Positions 1 through 37,633 of a stretch of 37,633 nucleotides of DNA are shown in pieces. How positions within the stretch are numbered: the first letter of the stretch is position 1; every line of letters starts with the position of its first letter. The DNA lies in the NCBI GenBank assembly GCA_038232615.1, contig JBBSNO010000001.1, positions 1-37,633 on the forward strand, given 5' to 3'. A model generated the notes under the pieces. It searched no databases. It was not told the origin of the DNA and saw only the letters and a program-made list of their open reading frames with translations. This DNA is from Actinomycetales bacterium (GTDB lineage: Bacteria; Actinomycetota; Actinomycetes; Actinomycetales; DASROP01). The translations under genes were made by a program, and so were the position numbers.

Positions 1-159
1 GGCGGTGTCGCCGGGCGTCGGGCTGCTCACGAACGGATCTCGTCTCTGGCGGCTGGCGGGGGTGGCGGCGTGCGGCGCGACCGGAGGTCGGACGCCCGGA
101 ACCCTAGTGGGACGCCGAGCCGGGCATCAAGGCAGGACGGCAGCCGCGGCCACCTCGCG

Positions 160-696
160 TCAGGGGTCGAGCAGGGAGCCGGTGGTGCGCCCGCGGGCCG
201 GCATCGCCAGACAGTGCACGGTCCGGTCGTCCGCGTGCTCCCAGCTCTCGTCGGTGGGGTAGAAGTAGAACGGCAGCAGCTCACCGGGGCGCGGCGCCGA
301 CGGCAGCTGCGCCACGATCAGGTCGGCGCAGCGTTCCTGCGCCTGGGCGACCACCACCTCCTCACCGGGGTACCGGCCCTGCTCGAGCCGGAAGCTGGCG
401 ATCACCTCGGCCTCGTGCGGCTCGCTGCACGCCACCACCGGGGTGCTGGTGAACTCCTCCGCCTCCTGCGTGGTGCCCGAGACGCCGTTGACGCAGTCGC
501 CGACGGCCAGCTCGAACACGTCGGTCATCCCGCCCTCGGCCCGCGAGGCCACGGCCGCGACGACGACCGCCCCGAGCAGCAGCACCACGGCCACGACCAC
601 GACGACGCCGGCGGGGCGGGTCCGACGTCCGGCCGGTTCCGGCTCAGGGCTCGGCTCCGGCTCCGGGCCTGCGGGTCCTGGGGGGGACGACGTCAT
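160..696 (-). CDS. Membrane-anchored hypothetical protein (Pro/Glu-rich N-terminus, one TM helix, Cys-containing extracytoplasmic domain resembling the actinobacterial septum-formation domain family)
   Basis: 178-aa ORF. TM segment VVVVVAVVLLLGAVVVAAVA is followed by GDCV...VVACSEPHEAEV...HCL spacing. Codon third positions are strongly G/C. Confidence 0.6.
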   Translation of the reverse strand: MTSSPPGPAGPEPEPSPEPEPAGRRTRPAGVVVVVAVVLLLGAVVVAAVASRAEGGMTDVFELAVGDCVNGVSGTTQEAEEFTSTPVVACSEPHEAEVIASFRLEQGRYPGEEVVVAQAQERCADLIVAQLPSAPRPGELLPFYFYPTDESWEHADDRTVHCLAMPARGRTTGSLLDP

Positions 697-719
697 GGTC
701 GCCAGGGTAGGTGGCGGGT

Positions 720-1667
720 TCAGGTCGCCCGCGGGTGCGCCGCCGCGTAGACCTCGCGCAGCGTGTCTGCCGTGACCAGCGTGTACACCTGAGTCGTCGT
801 CACCGACGCGTGCCCGAGCAGCTCCTGGACGACGCGGACGTCGGCACCGCCCTGGAGCAGGTGGGTGGCGAACGAGTGCCGCAGCGTGTGCGGCGAGACC
901 CGGGCGTCGAGGCCGGCCCGGCGGGCGGCGGCGCCAAGGACGGCCCAGGCGCTCTGGCGCGACAGGCGACCGCCCCGCGTGTTGAGGAACAGGGCCGGCG
1001 TCCCCCGCCCGCCCGCAGCCAGCACCGGCCGGGCGCGCACCAGGTACGCATGGACGGCCTGCACCGCGTACGAGCCGAGCGGCACCAGTCGCTCCTTGCG
1101 GCCCGTGCCCAGCAACCGCACGGGGGTCGCACCGTCGTCGTGGGTGGCGACGTCGACGACGTCGTCGACGTCCAGCCCGACCGCCTCGCTGATGCGGGCA
1201 CCCGAGCCGTAGAGGACCTCCAGGATGGCCCGGTCCCGCAGCGACGTGGGTGTGTCCCCGACGGACGAGGCCTCCAGGAGCCGCGTGACGGCGTCCACGC
1301 TGATCGCCTTCGGCAGCCGCTTGGGCGCGCTCGGTGGGCGCACCTCACGTGCCGGGTCGTCGGAGGTGAAGCCTTCGCGGGCCAGGAACCGGTGCAGGCC
1401 CCGGACGGCGACGACGGCGCGTGCCGCCGACGAAGCCGTCAGCGCCGGCCGGCCGTCGTGCCCGGTCCTGATCGCGGCCAGGAACGCGGCGACGTCGGAC
1501 CCGGTGACCTCGACCGGGTCCTGCACCCCGGCGCTGCCCAGGAAGGCCGTGTACCGGTCGAGGTCACGCCGGTAGGCGCCCAGGGTGTTGCGGGCCAGCC
1601 CCCGCTCGACCTCCACGTGCTGGAGGTAGCCCAGCACGGCGCGCGCCAGGGACGTGGGTCCATCCAC
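720..1667 (-). CDS. xerD: Tyrosine site-specific recombinase XerD
   Basis: 315 aa. Core-binding N-domain [19 protein letters not shown]. Catalytic Arg in [22 protein letters not shown] (HxxR), [14 protein letters not shown] (His and Tyr nucleophile). Very close in pattern to mycobacterial XerD. Confidence 0.92.
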
Positions 1668-1681
1668 CTCGGGCGCCTGCG

Positions 1682-2797
1682 TCAGGAGAGCACCTCGGCC
1701 AGCGGTCGGCTCTGCATCTGGTGGGCGTCGGCGACGGGCGCGTACGTCACCGCGCCGTCGTGGATGTTCAGCCCCAGGGCCAGCGCGGGGTCGGCGCGCA
1801 TCGCGTCGCGCCAGCCTCGGTTCGCCAGCTCGACCGCGTACGGCATCGTCACGTTCGTCAGCGCGTACGTGGACGTGTGCGGCACGGCACCCGGCATGTT
1901 GGCGACGCAGTAGAACACCGAGTCGTGCACGGGGTAGGTCGGGTCGTCGTGGGTCGTGGGCCGCGAGTCCTCGAAGCAGCCGCCCTGGTCGATCGAGATG
2001 TCCACCAGCACGCTGCCGGGCTTCATCCGCGACACCAGGTCGTTGCTGACGAGCTTGGGGGCTTTCGTACCCGGCACGAGCACGGCGCCGATCACCATGT
2101 CGGCGTCCCCGACCGCACGCTCGACCTCGTAGGTGTTGGAGGCGACCGTCTGGCAGTGGCCCTGGTAGATCGCGTCGACCTGGCGCAGCCGGGCCACGTT
2201 GCGATCCAGCAGCAGCACCTCGGCCTGCATCCCCAGCGCGATGGCGGCGGCGTTCATACCGGCCACGCCGGCACCGATGACGACGACCTTGGCGGCGTAC
2301 ACGCCGGGGACGCCGCCCATCAGCACCCCGCGCCCGCCCTGGGCGCGCATCAGCGTGTGCGCCCCGACCTGGGGCGCGAGGCGCCCGGCCACCTCGCTCA
2401 TCGGCGCGAGCAGCGGCAGCGAGTGGTCGCCCACCTCGACGGTCTCGTACGCGACGGCGGTGACCTTGCGGGCGACCAGCTCCTCGGTCAGCGCCTGGTC
2501 GGCGGCCAGGTGCAGGTACGTGAACAGGGTCTGGCCCTCACGCATGCTGTGGTACTCCTGCGCTACCGGCTCCTTCACCTTCAGGATCAGATCGCCGTGC
2601 GACCACACGTCGTCCGCCTCCGGCCGGATGTGGGCACCCGCGACCGCGAAGTCCTCGTCGCGGATCAAGGACCCCTCACCGGCGCCGGCCTGGACGGCGA
2701 CGTCGTGCCCGTGTTTCACGAGCTCGTGCACGCCGGCCGGGGTGATCGCCACCCGGTACTCGTGGTTCTTGACCTCGCGGGGGATGCCGATCTTCAC
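1682..2797 (-). CDS. ald: L-alanine dehydrogenase
   Basis: 371 aa starting at GTG 2797, with AAGGA 9 nt upstream. N-terminus [22 protein letters not shown], Rossmann motif [15 protein letters not shown]-terminal [13 protein letters not shown]. The 802-aa ORF in the track is an upstream shadow extension. Confidence 0.93.
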
Positions 2798-2902
2798 GTG
2801 CACACGTCCTTCGCTGGTGGGCGCGGGACGCCGTCGTCCCGCCTGGTGCACCGACCGCGCGCACCTGGCCCGCCGACGGCGCGGCGAGTCTAGTGTCCTG
2901 AC

Positions 2903-3520
2903 GTGCCCTTCATCCCGTACTCCCAGAGCCCTGGACGCCGCATGCTGCAGATCGTCGGCGACCTGCTGCTGCTGGGGTGGCTGTACCTGTGGTTCCGGGC
3001 CGGCCAGGCGGTCGAGGACGCGACCCAGGCCCTGGCGGAACCGGGTCGCCGCCTGGACGCCGGGGCCACCGACGTCGCCACCAGCCTCACCGAGGCCGCG
3101 GGCACGGCGGCGCGGGTGCCGCTGGTCGGCGACGACCTGTCGGGACCGTTCGCCTCCGCCGGCGAGGCGGCCTCGGCCGTCGCCGAGGCGGGTCGGCACC
3201 AGGTGGAGGTCGTCGGCGACCTCGCCCTGCGGCTCGGGCTTGTCGTGACCGCGATCCCGGTGCTCGTCGCGCTGCTCGGCTACGTGCCGCTGCGGCTCCG
3301 GTTCGCGCGCCGGGCGGGGGCGGCGCGGCGGTTCGTCGACGCCGGCGCAGACCTCGAGCTGTTCGCGCTGCGGGCGATGGCGAACCAGCCGATGCACCGG
3401 CTCGCCAAGGTCAGCGACGACCCCGTCTCGGCCTGGCGCTCGGGAGACCGTGCCGTCGTCCGGGCGCTCGCGACGCTGGAGCTGCGCGACGTCGGCCTGC
3501 GCCCTCCTCCCGCCGCGTGA
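2903..3520 (+). CDS. Conserved hypothetical membrane protein
   Basis: 205-aa ORF with two hydrophobic helices (LLLLGWLYLWF; LGLVVTAIPVLVALLGYV). Good GC3 bias. Start is uncertain (GTG 2903 or ATG 2942). Confidence 0.55.
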   Translation: MPFIPYSQSPGRRMLQIVGDLLLLGWLYLWFRAGQAVEDATQALAEPGRRLDAGATDVATSLTEAAGTAARVPLVGDDLSGPFASAGEAASAVAEAGRHQVEVVGDLALRLGLVVTAIPVLVALLGYVPLRLRFARRAGAARRFVDAGADLELFALRAMANQPMHRLAKVSDDPVSAWRSGDRAVVRALATLELRDVGLRPPPAA

Positions 3521-3523
3521 ACC

Positions 3524-3628
3524 TTGCTCACCCCAGGCCGCTTTGCTCACCCCAGACCGCTCTGAGCCCGGGATCCGCGGCAGATCAGCGGTCCCTCCCT
3601 GGTGAGCAAACCGGCGTCCGGTGAGCAG
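3524..3628 (+). promoter_or_regulatory. Structured repeat element in the arfB leader: four copies of (T/C)TGCTCACC
   Basis: Two forward copies (3524-3532, 3543-3551) lie inside a 19-bp tandem repeat TTGCTCACCCCAG[G/A]CCGCT. Two reverse copies GGTGAGCA[A/G] (3601-3609, 3620-3628) are also 19 bp apart. F2 pairs with R1 over 9 bp and F1 pairs with R2 over 9 bp (one G-U). An inner GGGATCCGC...GCGGTCCC stem lies at about 3570-3596. Confidence 0.55.
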
Positions 3629-3635
3629 ACACGGC

Positions 3636-4067
3636 ATGATCGGGGACGTGGACGGGCTGCGGGCGGGACCGGTCGTGGTCCCCGAGTCCGAGCTGGGGTG
3701 GCGGTTCTCCCGCTCGTCCGGTCCCGGAGGCCAGGGCGTCAACACGACCGACTCGCGCGTCGAGCTGGTCTGGGACGTCGCCGCGTCGCCGTCACTGAGC
3801 CCCGTGCAGCGCGAGCGCGCGCTGGAGCGGCTCGGCGGGCGGCTGGTCGACGGTGTCCTGGTCGTCGTCGCCTCCGAGCACCGCTCGCAGCGCCGCAACC
3901 GCGACGCGGCCCGGGCGCGGCTCGCGGCGCTGCTGGCGGACGCCGTCCGCCCACCGGCCCGCGCCCGCCGTCCGACCCGACCCAGCCGCCGGGCGCGACA
4001 ACGGCGCGTCGACTCCGAGCAGCAGCGGAGCCAGACCAAGCGGCTGCGGCGACCCCCGACCGACTGA
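3636..4067 (+). CDS. arfB: Alternative ribosome-rescue factor ArfB (class I peptidyl-tRNA hydrolase domain protein)
   Basis: GGQ motif in FSRSSGPGGQGVNTTDSRVEL, followed by a long Arg-rich C-terminal tail. ATG 3636 is preferred over GTG 3621 because 3620-3628 is part of the upstream helix. Confidence 0.85.
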   Translation: MIGDVDGLRAGPVVVPESELGWRFSRSSGPGGQGVNTTDSRVELVWDVAASPSLSPVQRERALERLGGRLVDGVLVVVASEHRSQRRNRDAARARLAALLADAVRPPARARRPTRPSRRARQRRVDSEQQRSQTKRLRRPPTD

Positions 4068-4178
4068 GCCGGCGGTCGGCCCCGCACCAAGTGTCCCAGC
4101 CCGGCCGGACACGCCGGCGTGGCTCACCGGGCAGGGACACTCGAGGGGGTGCGGCGGTGTTTGGCACTATCTCCCCTC

Positions 4179-5024
4179 GTGACCACGCCGACGACGCCCG
4201 ACGACGGCCACGACGTCGCCTTCGTGCTCGGGGGTGGCGGTGTCCTCGGCGCCAGCGAGGTCGGCATGCTGCGGGCGCTCTTCGACGCCCAGATCCGGCC
4301 CGACCTCGTGGTGGGCACCAGCGTCGGGGCGCTCAACGGTGCCGTCGTCGCCCACGACCCCGACATGGCCAGCGTCGAGAAGCTCACGGACGTGTGGATG
4401 TCCACCGCGTCGATGGTGTGGGCCATCTCGCCGCTGGACCGGGTGCTGTCGGTGGCCCGTACCCGTACCGCCCTGCACAGCATCGACCCGCTGCGCCAGC
4501 TGCTCGCCGAGCATCTCGGCGACACCCTGATCGAGGACCTGCCCATCCCTTACCACTGCTGCGCGGCCAGCATCGAGCGCGCGAGCGAGCACTGGTTCAC
4601 CACGGGGCCCGTGGTCGAGGCCGTGCTCGCCTCGTGCTCGGTGCCCGGCCTGTTCCCCGCCTTCGAGCTCGACGGCGAGCACTTCGTTGACGGCGGCATC
4701 GTCAACTCGATCCCCGTCGGCCGGGCCGTGGAGCTGGGGGCCCGGACGATCTACGTGCTTCAGGTCGGCCGGATCGAGCGCAGCCTCACCGCGCCGACCA
4801 CACCGTGGGAGGTCGGGCTGGTAGCGTTCGAGATCGCGCGGCGGCACCGGTTCGCGCGCGACATGGCGACGGTTCCTGACGGCGTCACCGTGCACCTGCT
4901 GCCCAGCGGTGAGGACATCGCGCCCCTGGCCACCCTGAGGTATCGCGACACCCGTGCCGTCGAGCGGCGCATCGACCAGGCCCAGGCCGCCACCGCGGAG
5001 TACCTCGCCCAGATCGGCTCCTGA
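4179..5024 (+). CDS. Patatin-like phospholipase
   Basis: Oxyanion Gly-rich loop FVLGGGGVLGA, nucleophile elbow GTSVGALNG (GxSxG), catalytic Asp in FVDGGIVNSIP. GTG 4179 is preferred over GTG 4119: only 13 of the 20 codons between them end in G/C, which is atypical for coding sequence here. Confidence 0.85.
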   Translation: MTTPTTPDDGHDVAFVLGGGGVLGASEVGMLRALFDAQIRPDLVVGTSVGALNGAVVAHDPDMASVEKLTDVWMSTASMVWAISPLDRVLSVARTRTALHSIDPLRQLLAEHLGDTLIEDLPIPYHCCAASIERASEHWFTTGPVVEAVLASCSVPGLFPAFELDGEHFVDGGIVNSIPVGRAVELGARTIYVLQVGRIERSLTAPTTPWEVGLVAFEIARRHRFARDMATVPDGVTVHLLPSGEDIAPLATLRYRDTRAVERRIDQAQAATAEYLAQIGS

Positions 5025-5025
5025 G

Positions 5026-6024
5026 GTGCTGCCGCCCCGGTGGGTGCGACGACTGCTGCTGGCCCCGGGGATGGTGCTGCTGGCGGTGGCGGTCCTGGCG
5101 ACGCTGCCGGTGCTGCTGCTGGTCGCCGCGGCCGCCTCTCCCCTGTTCCCGGGTCGGTGGCGGCCCCTGCGCGTGACGTGGATGGTGCTACTGCACCTGC
5201 TGCTCGAGACGGCGGGGCTGCTGACCCTGTTCGTGCTGTGGGTCGCCTCCGGCTTCCGGGCCGCGATCGCCAGCCCGCGGTTCGAACGCGCCCACTACGA
5301 CGTCGTCCAGGCCTACCTGTCGCTGATGTTCTCCGAGGCGCGCCGGGTACTGCACGTGCAGGTGAGCGTCGAGGGGGCCCAGCCGGCGGCGATGACGGGC
5401 CGACCGCTGCTGGTGTTCAGCCGGCACGCGGGACCGGGCGACTCGTTCCTGCTCGTGCACGCGCTGATCAGCTGGTACGACCGCGAGCCGCGCATCGTCC
5501 TGAAGGACACGCTCCAGTGGGACCCGGCGGTGGACGTGCTGCTGAACCGGCTGCCCAACCGCTTCATCCGCCCGACCGGCGGCGGCACCACCCCGGTGAG
5601 CGAGCTGGCCCGGGGTCTGGACGACGACGACGCGCTGGTGATCTTCCCCGAGGGCGGCAACTTCACCGCCCGCCGGCGGGCGCGGGCGATCAACCGGCTC
5701 CGCGAGAAGGGCCTGCTGGCCGAGGCCGACAAGGCCGAGCAGATGCGGCACGTCCTGGCCCCCAAGCCGGCAGGGGTGTTGGCCGCGCTCGCGGAGGCCC
5801 CCGATGCCGACATCGTCTGGGTCGCGCACAGCGGTCTCGACCACCTGGTCAGCGTCGCCGACGTCTGGCGCGCCCTGCCGATGGACTCGACCGTGCGCAT
5901 GCACTGGTGGCAGGTGCCGGCCGGCGAGGTGCCCGACGGCGAGGCGTCGCAGGTCGAGTGGCTCTACGACTGGTGGAAGCGGATCGACGACTGGATCGTC
6001 GAGCAGCACGATGCCACGGCGTGA
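5026..6024 (+). CDS. Membrane-bound lysophospholipid/glycerolipid acyltransferase (PlsC family)
   Basis: N-terminal TM helices. HX4D-type block SRHAGPGD and the FPEGGNFT block. GTG start lies 1 nt after the patatin stop (TGA 5022-5024). Confidence 0.8.
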   Translation: MLPPRWVRRLLLAPGMVLLAVAVLATLPVLLLVAAAASPLFPGRWRPLRVTWMVLLHLLLETAGLLTLFVLWVASGFRAAIASPRFERAHYDVVQAYLSLMFSEARRVLHVQVSVEGAQPAAMTGRPLLVFSRHAGPGDSFLLVHALISWYDREPRIVLKDTLQWDPAVDVLLNRLPNRFIRPTGGGTTPVSELARGLDDDDALVIFPEGGNFTARRRARAINRLREKGLLAEADKAEQMRHVLAPKPAGVLAALAEAPDADIVWVAHSGLDHLVSVADVWRALPMDSTVRMHWWQVPAGEVPDGEASQVEWLYDWWKRIDDWIVEQHDATA

Positions 6025-6925
6025 GCGGCAGGCCGGGCGCAGCCGGGTGGAACGGCGGACGTCGGCCGGACCCGTCCCGGTCGCCGGTCGCTACCCGGTC
6101 TCCACCGGCGAGGTCGAGCTGGTGCCCGACGCCTCCGACCCGGGCCGGTGGACGCTGCTGGTCAACGGCGTCCCGAGCTCCCCGGTGCAGCTCGACGACG
6201 CGACCGTGCTGGAGTTCGAGTACCTGCGGTGGATGGCGGACGTGGTGGACGTCGGCTGGGACGCGGACGAGACGCTGGACGTCGTCCACCTCGGGGGCGC
6301 GGCGTGCGCCCTGCCGCGCTACGTCGAGGCCGTGCGGCCGGGCGCGCGGCAGGTGGGGATCGAGCTGGACGCCGAGCGGGCGCGCCACGTGCGTACCTGG
6401 TTCGACCTGCCGCGCTCGCCACGGCTGCGGATCCAGGTCGCCGACGCCTGCGACGGGCTGGCGCGGCGGCGCGACGCGAGTGCGGACGTCGTCGTCCGGG
6501 ACGTGTTCGCCGGGGACGCGACCCCTGCGCACGTGCGGACGGCGGAGTTCCTCGCCGACGTCGCGCGGGTGCTGCGGCCCGGGGGGATCTACCTCGCCAA
6601 CGTCGCTGACGCGCCGCCCCTGCACGGGCTGCGTGCCGAGCTCGCCACCGCCTCGTCGGTCTTCGACCACGTCGCGCTGGTCGCCGAGACCGCGATGCTG
6701 CGCGGACGCCGGTACGCCAACGCCGTCGTCGTCGCCTCCCGGCGTCCCCTGCCCCTGCCCGGTCTGCAGCGCCGGGTCTCCAGCGGAGCCGTGGCGGCGC
6801 GCCTCGTGCACGGCGACCGCGTCGACGACCTCGCGTGCGCCTCGACGCCACTGCGCGACTCCGCCCGGACCGCAGGCCCTCATCGCACCGATGCCGGTCC
6901 GGGCGTGACGACGGGAAGCGGCTGA
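6011..6925 (+). CDS. Spermidine synthase-like SAM-dependent methyltransferase-fold protein
   Basis: [14 protein letters not shown] (Gly-rich SAM loop), VVVRDVFAG and [11 protein letters not shown] blocks typical of SpeE-like proteins. ATG 6011 overlaps the acyltransferase 3' end by 14 nt. Confidence 0.7.
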
Positions 6926-6948
6926 CGTCGCCGGCTGTTGGCGCTAGG

Positions 6949-8001
6949 GTGACCGACCTGCGCACCGTGCCCCTGTCCGTCCTCGACCTTGCGCCGGTCG
7001 GGAGCGGGTCGACGCACGCCCGTGCGCTGGCCGAGACGATCGACCTCGCCCGGCACGCCGAGCGGCTCGGCTACACGCGGTACTGGCTGGCCGAGCACCA
7101 CGGCATGACCGGTATCGCCAGCTCGGCGACAGCCGTCCTGATCGGCGCCGTGGCCGCCGCGACGTCGCGCATCCGGGTCGGCTCGGGCGGGGTGATGCTG
7201 CCCAACCACGCGCCGCTCGTCGTCGCCGAGCAGTTCGGGACCCTGGAGGCACTGCACCCCGGCCGCATCGACCTCGGCATCGGGAGGGCTCCCGGTACCG
7301 ACCCGGCGACGGCCCGGGCGTTGCGCCGCAGCGTCGACGCCCTGTCGGCCGACGACTTCCCCGTCCAGCTCGGAGAGCTGCTCGGGTTCTTCCGCGGCAG
7401 CTTCGAGCCGCGCCACGCCTACTCGCGCGTCACCGCCGTGCCGGGGCTCGGCGACGAGCCCCCGCTGTGGCTGCTCGGGTCGAGCGGCTACAGCGCCCAG
7501 GTCGCGGGGATGCTGGGCCTGCCGTTCGCGTTCGCCCACCACTTCAGCAGCGGCGGGACCCTGGCGGCGCTGCGGCTCTACCGGGACCGTTTCGAACCGT
7601 CCGCCGTGCTGGACCGTCCCTACGCGATGGTCGGCGTCCAGGTCGTGGCCGCGGACGACGACGCCCGCGCGCACGAGCTCGCGTCGCCGTCCGCCCTGGC
7701 CTTCCTTCAGCTGCGCCAGGGCCGGCTGAGCGTGCTGCCGACACCCACCGAGGCGGCAGCCCACCCGTGGACGGACGCCGAGCGCGGCGCCGCCGGCGAG
7801 CGCTGGCGCGACCAGGCTGTCGGCGGCCCGGAGACGGTTCGCGAGCAGCTGGCCGGGCTGCTGGAGGCGACCGGCGCGGACGAGCTCATCGTCACCTCGA
7901 TGCTGCACGGCCTCGACGACCGGCTCCGCTCGCTCGACATCCTGCGCGGCCTGTTCGACGCCGACCTGCCGACGGGCTTCCAGGCCGGCGCAGCAGCCTG
8001 A
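6949..8001 (+). CDS. LLM-class (luciferase-like) flavin-dependent oxidoreductase
   Basis: [56 protein letters not shown] start at 6949. Confidence 0.85.
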
Positions 8002-8014
8002 CCGACCAGTGCCG

Positions 8015-8064
8015 CTTGATAAACCGGCTCAGCGGCGCGCTTGACGAACCGGCTCAACGGCGCG
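8015..8064. repeat. 25-bp tandem duplication (2 copies, 3 mismatches) spanning the ADH stop codon
   Basis: CTTGATAAACCGGCTCAGCGGCGCG (8015-8039) and CTTGACGAACCGGCTCAACGGCGCG (8040-8064). The second copy contains the ADH stop (tca 8054-8056 on the plus strand). Confidence 0.8.
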
Positions 8065-9097
8065 GGTCGACGACGGTGATGCCCGCCGTCTGCGCGACGT
8101 CCATCCGGGCCAGCTCGACGGCTCCCTCGGCGAGGCCGACCGTCCGCGTCACGAGCAGGTCGGGACGCAGCCGCCCTGCGCGCACGAGGTCGAGCAGCCC
8201 CGGGTAGTCCGTCGCCGCCATCCCGTGGCTGCCGAACAGGTCGAGCTCGTACGCGATGACCCGCTCCATCGGCACGGGTGGGTTCCCGAGCACGCCCGGC
8301 AGCAGTCCCACCTGCACGTGACGGCCGCGCCGCCGCAGCGCCAGGACGGCGTCCGCGCACGTGGTCGGCGAGCCGACGGCGTCGACGGACACGTGGGCGC
8401 CGCCGTCGGTGAGGGCCACGACGGCGGCCGGGACGTCGTCGACCCGCGACGCGTCGACGACCTGCTCGGCGCCCAGGCGCAGCGCGAGGTCCAGCGCGTC
8501 GGCGTGCAGGTCGACCGCCACCACCCGGGCGCCCAGCGACCTCGCGACCATCACCGCCGACAGGCCCACCCCACCGCAGCCCACGACGCACACCCACTCG
8601 CTCGCCGTCGTCCGCGCCCGCGCCACGAGCGCTCGGTAGGAGGTAGCGAACCGGCACCCCAGGCTGGCGGCGGCGGACGCCGACAGGTCGTCCGGCAGCG
8701 CCACCAGGTTGGTGTCGGCGTAGCGCAGCGCGACGAGCTCGGCGAACGAGCCCCAGTGCGTGAACCCCGGCTGCTCCTGCGCCGGGCAGACCTGGGCGTC
8801 ACCAGCCAGACACACCGGGCAGACGCCACACCCGCACACGAACGGCACCGTCACCCGGGCACCGGGGCGCCACCGGCTCACGTCCCGGCCCACCGCCGTG
8901 ACGGTGCCGGCGAGCTCGTGACCCGGCACGTGCGGGAGCACGACGCCCGGGTCGTGGCCTGCCCACGCGTGCCAGTCGCTGCGGCAGAGGCCGGTGGCCT
9001 CGACCGCCACGACCACGCCGTCGTCCGCGGGGACGGGGTCCGGGACCTCCAGGACGGTGGCCTCGCGGCCGAAGGACTCCAGGAGGGCGGCGCGCAC
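8054..9097 (-). CDS. Zinc-dependent alcohol dehydrogenase family oxidoreductase
   Basis: GLCRSDWH and GHELAG catalytic-zinc ligands. Structural-zinc cluster CGCGVCPVCLAGDAQVC. Rossmann motif VVGCGGVGLSA. GTG 9097 (VRAALLESFG...) is preferred over ATG 9133: only 8 of the 12 intervening codons end in G/C. Confidence 0.85.
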   Translation of the reverse strand: MRAALLESFGREATVLEVPDPVPADDGVVVAVEATGLCRSDWHAWAGHDPGVVLPHVPGHELAGTVTAVGRDVSRWRPGARVTVPFVCGCGVCPVCLAGDAQVCPAQEQPGFTHWGSFAELVALRYADTNLVALPDDLSASAAASLGCRFATSYRALVARARTTASEWVCVVGCGGVGLSAVMVARSLGARVVAVDLHADALDLALRLGAEQVVDASRVDDVPAAVVALTDGGAHVSVDAVGSPTTCADAVLALRRRGRHVQVGLLPGVLGNPPVPMERVIAYELDLFGSHGMAATDYPGLLDLVRAGRLRPDLLVTRTVGLAEGAVELARMDVAQTAGITVVDPRR

Positions 9098-9197
9098 GGA
9101 CGCGAGAATGCCAGGTGGACCGGTGTGCGCCATCGGCGGATAGCGTGGCGACGTGGTCGACGAGCGGAGTGCGGGAGATCCAGCGGTGGGACAAGGG

Positions 9198-11252
9198 GTG
9201 CGGCACGAGCCGGGCACCCGGCTGTTCGCGTCGCAGGCGCTGTTCTCCAGCAGTGCGATCGGCGTGGCACTGCTCGACGCCGACGGCCGCTACGTGCGTG
9301 TCAACGACGTCCTCGCGGGTTGGCACGGGTCCACACCGGACGCGCTGGTGGGCGACGAGTCCCCGCGGGGCGGGCCCGACCTCGCCCCCTTCGCAGTCGA
9401 GGTGGCCGCCACCGGGATGGCCCGCGTCGACGTCGAGGTCGGGGCGGTCGGCGACCGGGGGCAGGCGCGGGCCGGTCGCGCCGACCAGTCGTGGCTGGCC
9501 GGTATCTACCCCCTGCGCGACGAGTCCGACCAGCTGCGGGTGGGCGTCCTGGCCGTCGACGTCGGGGGGCAGCGTCGCGCGGAACGGGCTCGCGCGGAGG
9601 CGGTCGAGCGCCTGGCCATGGTCGCCCGCGCCGGCCAGCTGATGGCCAGCTCGCTCGAGCCCGCGGACGCGTTGGCGAACCTGTGCGACGTGCTCGTTCC
9701 GACCCTGGGCGACCACGCCTTCGTCGACCTGCGCCACGGGGACGAGTTCGAGCGGGCTGCCATCCGGCACGCGGACGGGCTGAGCCCCGAACCACGCCTG
9801 GAACGGCCGGTCGGGCAGGACGCACAGTACGCGAGCGGGCACCCGGTGCGACGGGTCGCCGCGACACGTCGTCCCTACTGGGTGCACGACCTGGGGGCGG
9901 CCCCGTCCGTCGTCCCCCCTGGCCAGGACACCGACTTCGTCCGCGCTGTCGGTCTCACGAGCATCATGATCCTGCCTGTGCTCGCCGCCGGGAACCTGCT
10001 CGGCACCGTCGTCCTGGCCTGCTCGGGCAGCGGCCGTCACTACGCCGAGGACGACGTCCGCCTCGCACAGGACATCATCGACCGGGCGGCCGTCTCCATC
10101 GCCAACGCGCTCCGGTTCGCCGAGCAGCGCGAGGTCGCCGTCGCCCTGCAGCGCAGCCTCCTGCCCCAGTCGCTCGACCCCGTCGAGGGCCTGGACGTGG
10201 CCTGGCGCTACGTGCCCGGCACCGTCGGCACGGAGGTCGGGGGTGACTGGGCGGACGTCGTCGAGCTGCCGGGCGGTCGCGTCGCCATCGTGGTGGGCGA
10301 CGTGATGGGCCGCGGCCTGAGGGCGGCCGCCGTGATGGGCCAGCTGCGCACCGCCGTCCGCACCCTCGCTATCCAGGACCCGCCGCCGAGCGACCTGCTG
10401 ACCCAGCTCGACACCATCGTGTCCGGGCTCGGCGTGGACCAGATCGTGACGTGCGTCTACGCCGTCTACGACCCCGGCCGCTCGACGCTGCACATCGCGA
10501 ACGCCGGCCACCTGCCACCGCTCGTGCTGGTCGACGGCGTCGTCACCGCCGTGGACGCCGGCACGGCGGTGCCGCTGGGCGTCGGCGGCGTCGAGTTCGT
10601 CGAGCACACCATCGACCTACCGGACGGCGCCATCGTCGCGCTGTACACCGACGGAGTGGTCGAGCGCCGCGGGGGTGACCTGGGCGCGGCCGTGACGGTG
10701 CTGGCCGGCGCACTCGCCGGCGCCACGGGCACGCTCGAGGAACGCTGCGACACGCTGCTGGAGGCCGCCCCGGCCGGGGGGCCGGAGGGGTTCGGGGACG
10801 ACGTCGCGCTGCTGCTCGTGCGGGCCCGGCAGGAGGTGTGGTCGGGGGTGGTCACCGAGGTGCTCGACGCCGTCCCCGCGTCGGTGGGACTGGCCCGGCG
10901 CAGCGTCGAGGAGGCGCTGACGGCCTGGGGTCTGGACGTGTCCGAAGACCTTGTCACGACGATGGCACTGCTGGTCTCCGAGCTGGTGACGAACGCGGTG
11001 CGCTATGCCTCGGGGAACGCCGTGGAGCTCCTCACGCGCCGCGGGCCGGGAGCGTTGTGGGTGGAGGTCGGCGACGCCGACACGCGGGTCCCGCGGCTGC
11101 GGCACGCAGCCCCGGAGGACGAGGGAGGCCGGGGTCTCGCGCTGGTGCAGGCGCTCGCCACGAGCTGGGGCAGCCGGTCCACCCTCGACGGCAAGGTCGT
11201 GTGGTTCCGCCTCGACCTCAAGGGCCCGCCGAAGCGTCTCTCCGGCCGCTGA
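9198..11252 (+). CDS. Multidomain PAS-GAF-PP2C (SpoIIE-type) phosphatase fused to an RsbW-like HATPase domain
   Basis: PAS-like N-terminus (FSSSAIGVALLDADGRYVRVNDVLA), a GAF-like middle region, and the PP2C blocks GGDWADVVELPGGRVAIVVGDVMGRG and LYTDGVVE. The C-terminal block ELVTNAVRYA...DEGGRGLALVQALATSWG is HATPase-like. GTG 9198 is preferred: only 9 of the 15 codons from 9153 end in G/C. Confidence 0.85.
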   Translation: MRHEPGTRLFASQALFSSSAIGVALLDADGRYVRVNDVLAGWHGSTPDALVGDESPRGGPDLAPFAVEVAATGMARVDVEVGAVGDRGQARAGRADQSWLAGIYPLRDESDQLRVGVLAVDVGGQRRAERARAEAVERLAMVARAGQLMASSLEPADALANLCDVLVPTLGDHAFVDLRHGDEFERAAIRHADGLSPEPRLERPVGQDAQYASGHPVRRVAATRRPYWVHDLGAAPSVVPPGQDTDFVRAVGLTSIMILPVLAAGNLLGTVVLACSGSGRHYAEDDVRLAQDIIDRAAVSIANALRFAEQREVAVALQRSLLPQSLDPVEGLDVAWRYVPGTVGTEVGGDWADVVELPGGRVAIVVGDVMGRGLRAAAVMGQLRTAVRTLAIQDPPPSDLLTQLDTIVSGLGVDQIVTCVYAVYDPGRSTLHIANAGHLPPLVLVDGVVTAVDAGTAVPLGVGGVEFVEHTIDLPDGAIVALYTDGVVERRGGDLGAAVTVLAGALAGATGTLEERCDTLLEAAPAGGPEGFGDDVALLLVRARQEVWSGVVTEVLDAVPASVGLARRSVEEALTAWGLDVSEDLVTTMALLVSELVTNAVRYASGNAVELLTRRGPGALWVEVGDADTRVPRLRHAAPEDEGGRGLALVQALATSWGSRSTLDGKVVWFRLDLKGPPKRLSGR

Positions 11253-11320
11253 GCAGCGACGCTCAGCCCCCCTCGTCACGGTCCGATGACGTGCGCGTCC
11301 GCCGTACGTAGCCGCGCCCG

Positions 11321-11608
11321 CTACTGAGGCCGCGGCGTCGTCCCGGAGGAGGGGGTGGTCGGTGGTGGCGTGGCCGGCGGGGGCGTGGCCGGTGGGGGCG
11401 GCGTCGGTGGGGGCGGCGTCGCTCCTGCGCCTCCTCCGCCACGGCGCTTGTCGACCTCGCTGCGCACTCGGCCGACGCCCTTGTCGATCTTGGCGCGGGT
11501 AGCGGGGTCCTTGGACATCTGCTCCGCCTTCACCCGCGCCTTCTCGATGGCGCGGCGGCCCTGGGGGCTGCTCGCGAACCTGGTGATCTTGCTGAGGAAC
11601 CCGGCCAC
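11321..11608 (-). CDS. Small conserved hypothetical protein with a Pro/Thr-rich repetitive C-terminus
   Basis: 95 aa. GTG start is preceded by AAGGAG with an 8-nt spacer. Basic helical N-half, then PPPPTPPPPATPPPATPPPTTP encoded by short imperfect DNA repeats (about 11340-11420). Confidence 0.6.
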   Translation of the reverse strand: MAGFLSKITRFASSPQGRRAIEKARVKAEQMSKDPATRAKIDKGVGRVRSEVDKRRGGGGAGATPPPPTPPPPATPPPATPPPTTPSSGTTPRPQ

Positions 11609-11734
11609 GGTGTGAACTCCTTGTCGCGGTGCGTCCCGGCTCGCGGGCGAGCCGGTCTGTCTCCCAGCCTCGGGGCAGGCGTCGGAAGGGGCAACTCCGG
11701 AGAGCTGTCAGCGGTTCCACCTAGCCTCGCACGC

Positions 11735-13855
11735 ATGACGACGACAGTGATCGGGCGTGCCGACGCCGAAGCCGTGCTCGACCGCCTGGTCGGCCGGGAG
11801 GGCACCGCGTTCCGGGAGGGCCAGTGGGAAGCGGTCGACGCGCTGGTCAACCACGGACGCCGAGCACTGGTGGTCCAGCGCACGGGTTGGGGCAAGTCGG
11901 CGGTGTACTTCGTCGCGACGGCGTTGCTGCGCCGTGCCGGCTCGGGGCCGACGCTGCTCGTGTCGCCCCTGCTGGCGCTGATGCGCGACCAGGTGGCCGC
12001 GGCCGGTCGGGCCGGCGTCCGGGCGGCGGAGATCAGCTCGTCCAACGCCGACCGGTGGGGTGACGTCCTGGCCGACCTGGAGGCCGACGAGGTCGACGTC
12101 CTGCTCGTCTCCCCCGAGCGGCTGGAGAACCCGCGCTTCCGGGACACGGTGCTGCCCGACCTGGTGCGACGCTGCGGGCTGGTGGTGGTCGACGAGGCCC
12201 ACTGCATCTCCGACTGGGGTCACGACTTCCGCCCCGACTACCGGCGGATCCGTGACCTGCTGGCCCGGCTGACGGCCGGGACGCCGGTGCTCGCGACCAC
12301 GGCGACGGCGAACGCACGGGTGACTCTCGACGTCGCCGAGCAGCTCGGGGCCGGCGGCGTCGAGGTGACGACGGTCCGTGGGCCGCTCGGTCGTGACTCC
12401 CTGCGTCTGGGCGTGCTCCAGCTGCCGTCGGTGGCGGACCGGCTGGCGTGGCTCGCGGCGCACCTGGACGACCTGCCCGGCAGCGGCATCGTCTACACGC
12501 TCACCGTCAGCGCGGCCGAGGACACGGCCCGGCTCCTGCGTGACGCGGGGCACCAGGTGCTGGCCTACACCGGCCGCACCGACGACGCCGACCGGCGCTC
12601 CGCGGAGGAGTCGTTGCGAGGCAACGAGGTCAAGGCCCTGGTCGCCACCTCGGCCCTGGGCATGGGGTTCGACAAGCCCGACCTCGGGTTCGTGGTGCAC
12701 CTGGGTGCGCCGTCGTCCCCGGTCAGCTACTACCAGCAGGTGGGCCGGGCCGGCCGGGCCGTCGAGCGCGCCGATGTCCTGCTCCTTCCCGGGGTCGAGG
12801 ACGAGGCGGTGTGGCGGTACTTCGCGACGGCGTCGATGCCCCGTCGCGAGGACGCCGAGGCCGTCCTCGCCGCGTTGGCGTCCGCGAGCAAGCCGATGTC
12901 GACGGTCGCGCTGGAGACCGTCGCCGACATCCGCCGTACCCGGCTCGAGCTGCTGCTGAAGGTGCTGGCCGTCGAGGGGGCAGTGAGCCGGGTGGGAGGC
13001 GGGTGGCAGAGCACGGGCGTGCCGTGGGTCTACGACGCGGAGCGGTACGCCCGCGTCGACGAGGCGCGCCGGAGGGAGGCCGAGGCGATGCGCGCGTACG
13101 TCCGGGGTGTGACGTGCCGGATGGAGTTCCTCCAGCGCGACCTGGACGACGACACCGCGGTGCCCTGCGGCCGTTGTGACGTGTGCGCGGGCGCCTGGTA
13201 CCCCGACCAGGTCCCCGAGGGTGCCCGTGACGAGGCCAGCGCCCACCTGCGCCGGGTCGGGGTGGAGGTCGACCCGCGGGCGCAGTGGCCCAGCGGGGTG
13301 TCACGGCTCGGGGTCGACGTCTCCGGCCGCATCGGCCCCGGCGAGCAGGTGCTCCCCGGACGGGCGGTCGCCCGCCTGACCGACCTCGGCTGGGGCCCAC
13401 GCCTGCGCGAGCTGCTCGCCGACGGCTCCCCCGACGCCGCAGCCCCCACCGCGGTGCTCGACGCCTGCGTCGCCGTCCTCGCGGCCTGGGGGTGGCAGAC
13501 CCGTCCCGGCGGCATCGTCAGCGTGGCCTCGCGCCGCCGTCCGCTCCTGGTCGCCAGCGTGGCCGAGCACCTCGCGCGGGTGGGCCGGCTCCCGCTCCTG
13601 GGCTCCCTCGAGGTCAGGCACGGAGGTTCGACCGGGTCGCCCGGGGGAAACTCCGCCTTCCGCCTCGCCGGTGTGTGGGACCGGCTCGCCGTTCCGGAAG
13701 AGCTCGCCGAGGCGCTCGGTCGCTCGGGCCGTGCGCCGGTGCTGCTGGTCGACGACCTGGTCGACTCCCGCTGGACGATGACGGTCGCCGGCCGCGAGCT
13801 ACGCCGCGCCGGCGCGGCCGGCGTCCTGCCGTTCGCGCTCGCCGTCGCAGCCTGA
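11735..13855 (+). CDS. rqlH: RecQ-like ATP-dependent DNA helicase, RqlH type (ComF/phosphoribosyltransferase-like C-domain instead of HRDC)
   Basis: Walker A QRTGWGKS, DEAH box VVDEAHCISDWGHDFRPDY, ATTATA, four-Cys zinc module CRMEFL...CGRCDVC. C-terminal NSAFRL...PVLLVDDLVDSRWTMTVAGRELRRAGA resembles the ComF-type PRT fold. Confidence 0.88.
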   Translation: MTTTVIGRADAEAVLDRLVGREGTAFREGQWEAVDALVNHGRRALVVQRTGWGKSAVYFVATALLRRAGSGPTLLVSPLLALMRDQVAAAGRAGVRAAEISSSNADRWGDVLADLEADEVDVLLVSPERLENPRFRDTVLPDLVRRCGLVVVDEAHCISDWGHDFRPDYRRIRDLLARLTAGTPVLATTATANARVTLDVAEQLGAGGVEVTTVRGPLGRDSLRLGVLQLPSVADRLAWLAAHLDDLPGSGIVYTLTVSAAEDTARLLRDAGHQVLAYTGRTDDADRRSAEESLRGNEVKALVATSALGMGFDKPDLGFVVHLGAPSSPVSYYQQVGRAGRAVERADVLLLPGVEDEAVWRYFATASMPRREDAEAVLAALASASKPMSTVALETVADIRRTRLELLLKVLAVEGAVSRVGGGWQSTGVPWVYDAERYARVDEARRREAEAMRAYVRGVTCRMEFLQRDLDDDTAVPCGRCDVCAGAWYPDQVPEGARDEASAHLRRVGVEVDPRAQWPSGVSRLGVDVSGRIGPGEQVLPGRAVARLTDLGWGPRLRELLADGSPDAAAPTAVLDACVAVLAAWGWQTRPGGIVSVASRRRPLLVASVAEHLARVGRLPLLGSLEVRHGGSTGSPGGNSAFRLAGVWDRLAVPEELAEALGRSGRAPVLLVDDLVDSRWTMTVAGRELRRAGAAGVLPFALAVAA

Positions 13856-13883
13856 CGGGCCTGCTCCGTCGGCGCCCGGGCCA

Positions 13884-13905
13884 CCCCTCCGCCGTGTCGG
13901 AGGGG
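13884..13905 (+). terminator. Possible intrinsic terminator hairpin after the helicase gene
   Basis: 8-bp GC-rich stem CCCCTCCG / CGGAGGGG with a 6-nt loop, about 30 nt after the stop. There is no U-tract, which is common in high-GC actinobacteria. Confidence 0.3.
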
Positions 13906-13966
13906 CCACGTCGCCGACGTCTAGGGTTCGGACGGACCCTGACGACCGACCCGAGGAGCGAGCTCG

Positions 13967-14728
13967 ATGGCGGACCCGACCGGACGTGTGGCCCTGGTGA
14001 CCGGCGGGGCCGGAGGAATCGGCTCCGCGACCGCCCGTCGGCTGGCGGCGGACGGCGCAGCCGTGGCGCTGCTCGACCTCGACGAGGCCGCTGCGTCGGC
14101 CGCCGCCGACCAGCTGGCGGCCACCGGCGCCCGCGCGATCGGCGTCGGCGCCGACGTCAGCGACGCGGAGGCGGTCCAGGCAGCGGTCGACCGCACGGCC
14201 GCCGAGCTCGGCAGCCTCGACATCCTCGTCAACAACGCCGGCGTCACGCGCGACAACCTGCTGTTCAAGCTGACCGAGGACGACTGGGACACGGTCATGA
14301 ACGTGCACCTGCGTGGAGCGTTCCTGATGAGCAAGGCGGCGCAGAAGCACTTCGTGGAGAAGAAGTTCGGTCGCATCGTCAACCTCTCCAGCGTCTCGGC
14401 GCTCGGCAACCGCGGCCAGGCCAACTACTCGGCCGCGAAGATGGGCCTGCAGGGTTTCACCCGGACGCTGGCTATCGAGCTCGGCCCGTTCGGTGTCACG
14501 GTCAACGCCGTGGCCCCGGGCTTCATCGTCACGGCCATGACCGACGCCACCGCCGCGCGCCTGGGCATGGACCCGCAGGAGTACCGCAAGCTCGCCGCCG
14601 ACGCCGCGCCCGTGCGCCGGGTGGGCCAGCCCGAGGACATCGCGAACGCGATCGCCTTCCTCGTCTCCGACGACGCGTCGTTCGTCACCGGGCAGACGCT
14701 GTACGTCGACGGCGGGGCGAAGCTCTGA
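13967..14728 (+). CDS. fabG: 3-oxoacyl-ACP reductase-type short-chain dehydrogenase (SDR)
   Basis: TGGAGGIG cofactor loop, NNAG, catalytic YSAAK. GAGGAG RBS upstream. The stop overlaps the next start (ATGA at 14726-14730). Confidence 0.85.
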   Translation: MADPTGRVALVTGGAGGIGSATARRLAADGAAVALLDLDEAAASAAADQLAATGARAIGVGADVSDAEAVQAAVDRTAAELGSLDILVNNAGVTRDNLLFKLTEDDWDTVMNVHLRGAFLMSKAAQKHFVEKKFGRIVNLSSVSALGNRGQANYSAAKMGLQGFTRTLAIELGPFGVTVNAVAPGFIVTAMTDATAARLGMDPQEYRKLAADAAPVRRVGQPEDIANAIAFLVSDDASFVTGQTLYVDGGAKL

Positions 14729-15897
14729 TGGACTTCTCGCTGGGCACCGAGGAGCGCGAGATCCGGAGCTGGGTCCGCACCTTCGTCAGCAGGGAGATCC
14801 TGCCCCTCGAGCCCGCGGTCCTCGAACGCGAGCGGCGCGGCGAGCGCGGCCTTCCGGCCGAGACGCTGGACGCGTTGCGCGGCAAGGCGAAGCAGTCGGG
14901 TTTCTGGGGCATCCAGACGCCCGAGGAGTACGGCGGGATGGGGCTGTCGGCCGTGGTGACGGCCCTGGTCGAGGCTGAGCTCGGGCGATCGTTCGTCCCC
15001 TTCTCGTTCGGCGGGTACGCCGACAACATCCTGTACGACGCCAACGAGGCGCAGCAGGAGCGCTACCTGCTGCCGACGATCGCCGGAGACCGCAAGGCCT
15101 GCTTCGCGATTACCGAGCCCGGCGCTGGCTCGGACGCGAAGGCCATCCGCACCCGCGCGGAGCGGGACGGCGACGACTGGGTCGTCAACGGCGAGAAGAC
15201 GTTCATCACCGGCGGCAACGAGGCCGACTTCGCCATGGTGTTCGCGGTCACCGACAGGCAGAAGGGCGCGGACGGCGGCGTGACGTGCTTCCTCGTCGAC
15301 CGCGCCATGGGCTGGACGTCGTCGATGATCGACACCATGGGCGAGTGGGGTCCGGCGGCACTCCAGCTCACCGACGTCCGGGTGCCCCACGAGAACGTGT
15401 TGGGCGAGGTCGGTCACGGCTTCGAGCTGGCGATGCGGTGGATCGGGCGCGGTCGCTACCTGTTGCCGGCGCATGCCCTCGGCGCCTGCGAGCGCCTGGT
15501 GGAGATGGCGATCGAGACCTCCAAGAACCGCGTGACGTTCGGGGAGCCGATCTCCGAGCGCCAGGCGATCCAGTGGATGATCGCCGACTCCGCCGTCGAG
15601 ATCGAGGCACTGCGGTGGCTGGTGCTGCAGGCCGCCTGGCAGGTCGACACCGGGCTCGACTCCCGCCAGGCGCAGTCCATGGCCAAGCTGTACGGAGGCG
15701 TCAAGGCCAACGAGATCGTCGACCGGGTCCTGCAGATCCACGGCGGCATGGGGTACACCCGCGAGCTGCCGGTGGAACGCTGGTACCGGGAGCTGCGGCT
15801 CCTGCGGATCTACGAGGGCACCGACGAGATCCAGCGCCGCACCATCGCGCGCAACCTGCTGAAGGGGCACGCGAGCGTCCGCGGGGTGCTCCGTTGA
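14728..15897 (+). CDS. Acyl-CoA dehydrogenase
   Basis: 389 aa. ITEPGAGSD, FITGG, GGMGYTRELPVERWYRELRLLRIYEGTDEIQRRTIA. Translationally coupled to fabG. Confidence 0.9.
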   Translation: MDFSLGTEEREIRSWVRTFVSREILPLEPAVLERERRGERGLPAETLDALRGKAKQSGFWGIQTPEEYGGMGLSAVVTALVEAELGRSFVPFSFGGYADNILYDANEAQQERYLLPTIAGDRKACFAITEPGAGSDAKAIRTRAERDGDDWVVNGEKTFITGGNEADFAMVFAVTDRQKGADGGVTCFLVDRAMGWTSSMIDTMGEWGPAALQLTDVRVPHENVLGEVGHGFELAMRWIGRGRYLLPAHALGACERLVEMAIETSKNRVTFGEPISERQAIQWMIADSAVEIEALRWLVLQAAWQVDTGLDSRQAQSMAKLYGGVKANEIVDRVLQIHGGMGYTRELPVERWYRELRLLRIYEGTDEIQRRTIARNLLKGHASVRGVLR

Positions 15898-16514
15898 ACG
15901 CGCCCGTCGACCGCGTCGAGGTCAGCGTCGCCGACCTGGAGCCGGGCAGGACCTACCCCTGGCTGACCGCGACGGTCATCCCCCGCCCGATCGCCTGGGT
16001 GTCGACGCTATCGGCTCAGGGCGTGCCGAACCTGGCGCCGCACTCGTTCTTCACCGTCGCGTCCGCGGAGCCACCCGTCGTCCAGTTCACCTCGGTCGGC
16101 ACCAAGGACTCGTTGCGCAACGTGCGGGCGACCGGCGAGTTCGTCGTCCACCTGGCGCCGCGGTCCCTGACGCACGCCGTCAACCGCACCGGCGCCGACT
16201 ACCCACCGGAGCAGGACGAGTTCGAGGGCGCGAGCCTGGCCACCGAGCCCAGCCGGCTGGTGGCGCCCGCCAGGGTCGCCGACTCCCCCGTCGCGCTGGA
16301 GTGCGTCGCCGCCGGGGAACGCTCGTTCGGGCGCAGCACCGTGGTGTTCGGCCGCGTGGTCCACCTCGCCGTAATGCGTTCGGTGATGGCGGACGATGGA
16401 CTGCCCGATCCCGTCCTGCTCGACCCGGTCTCGCGCCTGGGCCGCGACCAGTGGGGCACCCTCGGTGAGGTGTTCGCGCTGCCGCGTCTGCGCTACGCCG
16501 AGCTGGACGACTGA
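15894..16514 (+). CDS. Flavin reductase-like (FMN-binding split-barrel) protein
   Basis: VIPRPIAWVSTLS...NLAPHSFFTV...SLRNVRATGEFVV blocks. A TTG 15894 start overlapping the ACAD stop is assumed, so the start is uncertain. Confidence 0.72.
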   Translation: MNAPVDRVEVSVADLEPGRTYPWLTATVIPRPIAWVSTLSAQGVPNLAPHSFFTVASAEPPVVQFTSVGTKDSLRNVRATGEFVVHLAPRSLTHAVNRTGADYPPEQDEFEGASLATEPSRLVAPARVADSPVALECVAAGERSFGRSTVVFGRVVHLAVMRSVMADDGLPDPVLLDPVSRLGRDQWGTLGEVFALPRLRYAELDD

Positions 16515-16576
16515 GCTCCGCGGGGAAACTCCCGACCTCTCGATCCGGCTCAGCTGTCCAGTCGCGCCGCGGACCG

Positions 16577-16735
16577 ATGACACCTGGCATGAGCAGTGTG
16601 AGCGCCGGGATGCACCGGGCGACGCCAGTGGTCGTCGGGGTGCTCCTGGCCGCCTACGGGCTGGCAGTGCTGCTGGGGACGCCGGGTGCTCCGGGGATCG
16701 TGCTCACCGAAAATGTGGCGCGCCACATTTTCCAC
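16577..16735 (+). pseudogene. 5' fragment of a membrane-sensor GGDEF-type gene interrupted by the RIT element
   Basis: Encodes a hydrophobic N-terminus (...VVVGVLLAAYGLAVLLG...IVLTENVARHIFH). The frame then runs into the element's terminal repeat at 16736. It continues in frame at 20206. Confidence 0.55.
16710..16731. repeat. Perfect 22-bp palindrome AAAATGTGGCGCGCCACATTTT abutting the RIT left end
   Basis: Read directly from the sequence. Each half carries ATGTGGC, the core of the element's CGTTATGTGGCCGGT motif. There is no counterpart outside the right end. Confidence 0.9.
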
Positions 16736-16764
16736 GTTCTGTGCCCGCCCGCGTTATGTGGCCG
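16736..16764 (+). repeat. RIT left terminal inverted repeat (contains motif copy L1, CGTTATGTGGCCG, 16752-16764)
   Basis: Perfect reverse complement of 20177-20205. Confidence 0.9.
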
Positions 16765-16815
16765 TGGGGGTCGACGTCCCTGGCGCGCAGCGATGAACGG
16801 CCAAGCGCGGCCGTT

Positions 16816-16830
16816 ACCGGCCACATAACG
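16816..16830 (-). repeat. RIT left subterminal motif copy L2 (CGTTATGTGGCCGGT in reverse orientation)
   Basis: ACCGGCCACATAACG on the plus strand. Forms an inverted pair with L1 across a 51-nt spacer. Lies 57 nt upstream of the ritA ATG. Confidence 0.85.
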
Positions 16831-16887
16831 TTCGCCGCTCGATGGATGGTGCTTCCTCCACCCCTCACGGAGAGAGGAAGTTGTCCC

Positions 16888-18150
16888 ATGTTGGAGGAGT
16901 ACTTCGTCAGGCCGGCGACGGTCGATCGGATCCGCGGGTCCTGGATCGCCGCAGAGATCGAGAACTACCTGGTGTGGATGGTCGAACGGGGTTACAGCCC
17001 CAAGAGCATCTGGCGTCGAGTCCCGATCGCCTTCGCGTTCGGCGAGTTCGCTGGTGCGCGAGGGGCGAGCGGGATCGGCGAGTTGCCAGCGCAAGTCGAG
17101 ATGTTCGTGGCCGATCGGGTGAGGCGCCACGGAGCCCGCACGGGGTCGACGCGGCCGATGTCGAAGGAGGTCCGGGGTCCTGTCGAGCAGATGCTCTCGG
17201 TTGTGCTCCCTGGCTTCGAGCCCAGCGGCCGGCCGCAGCACGCCCAGCCCTTCGTCGATGTCGTCCCTGGCTTCTTCGACTACCTGGTCGAGGAGCGTGG
17301 CCTTCGCCCGGCCTCGGTGCTTGGCTACCGCCATCATCTCGACCGGTTTGAGGCATACCTGCGAAGGATCGGTGTCGAGTCGATCCGGGAGCTCTCCCCG
17401 ACGATCCTGAGCGCCTTCGTTGTCGAGCGCGCCGCCGCGGGGCTGGCCAAGAGCACGGTGCGCGATGGTGCTGGTGTGCTGCGGGTGTTCCTGCGCTACG
17501 CCCACCGAGAAGGTGTCCTGGTCACCGACCTGAGCGCCGCCGTCGGGTGGCCGCAGGTCTACCGGCTCTCGACCATCCCCCGTTCCATCTCCTGGGACGA
17601 CGTCAACCGGGTCCTGGCCGGGGTCGACCGCAGGACCGCGGCGGGCAGGCGCGACTTCGCCATCTTGCTCCTGCTGGTCACCTACGGCCTGCGCGGCCGC
17701 GAGATCGCCGCGCTCACCCTGGACGACATCGACTGGAAGCGTGAGCGCCTGGCGATCCCCGAGCGCAAAGCCGGCCACTCCACGGCGTTTCCCCTCTCCG
17801 CCGTGGTCGGCGAGGCCATCCTGGACTATCTCCAACACGGACGTCCCGCGACGGCCGATCGCCACGTGTTCTTCCGGGCCACAGCTCCCCGCCAGCCGAT
17901 CGGCGCTGCCGGGGTGTCGTCGCGGGCCCGCCACTACCTGCTCAAGGCAGGTGTCGACGTCCCCCGGCCGGGCTCGCACACCTTGCGCCACTGCGCGGTG
18001 CAGCGTCTCGTCGATGCGCACTTCGACCTGAAGACGATCGGGGACTTCGTCGGGCACCGCTCGGCACGATCGACCGAGGTCTACGCCAAGGTCGCCGTCG
18101 AGGCGTTGCGCGAGGTCGCCCTGGGCGACGGTGAGGCGGTCCTGTCATGA
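16888..18150 (+). CDS. ritA: Tyrosine recombinase, RIT element first gene (RitA-like, long N-terminal domain)
   Basis: 420 aa. GGAGAGAGGAAG RBS 8 nt upstream of ATG 16888. Catalytic Arg in YGLRGREIAAL, HTLRHCAV (HxxR), FVGHRSARSTEVYAKV (His and Tyr). Confidence 0.88.
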   Translation: MLEEYFVRPATVDRIRGSWIAAEIENYLVWMVERGYSPKSIWRRVPIAFAFGEFAGARGASGIGELPAQVEMFVADRVRRHGARTGSTRPMSKEVRGPVEQMLSVVLPGFEPSGRPQHAQPFVDVVPGFFDYLVEERGLRPASVLGYRHHLDRFEAYLRRIGVESIRELSPTILSAFVVERAAAGLAKSTVRDGAGVLRVFLRYAHREGVLVTDLSAAVGWPQVYRLSTIPRSISWDDVNRVLAGVDRRTAAGRRDFAILLLLVTYGLRGREIAALTLDDIDWKRERLAIPERKAGHSTAFPLSAVVGEAILDYLQHGRPATADRHVFFRATAPRQPIGAAGVSSRARHYLLKAGVDVPRPGSHTLRHCAVQRLVDAHFDLKTIGDFVGHRSARSTEVYAKVAVEALREVALGDGEAVLS

Positions 18151-19112
18151 ACGACAGCCTCGTCACCGCCGTCGCCGACTTCTTGGCCCACAAGCGGGCC
18201 CTCGGCCGCAAGTATCTGACCGAGGAGGCGACGCTGCGTCTGCTCCTGGCCTTTACCAGCCAGCACGGGGTGCAGGACCTGGGTCAGCTCACACCCTGCC
18301 TGCTCGATGAGTTCGTCGCCTCCAGGCCCAGGGAGCGAGCCCGCAGCTTCAACCACCTCGTCGGGATCCTCGGCTGCTTCCTGGACTGGGCCGTGACCCA
18401 GCAGCGCCTGGATACGTCGCCGTTGCGCAGCACCCGGCGACGGGACACGGCCCGGCGCCTGCCGTTCCTCTTCGACGCCCCCCGCGCCCGCCAGGTACTC
18501 GAGGCGGCCGCGGCCCTTCCCGACAATGCCAGGGCCACCGATCGCGGGCCGACCTACCACGCCATCTTTGCCCTCTGCTACGGCCTCGGGCTCAGAGCCG
18601 GAGAGGCGTGCGGCCTGCGCGTGGGCGACGTCGACGTCGACCGGCAGCTCCTGGTCGTGCGCGGTGGCAAGTTCGGCAAGAGCCGCCTGGTCCCCCACGG
18701 GCCGCGCCTGGGCAACCTCCTGGCCCGCCAGCTCGACCGCCGAAGGAGCGACGGCACCCCAGAACCTGACGCGCCGCTGTTCAGCTTCGACGGTCGGCGC
18801 AGCGTCCACCCCGGTAGCGCGAGCCAGACCTTCCACCGGCTCGTCGTCGAGCTGGCCTTCCGGGCCCCGGACGGCGTCGAGCCGCCCCATCTTCACTGCC
18901 TGCGTCATTCTTTCGCCGTCGGGTGCCTGCTGCGGTGGTATCGGGACGGTCTCGACCCCTCGACGCGCCTCTACCAGCTCTCGACGTTCATGGGCCACGT
19001 CGACCCCACCTCCACCGCCATCTACCTGACCATCACCCCCGAACTGCTCGTCGAGGCCAACCGGCGATTCGAAGCCTTCGCCGAGCCGGCATGGTCGAAG
19101 GCCAAGCCGTGA
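18147..19112 (+). CDS. ritB: Tyrosine recombinase, RIT element second gene (RitB-like)
   Basis: 321 aa. ATGA overlap with the ritA stop. GLGLRAGEACGL, HCLRHSFAV, FMGHVDPTSTAIYLT. Confidence 0.88.
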   Translation: MNDSLVTAVADFLAHKRALGRKYLTEEATLRLLLAFTSQHGVQDLGQLTPCLLDEFVASRPRERARSFNHLVGILGCFLDWAVTQQRLDTSPLRSTRRRDTARRLPFLFDAPRARQVLEAAAALPDNARATDRGPTYHAIFALCYGLGLRAGEACGLRVGDVDVDRQLLVVRGGKFGKSRLVPHGPRLGNLLARQLDRRRSDGTPEPDAPLFSFDGRRSVHPGSASQTFHRLVVELAFRAPDGVEPPHLHCLRHSFAVGCLLRWYRDGLDPSTRLYQLSTFMGHVDPTSTAIYLTITPELLVEANRRFEAFAEPAWSKAKP

Positions 19113-20119
19113 CCGGCACGCGGCCGCTGGGGCCGCTGGTCCACTCCTTCTTCATCGACCACCTGGTCACCGTGAAGGGGCTGCGGCCCGCGTCGGTGCG
19201 CAGCTACCGCGACACCATCCGGCTCCTGCTGTGCTTCGTGGCCCAGGACAGGAGAACGAAGATCACCAAACTCACCGTCGAGGACCTGAGCTTCGAGCGG
19301 GTCCTGGGCTTCCTGCGCCACCTGGAGGACGACCGCCACAATCATGTCCGGACCCGCAACCAGCGACTGGCGGTGGTGCACACCCTGTTCGACTACATCG
19401 CCAGCCGAGACCCGCAGATGCTCGGCGTCTGCCAGCAGGTGACGGCCATCCCGATGAAGCGGGCAGCCCCCGCCCAGACGCACTTCCTCGAGCGCGACGA
19501 GGTGGAGGCGCTGCTGCGGCACCTGCCCCGCACGGGTCGCCTCGCACTGCGAGACCACGCCCTGCTCCTGTTCCTCTACAACACCGGAGCGCGGGCCCAG
19601 GAAGTGGCCGACCTGCGAGCCGGACACCTCGAGCTCGGAGAAGCCGGCGTAGTCCGCCTCCACGGCAAGGGCGACAAGTGGCGGACCTGCCCACTATGGG
19701 GCCAGACAACGGAACTGCTGGCCGAGCTGCTCGACGCGTCCAACAACCTCCCCCCGATGGACGCCCCCGTCTTCTGTTCGGCGACGGGCGAGGCCCTGAC
19801 GCGGTTCGGCATCTACAAGATCGTGCGGCGCCACGCCGGGCACCTTGACGACCCTCGCACCAACCGCCGGGTCAGTCCACACATCTTCCGCCACACCGCA
19901 GCAATGCACTTGCTCGAGGCCGGCGTCGAGGTGAACGTCATCCGTGGCTGGCTCGGGCACGCCGACCTCACCACGACGAACCGCTACGCCGAGATCAACA
20001 CCAGAGCAAAGATCGAGGCACTTCGAAACACCGAACCGCCCGGTGTTTCGGCGGGACCCCGCACTCGTCCCGTCTGGCGCTCCGACGAGTCGCTGCTCAA
20101 CTGGCTGTCCTCCCTCTGA
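19109..20119 (+). CDS. ritC: Tyrosine recombinase, RIT element third gene (RitC-like)
   Basis: 336 aa from GTG 19109 (GTGA overlap with the ritB stop, GAAGG 7 nt upstream). ATG 19091 is an alternative start. NTGARAQEVADL, HIFRHTAAMHLL, WLGHADLTTTNRYAEI. Confidence 0.86.
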   Translation: MTGTRPLGPLVHSFFIDHLVTVKGLRPASVRSYRDTIRLLLCFVAQDRRTKITKLTVEDLSFERVLGFLRHLEDDRHNHVRTRNQRLAVVHTLFDYIASRDPQMLGVCQQVTAIPMKRAAPAQTHFLERDEVEALLRHLPRTGRLALRDHALLLFLYNTGARAQEVADLRAGHLELGEAGVVRLHGKGDKWRTCPLWGQTTELLAELLDASNNLPPMDAPVFCSATGEALTRFGIYKIVRRHAGHLDDPRTNRRVSPHIFRHTAAMHLLEAGVEVNVIRGWLGHADLTTTNRYAEINTRAKIEALRNTEPPGVSAGPRTRPVWRSDESLLNWLSSL

Positions 20120-20120
20120 T

Positions 20121-20135
20121 CGTTATGTGGCCGGT
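20121..20135 (+). repeat. RIT right subterminal motif copy R1 (CGTTATGTGGCCGGT)
   Basis: Starts 2 nt after the ritC stop codon. Forms an inverted pair with R2 (20175-20189) across a 39-nt spacer that contains a small TGATC-CCAA-GATCA hairpin. Confidence 0.85.
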
Positions 20136-20176
20136 GGCGGAACGTTGATCCCAAGATCACTGGCATCGGCCGTCAC

Positions 20177-20205
20177 CGGCCACATAACGCGGGCGGGCAC
20201 AGAAC
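20177..20205 (-). repeat. RIT right terminal inverted repeat (contains motif copy R2, 20175-20189)
   Basis: Perfect reverse complement of 16736-16764. Confidence 0.9.
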
Positions 20206-20853
20206 CTGGACAACGTGGTCACGACGGTCGCGGCGTTCCTCGCCGCCGGGTGCTGCGTCGCCACGGGCCTGCGGGCCCGCACGCGTGCCCGCGCTGCCTG
20301 GTGGCTGCTGGGCTCGTCCGCCGGGTCGTGGGGGGCGGGTCAGGCGCACTGGTCGGTCAACGAGCTGCTCCTGCACAACCCCGTCCCCTTCCCGTCCCTG
20401 GCGGACGCCGGCTTCCTCGGGTTCCCCGTGCTCGCGGCGGCGGGCCTCTGGCTGACGGCCGGGCGCGCGATCACCTCCGCGTCGCGGCTGCGTGCCGGGA
20501 TGGACGGCGCCCTGGTCGCGGCCGGGGTCTTCACGGCGTCCTGGACGACGGTGCTCGGCCCGGTCTACCGCGGCGGCGCCGACACCCCGTTCGCAGTGGT
20601 CATCTCGGTCGCCTACCCCGTGGGTGACGTGCTCCTCGTCGCCCTCTCGCTCCTGCTGCTCTCCCGCGTCCGTGGCCGACGGCCTCTACGCCCTGGAGGG
20701 GGTGACGGAGTGGTCTCGGTGAGGGTCAGTGTCGGCATCGCCGGCATCGTCCCGGGCGCCGACCTCGACTCGGCAGCCGAGATGCTGATGCGGACGGCCG
20801 ACCACGCCATGTACGCCGACAAGACGGTCCAGAAGATCAGCGCCGACGTCTGA
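20206..20853 (+). pseudogene. 3' fragment of the interrupted membrane-sensor GGDEF gene, additionally carrying an internal deletion
   Basis: The membrane domain (AAWWLLGSSAGSWGAGQAHWSVNELLL..PFPSLADAGFLGFPVLAAAGL...) joins directly to the extreme C-terminus of a GGDEF domain (VSVGIAGIVPGADLDSAAEMLMRTADHAMYADK). The GGDEF motif and most of the domain are absent. Confidence 0.65.
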
Positions 20854-21292
20854 CGACCTGCGCCAGCAGGTCCGCCAGGGTGGGCGGGAAGACCGTCTCG
20901 GTGGTGGCCCGCAGATCGTCGGCCGGCCACCAGCGGTGCTCGAGCACGCTGTCGCGCTTGACCTGGCTCCATCCGGACGGGTCGGGTTCGAAGGCCGCGA
21001 CCCGCACCCCGTAGTAGACGTTGGACTGCACGATGCGACGGCCCATGAAGGTGAAGTCGGAGTCCGTCTCCCCGAGCACCGGCCCGAGGCCGGCCAGGGC
21101 GAGGCCGGTCTCCTCACGGACCTCACGTCGCGCGGCGGCCTCGTCGTCCTCGCCGTCGTCCAGGCCCCCGCCAGGGGTGAACCACCAGGACCCACCGTCC
21201 GGTCGGTGCGGATCGCAACCTCGAAGGAGCAGGACGCGCCCCTGCTCGTCGACGAGCAGGACGCGGGCGGCGCGACGGACGAGGACGGACAT
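20837..21292 (-). CDS. NUDIX hydrolase
   Basis: 151 aa. Nudix box GGGLDDGEDDEAAARREVREETGL (GX5EX7REUXEEXGU). Confidence 0.85.
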   Translation of the reverse strand: MSVLVRRAARVLLVDEQGRVLLLRGCDPHRPDGGSWWFTPGGGLDDGEDDEAAARREVREETGLALAGLGPVLGETDSDFTFMGRRIVQSNVYYGVRVAAFEPDPSGWSQVKRDSVLEHRWWPADDLRATTETVFPPTLADLLAQVVRRRR

Positions 21293-21302
21293 CCCGGCGA
21301 TG

Positions 21303-21500
21303 CTAGGCGTTGATGCTGACCGGCGTGCCCAGCGGCAGCCCGACGTCCTCGACCATCCGCGTGATCACGTCGTTGGTCAGGCGCAGGCAGCCGCTGCTGA
21401 CGTCGGTACCGACCAGCTCCCGGGCGTTGGTGCCGTGGATGCCGATGACGCCGTCCCCGCCGGCGAAGCGGGACGGTGCGCGGTCGCACCCGCTGCCCAC
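21303..21500 (-). pseudogene. 3' remnant of an L,D-transpeptidase (YkuD domain) gene
   Basis: Only the C-terminal catalytic block remains: GVIGIHGTNARELVGTDVSSGCLRLTNDVITRMVEDVGLPLGTPVSI (His...SxGC(L/I)R motif). There is no room for the N-terminal part, because that space is occupied by plus-strand sigma/anti-sigma sequence. The upper boundary is approximate. Confidence 0.6.
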
Positions 21501-21504
21501 CGAG

Positions 21505-21756
21505 TCCCGGGCCTCGTCCGACCCTGGCCCGCTCGAGCAGCTGCTGGACGGCGAGGAGCAGCAGGCCCTGCGGGTGGCGTTCGAGCGCCTCGCGCCGGGA
21601 GACCAGGAGGTGCTGGAGCTGCCTCTGGTCGGCGGACTGAGCGCGGCCGGAGCCACCCAGGTGCTCGGCCGCCGCGAGGGAGCGGTCCGGATGGCCCAGT
21701 CGAGGGCGCTGGTGCGGCTTCGACGCCTGCTGGAGGAGGTGCACGGTGAACGGTGA
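21505..21756 (+). pseudogene. 3' remnant of an ECF sigma factor gene (region 4 only)
   Basis: LRVAFERLAPGDQEVLELPLVGGLSAAGATQVLGRREGAVRMAQSRALVRLRRLL is a sigma-70 region 4 HTH. Region 2 is missing and there is no in-frame start. The lower boundary is approximate. Confidence 0.6.
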
Positions 21757-22376
21757 CGACGAGCTGATCGAACCGCTGTCACGCGCCGTGGCGCCCTCAC
21801 CCGCGAACCCCGATGCGGCACGGGTGGCGCAGGTCCGTCGCCTCGCGAACGAGCACCTTTCGCGTCGGGACACTGCCCAGCCGCCGACCGCCGGGCGGGA
21901 CCGTGGCCGCCGCACGCTCGTCGCCCTGGCCGCCGTCGCTGCCGCCGCCGTCCTGGTTGCCGGTGGCGCCGTCCTGGGTGCCGGTGGCGCCGTCCTGGGT
22001 GACCGGGTCGGTGGGACCGAACGTGGTCGGGAGGAGTTCGACGCCGCGCTGGCGGGTGCTGCCGGGGCCGCCACGGTGGAGGGCGAGCTCGTCGACCGGG
22101 CGCATCGTGCGCTTCGACAGCGATGACCTACCGGTGCTGCCCAAGGGCGAGTTCTACGAGCTGTGGTTCCTCGCGCCGGGCGACGACGCGGGCGATCCCC
22201 GCCGGATCTCGGCGGGGACCTTCCACCCGGACGAGCAGTTTCGTTCCCACGTCACGCTGTTCGCCGCGGTGGACCCGACGGTCCACGGTCAGGTCGCGGT
22301 CACGGCCGAGCCGGGGGACGGTGACCCCGACCCGGCCGAGACCCCGGTCCTCACAGGATCCCTACGCCTGAACTGA
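21746..22376 (+). pseudogene. RskA-like anti-sigma factor gene, frameshifted
   Basis: The N-terminal part with the TM helix (LVALAAVAAAAVLVAGGAVLG) is in the frame of 21746. The RskA-type extracytoplasmic domain (LPVLPKGEFYELWFLAPG...ISAGTF...VAVTAEPGDG) is in the frame of ORF 21813..22376. The frames switch near 22097-22103. Confidence 0.65.
21959..22000 (+). repeat. Perfect 21-bp in-frame tandem duplication inside the anti-sigma TM segment
   Basis: GCCGGTGGCGCCGTCCTGGGT occurs twice (21959-21979, 21980-22000), encoding AGGAVLG-AGGAVLG. Confidence 0.9.
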
Positions 22377-23850
22377 TGTCGCGTGCGCGGAGCTCGAGCG
22401 GCGAGGGCCGGTCGAGGATCGGGGCGATGGCACCGGTGTCACCGAGGTCCTCACCCGGCAGGTCAGCCTGGTAGACGTCGATCCCTCGCGCCAGGTCGGC
22501 GGTGTAGATGAAGTTCGTCTTCTTGCCGGTCGCCTGACCCTTGGCGTTGCGCTCGGGGACGAAGTAGGCGTCCCACACCTCGGTACCGCCACCGGTGGCG
22601 TACCCGTACTGCTGGATGTTGCGCGGGTCGCGGATGTCGACCAGGCGCAGACCTGCCTGGTAGAAGCCCTGGGCGATGATGCCGCTCTGGTGGTAGTCGA
22701 ACCAGTGGGCCGAGCAGAACGCGCCCGCGGGCAGGCTCAGCCCGCCGCCGAACTCGGCCGGCACGTTCGAGGCGTCGAGCGGCGAGATCGTCCCGCTGCC
22801 GGGCGTCTCGGGGGCACCGGACCGGAAGTCCTCGCCGTTGAGGTCCTCGACCCACCAGGTCTGGACGCTGCCCGCCCGCTCGCAGATCACCTCGTCGCCG
22901 TCGTTGAAGTAGTCCTCCTCGGTGACGATCAGGACGTTGCCGTTCTTCAGGCTCGGCTCGGCGCCGGCCTTGAACTTGTCGCCGTTGGGCCGCAGCGAGT
23001 TGTGGTGGATGAAGTCGTTCCAGCCGGGTGCGATGCCGTTCTCGTCCGTCGCGTTCACCGGGACGGGGGCGGCGGGGTTGCGGACATCGAACACGGCGGT
23101 GCCGCCGGAGCCGGTGTGCCACCCCAGGCCGGCGCCGTCGAAGTTCCACTCGTGGCCGGCGCCCCTGGTGAACGTGGCGTTCGGGCCCGCTGCCGAGGAC
23201 ACGTGGGTCCCGGCCACCTCCGGGGCGTCCAGGTCGCGCAGGTCGATCACCGAGAACTCACCGTTGTCACCGGCGCTGTAGGCGTAGTTGCAGTTCCACT
23301 CGTCGACGCACGCCACGGTGTGCGTGCTGTTGTCCACGGCCACGCGCGAGCGGACGTGCGGGTTCGTCGGGTCGGTGACGTCGACCACGAGCAGCTCGCC
23401 ACCACCGACGTTGACGTGCTGGATGTCGGAGCTGCTCGCCTGGTACAGGTCGGCACCGACGAGGACGAACCGCTCGACCACGTCGCGCTTCGTGCGCCGT
23501 TCGCCGTAGGTCATCGCCTCGTTCTCGAACACGAGGTTGTCGACGGTCCCGGTGAGCACGGGGTTCGCCGGGTCGGACGTGTCGAAGACGCTGATGCTGT
23601 CGAGGCTCGATGCGTAGAAGTACGGGCCGGTCTTGGCGAAGGCCGCGGAGATCATCCCCGTCTCGTACGGCACGGTGTTCACCAGCCTGACGCCGGGACT
23701 GGTCACCAGCGGTACCTGTAGCCCTGCCTGCTCCTGCTGCTTGGCGTCCGGTCCGTACGCGCCGGCGACGCCGGAGGACAGGACGAGGGCGCCGGCCGTG
23801 AGCGTCGCCAGGGCGGCGCTGCGGCGGGCGATAGAACGAAATCCGGCCAC
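22351..23850 (-). CDS. Secreted LVIVD-repeat beta-propeller protein
   Basis: Signal peptide VAGFRSIARRSAALATLTAGALVLSSGVAGA from GTG 23850 (GGAGG 8 nt upstream). Repeated hydrophobic-D-x-x-(D/N)P blocks: ISVFDTSDPANP, LLVVDVTDPTNP, FSVIDLRDLDAP, TAVFDVRNPAAP, LRLVDIRDPRNI. Confidence 0.8.
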   Translation of the reverse strand: MAGFRSIARRSAALATLTAGALVLSSGVAGAYGPDAKQQEQAGLQVPLVTSPGVRLVNTVPYETGMISAAFAKTGPYFYASSLDSISVFDTSDPANPVLTGTVDNLVFENEAMTYGERRTKRDVVERFVLVGADLYQASSSDIQHVNVGGGELLVVDVTDPTNPHVRSRVAVDNSTHTVACVDEWNCNYAYSAGDNGEFSVIDLRDLDAPEVAGTHVSSAAGPNATFTRGAGHEWNFDGAGLGWHTGSGGTAVFDVRNPAAPVPVNATDENGIAPGWNDFIHHNSLRPNGDKFKAGAEPSLKNGNVLIVTEEDYFNDGDEVICERAGSVQTWWVEDLNGEDFRSGAPETPGSGTISPLDASNVPAEFGGGLSLPAGAFCSAHWFDYHQSGIIAQGFYQAGLRLVDIRDPRNIQQYGYATGGGTEVWDAYFVPERNAKGQATGKKTNFIYTADLARGIDVYQADLPGEDLGDTGAIAPILDRPSPLELRARDISSGVGIL

Positions 23851-23919
23851 TTCTCTGACCTCCAGGTCCATGGGGCCGTTCGGCCCCGCTACCTGTCCAA
23901 CGAGCCGGCCGCCGAACGG

Positions 23920-24585
23920 TCACGCGGGGACGTGGCGGGACGATGAGCGCACCGAGGTCACGACGTCGTCGTCGAGCGAGGCCCGCACGCACGCAGCCAC
24001 CAGGCGGGGCAGGTCCTGCGCCGGCACCAGCTGCGCCAGGGAGCGCGGTGACACCGGCAGGCCCAGCGCTCGGGCGCCCGACGCGGCACGGTCGTCCACG
24101 AACGGCGCGAACTCGGGCCAGACGCCCTGGACCTCCCGGCAGAATACGGCCGACCCGAGCGGGCCGATGCCCGGCAGGTCCTGCAGCGCCCGGCGCAGGG
24201 TCTTGACGTCGCCGGCAGCCTCGGCCCGCAGCCGCCGCAGGTCGCCGTCCCACCTCTCGACGACCGCCAGCGCCCCGTCACCCAGCATCGTCGCCGCCCG
24301 CTCGTCGAAACGGCGGTACCCCGCACGACCCAGCGCCTCGACACGCTGGCGCCACGACGCGTCGGCCATCGCCCTGGCGGTGCGCAACCGTGACCTCGAC
24401 AGCTCCCGGGCCGCCGCCACGCCGAGCCCGGAGGAGATGCGGGCCGACAGCAGCACGGTCAGGACCAGCAGCCGGTACAAGGGGGACGGCGTGTCCCGGA
24501 GGCGGATGCCGGCCTGCTCCGCGTAGGTGGTCCCGTGTGCGTCGAGCAGTGCCGCGACCACTCGCACCCTGCGGTCGTCGACCAT
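23920..24585 (-). CDS. HhH-GPD superfamily (endonuclease III-like) protein
   Basis: 221 aa. Helix-hairpin-helix signature LQDLPGIGPLGSAVFCREV. The N-terminal helical bundle is typical of EndoIII-related proteins. No Fe-S Cys cluster is visible. Confidence 0.6.
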   Translation of the reverse strand: MVDDRRVRVVAALLDAHGTTYAEQAGIRLRDTPSPLYRLLVLTVLLSARISSGLGVAAARELSRSRLRTARAMADASWRQRVEALGRAGYRRFDERAATMLGDGALAVVERWDGDLRRLRAEAAGDVKTLRRALQDLPGIGPLGSAVFCREVQGVWPEFAPFVDDRAASGARALGLPVSPRSLAQLVPAQDLPRLVAACVRASLDDDVVTSVRSSSRHVPA

Positions 24586-24720
24586 GGCGACGACTCCTCT
24601 CCTCGGGGAGCACCATGCTGGACCGTCCGTGCGTCGCAGGCACCGCCGTCCACAGATCTTCTCGCCGCGGGCGCGACGGGCTGTCTGTGGACGACAGGCC
24701 GCGGGAACGCCCGCGGTGAC

Positions 24721-25642
24721 CTAGAGCTGGCCGCAGGACCCGCGGGTCGCGTACGGCAGGTCGTCGTAGTCCTCGAAGTCGTTGGAGTACAACGAGCCGT
24801 CCGCAGCCGGCGTCAGCACGGCCATGGTCGGCCTGGCGAACAGGTTCGACAGGTAGCCGTTGCTCTTCTGCCCGACCGAACGCACCTCGTAGAAGATCGC
24901 GCCCTCCGTCGTCCCCTGGTCGAGGGGGGTCTGGCCTTGTGGCGCGGTTCCTTCGAGGAGCATCCGGCTCAGGACGGCGTTGGTGATGTCGATGTCCGGG
25001 TAGCGGGCGACGTGGGTCTGGCCGTAGCCGGCCAGGGCGTCGAGGCTGACCTCCGACATCTGGCGGGCCAGCGTCCACTGCGAGGGAAGCAGCCGCGACG
25101 GGTCGACCGTGCGGGCCCCGATCTGGAACTGGTGAGGTCGTCCGTGCCCTCCACCCGCGGCGCGCTGCTCATCTGGTGCAGGTCGAGGCCGAGCTCGGGC
25201 TGCAGGTCGGCGAACAGGTTCCAGAACGCCACCGACTCCGGCTGCACGAAGTTCTCCCAGTCACGGTTCAGGTCGACCCGGGCGGGCGTGGTGCTCTGCC
25301 GGATGTTCGCCTCCGAGCCGTCCGGGTTGTACATCGGGATGACGACGACCGTCAGCTCCTCGCGGATCTGCTGGGCCTCCTGGCTGCCGCTGCTGCCCAG
25401 CTCCTTCAGGATGTGCAGGACGGCCTGCGTGCTCTGCAGCTCGTTACCGTGGATGCGAGCCTGGAGCCAGAACGTCGTGTAGCCCTTCCCGACGGTGGCG
25501 TACAACAGCTCGCGTCCCTCGCCGGACCCCCGGCGCTGGCGACTGCCACCTTGCCCTTGCTCGCTCTCTCGATCTGTCCCAGCTCGCGGACGAGGCGACT
25601 TCGCGCCGTGTGCCGCCTGGCCGGGGACGCCGAGCGGCTCGC
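24721..25642 (-). pseudogene. M14 zinc carboxypeptidase gene, 5'-truncated and frameshifted at least twice
   Basis: M14 blocks are spread over three frames. The first is HTARSRLVRELGQIERASKGKVAVASAG, whose frame opens only after TAG at 25643-25645 and has no start codon. The second is SGEGRELLYATVGKG...ARIHGNE...NPDG...DLNRDW...LDLHQM. The third is QFQIGARTVDPSRLL...DITNAVLSRM...GQL*. Frame switches lie near the C5 run at 25527-25531 and near 25130. Confidence 0.65.
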
Positions 25643-25659
25643 CTACGCTGGCGGGTGCC

Positions 25660-28600
25660 ATGGGGACGACGGACCGCACGACGACCGACGACCTGAGGCA
25701 GCGCGTCGGCGCCCTGATGGGCCGCGACGCGCACCGCCTCGGGCGGCGGCTCGAGGGGCTCCGGCGCGAGCGGGAGCCCGGACGGCGCGAAACCGCGCTG
25801 GCCGGCCTGGTCGAGCAGGTGCAGGCCGCCGAGGGCCGGGTCGAGCGACGCCGGGCCGCAGTGCCGGTGGTGTCGTACCCACCGGACCTACCGATCGCCG
25901 AGCGGCGAGACGACATCGCGGCGGCCGTCCGCGACAACCAGGTCGTGGTCGTGGCCGGCGAGACCGGGTCGGGCAAGACGACCCAGCTGCCCAAGATCTG
26001 CCTCGACCTGGGGCGTGGCGTCACGGGCATGATCGGCCACACCCAGCCACGCCGGATCGCCGCGCGTGCGGTGGCGGAGCGGGTCGCGGAGGAGCTCGGC
26101 TGCGAGGTGGGCGGCGTCGTCGGGTACGCCGTCCGCTTCAACGACCAGGTGGGCGAGGACACACTGGTCAAGGTGATGACCGACGGGATCCTGCTGGCGG
26201 AGATCCAGCGGGACCGGACGCTCTCCCGGTACGACACGCTTATCATCGACGAGGCCCACGAGCGCAGCCTCAACATCGACTTCCTCCTCGGCTATCTGGC
26301 ACAGCTGCTGCCCCGTCGGCCCGACCTGAAGCTGATCATCACGTCGGCCACCATCGACACCCAGCGCTTCTCGGAGCACTTCGACGACGCCCCGGTGGTC
26401 GAGGTGTCCGGCCGCACGTACCCGGTCGAGGTCCGCTACTCCCCCGCCGTCGACCTCTCGTCGCCGGGCAGCAAGGACCGGCCGCAGGCACCCGAACGCG
26501 ACCAGACCGAGGCCATCCTGGACGCCGTCACTGACCTCTGCGCGGAGGGTCCTGGCGACATCCTGGTGTTCCTCTCTGGTGAGCGGGAGATCCGTGACAC
26601 TGCGGACGCGTTGCGACCACTCACCACCGACCCCCGCCGTCCGGTCGAGATCCTCCCGCTGTACGCCCGGCTCTCCTCCGCCGAGCAGCACCGCGTGTTC
26701 GCGCAGCACTCCGGACGTCGCATCGTGCTGGCCACCAACGTCGCCGAGACGTCGCTGACGGTGCCGGGCATCAGGTACGTGGTCGACCCGGGGACGGCGC
26801 GCATCTCGCGCTACAGCCAGCGCACGAAGGTGCAGCGGCTGCCGATCGAGCCGGTGAGCCAGGCGTCGGCGAACCAGCGGGCGGGGCGTTGCGGGCGTGT
26901 GGAGGCGGGCATCTGCATCCGGCTGTACACGCAGGACGACTTCGAGTCACGACCCGAGTTCACCGACCCGGAGATCCTGCGGACCCACCTGGCCTCGGTG
27001 ATCCTGCAGATGGCATCGCTCGGGCTGGGCGAGGTCGCCGACTTCCCGTTCGTTGACCCCCCCGACCACCGCGCGATCCGTGACGGCGTGGCGCTCCTTC
27101 ACGAGCTCGGCGCCCTCGACCCCACGCAGGCGGACCCCCGCAGACGCCTGACGCCGTCGGGGCGCAAGCTCGCCCAGCTGCCGCTCGACCCCCGGCTCGC
27201 GCGGATGGTCCTGCAGGCAGGCTCGGGCGGCGTCGTCGCCGAGATCCTCGTCATCGTCGCGGCGATGTCGATCCAGGACCCCCGGGAACGGCCCGTCGAC
27301 AAGCAGCAGGTGGCTACGCAGATGCACCAGCGGTTCGCCGACCCGACGTCCGACTTCCTCTCGTACCTCAACCTCTGGAACTACCTGCGCGAGCAGCAGG
27401 ACACGTTGTCCTCCAGTGCCTTTCGGCGCCTGTGCAAGAGCGAGTTCCTGCACTACCTGCGCATCCGCGAGTGGCAGGACCTGCACTCGCAGCTGCGCCG
27501 GGTCGTCAAGGGCATGGGTATCGAGCTGTCGAGCTCGCCGGTGGCCGCCGACCGCATCCACCAGGCGCTGCTGGCGGGGCTGCTCTCGCAGATCGGCCTC
27601 AAGGACGACCGCCGGAACGAGTTCATGGGGGCACGCGGGCTGCGTTTCGCCGTCTCACCCGGTTCCGCGCTCTTCAAGAAGCCGCCGGCGTGGGTGATGG
27701 CGGGCGAGCTCGTCGAGACCACGCGTACCTGGGCGGGGACGAACGCGCGGATCGACCCCGGGTGGGCAGAGGACCTGGCACCCCACCTGGTGAAACACTC
27801 GTACAGCGAGCCGCACTGGTCCAGCAAGCGGGGCGCGGCGATGGCGTCGGAGAAGGTGCTGCTCTACGGCCTGCCGCTGGTGGCCTCACGCTCGGTGCCT
27901 TACAGCACAGTCGATCCGGAGATGTCGCGCGAGCTCTTCGTCAGGCACGCGCTCGTGGAGGGCGACTGGCGCACGCATCACCGCTTCTTCCACGACAACC
28001 GGGCGCTGCTGGAGGAGGTCGGCGAGCTCGAGCACCGTGCCCGACGCCGCGACATCGTCGTCGACGACGAGACCCTGTTCGACTTCTACGACGCGCGAGT
28101 GCCCCCGGACGTGGTGTCCGCGCGGCACTTCGACGCCTGGTGGAAGAAGGCACGGCGCGAGAACCCGGACCTGCTGACGTTCACGCGCGAGCTGCTGATG
28201 GACTCGGCCGCGGACGAGGTCGACGACGCCGACTTCCCGCTGGTGTGGCAGCAGGGCCCCACGACCCTGACGTTGTCGTACCAGTTCGAGCCGGGCACCG
28301 CTGCGGACGGCGTCACCGTGCACGTGCCGCTGGCGGTGCTCGGTCAGCTGCGCAGCCACGGCTTCGACTGGCAGGTCCCCGGCCTGCGCGAGGACCTCGC
28401 GACGGCGCTGATCCGGTCGTTGCCCAAACGGATCCGCACGTCGTTCGTGCCGGCGCCGGACACGGCGCGCGCCGCGCTGGCGCAGACCGACCCGACGGGT
28501 GGCCCGATGACCGCGGCCCTCGGGGCGACCCTGCAGCGGATGACCGGGACCGCGGTCCCCTCCGACGCGTGGGACGTCGAGCGCGTCCCCGAGCACCTCC

Positions 28601-29586
28601 GGATGACCTTCCGCGTCGAGTCCGGCGACGGTGCGGTGCTCGGCGAGAGCAAGGACCTGGAGGAGCTGCGGACCCGGCTGGCACCGCAGGTGCAGACCGC
28701 CGTCGCGGCTGCGATGCCTGACCTGGAACGCGCCGGGCTGCGGGACTGGTCGGTCGGTTCGCTGCCCACCTCGGTGGAGCACGCCGCCGGAGCCCAGGTG
28801 GTGACGGGTTTCCCGACGCTGGTCGACGAGGGCGGCAGTGTCGCCCTCCGGGTTCTCGCCGACAGCCGCGAAGCCGCGCGGTCCATGCGGGCCGGCACGC
28901 GGGCGCTGCTGCTGCTGGACGTCGGGTCCCCGGCGCGCGCGGTGGTGGACCGGCTCGGCAACGCGGACAAGCTCGCGCTCACCCGCAACCCGCACGGCGG
29001 CGTCGGGGCGCTGCTGGAGGACTGCTTGGCGGCGGCGATCGACGCGGTCGTGGCCCGCCACGGGGGCCCGGTGCGCGACGGCGACGCCTACGCGACGCTG
29101 CGCGAGGTCGTCCGGGCCGAGCTCGAGCGCGAGCTGGGCGACATCGTCGCCGTCTGCGCCCGCGTCCTGACCCAGGCGCACACCCTCGGGAGCCTGGTCT
29201 CGTCGATGTCGAGCCTGGTGCTGCTGCCCGCACTGGCCGACGTCCGGGCACAGGTCGACGGGCTCGTCGGCCCCGGCTTCGTCACTGCCGCCGGTGCGGC
29301 CCGGCTGCCCGACCTGCTGCGGTACCTGCGGGCCGCCGTGGTCCGGCTGGAGCGGCTGCCGTCGGACGTCGTCCGCGACCGCGACCTGATGGGCACCGTG
29401 CAGCGACTGGCCGCCGAGCACGACCGTGTCGTCGCGTCGCTGCCCGCATCACGGCGCCTTGACGCGGACGTCGTAGCCGTCCGCTGGATGCTCGAGGAGC
29501 TGCGCGTCAGCCTGTTCGCGCCCACCCTCAAGACGGCGTACCCGGTTTCGGAGAAACGGATCACCAAGGCTCTCGCAGCGCTTTGA
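25660..29586 (+). CDS. hrpA: ATP-dependent RNA helicase HrpA (DEAH-box)
   Basis: 1308 aa from ATG 25660. GETGSGKTTQLP, DEAHERS, TSAT, QRAGRCGR, and the long HA2/OB/C-terminal HrpA-specific extension. Confidence 0.93.
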   Translation: MGTTDRTTTDDLRQRVGALMGRDAHRLGRRLEGLRREREPGRRETALAGLVEQVQAAEGRVERRRAAVPVVSYPPDLPIAERRDDIAAAVRDNQVVVVAGETGSGKTTQLPKICLDLGRGVTGMIGHTQPRRIAARAVAERVAEELGCEVGGVVGYAVRFNDQVGEDTLVKVMTDGILLAEIQRDRTLSRYDTLIIDEAHERSLNIDFLLGYLAQLLPRRPDLKLIITSATIDTQRFSEHFDDAPVVEVSGRTYPVEVRYSPAVDLSSPGSKDRPQAPERDQTEAILDAVTDLCAEGPGDILVFLSGEREIRDTADALRPLTTDPRRPVEILPLYARLSSAEQHRVFAQHSGRRIVLATNVAETSLTVPGIRYVVDPGTARISRYSQRTKVQRLPIEPVSQASANQRAGRCGRVEAGICIRLYTQDDFESRPEFTDPEILRTHLASVILQMASLGLGEVADFPFVDPPDHRAIRDGVALLHELGALDPTQADPRRRLTPSGRKLAQLPLDPRLARMVLQAGSGGVVAEILVIVAAMSIQDPRERPVDKQQVATQMHQRFADPTSDFLSYLNLWNYLREQQDTLSSSAFRRLCKSEFLHYLRIREWQDLHSQLRRVVKGMGIELSSSPVAADRIHQALLAGLLSQIGLKDDRRNEFMGARGLRFAVSPGSALFKKPPAWVMAGELVETTRTWAGTNARIDPGWAEDLAPHLVKHSYSEPHWSSKRGAAMASEKVLLYGLPLVASRSVPYSTVDPEMSRELFVRHALVEGDWRTHHRFFHDNRALLEEVGELEHRARRRDIVVDDETLFDFYDARVPPDVVSARHFDAWWKKARRENPDLLTFTRELLMDSAADEVDDADFPLVWQQGPTTLTLSYQFEPGTAADGVTVHVPLAVLGQLRSHGFDWQVPGLREDLATALIRSLPKRIRTSFVPAPDTARAALAQTDPTGGPMTAALGATLQRMTGTAVPSDAWDVERVPEHLRMTFRVESGDGAVLGESKDLEELRTRLAPQVQTAVAAAMPDLERAGLRDWSVGSLPTSVEHAAGAQVVTGFPTLVDEGGSVALRVLADSREAARSMRAGTRALLLLDVGSPARAVVDRLGNADKLALTRNPHGGVGALLEDCLAAAIDAVVARHGGPVRDGDAYATLREVVRAELERELGDIVAVCARVLTQAHTLGSLVSSMSSLVLLPALADVRAQVDGLVGPGFVTAAGAARLPDLLRYLRAAVVRLERLPSDVVRDRDLMGTVQRLAAEHDRVVASLPASRRLDADVVAVRWMLEELRVSLFAPTLKTAYPVSEKRITKALAAL

Positions 29587-29696
29587 TCTGCTGCTTGTTC
29601 GCCCTTCTTGGATTGTGACCTGTTCGTGATGTGTGGCAACGATGTCTGAGCCTTCTGGAGCGGGTCGTTGTCGGTAGTGACAGCTAGATTCGTTGT

Positions 29697-31193
29697 ATGG
29701 CAACAGGTTCGGGTGAAGCGCCGCAGCACGACGTGCTGCGCGGCCTCGCACTGATGGGTGAGGGTCTCGATGTGCTCGCCGGCGCCGGCGGGATCTCCCT
29801 CTCGGACGGCGAGACCCGTGACGCCCTGGCTACGGTCACTGCGCTGAGCGCCCGTTGCCGAGCCGCCTACCTGCACCTGCTCGCGGCCGCGTCCGAGCGT
29901 GACCTTCCGAGCACCTCGACCACGGGCGGCTCGACCCCTCTTTCGGACCGGGAGGGCGCGGAGACCTGCACCTGGTTGGCTGCCACGGCGCGGATGAGCG
30001 CGGGCAAGGTCCGGGCCGACCTGCGGGAGGCGAGGGCGTTGGACCCCGACATCGGGGTGCTCCGCGCGATGGGCACCGAGCTGGCGGGGGGGAAGGTCAC
30101 GGCCGAGCACGCGTCCGTCGCGGTCCGCGCGCTGCGGGGCCTGCCCGCGAAGCTCCTGCGGGAGCGGCGCGCCGACGTCGACGACCTCCTGACCGGGCAC
30201 GCTGCCACGTTCGACCCCGCCACCACCACCATGCTGGGTCGGCACCTGCTGGCGACCGTCGTCCCGGACCGGGCCGACCATGTCGACACCGAGGCCCACC
30301 TGCGCCGCGAGGTGCACCTGGGGATCGATTCCACCGGTATGGGTGTCCTGCGCGGCCAGCTCGACGCCGCGACCACGGCGCAGCTCAAGGCGGTCCTGGA
30401 CCACCTGTCCGCCCCGCACCGCGGCCCCGTCGAGACCGGCGGCGGAGAGGGCGCGCAGACGGCGCTGACAATCAACGACCTGCGCACGCCCGCTCAACGC
30501 CGCCACGATGCCCTTGCCGAGATGACCCGCGCCGCCGCGGGTGCCCTGCACGGCAGCGTCCGGGCTGGTGAGCCGCCTCGCGTGGTGGTCCACACCTCCC
30601 CCGATCAGGTCGCCGACGCAGCGCGCGCAGCCGCCCGCCGGCTCGGCGATGAACCCGGAGACGGCGACCCCGGCGGGTCGGCGTCCCGCCAGCCGGCCGG
30701 AGCCGCGTCCTGCGAGCAGACCGGACCGCTGACGCCCGGCACCCTGGCGCTGTTGTTGTGCGACGCGGTCATCGACCGGATCGTCCTCAACGAGTCAGGC
30801 CGAGTGCTCGAGCTGACCAGCCTGGGCCGCTTCTTCACCGCCGCCCAGCGCCACGCGCTCGGCGCCCGCGACGGAGGGTGCGCCTTCCCTGGCTGTGACC
30901 GTCCCCCGTCCTGGTGCGACGCGCACCACGTGATCTTCTCCTGCGACGGCGGCCCGACCACCGTCGAGAACGGGGTCTTGCTCTGTGGCCCGCACCACAC
31001 CGAGATCCACCTCGGTCACTGGAAGATCACGATGCGCGACGGCTTCCCCTGGTTCGTCCCACCCCGACACCTCGACCCCACCCGGAGACCGGTGCGCAAC
31101 TCGGTCCATCAAGCCATCGCCGAAACAAGGCGTGATGCCCAGCAACTCCACCTCGACCTGCAGCCCGGCACGACGGACGACCCTGACGGTTGA
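29697..31193 (+). CDS. DUF222 domain / HNH endonuclease protein (REP13E12-like family)
   Basis: 498 aa. N-terminal DUF222-like helical region. C-terminal HNH block GCAFPGCDRPPSWCDAHHVIFSCDGGPTTVENGVLLCGPHHTEIH. Preceded by a lower-GC leader of about 110 bp. Confidence 0.85.
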   Translation: MATGSGEAPQHDVLRGLALMGEGLDVLAGAGGISLSDGETRDALATVTALSARCRAAYLHLLAAASERDLPSTSTTGGSTPLSDREGAETCTWLAATARMSAGKVRADLREARALDPDIGVLRAMGTELAGGKVTAEHASVAVRALRGLPAKLLRERRADVDDLLTGHAATFDPATTTMLGRHLLATVVPDRADHVDTEAHLRREVHLGIDSTGMGVLRGQLDAATTAQLKAVLDHLSAPHRGPVETGGGEGAQTALTINDLRTPAQRRHDALAEMTRAAAGALHGSVRAGEPPRVVVHTSPDQVADAARAAARRLGDEPGDGDPGGSASRQPAGAASCEQTGPLTPGTLALLLCDAVIDRIVLNESGRVLELTSLGRFFTAAQRHALGARDGGCAFPGCDRPPSWCDAHHVIFSCDGGPTTVENGVLLCGPHHTEIHLGHWKITMRDGFPWFVPPRHLDPTRRPVRNSVHQAIAETRRDAQQLHLDLQPGTTDDPDG

Positions 31194-31329
31194 CGAAGCC
31201 AGCGCACCAGCAAGGTTGTTCCGCCGTAGACGTACGCGGCGAGAACGTATGCGGTGGTACCGGCCTCGCCTCGCCGACGCAGGTGGCACCCCACGAGGCT
31301 CGGCCACCCCACGGGGCGTCGTCCACGGA

Positions 31330-32193
31330 TCAACGCCCCGGCGTCCCCAGGTGCGCGGCCAGCGCGGGCAGCACCACACCGAGCGCGGCGTCGAGACGCA
31401 GGGACGCCTTCTCGTCCCCGCGCGTCGGCCCCGTGTTGACGATCGCGACCGGCTTGCCGTGCTTGTACGCGTGACGCACGAACCGGTACCCCGACATCAC
31501 CGTCAACGACGAGCCGAGCACGAGCAGCGACCGTCCTGCGTCGACGAGGTCGTAGCAGTGCTGCACGCGAGGCTTGGGCACGTTCTCGCCGAAGAACACG
31601 ACGTCCGGCTTGAGGGGACCGCCGCCGCAGACGGCGCAGGGCACAGTGCGGAAACCCTCCACCGCGGCATCGGGCAGGTCGGCGTCACCATCTGGGTTCA
31701 CGCGGGTGACGTCGGCGTCGAAGCCCGGGTTCGCCTCCCGGAGCCGCTCGTCCAGCCACTGCCGTGGCGACAGGTCGCCGCAGTTCAGGCAGACGACCCG
31801 CTCGAGGTTTCCGTGCAGCTCCACCACGTCGGCGGCGCCTGCGGCCTGGTGGAGCCCGTCCACGTTCTGGGTGATCAGGCCAGCGAGGTGGCCCGCCCGC
31901 TGGAGCCTCGCCACGGCCTCATGGCCGGCGTTCGGCGTGGCCAGGGCGATGTGACGCCACCCCAGGTGACTACGGGCCCAGTAGCGCCGACGTGCCACCG
32001 TGTCGGTCGTGAACTCCCCGTAGGTCATCGGCGTCACGGTGCGGCGCGAGCCGGTAGGGCCGCGGTAGTCGGGGATCCCCGACTCGGTCGAGATCCCCGC
32101 GCCCGAGAGCACCACCACACCGCCGGCAGCGACGAGGTCGGCGAGGGTCGAGAGGTCGACCGACGGCTCTGGGTCGTCGAGTCCCGCCGCCAT
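31330..32193 (-). CDS. Sir2-family NAD-dependent protein deacylase (sirtuin)
   Basis: 287 aa from ATG 32193. GAGISTESGIPDYRG, QNVDGLH, catalytic ELHG, zinc ribbon CLNCG...CAVCGG, LVLGSSL. Confidence 0.88.
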   Translation of the reverse strand: MAAGLDDPEPSVDLSTLADLVAAGGVVVLSGAGISTESGIPDYRGPTGSRRTVTPMTYGEFTTDTVARRRYWARSHLGWRHIALATPNAGHEAVARLQRAGHLAGLITQNVDGLHQAAGAADVVELHGNLERVVCLNCGDLSPRQWLDERLREANPGFDADVTRVNPDGDADLPDAAVEGFRTVPCAVCGGGPLKPDVVFFGENVPKPRVQHCYDLVDAGRSLLVLGSSLTVMSGYRFVRHAYKHGKPVAIVNTGPTRGDEKASLRLDAALGVVLPALAAHLGTPGR

Positions 32194-32369
32194 GACGCCA
32201 TCGTGCCTGAGCACGGCGGGGCCCGCGAACGGCGGGCGATGCAAAGGAATGATCACCAGTAGGGCATGCTTGTGCCCAGGGAGAGCGCCGAACCAGGCGC
32301 ACCCGACGTCGTGGAGCACCTGCACCCGCACCGGCGCTGTCGCTGATTCCAGCGATCTGCTGCCGCGGA

Positions 32370-33920
32370 GTGCTTGCCGATCCAACGGCGACCGCTCCGA
32401 CCACCGCCATGAAAGGCGCCAAGATCTCTGTGTCCACAGTTCCCAGCTCGACCACGGCTGCCCCGCGCAGCTCGACAACTACCGGCCCCACGCCCACGTT
32501 CGCCGCGCTCGGCGTTCCCCAGATCCTGGTGGACGCCCTGGCCGCGGGCGGCATGACCACCGCGTTCCCCATCCAGACGGCGACGCTGCCCGACACGCTG
32601 CAGGGCCGCGACGTCCTCGGCCGCGGACGCACGGGCTCCGGCAAGACCCTGGCCTTCGCGCTACCCCTGGTGGCGCGCCTCGCCGCCAGCCGCACGCCGC
32701 GCAACCCCAAGCGGCCGCGCTCCCTGGTGCTGGCCCCGACCCGCGAGCTGGCGTCGCAGATCGCCGCCACCGTCACCCCGCTGGCCACCGCCGCTGGGCT
32801 GAGGGTCACGACCGTCTTCGGCGGGGTCGGCCAGAACCCCCAGGCGAAGGCGCTCGCTGCCGGCGTCGACGTCCTGATCGCCTGCCCAGGCCGGCTCGAG
32901 GACCTCATCGGCCAGCGCCTGTGCGACCTCGGCGCGGTCGATGTCACCGTGCTCGACGAGGCCGACCACATGGCCGACCTCGGCTTCCTCCCGGGCGTGA
33001 AGCGCCTGCTGGACTCCACCCCCAAGGGCGGCCAGCGGATGCTGTTCTCGGCCACCCTCGACAACGGTGTCGACGTCCTGGTGCGCCGCTACCTGAGCAA
33101 CCCGCTCACGCACGCTGTCGACTCGGCTGCCTCGCCCGTCACGGAGATGACGCACCACGTCCTCGCCGTGTCCGACGTCGGCGCCAAGTCCGCCGTCGTC
33201 CGGGAGCTGGCGTCGGGTACCGGACGCCGGCTGCTCTTCACGCGCACCAAGCACGGCGCCAAGAAGCTCGCCAAGCAGCTGACGGCGGCGGGTATCCCGG
33301 CGGTCGACCTTCACGGCAACCTGTCCCAGAACGCGCGTGAGCGGAACCTGGCCGCCTTCTCCGGTGGTGAGGTCCGGGTCCTGGTGGCCACCGACATCGC
33401 CGCGCGCGGTATCCACGTCGACGACATCGAGCTGGTCGTGCACGTCGACCCGCCCACCGAGCACAAGGCGTACCTGCACCGCTCCGGTCGCACCGCACGC
33501 GCCGGCTCCGGGGGCGACGTCGTCACCGTGATGCTGCCCGAGCAGCGTTCCGACGTCGCGACCCTCACCCGTCAGGCCGGCATCAAGCCCACCCGTACCA
33601 CGGCCGCTCCGGGTGCCCCGGCCGTGGCGGCGCTGATCGGTCATGTCGCCGACCACGTCGTCCCGGCACCTGTCGTCCCGGCTCAGCCGGCTCGTGCCGG
33701 TGCCCGCGCCGGCGGGTCCGGTCGTGGCAGGACCCGTTCCGGCAGCGCGCCGAAGGCGGGTCAGCAGCGTTCCGGCGGACAGAAGTCCGTGGCTGCGAAG
33801 TCCGGGTCCCCGAGGTCCAAGCCGCAGACCGGTGGCGGACGCCGGGGCGGCACGGTCTACTCGACCAGCTCCGGCGGCGCCGTGGGCATGTCGATGGGCG
33901 GGGGCCGCGGCCGTCGCTGA
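32370..33920 (+). CDS. DEAD-box ATP-dependent RNA helicase with Gly/Arg/Ser-rich basic C-terminal tail
   Basis: Q-motif TFAALGV...AFPIQ, GRGRTGSGKT, DEADHMAD, SAT, HRSGRTARAG. Start is uncertain (GTG 32370 or ATG 32409). Confidence 0.88.
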   Translation: MLADPTATAPTTAMKGAKISVSTVPSSTTAAPRSSTTTGPTPTFAALGVPQILVDALAAGGMTTAFPIQTATLPDTLQGRDVLGRGRTGSGKTLAFALPLVARLAASRTPRNPKRPRSLVLAPTRELASQIAATVTPLATAAGLRVTTVFGGVGQNPQAKALAAGVDVLIACPGRLEDLIGQRLCDLGAVDVTVLDEADHMADLGFLPGVKRLLDSTPKGGQRMLFSATLDNGVDVLVRRYLSNPLTHAVDSAASPVTEMTHHVLAVSDVGAKSAVVRELASGTGRRLLFTRTKHGAKKLAKQLTAAGIPAVDLHGNLSQNARERNLAAFSGGEVRVLVATDIAARGIHVDDIELVVHVDPPTEHKAYLHRSGRTARAGSGGDVVTVMLPEQRSDVATLTRQAGIKPTRTTAAPGAPAVAALIGHVADHVVPAPVVPAQPARAGARAGGSGRGRTRSGSAPKAGQQRSGGQKSVAAKSGSPRSKPQTGGGRRGGTVYSTSSGGAVGMSMGGGRGRR

Positions 33921-33968
33921 GCCGGTCCGACCCGGGTGTAGCCGGGGACGGGTGCTGACCCCGCCAGG

Positions 33969-35243
33969 TCACCGCAGGGCCAGCGACCCGTCCTTCGGGA
34001 TGACCTCCGCGTCTACCCCGACGGTGTCGGGGTAGATCAGGCCGGCACCGGTGTTCAGCACCACCACCTGCTCGGTGCGACCGATCCAGCCCCGCTGCAC
34101 GAGCTGGCGGACGGCGGTCACGGTTGCGGCCCCCTCGGGGCACAGGAACAGCCCCTCGAGCCGCCCGACGAGGGCGACGTCCTCCAGCAGGTCGGCGTCG
34201 TCGACGGCGATCGCGGTGCCGCCCGTCGCGCGCACCGCGTCGAGCACCAGGAAGTCGCCGAGCGCCTTCGGCACGGTGATCCCGAAGGCGACCGTACGGG
34301 CGTCCACCCAGGGCTCGCTGACGTCGGCCCCGGCTTCGAACGCCCGCACGATCGGTGCGCACCCGGTGGACTGCACGGACACCAGGCGCGGCATCGGGCC
34401 GGTGACCCAGCCCAGCTCGAGCAACTCGGTCAGCGCCTTGTGGATCCCGATCAGACCCACGCCCCCACCGGTCGGGTACACGATGACGTCGGGCATCCTC
34501 CAGCCGAGCTGTTCGGCGATCTCGAAGCCCATCGTCTTCTTGCCCTCGATGCGGTACGGCTCCTTGAGTGTCGCGACGTCGAACCAGTCGTCGTCGCTCG
34601 CGGCGATGGCCGCGGCCACGAGGCGGCCGGCGTCGGAGATCAGACCGTCGACGAGGCGCAGGTCGCCGCCCGCCGCCACGGTCTCGACGCGGGTGATGTG
34701 CGGCGCGCTGACCGGCATGGCCACGAGCATCCGCATCCCCGCCCGCGCCGCGTAGGTGGCCCAGGCTGCGCCCGCGTTGCCGTTGGTGGGCATCGCCATC
34801 GCGTAGGCACCGAGCTCGCGCGCCCTGGAGACACCGACGGCGGCGCCGCGCGCCTTGAACGAGCCCGTCGGCAGGAGGCCCTCGTCCTTGACCAGCAGGC
34901 TCTCCAGACCCACCTCGGCCGCGACCCGTGGCAGGTCGAACAACGGTGTCATGCCCTCGCCCAGCGTGACCACGTGCTCGGGACCCGAGACGGGCAGCAG
35001 CTCGTGGTAACGCCACAGGTCGGACGGGCGACGCTCCACCTGCTCGCGGGTGGTGGTCACGGAGCCGAGGTCGTACCGCGCCAGCAACGGCGAGCCGCAG
35101 GCGCGACAGAGGTTCTGCCGCTCCTGCGCGTCGTGCCGGTCACCGCACCGGGGGCACGTCAGGTGGCTCAGTGCGCTCCAGGGGCCGGCTGCTCCCCCGT
35201 CGTCCGGCGTGTCCAGGCGGTGCCTTCCGGGTGGGCCGCTCAC
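33969..35243 (-). CDS. thrC: Threonine synthase-family PLP enzyme with N-terminal zinc ribbon
   Basis: 424 aa. CPRCG...CRACG ribbon, PLP-lysine block TGSFKARGA, NGNAGAA, GGGVGLIG. Confidence 0.82.
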   Translation of the reverse strand: MSGPPGRHRLDTPDDGGAAGPWSALSHLTCPRCGDRHDAQERQNLCRACGSPLLARYDLGSVTTTREQVERRPSDLWRYHELLPVSGPEHVVTLGEGMTPLFDLPRVAAEVGLESLLVKDEGLLPTGSFKARGAAVGVSRARELGAYAMAMPTNGNAGAAWATYAARAGMRMLVAMPVSAPHITRVETVAAGGDLRLVDGLISDAGRLVAAAIAASDDDWFDVATLKEPYRIEGKKTMGFEIAEQLGWRMPDVIVYPTGGGVGLIGIHKALTELLELGWVTGPMPRLVSVQSTGCAPIVRAFEAGADVSEPWVDARTVAFGITVPKALGDFLVLDAVRATGGTAIAVDDADLLEDVALVGRLEGLFLCPEGAATVTAVRQLVQRGWIGRTEQVVVLNTGAGLIYPDTVGVDAEVIPKDGSLALR

Positions 35244-35384
35244 CTGCCCTGCTCGGGCAGTTCGTTCACCACGAGGCCGACCGTGCTGGTCGTCTCCAAG
35301 AGTTCGCCCTTCGTCTGCCTGGTCGCTGCGGTGGGCGTGTGTCTCCCGCGCAGCGTCGACCCTAGTCGGCTAGCGTCGGGCCGC

Positions 35385-36512
35385 ATGCGCGTCGTCGTGG
35401 CACCGGACAAGTTCAAGGGCTCGCTGACCGCCGCACGGGCCGCGCAGGCGATCGGCGCCGGCATCCGTGAGGCAGTCCCGGACGCCGAGGTCGTCGAGCT
35501 GCCCGTCGCGGACGGCGGGGAAGGCACCCTCGAGGCAGCGCTGGCCGCCGGGTACACGCGACGCACGGTGACCGTGACCGGTCCTACCGGTGAGTCCCTG
35601 GAAGCCGCCTTCGCCCTCTCCCCCGACGGTTCGACGGCACTCGTCGAGCTGGCGGCCGCCTCCGGGCTCGACAGGCTCCCGGGCGGCACCCGCGCTCCCC
35701 TGACGGCGAACACCCGAGGAACCGGGGAGCTGCTGCGGCTGGCCCTGGACGCCGGTGCGCGGACCCTCGTGCTGGCGATCGGAGGCAGCGCCACGAACGA
35801 CGGCGGCGCCGGGATGGTCGCCGGGCTCGGTGGGCGGGTCCTGGACGTCGACGGCGCGGACCTCCCCGGCGGCGGGGCGGCCCTGGAGGGCGCAGCCCGG
35901 CTGGAGCTCGCCGGTTTCGACGCGCGCCTGGAAGGCGCTCGTGTCGTGCTGGCTTGCGACGTCGACAACCCGCTCCTCGGCGTCCGGGGGGCGGCGGCGG
36001 TCTTCGGACCCCAGAAGGGCGCCGCGCCGGACGACGTCACCAGGCTGGACCGGGCCCTGCGCCGGTGGGCGGACGTCGTCGCAGCCGCGACGGGCACCGA
36101 CCACCGGGACGCCCCCGGGGCGGGGGCGGCCGGCGGCACGGGCTTCGCGGCGCTGGCGCTCCTGGGCGCGACAACGGTGCCCGGCGTGGACGTCGTGCTC
36201 GACCTGATCGGCTTCGACGCGGTGCTGCGGGGCGCCGACCTCGTCGTGACGGGAGAGGGCAGCTTCGACGCACAGAGCCTCGGCGGCAAGGCCCCGGTGG
36301 GTGTCGCACGCCGAGCGCTGGCGTCGGGTGTCCCGGCCGTGCTGCTCGCCGGGCGCCTGGTCGACGTCGACCGCGCCGCCCTGCGCGCGGCAGGCATCGT
36401 CGCCGCGCACGACCTCTCGGCGGTGGAACCCGACCCGACTCTGCGGATGACGGACGCCGCGCGGCTGCTACGGCGACTGGCGCATCGCGTCGTGCTGGAG
36501 CACCTCGGCTGA
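35385..36512 (+). CDS. glxK: Glycerate kinase
   Basis: 375 aa from ATG 35385. MRVVVAPDKFKGSLTA, ADGGEGT, VVTGEGSFDAQSLGGKAP. Confidence 0.88.
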   Translation: MRVVVAPDKFKGSLTAARAAQAIGAGIREAVPDAEVVELPVADGGEGTLEAALAAGYTRRTVTVTGPTGESLEAAFALSPDGSTALVELAAASGLDRLPGGTRAPLTANTRGTGELLRLALDAGARTLVLAIGGSATNDGGAGMVAGLGGRVLDVDGADLPGGGAALEGAARLELAGFDARLEGARVVLACDVDNPLLGVRGAAAVFGPQKGAAPDDVTRLDRALRRWADVVAAATGTDHRDAPGAGAAGGTGFAALALLGATTVPGVDVVLDLIGFDAVLRGADLVVTGEGSFDAQSLGGKAPVGVARRALASGVPAVLLAGRLVDVDRAALRAAGIVAAHDLSAVEPDPTLRMTDAARLLRRLAHRVVLEHLG

Positions 36513-36603
36513 GGACACGGCGACGCTGGTCACGACCCGGGGCAGACCCTCACCCCTGCACCGCTCCTCACGCTGGCATCGCCTGTGACGCCGGCACCGT
36601 CCG

Positions 36604-37488
36604 TCACGCCGGCATCGCGATGAACGGCGAGCTGTAGGCGTCGTCCTGCGCCAGCAGCGCCGCGGCCTGCTCGACGGGCATCCGGTCTGCCTCGGCACGC
36701 AGGACAGGGGCGAGCAGCCGCACGTCGCCAGCGGTCGCGAGGCCGGTGACCTCCTCGTGGGCCAGCACCCAGGAGACGGCCGCGCGGATCCGCTCGTCGT
36801 CGGTGAACGGCTCGTACCAGGTGGCATAGGGCTGGTCGCCACGCTCCTGACCGGTCTGCACACCCGGCCAGCTCCGGCGCGCCACCGCCTTGATGGTCAT
36901 CAGCCCGACGTCCTGGCGACTGACCTCCTCGACGAGCGCCTCGTAGTCCACGCGCCACGGGTCGCTGCGCCACAGCACGGGGTTGAGCGGCGTCAGCACG
37001 GTGGCAAAGGGGAAGCGACGCAACGCCTCCAGGTGAGTGGCGGCAGCGGCGTCCCCGTGCCCGGTGATACCGACCGCGCCGACGAGCCCTTCCTCCTGCG
37101 CCCTCACGGCCGCCTCCAGCGCACCGCCCGGTCCGGTCACCCGGTCGAGCTCGGCCACGTCACCGACGGCGTGCAGCTGGAGCAGGTCGACGCAGTCGGT
37201 CTGCAGCCGCTCCAGGGACGCGTTGACCTGCTGCCAGGCCGCGTCCGCGCTGCGCTCACCCGTCTTGGTGGCGAGGAAGATGCGATCGCGCACCGCGGGA
37301 ACCCACGGCCCCAGGCGCAGCTCTGCCTCGCCGTAGCTCGCGGCGACGTCGAAGTGGTTCACGCCCGCGTCGAGGGCCTCCTGCAGGGCGCGGTCGGCGG
37401 TCTCCTGGTCCACCTCGGCCAGTGCCGCCGCCCCGTACACCAGCACCGAGCTGTCGTGACCGAGCCGGCCAAGGCGACGAGTCTCCAT
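36604..37488 (-). CDS. Aldo/keto reductase
   Basis: 294 aa. GVNHFDVAASYGEAE, ATKTGERS, VDLLQLH blocks. AGGA lies 7 nt upstream of the ATG. Confidence 0.85.
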   Translation of the reverse strand: METRRLGRLGHDSSVLVYGAAALAEVDQETADRALQEALDAGVNHFDVAASYGEAELRLGPWVPAVRDRIFLATKTGERSADAAWQQVNASLERLQTDCVDLLQLHAVGDVAELDRVTGPGGALEAAVRAQEEGLVGAVGITGHGDAAAATHLEALRRFPFATVLTPLNPVLWRSDPWRVDYEALVEEVSRQDVGLMTIKAVARRSWPGVQTGQERGDQPYATWYEPFTDDERIRAAVSWVLAHEEVTGLATAGDVRLLAPVLRAEADRMPVEQAAALLAQDDAYSSPFIAMPA

Positions 37489-37557
37489 CGGTCAGTCCTA
37501 CCACCGACGGACCGTGGCCGCCGCTGGTCGGGAGGCCCGCCCCGCACGCCGTACCCA

Positions 37558-37611
37558 CTGATCGTCGGACAGTTCTGGGGGGGATCACCCCCAGAACGGT
37601 CCGACGATCAG
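37558..37611. repeat. Long inverted repeat / hairpin (24-bp stem, 1 mismatch, 6-nt loop)
   Basis: CTGATCGTCGGACAGTTCTGGGGG (37558-37581) pairs with CCCCCAGAACGGTCCGACGATCAG (37588-37611). It overlaps a possible stop codon of a minus-strand gene that runs off the window edge (...GLVLEQY*), and lies upstream of the AKR gene. Confidence 0.7.
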
Positions 37612-37633
37612 TACTGCTCCAGCACCAGACCCA

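Follow-up and report, generated by a model that had tools for sequence, protein, structure and literature searches.

A palindrome at one end of a RIT element belongs to the element and probably forms part of a dif-like recombination site

A perfect palindrome lies immediately outside the left terminal repeat of a RIT element in a 37,633-nucleotide stretch of DNA from an Actinomycetales bacterium (contig JBBSNO010000001.1, positions 1 to 37,633 of the forward strand; hereafter the window), and comparison with an empty site showed it to be inserted DNA that belongs to the element. The explanation that best accounts for the data, and that we consider probable, is that the palindrome is borne by the RIT element and consists of two predicted recombinase-binding arms, that these arms take part in dif-like 11-6-11 core sites, and that crossover would occur in the spacer of such a core via joined ends. 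For this scheme we infer a joined-end intermediate, a crossover inside the spacer and a binding of particular Rit proteins to particular arms.

Around the left junction the window reads ...GTGCTCACCGAAAATGTGGCGCGCCACATTTTCCACGTTCTGTGCCC..., and direct reading of this region identified AAAATGTGGCGCGCCACATTTT at positions 16710-16731 as a perfect 22-bp palindrome, which one more base pair extends to 24 bp (GAAAATGTGGCGCGCCACATTTTC, 16709-16732). Its outer arm is AAATGTGGCG (16711-16720) and its inner arm is CGCCACATTT (16721-16730). With up to 3 mismatches allowed, the palindrome matched once in the window and not at all in 100 shuffles, and with up to 4 mismatches it matched once in the whole assembly (2.8 Mb, 349 contigs, 72.6% G+C); it is real and beyond chance. 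All six copies of the motif ATGTGGC in the window fall within the palindrome or the four sub-terminal sites of the element, a count of 6 against 2.7 predicted by chance that was reached in 5 of 100 shuffles. The codons that the palindrome contributes are scarce in the host genome, where, as computed from 421 long ORFs, GAA makes up 7% of Glu codons, AAT 2% of Asn codons and ATT 1.6% of Ile codons; the pentamer AAAAT occurs 28 times on both strands of the 2.8-Mb assembly. The initial annotation of this DNA had described the 22-bp palindrome, the presence in it of ATGTGGC as the core of the element's motif, the rarity of its codons and its distance of 4 nt from a 29-bp left repeat (which starts at 16736), and each of these statements was borne out; the genome-wide count that it had proposed gave the single copy mentioned above. 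It was mistaken in stating that the palindrome has no equivalent at the right end, since the inverted repeat runs 13 bases past the 29 bp, giving 42 nt that are 93% complementary, and in this extension CCACATTTTCCACG, the inner arm of the palindrome, is paired with CCACGTTGTCCAGG of the right flank, the partner there being CTGGACAACGTGG. The right-flank half GACAACGTGG, which is host DNA, agrees with the outer arm GAAAATGTGG in 8 of 10 bases.

The element itself is a cargo-free RIT element, and the inserted DNA is ordered as palindrome, spacer, RIT and spacer. At the left junction, an outer 6-bp spacer CACCGA (16705-16710), composed of the host-derived n4 CACC, which fits the host codon ACC, and an invariant GA, is proposed as the candidate crossover region. 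The inner arm is separated from the left terminus by an inner 6-bp spacer TCCACG (16731-16736), a spacing that was fixed in 52 of 52 palindrome ends among related elements. The left terminal arm TTCTGTGCCC (16737-16746, forward strand) is the outermost part of the 29-bp inverted repeat (16736-16764) and is followed by a left sub-terminal pair (16752-16830) made up of CGTTATGTGGCCG at 16752-16764 on the forward strand and CGGCCACATAACG at 16818-16830 in inverted orientation. Three tyrosine recombinase genes follow on the forward strand: ritA (16888-18150, 420 aa, with a Phage_integrase domain and a SAM-like N domain), ritB (18147-19112, 321 aa, joined to ritA by an ATGA overlap) and ritC (19109-20119, 336 aa, joined to ritB by a GTGA overlap). 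Beyond them lie the right sub-terminal pair (20121-20189; CGTTATGTGGCCG at 20121-20133 and CGGCCACATAACG at 20177-20189), the right terminal arm GGGCACAGAA (20195-20204, reverse strand), which is the reverse complement of TTCTGTGCCC, and a right 6-bp spacer CCTGGA (20205-20210), whose n4 CCTG came with the element and differs from both the inner n4 CGTG and the host n4 CACC. The trio is thus bounded by perfect 29-bp inverted repeats; at related loci the repeats reach up to about 100 bp. RitA, RitB and RitC all matched Phage_integrase, and the catalytic signature R..K..HxxR..H/W..Y, read from the translations, is kept in each of them (RitA ...HTLRH...GHRS..EVY; RitB ...HCLRH...GHVD..AIY; RitC ...HIFRH...GHAD..NRY). 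Their nearest NCBIfam models are XerC/XerD, at 91-154 bits against cut-offs of 330-335, and by this profile measure the three proteins are classed as Xer-like, not Xer. RitA is 47-55% identical to members of trios on plasmids of Paraburkholderia, Mesorhizobium and Rhizobium, and its identity to that of pHG1 in C. necator H16 is 37.5%. No second copy was present in the 2.8-Mb host assembly, in which the 29-mer repeat and the palindrome are both single-copy.

The extent of the insert was defined with an uninterrupted orthologue of the host gene. The 5′ part of this gene, which encodes a membrane sensor of the GGDEF family, occupies 16577-16710 on the forward strand (MTPGMSS...GIVLT, then the GA of an Asp codon), and the 3′ part runs from 20211 to 20853 on the same strand, beginning with CAACGTGGTC..., i.e., with the rest of Asp-Asn followed by VVTTVAAF...; the target-derived arm CAACGTGGTC itself covers 20211-20220. 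A protein search yielded an orthologue (P0006/L138) of 86% identity on a 79-kb contig, with a flavin reductase gene upstream in both this contig and the window. Across the site the orthologue reads ...GTGCTGATCGACAATGTCGTCACG... and contains no palindrome. The 5′ part of the window gene aligns with it as far as ...GTGCTSAYCGA and the 3′ part from GACAATGTCGTCACGACG onward, the left flank being alignable to ...CTCACCGA and the right flank from GACAACGTGGTCACG, so that both flanks meet at CTGGTGCTGATCGACAATGTCGTCACGACG, in codons CTG GTG CTG ATC GAC AAT GTC GTC ACG ACG (L V L I D N V V T T). Since the two flanks meet in the empty site, the insert (16711-20210, forward strand) measures 3,500 bp including the palindrome, not 3,470 bp; it can equally be read as 16709-20208, because GA is common to both junctions. 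The host protein reads ...LVL(T/I)DNVVTT... at this point. A search of 40 relatives gave paralogue-level matches alone (35-50% identity); these have D-D/N there and lack the 10 additional residues. Scans of genome and metagenome contigs with the host protein gave no matches. Separately from the insertion, the host gene carries a second lesion at window positions 20665-20720, an internal deletion: after ...LLLLSRVRGRRP, P0006 goes on with YLLLLMLAPIAM... for about 200 more residues, whereas the window jumps to LRPGGGDGVVSVRVSVGIAGIV..., the tail of a GGDEF domain.

To place the palindrome in a wider context, we collected related copies, comprising 80 loci from a RitA scan and 21 from a scan with the commonest palindrome, which after removal of duplicates gave 117 non-redundant RIT ends. 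The results showed that the same kind of palindrome stands directly against the terminus at 52 of these ends. It is 24-32 bp long, has the form n4-GA-WWATGTKSC..GSMACATWW-TC-n4 and keeps a constant register relative to the terminal arm (TTCTGTGCCC or TTATGTGCCC), with a 6-bp spacer between them; GA is present in the spacer at 49 of the 52 ends, and n4 is variable. The related copies have RitA proteins of 54-88% identity and come from Actinomycetota, Chloroflexota, Acidobacteriota and Proteobacteria, and the palindrome is kept even where RitA is 54-57% identical (Proteobacteria, Acidobacteriota). The same layout is found in a cultured strain, on the complete plasmid NC_020061.1 of R. tropici CIAT 899; many of the other loci come from metagenome-assembled genomes, in which repeats can be misjoined. 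Both arms co-vary between lineages (TTCCGCGGAA, TGGCGCGCCA, TGCCCGGGCA, TTCCCGGGAA), and one identical 24-mer, GAAAATGTTCCGCGGAACATTTTC, occurs in 21 loci with different targets. Among loci that could be oriented, the palindrome adjoins the ritA end of the trio in 19 and the ritC end in 15, and among 40 complete elements 29 have one palindrome, ten have none and one has two. Near the trio of the archetype on pHG1, a copy that is rearranged and cut by ISAe1, no palindrome with arms of at least 8 bp was detected. Variants were also seen: L024 has a degenerate inner arm (GCGCTCATTATC), and in L135 the variable spacer beside the terminus has 3 nt, not 4 nt. The two-palindrome element (L018, identical to L128:96-3602) is flanked by two different 5′ halves of istA, the transposase gene of IS21-family elements, in inverted orientation. 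Solo palindromes GAAAATGTTCCGCGGAACATTTTC with no adjoining RIT were found at L132:3212-3235 and L126:848-871. In the former, the 5′ halves of two different IS21 istA genes meet head to head at the palindrome, with open N-terminal halves of 227 aa and 254 aa. The latter is a second candidate for such a joint; the 95 bp of its right flank that could be analyzed contain only a 34-aa open frame, and the head-to-head arrangement is suggested there by an in-frame reading of the flank.

These comparisons bear on the remaining proposals of the initial annotation. It had read ENVARHIF as part of the reconstructed host frame, and the stretch does keep the frame, as its 30 nt are a multiple of three, which is also why removal of only 16736-20205 leaves the gene in frame; it is not host coding sequence, however, and ‘ENVARHIFHL’ is element DNA that is in frame by chance. 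Of its two readings, that of an extra, asymmetric outermost site belonging to the element is supported by the empty-site orthologue, which lacks the palindrome, and by the 52 related RIT ends that have one, as found when the flanks of other RITs were inspected as it had suggested. Its other reading, a host structure serving as target, is not supported as worded by the inspection of the uninterrupted orthologue (P0006/L138) that it had also proposed, the palindrome being missing from uninterrupted targets. The idea of mimicry attached to that reading is right in part: the true target half (GACAAC; GACAATGT in the orthologue) does resemble the palindrome arm GAAAATGT, with which it has GA.AA..T in common, but the palindrome itself is not the target.

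The end without a palindrome disclosed the target. Read outward, this end adjoins host DNA of the form n4-GACAAC-n-T, GAYAAY being present at 53 of 64 such ends. Most flanks are parts of split IS21-family istA genes, of which the 5′ halves match positions 3-183 of the transposase profile and end in ...FFGGVP..VVP, and the 3′ halves match positions 184-294 and begin with DNLK..V. The break falls at one and the same residue in more than 12 istA genes, which are 37-79% identical, and these splits are separate events. Intact istA copies read GTGATCCCGGACAACATGAAG, without a palindrome. Intact relatives are present in another genome; no intact copy of the same IS was found in the genomes of L014 and L030, and one contig stops exactly at the breakpoint. 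One further target is an IS630 transposase gene, split again at D-N. Together, these data showed that the target is GACAAC, mostly as the catalytic Asp-Asn codons (profile position 183/184) of IS21-family transposase genes. The window site CTCACCGACAACGTGG, within the target stretch CTCACCGACAACGTGGTC, resembles the ‘LTDNE’ type of istA site, and the interrupted window gene is not a transposase; the window insertion is off-target, on a look-alike site (LT|DNVV) in a membrane sensor gene. A search of the window's own assembly for istA relatives at E <= 1e-20 gave none. A sub-lineage with arms GGATATGTGCCG (L049, L050 and L052) uses another target, CAACGG|CAAGGGCGAC (N-G-K-G-D, in a Cys-rich protein), and in L049 and L050 the hexamer CAACGG is the same at all three positions. 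At L140 (NC_020061.1, 471924-476952), on plasmid pRtrCIAT899b of R. tropici CIAT 899 with its RIT at 472.6-476.0 kb, both CDS beside the trio that RefSeq annotates as ‘transposase’ are halves of one istA, and istB follows. In contig C34 of genome G041, bases 1-520 hold a second istA, 80% identical to that of L014, which ends at the contig edge; the alignment stops 4 bases before the end of the query, which itself ends just before the RIT insertion point, as if a further RIT insertion had interrupted the assembly there.

The palindrome is most likely a pair of back-to-back recombinase-binding arms (AAATGTGGCG / CGCCACATTT). A palindrome arm, the 6-bp spacer (n4 + GA) and the terminal arm (TTCTGTGCCC) would then form a dif-like 11-6-11 core site; the consensus of 52 such sites is CGGGCACAGAA nnnCGA AnATGTTCCGC, i.e., two inverted arms of ~11 bp around a 6-bp center. 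The dif site of E. coli is GGTGCGCATAA TGTATA TTATGTTAAAT, and the arms are identical to it at 12.2 of 22 positions, compared with 5.4 +/- 2.0 in shuffles. In a joined-end (circular) form, the right terminus would be followed by 6 bp, two successive arms, another 6 bp and the left terminus, so that two mirror-image core sites would be created. One of these would recombine, inside its 6-bp spacer, with a target reading 5′-flank-n4-GA-CAAC.... Such an event would leave the whole palindrome between the 5′ flank of the target and one terminus, with the other terminus against the GACAAC half. Which terminus receives the palindrome would be set solely by which of the two sites was used, and the element could lie in either orientation. 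A search for the joined-end sequence (right terminus, palindrome, left terminus) in the genome and metagenome contig collections gave no matches.

The variable n4 sequences bear on how the spacer would be exchanged. In the 29 one-palindrome elements, the three n4 (outer, inner and that of the other end) are all equal in 14, only outer and inner agree in 6, only inner and other agree in 4, outer equals other in 1, and all three differ in 4, including the window (CACC outer, from the host; CGTG inner; CCTG right). The classes outer = inner and inner = other are the two products that replication of a heteroduplex 6-bp overlap should give. Carry-over of n4 from the previous site fits 10 of 15 informative elements and does not simply fit the other 5, and the 4 of 29 elements with three different n4 need a history of more than one event. 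A crossover at the ends between two copies would give one two-palindrome copy, lying between two 5′ halves, and one copy without a palindrome, lying between two 3′ halves; excision of the former would leave a solo palindrome between two 5′ halves in head-to-head arrangement. Products as predicted for the end-swap exist, namely L018/L128 and ten palindrome-less elements, of which those inspected (e.g., L008 and L027) lie between two 3′ halves, and the predicted solo-palindrome joint is present in L132. Simple reciprocal end-swapping would yield the two classes in equal numbers, and the ratio of 10 palindrome-less elements to 1 two-palindrome element among the 40 complete ones speaks against the model; the excess could be accounted for if copies with two palindromes were able to excise and those with none remained trapped. 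In two palindrome-less RITs, L035 and L066, one target 3′ half is present on both sides in inverted orientation, over 30 bp in the former and 45 bp or more in the latter (where an IR alignment score of 336 indicates that the repeat is probably longer), as would be expected if ends had been swapped between two copies in identical IS elements.

We also considered whether the palindrome acts as a DNA structure (cruciform or hairpin) and not as two duplex binding arms, either through a cut at its center resembling telomere resolution, which would produce a hairpin-ended linear RIT, or as a single-stranded hairpin recognized during replication. Such a role accords with a symmetry that is perfect or near-perfect over 24-32 bp and often includes n4 (outer = inner in 20 of 29 elements), and with the folding of the single-stranded palindrome at -9.5 kcal/mol (z = -2.7), a fold energy that alone says little. 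Moreover, a mobilome study reported exonuclease-protected RIT DNA with no circle junction and proposed hairpin intermediates (PMC5737581); a circle junction was likewise absent from the genome and metagenome contigs searched here. However, an asymmetric center is tolerated in L021, L048, L049, L060, L061, L064, L072, L074 and L078, the arms have a TTATGT/ATGT core in common with the other sites of the element and with dif arms, as protein-binding sites would, and the two-, none- and solo-palindrome classes are explained by crossover in the spacer and not at the center, so that we regard a structural role as unlikely. It is far less probable still that the palindrome is made anew at each insertion, as a palindromic copy of the flank or a converted target duplication. 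In favor of this, GAAAATGTGG, the outer arm in the window, departs from the host half-site GACAACGTGG in just 2 of 10 bases, and the variable n4 frequently recurs in mirror image on the two sides of the palindrome. Past GA.AA..T, however, the arm runs ..TGTTCCG where the usual target has ..CCTGAAG, and the sequence of the palindrome tracks the RIT lineage, not the target, with the same 24-mer GAAAATGTTCCGCGGAACATTTTC in 21 loci whose targets differ; the idea of a converted target duplication was rejected on these grounds. A function mainly in expression, as a bidirectional terminator or insulator or as a rit operator, is just as improbable; the palindrome always lies on the 5′ side of the target gene and offers an A-tract, a GC stem and a T-tract, yet the terminator scan called no terminator, the T-run lies inside the stem, the 5′-side position follows from the recombination geometry alone, and an element that can have its palindrome beside ritA (19 loci) or ritC (15 loci) cannot be using it as a fixed promoter operator. 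That the palindrome was a pre-existing host or target structure recognized by the recombinases, as its frame and the likeness of its halves to the element's motif might suggest, has next to no probability given its absence from the orthologous empty site and the intact istA targets, its codons nearly unused in the host genome and its fixed distance from the RIT termini at 52 ends.

Returning to the element-borne double site with crossover in the spacer, a broader reading for which we see even chances is that this clade of RIT elements is a homing parasite of transposons, with a symmetric double-core site and a mismatch-tolerant overlap that is rewritten at each jump, and that it rearranges host genomes. 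If this is true, the homing would be aimed at the DNA for the second catalytic Asp (D-N) of IS21-family and occasionally IS630 transposases, and recombination between the ends of different copies would generate two-palindrome and palindrome-less copies and solo palindromes, with rearrangement of host genomes. RIT elements are widespread, and the palindrome, the empty site and about 100 related ends now define the boundaries exactly and provide a consensus for the target and a candidate site of recombination with defined arms and spacers, which makes target choice and the integration mechanism directly testable. For annotation, RIT boundaries set at the inverted repeats fall 30 bp short on one side, and split ‘transposase’ genes around RITs are halves of one IS21 istA gene.

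The RIT element is a known kind of element, of which the site architecture has apparently not been described. The RIT papers that were searched describe no one-sided palindrome. As in the elements described by Van Houdt et al. (2009/2012; PMC3414803, PMC2864759), and reportedly by Ricker et al. (2013), as ritA-ritB-ritC with terminal inverted repeats, the window element has three overlapping same-strand tyrosine recombinase genes, a size of about 3.5 kb, inverted repeats and no cargo, whereas published inverted repeats are 34-bp or longer. Published RIT insertions are in radC and an IS66 tnpA transposase gene, and RIT transposition has never been reproduced, target specificity and movement being listed as not tested (PMC10214605, Table 1). 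With Xer/dif systems the element shares an 11-6-11 layout (XerC arm, 6 bp, XerD arm), TTATGT-type arms and Rit proteins nearest to XerC/XerD. It differs from them in having three recombinases of its own that score far below Xer cut-offs, a target, GACAAC, in coding DNA and not at dif, two sites fused via the palindrome and a spacer that seems mismatch-tolerant. Nor is it an IMEX, which uses the host Xer at dif and has no recombinase of its own, given its three recombinases and its GACAAC target inside genes. In loxP and FRT (13-8-13), inverted arms likewise surround a short center, and telomere resolvase sites are perfect palindromes; in the RIT element, by contrast, the center of the palindrome is 0-2 bp and the crossover is likely to lie outside the palindrome, and RIT elements are not known to have hairpin ends. 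Tn554/SE-type elements resemble it in their several tyrosine recombinases and target specificity, and they carry a 6-bp donor flank to the new site, as the RIT element may also do; they have no inverted repeats or palindrome, but a fixed orientation and different accessory proteins (TnpC/Srap, Tfp). Finally, Tn916 and CTnDOT are large conjugative elements with one integrase plus Xis and no symmetric double site, but their coupling sequences offer a parallel, as these form a short overlap that needs no match to the target and their heteroduplex joints segregate at replication; heteroduplex segregation of this type fits the n4 patterns of the RIT elements.

Follow-up and report, generated by a model that had tools for sequence, protein, structure and literature searches.

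The window, that is, the whole stretch of 37,633 nucleotides analysed here, holds three adjacent tyrosine-recombinase genes that are enclosed by inverted repeats and lie within a gene for a membrane protein. The features of the locus, with the gene coordinates taken from the ORF list, are as follows:

16577-16708, forward strand: 5' part of the host gene (membrane protein with a GGDEF-type C-terminus), ending in GTG CTC ACC
16706-16708: ACC, last triplet of the host gene 5' part and left variable or "coupling" triplet
16709-16732, no strand: perfect 24-bp palindrome GAAAATGTGGCGCGCCACATTTTC, 3 nt outside the left inverted repeat
16733-16736, no strand: left variable zone of 4 nt (CAC and the first base of the left repeat), the proposed crossover or coupling region
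16736-16764, forward strand: IRL, the left 29-bp terminal inverted repeat, with the related direct half-sites TTCTGTGCCCG and TTATGTGGCCG 16 bp apart
16811-16833, reverse strand: inner left copy of the motif CGTTATGTGGCCGG, inverted relative to the copy inside IRL
16888-18150, forward strand: ritA, 420 aa, ATG start with GAGAGAGGAA directly before it
18147-19112, forward strand: ritB, 321 aa, overlapping ritA by 4 bp (ATGA, 18147-18150)
19109-20119, forward strand: ritC, 336 aa, overlapping ritB by 4 bp (GTGA, 19109-19112)
20118-20140, forward strand: inner right copy of CGTTATGTGGCCGG, beginning 2 nt past the ritC stop codon
20177-20205, reverse strand: IRR, the right 29-bp terminal inverted repeat
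20205-20208, no strand: right variable zone of 4 nt (the last IRR base, C, and CTG)
20206-20853, forward strand: 3' part of the host gene, in frame with the 5' part after removal of the insert
20209-20217, forward strand: target half-site GACAACGTG within the host gene; 7 of its 9 positions agree with the palindrome arm GAAAATGTG

The three overlapping recombinase genes had been proposed by an earlier, sequence-only reading of this DNA, and both the genes, with the lengths given above, and their 4-bp overlaps were confirmed directly in the sequence. An alternative in-frame ATG at 19091 would give a RitC of 342 aa, but the protein has 336 aa in most database homologues. RitA, RitB and RitC matched the Pfam family Phage_integrase with E-values of 3e-24, 1e-16 and 8e-31, respectively. 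Based on alignments to XerD and XerA, the catalytic residues are R269, H364, R367, H390 and Y399 in RitA, R150, K175/K178, H250, R253, H284 and Y293 in RitB, and R162, K187/K190, H258, R261, H284 and Y293 in RitC. The claim that each protein keeps the R..HxxR..H..Y set was thus upheld, in accordance with the R..H-x-x-R..H/W..Y motif expected in all three proteins of a RIT, and none of them is obviously catalytically dead. In RitA the beta-hairpin lysine is displaced, with H297 aligning to XerD K172 and an invariant K294 located three residues upstream.

A RitA with two sequential core-binding (CB) domains is a criterion for recombinase-in-trio (RIT) elements (Smyshlyaev 2021). The RitA of the window consists of an N-terminal helical CB-like domain (about residues 1-110), a Phage_int_SAM_1 CB domain (128-209), which is preceded by 125 residues, and a catalytic domain (237-403). 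Residues 1-110 were predicted by AlphaFold2 as a confident helical domain (pLDDT 82-95), and the N-terminus of the pHG1 RitA matched Phage_int_SAM_1 with an E-value of 0.006. Comparison of residues 18-107 with the second CB domain by hhalign gave an E-value of 2.4e-4 at a probability of just 44%. With moderate confidence, we consider the N-terminal CB domain to be duplicated. RitC carries a C-terminal tail, W323..D326..LL..WL..L336, that extends about 30 residues beyond the region of the catalytic tyrosine; W323, D326, L329, L330, W332, L333 and L336 are invariant across 32 homologues, and the pattern is also kept in proteobacterial RitC. A helix at residues 326-335 was predicted with low confidence, as the structure models of RitA and RitC generally have outside the N-terminal domains.

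RIT elements are defined by three adjacent tyrosine-recombinase genes on the same strand with overlaps of 4-8 bp (PMC3414803), an arrangement that the trio in the window shares. In blastp comparisons with the trios of pHG1, whose genes have been named as rit homologues (PMC2864759), and of M. loti, R. tropici and P. sabiae, proteins in the same position scored 99-420 bits and those in different positions at most 65 bits. RitA matched only A proteins (pHG1 PHG134 with 174 bits, PHG129 with 109, M. loti with 420), RitB only B proteins (127, 99 and 267 bits) and RitC only C proteins (pHG1 PHG136 with 166 bits, M. loti with 344, P. sabiae with 401). By this measure the genes stand in the order RitA-RitB-RitC, as the proposed RIT membership implied. 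The antisense ORFs within the element had no Pfam match, and the search for tRNAs and Rfam RNAs was equally negative, in line with the claim that nothing else lies inside. The element is an intact, cargo-free copy of a known kind of mobile element, the RIT. More than 4,000 homologues of its RitA were present in public data, the best 120 having 81-95% identity, and the element belongs to an abundant actinobacterial RIT lineage.

The perfect 29-bp inverted repeats described earlier were also recovered: exactly two copies of the 29-mer GTTCTGTGCCCGCCCGCGTTATGTGGCCG are present in the window, at 16736-16764 (forward) and 20177-20205 (reverse), and shuffled sequences gave a match in 0 of 100 cases. 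The 14-nt motif CGTTATGTGGCCGG has four copies, one outer and one inner at each end, in inverted orientation. The palindrome has the layout GAAAATGTG-GCGCGC-CACATTTTC, with 9-bp arms on either side of a 6-bp GC centre. In the relative L026, an 11-mer, TTATGTTCCCG, is common to the palindrome arm and the inner right repeat.

The comparison with an orthologous locus, which the sequence-only reading had suggested, yielded an empty site. The orthologue (P0121, contig L069) is uninterrupted (...GLVLIDNVVTT...) and lies in a syntenic region with genes for an acyl-CoA dehydrogenase, a flavin reductase, the membrane protein and a NUDIX protein at 80-85% nucleotide identity. It reads GTGCTG ATC GACAATGTCGTC at the site and lacks the palindrome, whereas the window reads GTGCTC ACC, palindrome, CAC, IRL to IRR, CTG and GACAACGTGGTC; the single codon ATC is thus opposed by ACC on the left and CTG on the right. 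The GGDEF-type membrane gene is therefore the insertion site, and the insert comprises 3,500 bp, namely the 24-bp palindrome, 3 nt, the 3,470-bp core bounded by the inverted repeats and 3 nt. It lies directly 5' of the host GACAACGTG, with no target duplication. The 3' part of the host gene also has an internal deletion of about 790 bp compared to the orthologue.

The palindrome belongs to the insert, and the element extends beyond the tips of the 29-bp repeats, so that it is not a self-contained unit of 3,470 bp: of the earlier description, the intact and cargo-free RIT stood, and the sharply defined ends at the repeat tips did not. We consider it very improbable that the element is nevertheless a simple 3,470-bp transposon next to a palindrome that is host sequence or coincidence. 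The repeats are perfect and unique in the window, and a contig from another sample (Logan contig L001) that equals window positions 16736-20206 with 2 mismatches runs from repeat tip to repeat tip plus 1 nt. However, L001 carries what we regard as the signature of a collapsed repeat, and it ends there because the next bases differ between copies. The empty site, without the palindrome and the 6 further nt, already contradicts such a transposon, and the palindrome travels with the element in unrelated targets and phyla.

The same layout was found in dozens of relatives from several phyla, including pHG1, where a palindrome of 36 bp lies between an IS66 transposase gene and ritA. The palindrome or a variant of it adjoins one repeat in relatives from many phyla, and in those with the layout the interrupted gene always has it on the 5' side. 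The succession of 5' gene part, N3, palindrome, N3, element, N3 and GAYAAY is present in L003, L020, L056, L066, L067 and L068, in plasmids of R. tropici and M. loti and in one gammaproteobacterial chromosome. Among 12 distinct insertions with a readable flank, GAYAAY lies at the flank opposite the palindrome in 11; the exception, L026, is an insertion outside transposase genes at GGAC-CACAGT, a poor fit to the target form. The targets are mostly "DN" codons in transposase genes, of IS21 or other types; GAYAAY encodes the Asp-Asn that is conserved in IS21 and rve-type transposases, which is why most copies lie inside such genes. The target consensus thus rests largely on IS21 codons, and the insertions are not independent in sequence. 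In silico deletion of palindrome, RIT and 3 nt restored complete IS21 transposases with 265 and 177 bits (cutoff 160).

Copies differ from one another in the nucleotides that separate a repeat tip from the palindrome on one side and from the target on the other. The first repeat base varies within lineages and, like the base adjoining each repeat tip, among otherwise near-identical copies. The left zone is CAC|G in the window and CGG|G in L002/L071, whose ritA is identical. The flanking triplets are identical in some copies (CCC/CCC, CCG/CCG, ACC/ACC, TAT/TAT) and unequal in others (TAC/CTC, TAC/CCG, ACC/CTG). L072 combines the IRL of the window with the other palindrome variant, indicating that palindrome and repeat variants do not strictly co-vary.

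These comparisons bear on whether the palindrome has a function. In several copies the 3 nt on each side of it are reverse-complementary (ACC/GGT, TAC/GTA, CCG/CGG) and extend it into target-derived codons, as might be seen if it were a functionless by-product of insertion, a footprint of target or end sequences. An element hopping from one IS copy to an identical one would, however, be equally expected to show that symmetry, the 24-bp core, which is conserved from phylum to phylum, has no relation to the varied targets, and the arms resemble the element's own subterminal repeats, which leaves a mere by-product most improbable. We propose instead that the palindrome is a candidate core-type recombination site.

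Comparative evidence, namely the empty site, the collapsed-repeat contig and near-identical copies with different flanks, indicates that the RIT probably moves as a unit. Most homologues are on contigs of about 3.4-3.8 kb, which we also count as evidence of mobility. There is hardly any likelihood that the trio is domesticated or immobile, for instance an inversion switch or a resolution system that has lost movement. The inverted-repeat architecture would also permit inversion in situ, and RITs that lack the palindrome and occupy one fixed locus across several assemblies (L083-L091) show that some have become stranded. In the window, though, the element interrupts a gene that is intact in the orthologue, its copy from another sample differs by only 2 nt in 3,470, a copy with identical ritA carries a different coupling triplet, and the three ORFs and all catalytic residues are intact.

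The best explanation, which we hold to be probable, is that an intact RIT forming a 3,500-bp insert recombines by way of a circular junction across the 4 variable nt with targets that resemble the palindrome arm. Excision would give a circle with the junction IRR-N4-palindrome-N4-IRL, which would make up a site of about 88 bp with full symmetry. The strands would be exchanged across the 4 variable nt, between the repeat tip (TTCTGTG...) and the palindrome arm, and the partner target would have the form NNNN-GAYAAY... Either side of the symmetric junction could be used, so that both element orientations would be found with the palindrome always 5' of the target; L003 has the opposite element orientation to L020 or L074, and in each of them istA has the palindrome on its 5' side. 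Heterology within the 4-nt overlap would be tolerated and carried from site to site, as is the case for Tn916 and Tn554 coupling sequences. More speculatively, the three recombinases might share out the repeat tip, the palindrome or target arm and the four subterminal TTATGTGGCC repeats, and the two CB domains of RitA would suit two adjacent half-sites per inverted repeat. Counting against the model, repeat tip and palindrome arm are not arranged as binding elements normally are, in an inverted pair with a spacer of 6-8 bp between them; the poor fit of L026, the reliance of the target consensus on IS21 codons and the loose co-variation of palindrome and repeat variants also weigh against it.

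The circular-junction model predicts by-products, and candidates for these were found: solo palindromes between two inverted istA 5' halves (L049, L057, L060, L062) and a palindrome-less RIT between two GAYAAY flanks in at least four assemblies (L083-L086). The contigs with two palindromes and one without any (L078), all of which stem from short-read metagenomes, may be chimeras of the assembly. The circular form, which the sequence-only reading had proposed to look for, was sought in JGI metagenome contigs and its junction was not found there; the circle is therefore a predicted form.

A route through folded single-stranded or cruciform DNA was also considered, in which IRR, palindrome and IRL would be recognised and resolved as one long hairpin, as in integron attC sites, CTX phage integration and strand-biased circularizing elements, and in which the unusual substrate would need three recombinases. 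As proposed, the junction would itself be perfectly palindromic over about 88 bp, and the right end as single-stranded DNA forms a 20-bp stem from the 20-nt inverted pair 20118-20140 and 20170-20189 (z = -4.35), whereas folding of the left end does not exceed that of shuffled sequence (z = -1.5). In a mobilome study RIT DNA was enriched after exonuclease treatment with no circular junction, and hairpin intermediates were proposed (PMC5737581). The missing junction in assembled metagenomes points the same way, but the lack of an assembled 88-bp palindrome is weak evidence. RitB and RitC have sub-threshold matches to integron integrase models. On the other hand, the palindrome centres of L059 and L064 are asymmetric, so symmetry is not enforced by hairpin copying, and ordinary double-stranded exchange accounts for every junction class seen. 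We therefore regard the folded route as unlikely and favour the circular junction. In agreement with the earlier statement that the RIT mechanism had never been worked out experimentally, the literature consulted (PMC3414803, PMC5737581, PMC10214605) contains no test of RIT mobility or mechanism. Part of the end and target anatomy may already be published, and the copy in the window is a useful model element.

Compared to known systems, the Rit proteins are "simple" and Xer-like, with XerD and XerA as best PDB matches, and the palindrome has a dif-like layout of two arms and a 6-bp centre. Unlike Xer-dif and Xer-exploiting elements, the RIT carries its own recombinases, and the junctions place the crossover at the outer palindrome edge and not at its centre. 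A role in XerC/XerD chromosome dimer resolution was rejected, as the best scores were 124, 91 and 154 bits against NCBIfam equivalog cutoffs of 279-335 (for example 154 against 335). An integron integrase was rejected as well (TIGR02249, 43-72 bits against 265; no cassettes). Integrases of the Tn916/CTnDOT type likewise tolerate heterology during exchange, within a short variable segment that the element takes along, but these are single integrases with an arm-binding domain and Xis in large conjugative elements.

The Tn554 family (tyrosine recombinases TnpA and TnpB, with TnpC) shares tandem tyrosine recombinases, site-preferring insertion, no target duplication and flanking nucleotides carried from the previous site. 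It differs in having two recombinases and the non-recombinase TnpC, no terminal inverted repeats and resistance cargo, and Rit proteins form separate subgroups in the classification of Smyshlyaev 2021; the family was rejected on the three recombinases, the perfect inverted repeats and the absence of a TnpC-like ORF in the element. GInt/SE elements (ginABCD; strand-biased circularizing) also have an operon of three tyrosine-recombinase-like genes; the joint of their circular form carries flanking nucleotides and some leave no empty site (PMC10214605). These elements, however, need a fourth gene (ginD/srap), have no inverted repeats and carry a large cargo island with the recombinases, of the GmtX/Y/Z type, at one of its ends. 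This group (gamma-mobile-trio) was rejected for want of a fourth gene or cargo, its only NCBIfam trace in the trio being GmtY with 22.7 bits against a cutoff of 340.

The closest likeness is to the proteobacterial RITs (C. metallidurans CH34 ritA1B1C1, C. necator pHG1 PHG134-136 and those of rhizobial plasmids; Van Houdt 2009/2012; Janssen 2010; Ricker 2013), which have the same A-B-C order and 4-bp overlaps. They are about 3.5 kb long and have a palindrome next to an inverted repeat of 28-34 bp (PMC3414803), like the copy in the window with its 29-bp repeat, 24-bp palindrome and 3,500-bp insert, and they too insert in genes and carry no cargo. RITs often insert in transposase genes (PMC2864759), whereas the target in the window is a non-transposase gene; protein identity to the proteobacterial trios is 33-53% and the lineage is actinobacterial. 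No defining feature differs between them.

Comparison with an orthologous locus that lacks the element defined the recombinase-in-trio (RIT) insertion of the window to the base, and the inserted DNA includes a palindrome that lies outside the left inverted repeat. The element and its proteins have the following features.

16709-16732: perfect 24-bp palindrome GAAAATGTGGCGCGCCACATTTTC, 3 nt outside the left repeat
16736-16764: left inverted repeat (IRL), 29 bp, GTTCTGTGCCCGCCCGCGTTATGTGGCCG, located by sequence search
16888-18150, + strand: ritA, ORF of 420 aa
17758-17796: RitA beta-hairpin PERKAGHSTAFPL, residues 291-303, in which His297 aligns with the catalytic Lys of XerD
18147-19112, + strand: ritB, ORF of 321 aa
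19109-20119, + strand: ritC, ORF of 336 aa
20177-20205: right inverted repeat (IRR), reverse complement of IRL
RitA catalytic residues, aligned to XerD and XerA: R269; K294 (displaced); H364, R367; H390; Y399
RitB catalytic residues, same alignment: R150; K175/K178; H250, R253; H284; Y293
RitC catalytic residues, same alignment: R162; K187/K190; H258, R261; H284; Y293

The sequence-only reading had described three tandem, coupled tyrosine recombinase genes, each with its catalytic set, enclosed by perfect 29-bp repeats with nothing else inside, and all of this was borne out. The genes have the described lengths and overlap at ATGA and GTGA, and the Pfam Phage_integrase domain was found in all three proteins, with an additional SAM-like N-terminal domain in RitA and RitC; none of the three reached an NCBIfam equivalog cutoff. 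The catalytic residues could be placed in each protein, with the caveat for RitA that the position of XerD K172 is occupied by H297 and an invariant lysine, K294, lies three residues upstream. The same displacement was seen in proteobacterial RitA proteins. Antisense ORFs inside the element gave no Pfam match, Rfam and tRNA scans of the element gave no RNA gene, and a sigma-70 scan gave no promoter. The GC content of the element (0.66-0.72) was not distinct from that of the flanks. Both 29-bp repeats were found at the ends of the core, and the 29-mer did not occur elsewhere in the window or in 100 shuffles. Two features go beyond the sequence-only reading, namely the palindrome and four copies of the motif CGTTATGTGGCCGG; each end has one outer and one inner copy of this motif, inverted relative to each other.

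In the literature RITs are defined by three overlapping genes, ritA-ritB-ritC, each of its own family, with two CB domains in RitA and an extra C-terminal helix in RitC (PMC8138268). Based on blastp against reference trios from plasmid pHG1 of C. necator (named in PMC2864759) and from rhizobial and Paraburkholderia plasmids, each protein of the window matched only the protein of its own position, with scores of 109-420 bits for RitA, 99-296 bits for RitB and 166-401 bits for RitC, against at most 65 bits across positions. Residues 1-110 of RitA formed a confident helical domain in the predicted structure, which hhalign matched to the second CB domain with an E-value of 2.4e-4 and a probability of only 44%; the equivalent part of the pHG1 RitA matched Phage_int_SAM_1 weakly. 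Foldseek was uninformative for the RitA model, the catalytic half of which had low confidence. The C-terminal tail of RitC (W..D..LL.WL..L) was invariant in 32 homologues and is kept in proteobacteria. Based on these positional matches, the RitA N-terminal domain and the RitC tail, the sequences agree with RIT membership in every feature tested, in line with the earlier identification, and the window copy is an ordinary member of the known family and not a new system.

The same reading had placed sharply defined ends at the repeat tips, and this did not hold. The host ORF, a membrane GGDEF-type gene, was rejoined from its two interrupted parts and used as a query for the empty site, which the earlier reading had proposed to look for. 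This retrieved P0121, an 86% identical protein whose 79-kb contig shares the neighbouring genes of the window. At the site the orthologue reads GTGCTG ATC GACAATGTCGTC, whereas the window reads GTGCTC ACC, the palindrome, CAC, IRL to IRR, and CTG GACAACGTGGTC. The insert relative to the orthologue is thus 3,500 bp, made up of 24 bp of palindrome, 3 nt, a core of 3,470 bp and a further 3 nt, and the palindrome is not host DNA. A length of "around 3,500 bp", with which our value agrees, was reported in 2012 together with "sequence variation at the ends" and, without interpretation, a flanking palindrome (PMC3414803). No direct duplication was present at the site; two different triplets stand for a single codon position (ACC and CTG, against ATC in the orthologue). 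A 3-bp target duplication was rejected, as the triplets differ in the window and in four further copies (L036, L037, L056, L068). Elsewhere at this locus about 790 bp from the middle of the host gene are missing in the window, and the aldo/keto reductase gene between the host gene and the NUDIX gene of the orthologous contig L069 is absent (window 20680-20854, compared with L069 6596-7387 and 7538-8680). The host locus is apparently in decay.

RIT elements, known since 2009, are present in thousands of genomes of many phyla. More than 4,000 RitA homologues were found below an E-value of 1e-10, the best 120 being 81-95% identical, and most were on contigs close to 3.5 kb in length, in keeping with a repeat that breaks assemblies. 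One such record (L001) equals window 16736-20206 apart from two mismatches. The 26-nt tip of the inverted repeat had no match in GTDB species genomes, and the palindrome had none in IMG/VR viral contigs. Some relatives have altered gene content. In three contigs (L021, L022, L024) ritB is shortened to 262 aa and is followed by a gene for a 124-aa resolvase (serine recombinase) that replaces ritC. In five others (L027-L031, for example L028 from 4656 onward) the ritC stop is not followed by the usual TTATGTG repeat and runs into a tyrosine recombinase pair (357-364 aa and 826 aa) resembling actinobacterial Tn554-like pairs; here the RIT and the pair appear nested or fused.

Relatives were sampled through their RitA or RitC proteins and were therefore unbiased as to flanks. 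Their readable flanks were of two kinds, gene 5' part-N3-palindrome-N3-IR and IR-N3-GAYAAY, and the sole exception to the latter among readable insertions was L026. This copy lies at 4820-8330 of an 898-kb contig; its palindrome is GATTATGTTCCCGGGAACATAATC and its far flank GGAC-CACAGT, unlike NNNN-GAYAAY. An equal layout with the palindrome GATTACGTGCCCGGGCACGTAATC was found for the plasmid RITs of R. tropici and M. loti, and in the pHG1 copy that adjoins an IS66 transposase gene the corresponding place is taken by a perfect palindrome of 36 bp:

L070 17806-17841 (NC_005241.1 about 137,805-137,840): pHG1 palindrome AACGCGGTTCATGCCGCTAGCGGCATGAACCGCGTT, between the IS66 transposase gene and ritA (PHG141)

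The first 9 nt of this palindrome continue the transposase frame (N-A-V), and its arm may therefore mimic the IS66 target.

With the palindrome alone as query, 185,579 species genomes gave 31 loci, in Actinomycetota, Acidimicrobiia, Alpha-, Gamma- and Deltaproteobacteria, Gemmatimonadales and Eisenbacteria; in nearly every case a RIT repeat tip was 3-4 nt away. The istA genes of IS21, cut between ...FFGGVPxxLV(P/Y/T) and DNLK..., made up about four fifths of the distinct targets. The target consensus is dominated by IS21, and L026 fits it poorly. In silico removal of palindrome, RIT and 3 nt restored full-length IS21 transposases above the NCBIfam cutoff. Several copies lie on a gammaproteobacterial chromosome, at least two of them in genes cut before "DNG". 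On the chromosome OZ242031.1 (Ca. Rariloculaceae) five palindrome loci (L044, L045, L047, L051, L065) represent at least three distinct insertion sites; the repeat tip is GAACTGTGCCC, both copies with a readable far flank are cut before "DNG", and triplets beside one copy recur beside another (GTC, GCC), the pattern that a transfer of coupling sequences from site to site would give. GAYAAY is the coding sequence of a conserved Asp-Asn pair in the catalytic core of IS21 and rve-type transposases, and a different arm may correspond to it in IS66 transposases. The window target GACAACGTG and the palindrome arm GAAAATGTG agree in 7 of 9 nucleotides, and the palindrome always lies on the 5' side of the target gene in either rit orientation (L003 compared with L020 and L074). 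The analysis suggests a preference of RITs for disrupting the transposase genes of other elements, and that they can leave scars of rearrangement. Strict tracking of the element lineage by the palindrome variant was rejected, as L072 combines the window IRL with the other variant.

The novel joints fall on the outer palindrome edge. The 4-nt zone formed by N3 and the first repeat base differs between otherwise identical copies (CAC|G in the window, CGG|G in the contig L002), the first repeat base being G or C within one lineage. Excision would join the ends into a circle with the junction IRR-N4-palindrome-N4-IRL, predicted as ...GGGCACAGAA-NNNN-GAAAATGTGGCGCGCCACATTTTC-NNNN-TTCTGTGCCC..., and exchange with a target NNNN-GAYAAY could then take place on either side of the palindrome. 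As this junction would be symmetric, both rit orientations would arise with constant palindrome polarity. A crossover at the palindrome centre (attL/attR hybrids) was rejected as the insertion reaction, since the right junction is host GACAAC and no half-palindrome. The circular form that the sequence-only reading had proposed to look for was sought in JGI metagenome contigs, where the circle junction had no match. It is possible that the element moves through folded DNA instead. The right end, as single-stranded DNA, folds into a strong hairpin (window 20110-20215, 20-bp stem, z = -4.35), and in a mobilome study RIT DNA was protected from exonuclease with no circular junction (PMC5737581). 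The left end as single-stranded DNA was not better than shuffled sequence (z = -1.5). Hairpin copying as the process enforcing the symmetry was rejected because of asymmetric centres in L059 and L064.

The circle model predicts solo palindromes, palindrome-less RITs and RITs with two palindromes as side products, and all three were found. Solo 24-bp palindromes without a RIT (L049 848-871, L057 3212-3235, L060 5905-5928, L062 2975-2998; the isolate name of L060 suggests a long-read MAG) lie where two different IS21 transposase genes meet head to head with their 5' halves. RITs without a palindrome between two GAYAAY flanks were found in at least four assemblies with both flanks (L083-L086). 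The locus of L083-L091 (nine contigs, four with both flanks; for example L084 1640-5140) has the palindrome-less RIT flanked on one side by the 3' part of an inverted IS21 and on the other by a short "PDNEKTV" remnant, followed by unrelated metabolic genes, and has the look of a stranded copy or of a product of rearrangement. The RITs in L017 and L052, with a palindrome at either end, may be assembly chimeras.

The palindrome arms (AAATGTGK), the repeat tip (TTCTGTGSCC) and the four subterminal repeats TTATGTGGCC have a common TGTG core. Speculatively, these sites could be read by the three paralogous proteins, and the double CB domain of RitA would match the pair of half-sites that each repeat holds at a distance of 16 bp. 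A more far-reaching reading, held with somewhat less than even confidence, is that RITs are parasites of other transposons, whose palindrome arms imitate GAYAAY and which therefore home into and inactivate transposase genes. The three recombinases would divide among themselves the IR tip, the arm of palindrome or target, and the subterminal repeats. Exchange would tolerate heterology over 4 nt, and side reactions of occupied and empty IS copies would yield solo palindromes, stranded elements and genome rearrangement.

The usual description of RITs as three genes between inverted repeats omits the palindromic site that travels with the element. The analysis adds the boundary exact to the base, which follows from the orthologous empty site, the element-borne palindromic site and the target rule; the logic of target and site is apparently not set out in the RIT literature, and part of what is added may overlap Ricker et al. 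2013. In the literature covered, including PMC3414803, PMC5737581 and PMC10214605, no demonstration was found of how RITs move or why three recombinases are needed, in agreement with the sequence-only reading. The present analysis offers three classes of repeated half-site for three proteins and defined substrates, namely the predicted junction IRR-N4-palindrome-N4-IRL, a 4-nt exchange zone and the target NNNN-GAYAAY. The suggested disruption of other transposase genes, and the rearrangement scars that RITs may leave, matter for the annotation of insertion sequences and for conflicts between mobile elements.

The flanking triplets are identical on both sides in some copies and different in others, which fits a heteroduplex overlap spanning variable nucleotides and not a fixed duplication. 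RIT exchange would thus proceed across a 4-nt overlap that tolerates heterology, and this variable-nucleotide overlap can be compared to the coupling sequences of Tn916 and Tn554.

Follow-up and report, generated by a model that had tools for sequence, protein, structure and literature searches.

Which sequences define the ends of a mobile element that carries three tyrosine recombinase genes of its own, and where within those ends would strand exchange take place? The question arises from the window analysed here, a 37,633-nt stretch of an Actinomycetales bacterium genome (GCA_038232615.1, contig JBBSNO010000001.1, positions 1–37,633 of the forward strand), in which copies of a short motif lie on either side of such an operon. 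The element is an intact 3,470-bp RIT ('recombinase in trio') element (16736–20205) with three Xer-like tyrosine recombinase genes and a perfect 29-bp terminal inverted repeat (TIR; 16736–16764 and 20177–20205). Its genes are adjacent, lie on the same strand with short overlaps and all match Pfam Phage_integrase (Table 1). XerC/XerD models are the best or near-best hits for all three proteins, at scores below the model cut-offs, and in RitA they cover residues 126–410 only, again below cut-off; the best solved relative of RitC is XerD (1a0p). RitA, RitB and RitC each find their own counterpart, in the same order, at more than 50 loci (46–88% identity), and the RIT family is known for distinct RitA, RitB and RitC subfamilies in a fixed order, with an added N-terminal domain in RitA (PMC8138268). 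The element interrupts its target and is present as a single copy in the window. Related elements are widespread, with more than 4,000 RitA relatives at E ≤ 1e-20.

The initial annotation placed a 15-nt motif, CGTTATGTGGCCGGT, at four positions, and the coordinates bear this out: the 12-mer GTTATGTGGCCG occurs exactly four times in the window, each time at one of these positions. CGTTATGTGGCCGGT is present without mismatches at 16816–16830 (−), 20121–20135 (+) and 20175–20189 (−), and with two mismatches at 16752–16766 (+), where the first 13 nt are exact and TG replaces GT. The unequal spacers described for the two ends (51 nt left, 39 nt right) are likewise correct. The left inner 15-mer does lie 57 nt from the ritA start (ATG at 16888), and the right inner 15-mer begins at the second base past the ritC stop codon (20117–20119). 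When up to two mismatches are allowed, GTTATGTGGCCG has eight matches in the window against 1.97 ± 1.27 in shuffled sequence, with 0 of 100 shuffles reaching eight. Six of the eight lie at the element ends, and the other two, at 33640 and 37152, are scattered and carry two mismatches each. The fifth and sixth end copies, GTTCTGTGCCCG at 16736–16747 (+) and 20194–20205 (−), were absent from the earlier list; they form both tips of the element, and thus of its TIR, 17 nt outside the outer copies. We refer to the terminal, outer and inner half-sites as T, O and I, with L and R for the left and right ends.

Table 1. Features of the element, its half-sites and its junctions in the window.
Feature	Position	Strand	Remark
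J1, 6-nt junction unit CACCGA	16705–16710	+	Between host gene N-side and palindrome
Palindrome core, AAATGTGGCG followed by CGCCACATTT	16711–16730	.	Two back-to-back half-sites within the 16709–16732 palindrome
J2, inverted 6-nt junction unit TCCACG (reverse complement CGTGGA)	16731–16736	−	Central region of the 11-6-11 site
T_L, terminal half-site (TTCTGTGCCCG)	16737–16747	+	Putatively crossover-proximal
O_L, outer half-site (GTTATGTGGCCG)	16753–16764	+	Copy 1 of the initial annotation; motif match
I_L, inner half-site	16818–16829	−	Copy 2; starts 65 nt after start of O_L; end lies 58 nt from ritA ATG
ritA, tyrosine recombinase	16888–18150	+	Extra N-terminal region of ~125 aa; Pfam Phage_integrase, Phage_int_SAM_1
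ritB, tyrosine recombinase	18147–19112	+	4-nt overlap with ritA; Pfam Phage_integrase
ritC, tyrosine recombinase	19091–20119	+	Pfam Phage_integrase; start codon inferred from homologues
I_R, inner half-site	20122–20133	+	Copy 3; starts 2 nt after ritC stop
O_R, outer half-site	20177–20188	−	Copy 4; starts 55 nt after start of I_R
T_R, terminal half-site (CGGGCACAGAA on + strand)	20194–20204	−	
J3, 6-nt junction unit CCTGGA	20205–20210	+	
Target-side arm CAACGTGGTCA	20211–20221	+	With preceding GA gives target word GACAAC

A common genome-wide repeat would not be confined in this way to the element. Across 51 related loci the motif (up to one mismatch) occurs 181 times inside element zones, defined as the element plus 35 nt on either side, against two occurrences in 198 kb of flanking DNA. 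The array of T, O and I is common to both ends of about 50 related RITs from several phyla, many of them known from metagenome-assembled genomes and short contigs; the loci are not phylogenetically independent and some may be mis-assembled. Each end carries T, then O in the same orientation after a gap of 6 nt (a 17-nt period), then I in inverted orientation. All 45 elements in which the six sites are readable have T, O and I at both ends; their RitA identities are 54–88% and their hosts belong to Actinomycetota, Chloroflexota, Acidobacteriota, Nitrospinota and Pseudomonadota. Information content of the 12-mers is ~1.6–2 bits per position across the first eight bases and drops to 0–0.3 bit just inside O and I. 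The three classes differ slightly: T (consensus nTTcTGTgcCCg in the 45 elements) mostly has C at position 4, O (consensus GTTATGTGgCcg; start 17 nt after T in every relative) carries G at position 9, and I is mixed. The T sites at opposite ends of one element are identical at 11.6 of 12 positions on average (z = 17). The sequence between O and I is not conserved and drifts freely, with the position and orientation of the sites kept across phyla, a pattern that fits recombinase-binding sites. The initial proposal of such sites stands as to their placement and orientation, but its four copies were an incomplete set, as there are six per element. The comparison also took in plasmid RITs of Cupriavidus, Rhizobium and Sphingobium; one from Sphingobium (38% RitA identity) repeats this layout with another word, ATAATGCGCAGG, in place of the motif. 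The motif goes with the element and not with the host, one motif being found across phyla and another in the distant Sphingobium RIT.

Just outside the left tip lies a perfect 24-bp palindrome, GAAAATGTGGCGCGCCACATTTTC (16709–16732), which contains the ATGTGGC core of the motif. One of its half-sites, the junction unit J2 and T_L together read GCGCCACATTT-TCCACG-TTCTGTGCCCG, a dif-like 11-6-11 site. T alone has an inverted partner at 6 bp, and the intervening 6-mer recurs at three junctions. O and I lack the arm arrangement of a Xer/dif site: their partners are 43–64 nt away and no half-site lies 6–8 bp off their TTATG side, which disqualifies them as points of crossover in duplex DNA. With O and I lacking cores, and T having both a partner and a repeated 6-mer, strand exchange is better placed at T. 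The earlier idea of paired core and accessory sites comes near to this, in that an accessory role fits the four copies then listed, but the likely crossover sites are the two terminal copies that the list did not contain.

The palindrome is tightly coupled to the element. Every palindrome-bearing relative has the palindrome centre exactly 15 nt away from T, and the palindrome sequence varies in step with T across clades. In 101 of 112 metagenome copies of the exact actinobacterial palindrome, a RIT tip stands at a distance of 3 nt on one side and on that side alone, and none of the 112 has T on both sides, as a circular or hairpin junction would. Among nine copies without a called tip, five link two target N-sides head to head, one adjoins a RIT tip at an offset of 2 nt instead of 3 nt, and three have unidentified sequence on one side. 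The palindrome was not present in uninterrupted homologues of the window's host gene or in intact IS21 transposase sequence, nor was it found in viral contigs. We rejected the notion of a pre-existing target on the grounds of this absence from intact sequences and of the 101 copies that adjoin a tip; solo palindromes as simple excision footprints were also rejected, as none stands alone between target N-side and C-side.

The half-site TTATGTGGCCG shares its inner six bases, TTATGT, with the XerD arm of dif in E. coli, B. subtilis and Frankia (dif sequences as quoted in PMC3025954), a likeness that would be expected if host XerC/XerD bound these sites and the element exploited Xer as IMEX elements do. 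We regard this as highly improbable. Three Xer-like recombinases, apparently intact, come with the element itself. The likeness to dif does not extend to the outer half of the site (GGCCG), and insertions fall in GACAAC words and not at dif. Moreover, the motif is constant across host phyla, yet differs between RIT subfamilies within Proteobacteria.

The 6-mer beside T extends to the structure of the whole insertion. In 46 complete related insertions it is found at three junctions, as two direct copies and one inverted copy, and integrated copies read in the order target N-side, 6-mer, palindrome, inverted 6-mer, RIT (in either orientation), 6-mer, target C-side. The first bases of J1 and J3 are equal in 32 of the 46 (permutation mean 15). 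All three 6-mers are identical in 18 of the 46, and those of the window differ (CACCGA, CGTGGA and CCTGGA), indicating either that homology of the central region is not strictly required or that flanks are often swapped after insertion. A strict rule as to which of the three differs was dropped, since all patterns occur. In-silico excision, that is, removal of the palindrome core, the RIT and one 6-mer (16711–20210), yields one open reading frame that aligns without gaps to uninterrupted homologues, restoring the frame of the interrupted membrane-protein gene; an excision of this kind from the window would leave a target reading ...CTCACCGACAAC... or ...CTCCTGGACAAC.... The nearest homologue of this gene (P0121, 90% identity) is uninformative here, as its divergence sets in upstream of the junction. 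Elsewhere the same operation restores the frame of an IS21-family transposase (NF033546, 214 bits; cut-off 160) and, for the distant Sphingobium element, a strawberry-notch gene.

The target consensus from 79 distinct flanks is CCS-GACAAC-CTSAAG. Most insertions split GACAAC, in most cases as the two codons for Asp-Asn in IS21-family transposase genes. The Asp of this Asp-Asn (DN) motif belongs to the DDE catalytic triad. The preference for these codons suggests systematic inactivation of one mobile element by another. Flanks are frequently swapped, so that either the palindrome or the target C-side stands at both ends of the element, which suggests that RIT copies drive genome inversions.

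The geometry of the O/I pairs bears on the form of DNA that is recognized. All 105 O-to-I distances fall within 53–57, 64–68 or 75–76 nt, with none between these classes and a best-fitting periodicity of 10.5–10.7 bp (R = 0.91). The values of ~55, 65 and 76 nt are steps of one helical turn, each leaving the same remainder, and point to duplex DNA. The asymmetry seen in the window is not a conserved trait, as 65/55 spacing occurs in only 9 of 52 elements, most being 65/65 or 55/55. Helical phasing is compatible also with a long duplex stem of paired TIRs in single-stranded DNA, an alternative limited to elements whose whole ends are inverted copies. The initial annotation had further suggested a hairpin or cruciform at each end, and we consider it unlikely that each O/I pair folds as a single-stranded hairpin or extruded cruciform that serves as the recombination substrate, as in attC or the CTX attP(+). 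The right end of the window does form a 20-bp stem (folding z −4.8 and −5.4), and Nielsen et al. 2017, who proposed hairpin-structured intermediates from 47- and 51-bp palindromic end repeats, reported that exonuclease treatment enriched RIT DNA, with no circular junction reads (PMC5737581). However, the left end shows no folding beyond that of shuffles (z −1.2 and −1.5), O/I complementarity stops at the 12-mer across the family, and the arms covary no more than background (z 1.8 for O_L–I_L and 2.4 for I_R–O_R versus 1.3 and 2.2 for cross-end controls); like sites at opposite ends covary strongly (z 5–17). A hairpin also gives loop length no cause to change in 10.5-nt steps, and its stem would present one half-site, not a complete core.

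The placement of the inner copies could instead reflect gene expression, with I_L as an operator that overlaps a ritA promoter, allowing autoregulation, and I_R/O_R as a terminator or mRNA-stabilizing hairpin downstream of ritC. I_L lies 54–59 nt from the ritA ATG in almost all relatives, I_R lies at +2 from the ritC stop in nearly all, and the top strand of I_L, CACATAAC or CACATAAT, loosely resembles a −10 hexamer. We nevertheless think it an improbable explanation of the inner copies. Consensus scans for sigma-70-type promoters, which do not extend to actinobacterial promoter types, and for intrinsic terminators gave no match at either end; for a high-G+C actinobacterium these results weigh neither for nor against the regulatory reading. 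The same word in the same geometry stands both upstream and downstream of the operon, a better fit to recognition of the ends than to a pair of unrelated signals for expression, and both arms are conserved in sequence without covariation. The conserved regulatory feature of the ritA leader is instead an RNA hairpin that sequesters the ribosome-binding site: at 16850–16881 (+), an anti-Shine-Dalgarno sequence, GCTTCCTC, pairs with the Shine-Dalgarno sequence GAGGAAGT. When leaders were folded one by one, 48 of 51 distinct leaders had a paired Shine-Dalgarno sequence, with covariation in the stems. RNAalifold returned no structure from a MAFFT alignment of the ritA leaders, because the 5′ arm is out of register in that alignment.

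We conclude that the four 15-mers are probably the O and I members of a six-site array of Xer/dif-like, putative recombinase-binding half-sites, each of 11–12 bp, that defines the RIT ends. As far as sequence can tell, O and I are best read as accessory protein-binding half-sites on duplex DNA. The sequences themselves show that the sites are conserved, how they are spaced, how the junctions are built and which target is preferred; protein binding, any assignment of Rit proteins to sites, the points of cleavage and a double-stranded, single-stranded or hairpin-capped state of the intermediate are inferred. Rit recombinases at O and I would bend or loop the ~55–76 bp duplex and join both ends in a synaptic complex, with the extra N-terminal domain of RitA as one candidate for O/I binding. 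Strand exchange would occur at T, in an 11-6-11 core composed of T, the 6-bp central region and the inverted palindrome half-site, or alternatively with a degenerate half-site in the target as the partner of T. A mobile form with the junction T'-6-palindrome-6'-T could then use one of its two dif-like cores to recombine with a target that shares the 6-mer, and the product would be the observed integrated structure. No laboratory has yet reproduced RIT transposition (PMC10214605).

A more speculative proposal, which we hold to be possible but doubtful, is that RITs move through a folded single-stranded or hairpin-capped intermediate and that the family is a specialized hyperparasite of IS21-family insertion sequences. 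Both TIRs and half of the palindrome would pair in such an intermediate, restoring a dif-like core (T'-6-h). One strand exchange with a 6-mer-sharing target, followed by replication, would leave a scar of 6-mer, palindrome, inverted 6-mer, RIT and 6-mer, exactly as observed. If so, each insertion would leave an intact spare core beside the element, able to invert it, and the hyperparasite would be integrating in the GACAAC word that encodes the conserved DN motif of its hosts' transposases.

RIT recombination sites have been described as outside known schemes. The array reading offers a falsifiable model, with six half-sites in three classes, a crossover beside T, a 6-bp central region and a defined target word, and it predicts which oligonucleotides are bound, where nicks fall and what excision yields. 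The element itself is a member of the RIT family and nothing sets it apart: the ritA, ritB, ritC order with overlapping genes, and the ~3.5-kb unit with terminal inverted repeats inside genes of other mobile elements, are as described (Van Houdt et al. 2009, 2012; Ricker et al. 2013). RIT TIRs are listed as 34 bp (PMC10214605), and one RIT has been reported within a Tn6049-like transposase gene (PMC3414803). Our reading of the ends goes beyond the accessible literature, of which Ricker et al. 2013 may describe more. With XerCD/dif and IMEX elements, RIT ends have in common 11-bp arms, the inner TTATG/CATAA and a 6-bp central region, here at the junction of T and the palindrome, and the Rit recombinases match XerC/XerD profiles; the CTX phage, one of these elements that integrate at dif, uses a pair of inverted dif-like sites, which fold when single-stranded. 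Unlike those systems, RITs encode their own recombinases, three in number, have O and I sites without a partner arm, differ in the outer arm halves and use GACAAC, not dif, as target. Integron attC sites are also foldable inverted repeats acted on by a tyrosine recombinase, but attC conserves structure over sequence, whereas RIT ends conserve sequence, without hairpin-specific covariation.

The ends of Mu (L1–L3/R1–R3), the TnsB sites of Tn7 and the arm-type sites of lambda Int also comprise several binding-site copies per end, direct and inverted, in fixed phasing, with only the terminal copy adjoining the cleavage point. Mu and Tn7 use DDE transposases, and lambda uses a tyrosine recombinase whose separate arm-binding domain recognizes a different sequence. 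The accessory role suggested for O and I would be comparable to that of Mu or Tn7 subterminal sites, or of the accessory sequences of Xer plasmid sites. The sites of RITs, unlike those of Mu, Tn7 and lambda, all share one Xer-like word; T, O and I thus do not form a lambda-type core-plus-arm set, and a domain search of the Rit proteins found no arm-binding domain family. Tn554, SE (strand-biased circularizing integrative elements) and GInt likewise combine several tyrosine recombinases, and a 6-bp unit beside these elements is carried or copied between sites (PMC10214605). They have asymmetric ends, no long TIR and a specific att site, and need a third or fourth protein that is not a recombinase (TnpC, Srap or GinD), whereas RITs have symmetric TIRs, six repeated half-sites and a flanking palindrome.

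A motif search of the window recovered the four copies of the 15-mer CGTTATGTGGCCGGT that the initial annotation had described as one inverted pair per end, three of them without mismatch and the fourth matching over its first 13 bases. The spacers measure 51 nt and 39 nt; these, and the separations from the ritA start and ritC stop, agree with that annotation. The 12-mer GTTATGTGGCCG, with ≤2 mismatches, matched the window 8 times; shuffled sequence averaged 1.97 ± 1.27 matches, and 0 shuffles reached 8. Two copies beyond the original list, both GTTCTGTGCCCG, sit 17 nt beyond the outer copies, and each forms one tip of the perfect 29-bp terminal inverted repeat (TIR), giving terminal (T), outer (O) and inner (I) half-sites at the left (_L) and right (_R) ends. 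Three overlapping genes, all with a Pfam Phage_integrase domain, lie between the TIRs of this 'recombinase in trio' (RIT) element. NCBIfam XerC/XerD models were best or near-best for RitA, RitB and RitC, at scores far under their cut-offs. Among solved structures, the best relative of RitC is XerD (1a0p). RitA has ~125 additional N-terminal residues before its Xer-like part, in agreement with the 'two sequential CB domains' described for RitA (PMC8138268).

Features of the RIT insertion in the window
Feature	Coordinates	Strand	Detail
Host gene, left part	16577-16710
6-mer	16705-16710		CACCGA
Palindrome	16709-16732		GAAAATGTGGCGCGCCACATTTTC; 24 bp, perfect; directly outside left tip; two back-to-back motif-related half-sites
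6-mer	16731-16736	inverted	CGTGGA
TIR, left	16736-16764
T_L	16736-16747		GTTCTGTGCCCG
O_L	from 16752
I_L	16816-16830	-
ritA leader hairpin	16850-16881		ribosome-binding site GAGGAAGT paired with upstream GCTTCCTC
I_R	20121-20135	+
O_R	20175-20189	-
TIR, right	20177-20205
T_R	20194-20205	inverted	GTTCTGTGCCCG
6-mer	20205-20210		CCTGGA
Target word GACAAC	20206-20214 region
Host gene, right part	20211-20853

RitA has >4,000 relatives at E ≤ 1e-20, and a scan of one genome per species yielded 80 RitA loci at 54–88% identity in Actinomycetota, Chloroflexota, Acidobacteriota, Nitrospinota, Gemmatimonadota and several classes of Pseudomonadota; many related loci are metagenome-assembled and short, and the samples are not independent. 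The order ritA-ritB-ritC is kept in most loci of sufficient length. An exact-word test found the four-copy layout, with a TTATGTG-containing word, in about 30 of 56 loci, and approximate matching found three copies per end in nearly all: T, then O in the same orientation 17 nt inward, then I inverted. Both the motif and its orientation, which the initial annotation had proposed to check in related elements, are conserved, as a phased six-site array. I_L ends 54–59 nt upstream of the ATG and I_R starts 2 nt past the stop in nearly all loci. The consensus of 45 elements with six readable sites was nTTcTGTgcCCg (T), GTTATGTGgCcg (O) and GTTATGTGcCCg (I); each of the first eight positions holds 1.6–2 bits, and the spacer adjoining O and I 0–0.3 bit. 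The site classes differ slightly at position 4 (C in 29/45 T sites, A in 89/90 O sites) and position 9 (C in 34/45 T, G in 34–35/45 O, mixed in I). Nor is the motif a common genome-wide repeat: 181 copies fell within element zones versus 2 in 198 kb of flanks.

Start-to-start distances from O to I were 53–57 (52 ends), 64–68 (50 ends) or 75–76 (3 ends), with intermediate values at 0 of 105 ends and a best period of 10.5–10.7 bp (R = 0.91). The asymmetric spacing, which the initial annotation had proposed to check, is not conserved, the 65/55 combination of the window occurring in 9 elements versus 20 with 65/65 and 20 with 55/55, others being rare; helical phase, unlike asymmetry, is conserved. 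Close relatives differ in spacing class (window 65/55, L003 65/65, L013 56/65, L011 76/55), indicating that one-turn steps happened repeatedly.

A hairpin or cruciform at each end had been raised as another reading of the paired copies. In single-stranded form the right end of the window folds exceptionally well (z about −5) and the left end does not (z about −1.3). The O and I sites of one end showed no likeness beyond controls (z 1.8 and 2.4, versus 1.3 and 2.2 across ends), and complementarity of the eight bases internal to O and I was no higher than background. The same site at opposite ends of one element was far more similar than expected by chance (z = 17 for T, 11 for O and 5 for I). 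Taken with helical phasing, these results favour protein-bound duplex DNA over an O/I hairpin, which is the less likely reading.

Outward from T, the same few bases follow both tips in all loci, leading on one side to the target, GACAAC..., and on the other to a 20-nt palindrome core, an inverted copy of the tip-adjacent bases and then the other target side. Most actinobacterial copies have the core AAATGTTCCG|CGGAACATTT, the window has AAATGTGGCG|CGCCACATTT, and proteobacterial copies have TTATGTGCCC|GGGCACATAA; the palindrome adjoins one tip in most related RITs, its centre always 15 nt from T, its symmetry kept and its sequence varying between clades. The repeated unit is 6 nt and includes the first base of the T 12-mer; this base agrees between the outer junctions in 32 of 46 elements versus 15 expected. 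Each insertion (the window, L004, L007, L020, L042, L061 and others) carries this 6-mer in triplicate, as two direct copies plus an inverted one. The three copies are identical in 18 of the 46 complete elements, rare words such as GACCGA, GTCGGA, TTCCGA and CAACGG included; elsewhere they often disagree, and in the window all three differ. Palindrome position and the 6-nt unit together define a palindrome-side geometry of 11-bp half-site, 6 bp and 11-bp half-site, GCGCCACATTT-TCCACG-TTCTGTGCCCG in the window and GCGCCACATAA-TCGTAT-TTATGTGCCCC in the related locus L059. A partner half-site at 6 bp was found for T and none for O or I; the dif-like core is at T only. Several isolate-genome assemblies hold RIT-only contigs of ~3.4–3.5 kb running tip to tip (L043, L065, L070, L025), some at high coverage; such contigs are typical of multi-copy repeats collapsed in assembly, and independently mark the T sites as element boundaries.

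Removing the palindrome core, inverted 6-mer, RIT and one 6-mer in silico restored an IS21-family transposase frame in L004, with one continuous match to NF033546 (214 bits versus a cut-off of 160), and such frames in other loci. In the window, excision restored a single frame (...GIVLTDNVVTTVAAF...) that aligns without gaps to uninterrupted membrane-protein homologues (...WLDDVGEFVVAF...). The palindrome comes with the insertion. Its exact actinobacterial form occurred in 112 copies on 110 metagenome contigs; in 101 of the 112, one side and only one has a RIT tip at a distance of 3 nt. Among nine copies without a called tip, 5 join two transposase N-sides head to head, in 1 the RIT tip is offset by 2 nt, and 3 have unidentified sequence on one side. 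Solo palindromes between two transposase N-sides were seen in L091, L114 and L119.

The RIT body lies in both orientations relative to palindrome and target. Where both ends were on one contig (62 occurrences), the target C-side stood on both flanks in 11 and palindromes in 3, which indicates exchange between copies; such frequent flank swaps are as expected if RIT copies or palindromes recombine mutually, inverting the intervening DNA. Loci L018, L083 and L085 have palindromes on both sides, and L008, L013, L027, L034 and L071 have the target C-side on both. Separately, identical inverted sequence of 30–40 nt or more flanks the RIT on both sides in short metagenome contigs (L003, L066, also L035); either the two stretches belong to separate copies of one insertion sequence, or they are an assembly artefact at long inverted repeats.

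The 79 distinct flanks gave the target consensus CCS-GACAAC-CTSAAG. The codons interrupted are those of a conserved Asp-Asn (DN) motif in IS21-family transposases, the Asp being the second residue of the DDE triad; among 77 translatable flanks, 67 read xDN, and an IstA-like signature such as PDNLKTGV..DLYDP.IN is present in 62. Since this motif accounts for about 80% of distinct target flanks, RITs of this family mostly sit inside, and disrupt, another mobile element. The window is an exception, its GACAAC word lying in a gene for a multi-pass membrane protein. The reconstructed host product ends in a fragment resembling a GGDEF domain tail (...ADHAMYADK...) and matched no NCBIfam model; the gene may have decayed already, apart from the RIT insertion.

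These features suggest a mechanism in which Rit proteins would bind the T, O and I sites, with O and I as putative accessory sites shaping the synaptic complex and strand exchange probably taking place next to T, within the 6-bp unit. The mobile form would carry the junction T'-6-palindrome-6'-T, and one of its two symmetric cores would recombine with a target a-6-b to give the integrated structure in either orientation. The scar fits a circle of double-stranded DNA, a single-stranded one that folds on its TIRs as in CTX (one strand exchange followed by replication) or a hairpin-capped linear form; the exonuclease-resistant RIT DNA reported without circular junction reads (PMC5737581) does not decide among the three. 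The three site classes and the extra RitA domain are leads only as to why there are three recombinases.

Scans of both element ends found no sigma-70-type promoter or intrinsic terminator consensus. In the ritA leader, the Shine-Dalgarno sequence pairs with an upstream anti-Shine-Dalgarno; 48 of the 51 distinct leaders show this pairing, and their stems covary. This hairpin, unrelated to the DNA motif, is likely to exert translational control.

The element is a further member of the known RIT family, for which one report gives only a 28–29-bp inverted repeat and overlapping palindrome, judged outside known site schemes, with one RIT within a Tn6049-like transposase gene (PMC3414803), and another gives 34-bp TIRs, with target specificity and movement untested (PMC10214605). 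As far as we checked, the site architecture, junction structure and target rule exceed accessible RIT descriptions. Among distant plasmid RITs (33–39% RitA identity; Sphingobium yanoikuyae, Cupriavidus, Rhizobium), that of S. yanoikuyae has the same plan with another word, ATAATGCGCAGG (relative to ritA, O lies at −114 and I at −57; past ritC, I lies at +2 and O at +60), a terminal CTTATCGCGAGG 17 nt outside O and an adjoining palindrome CTTATGCGCAG|CTGCGCATAAG; its excision in silico gives a frame of at least 1,261 aa joining the annotated strawberry-notch N- and C-terminal parts. The Cupriavidus and Rhizobium RITs have their own repeated words, rearranged. The plan is thus a property of the element family; the word goes with the subfamily and not with the host. 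The 11-6-11 geometry of the T–palindrome site resembles that of dif, GGTGCGCATAA-TGTATA-TTATGTTAAAT in E. coli and CACGCCGATAA-TGCACA-TTATGTCAAGT in Frankia (PMC3025954), and the XerC arm of E. coli dif equals the half-site TGCGCATAA of the S. yanoikuyae RIT.
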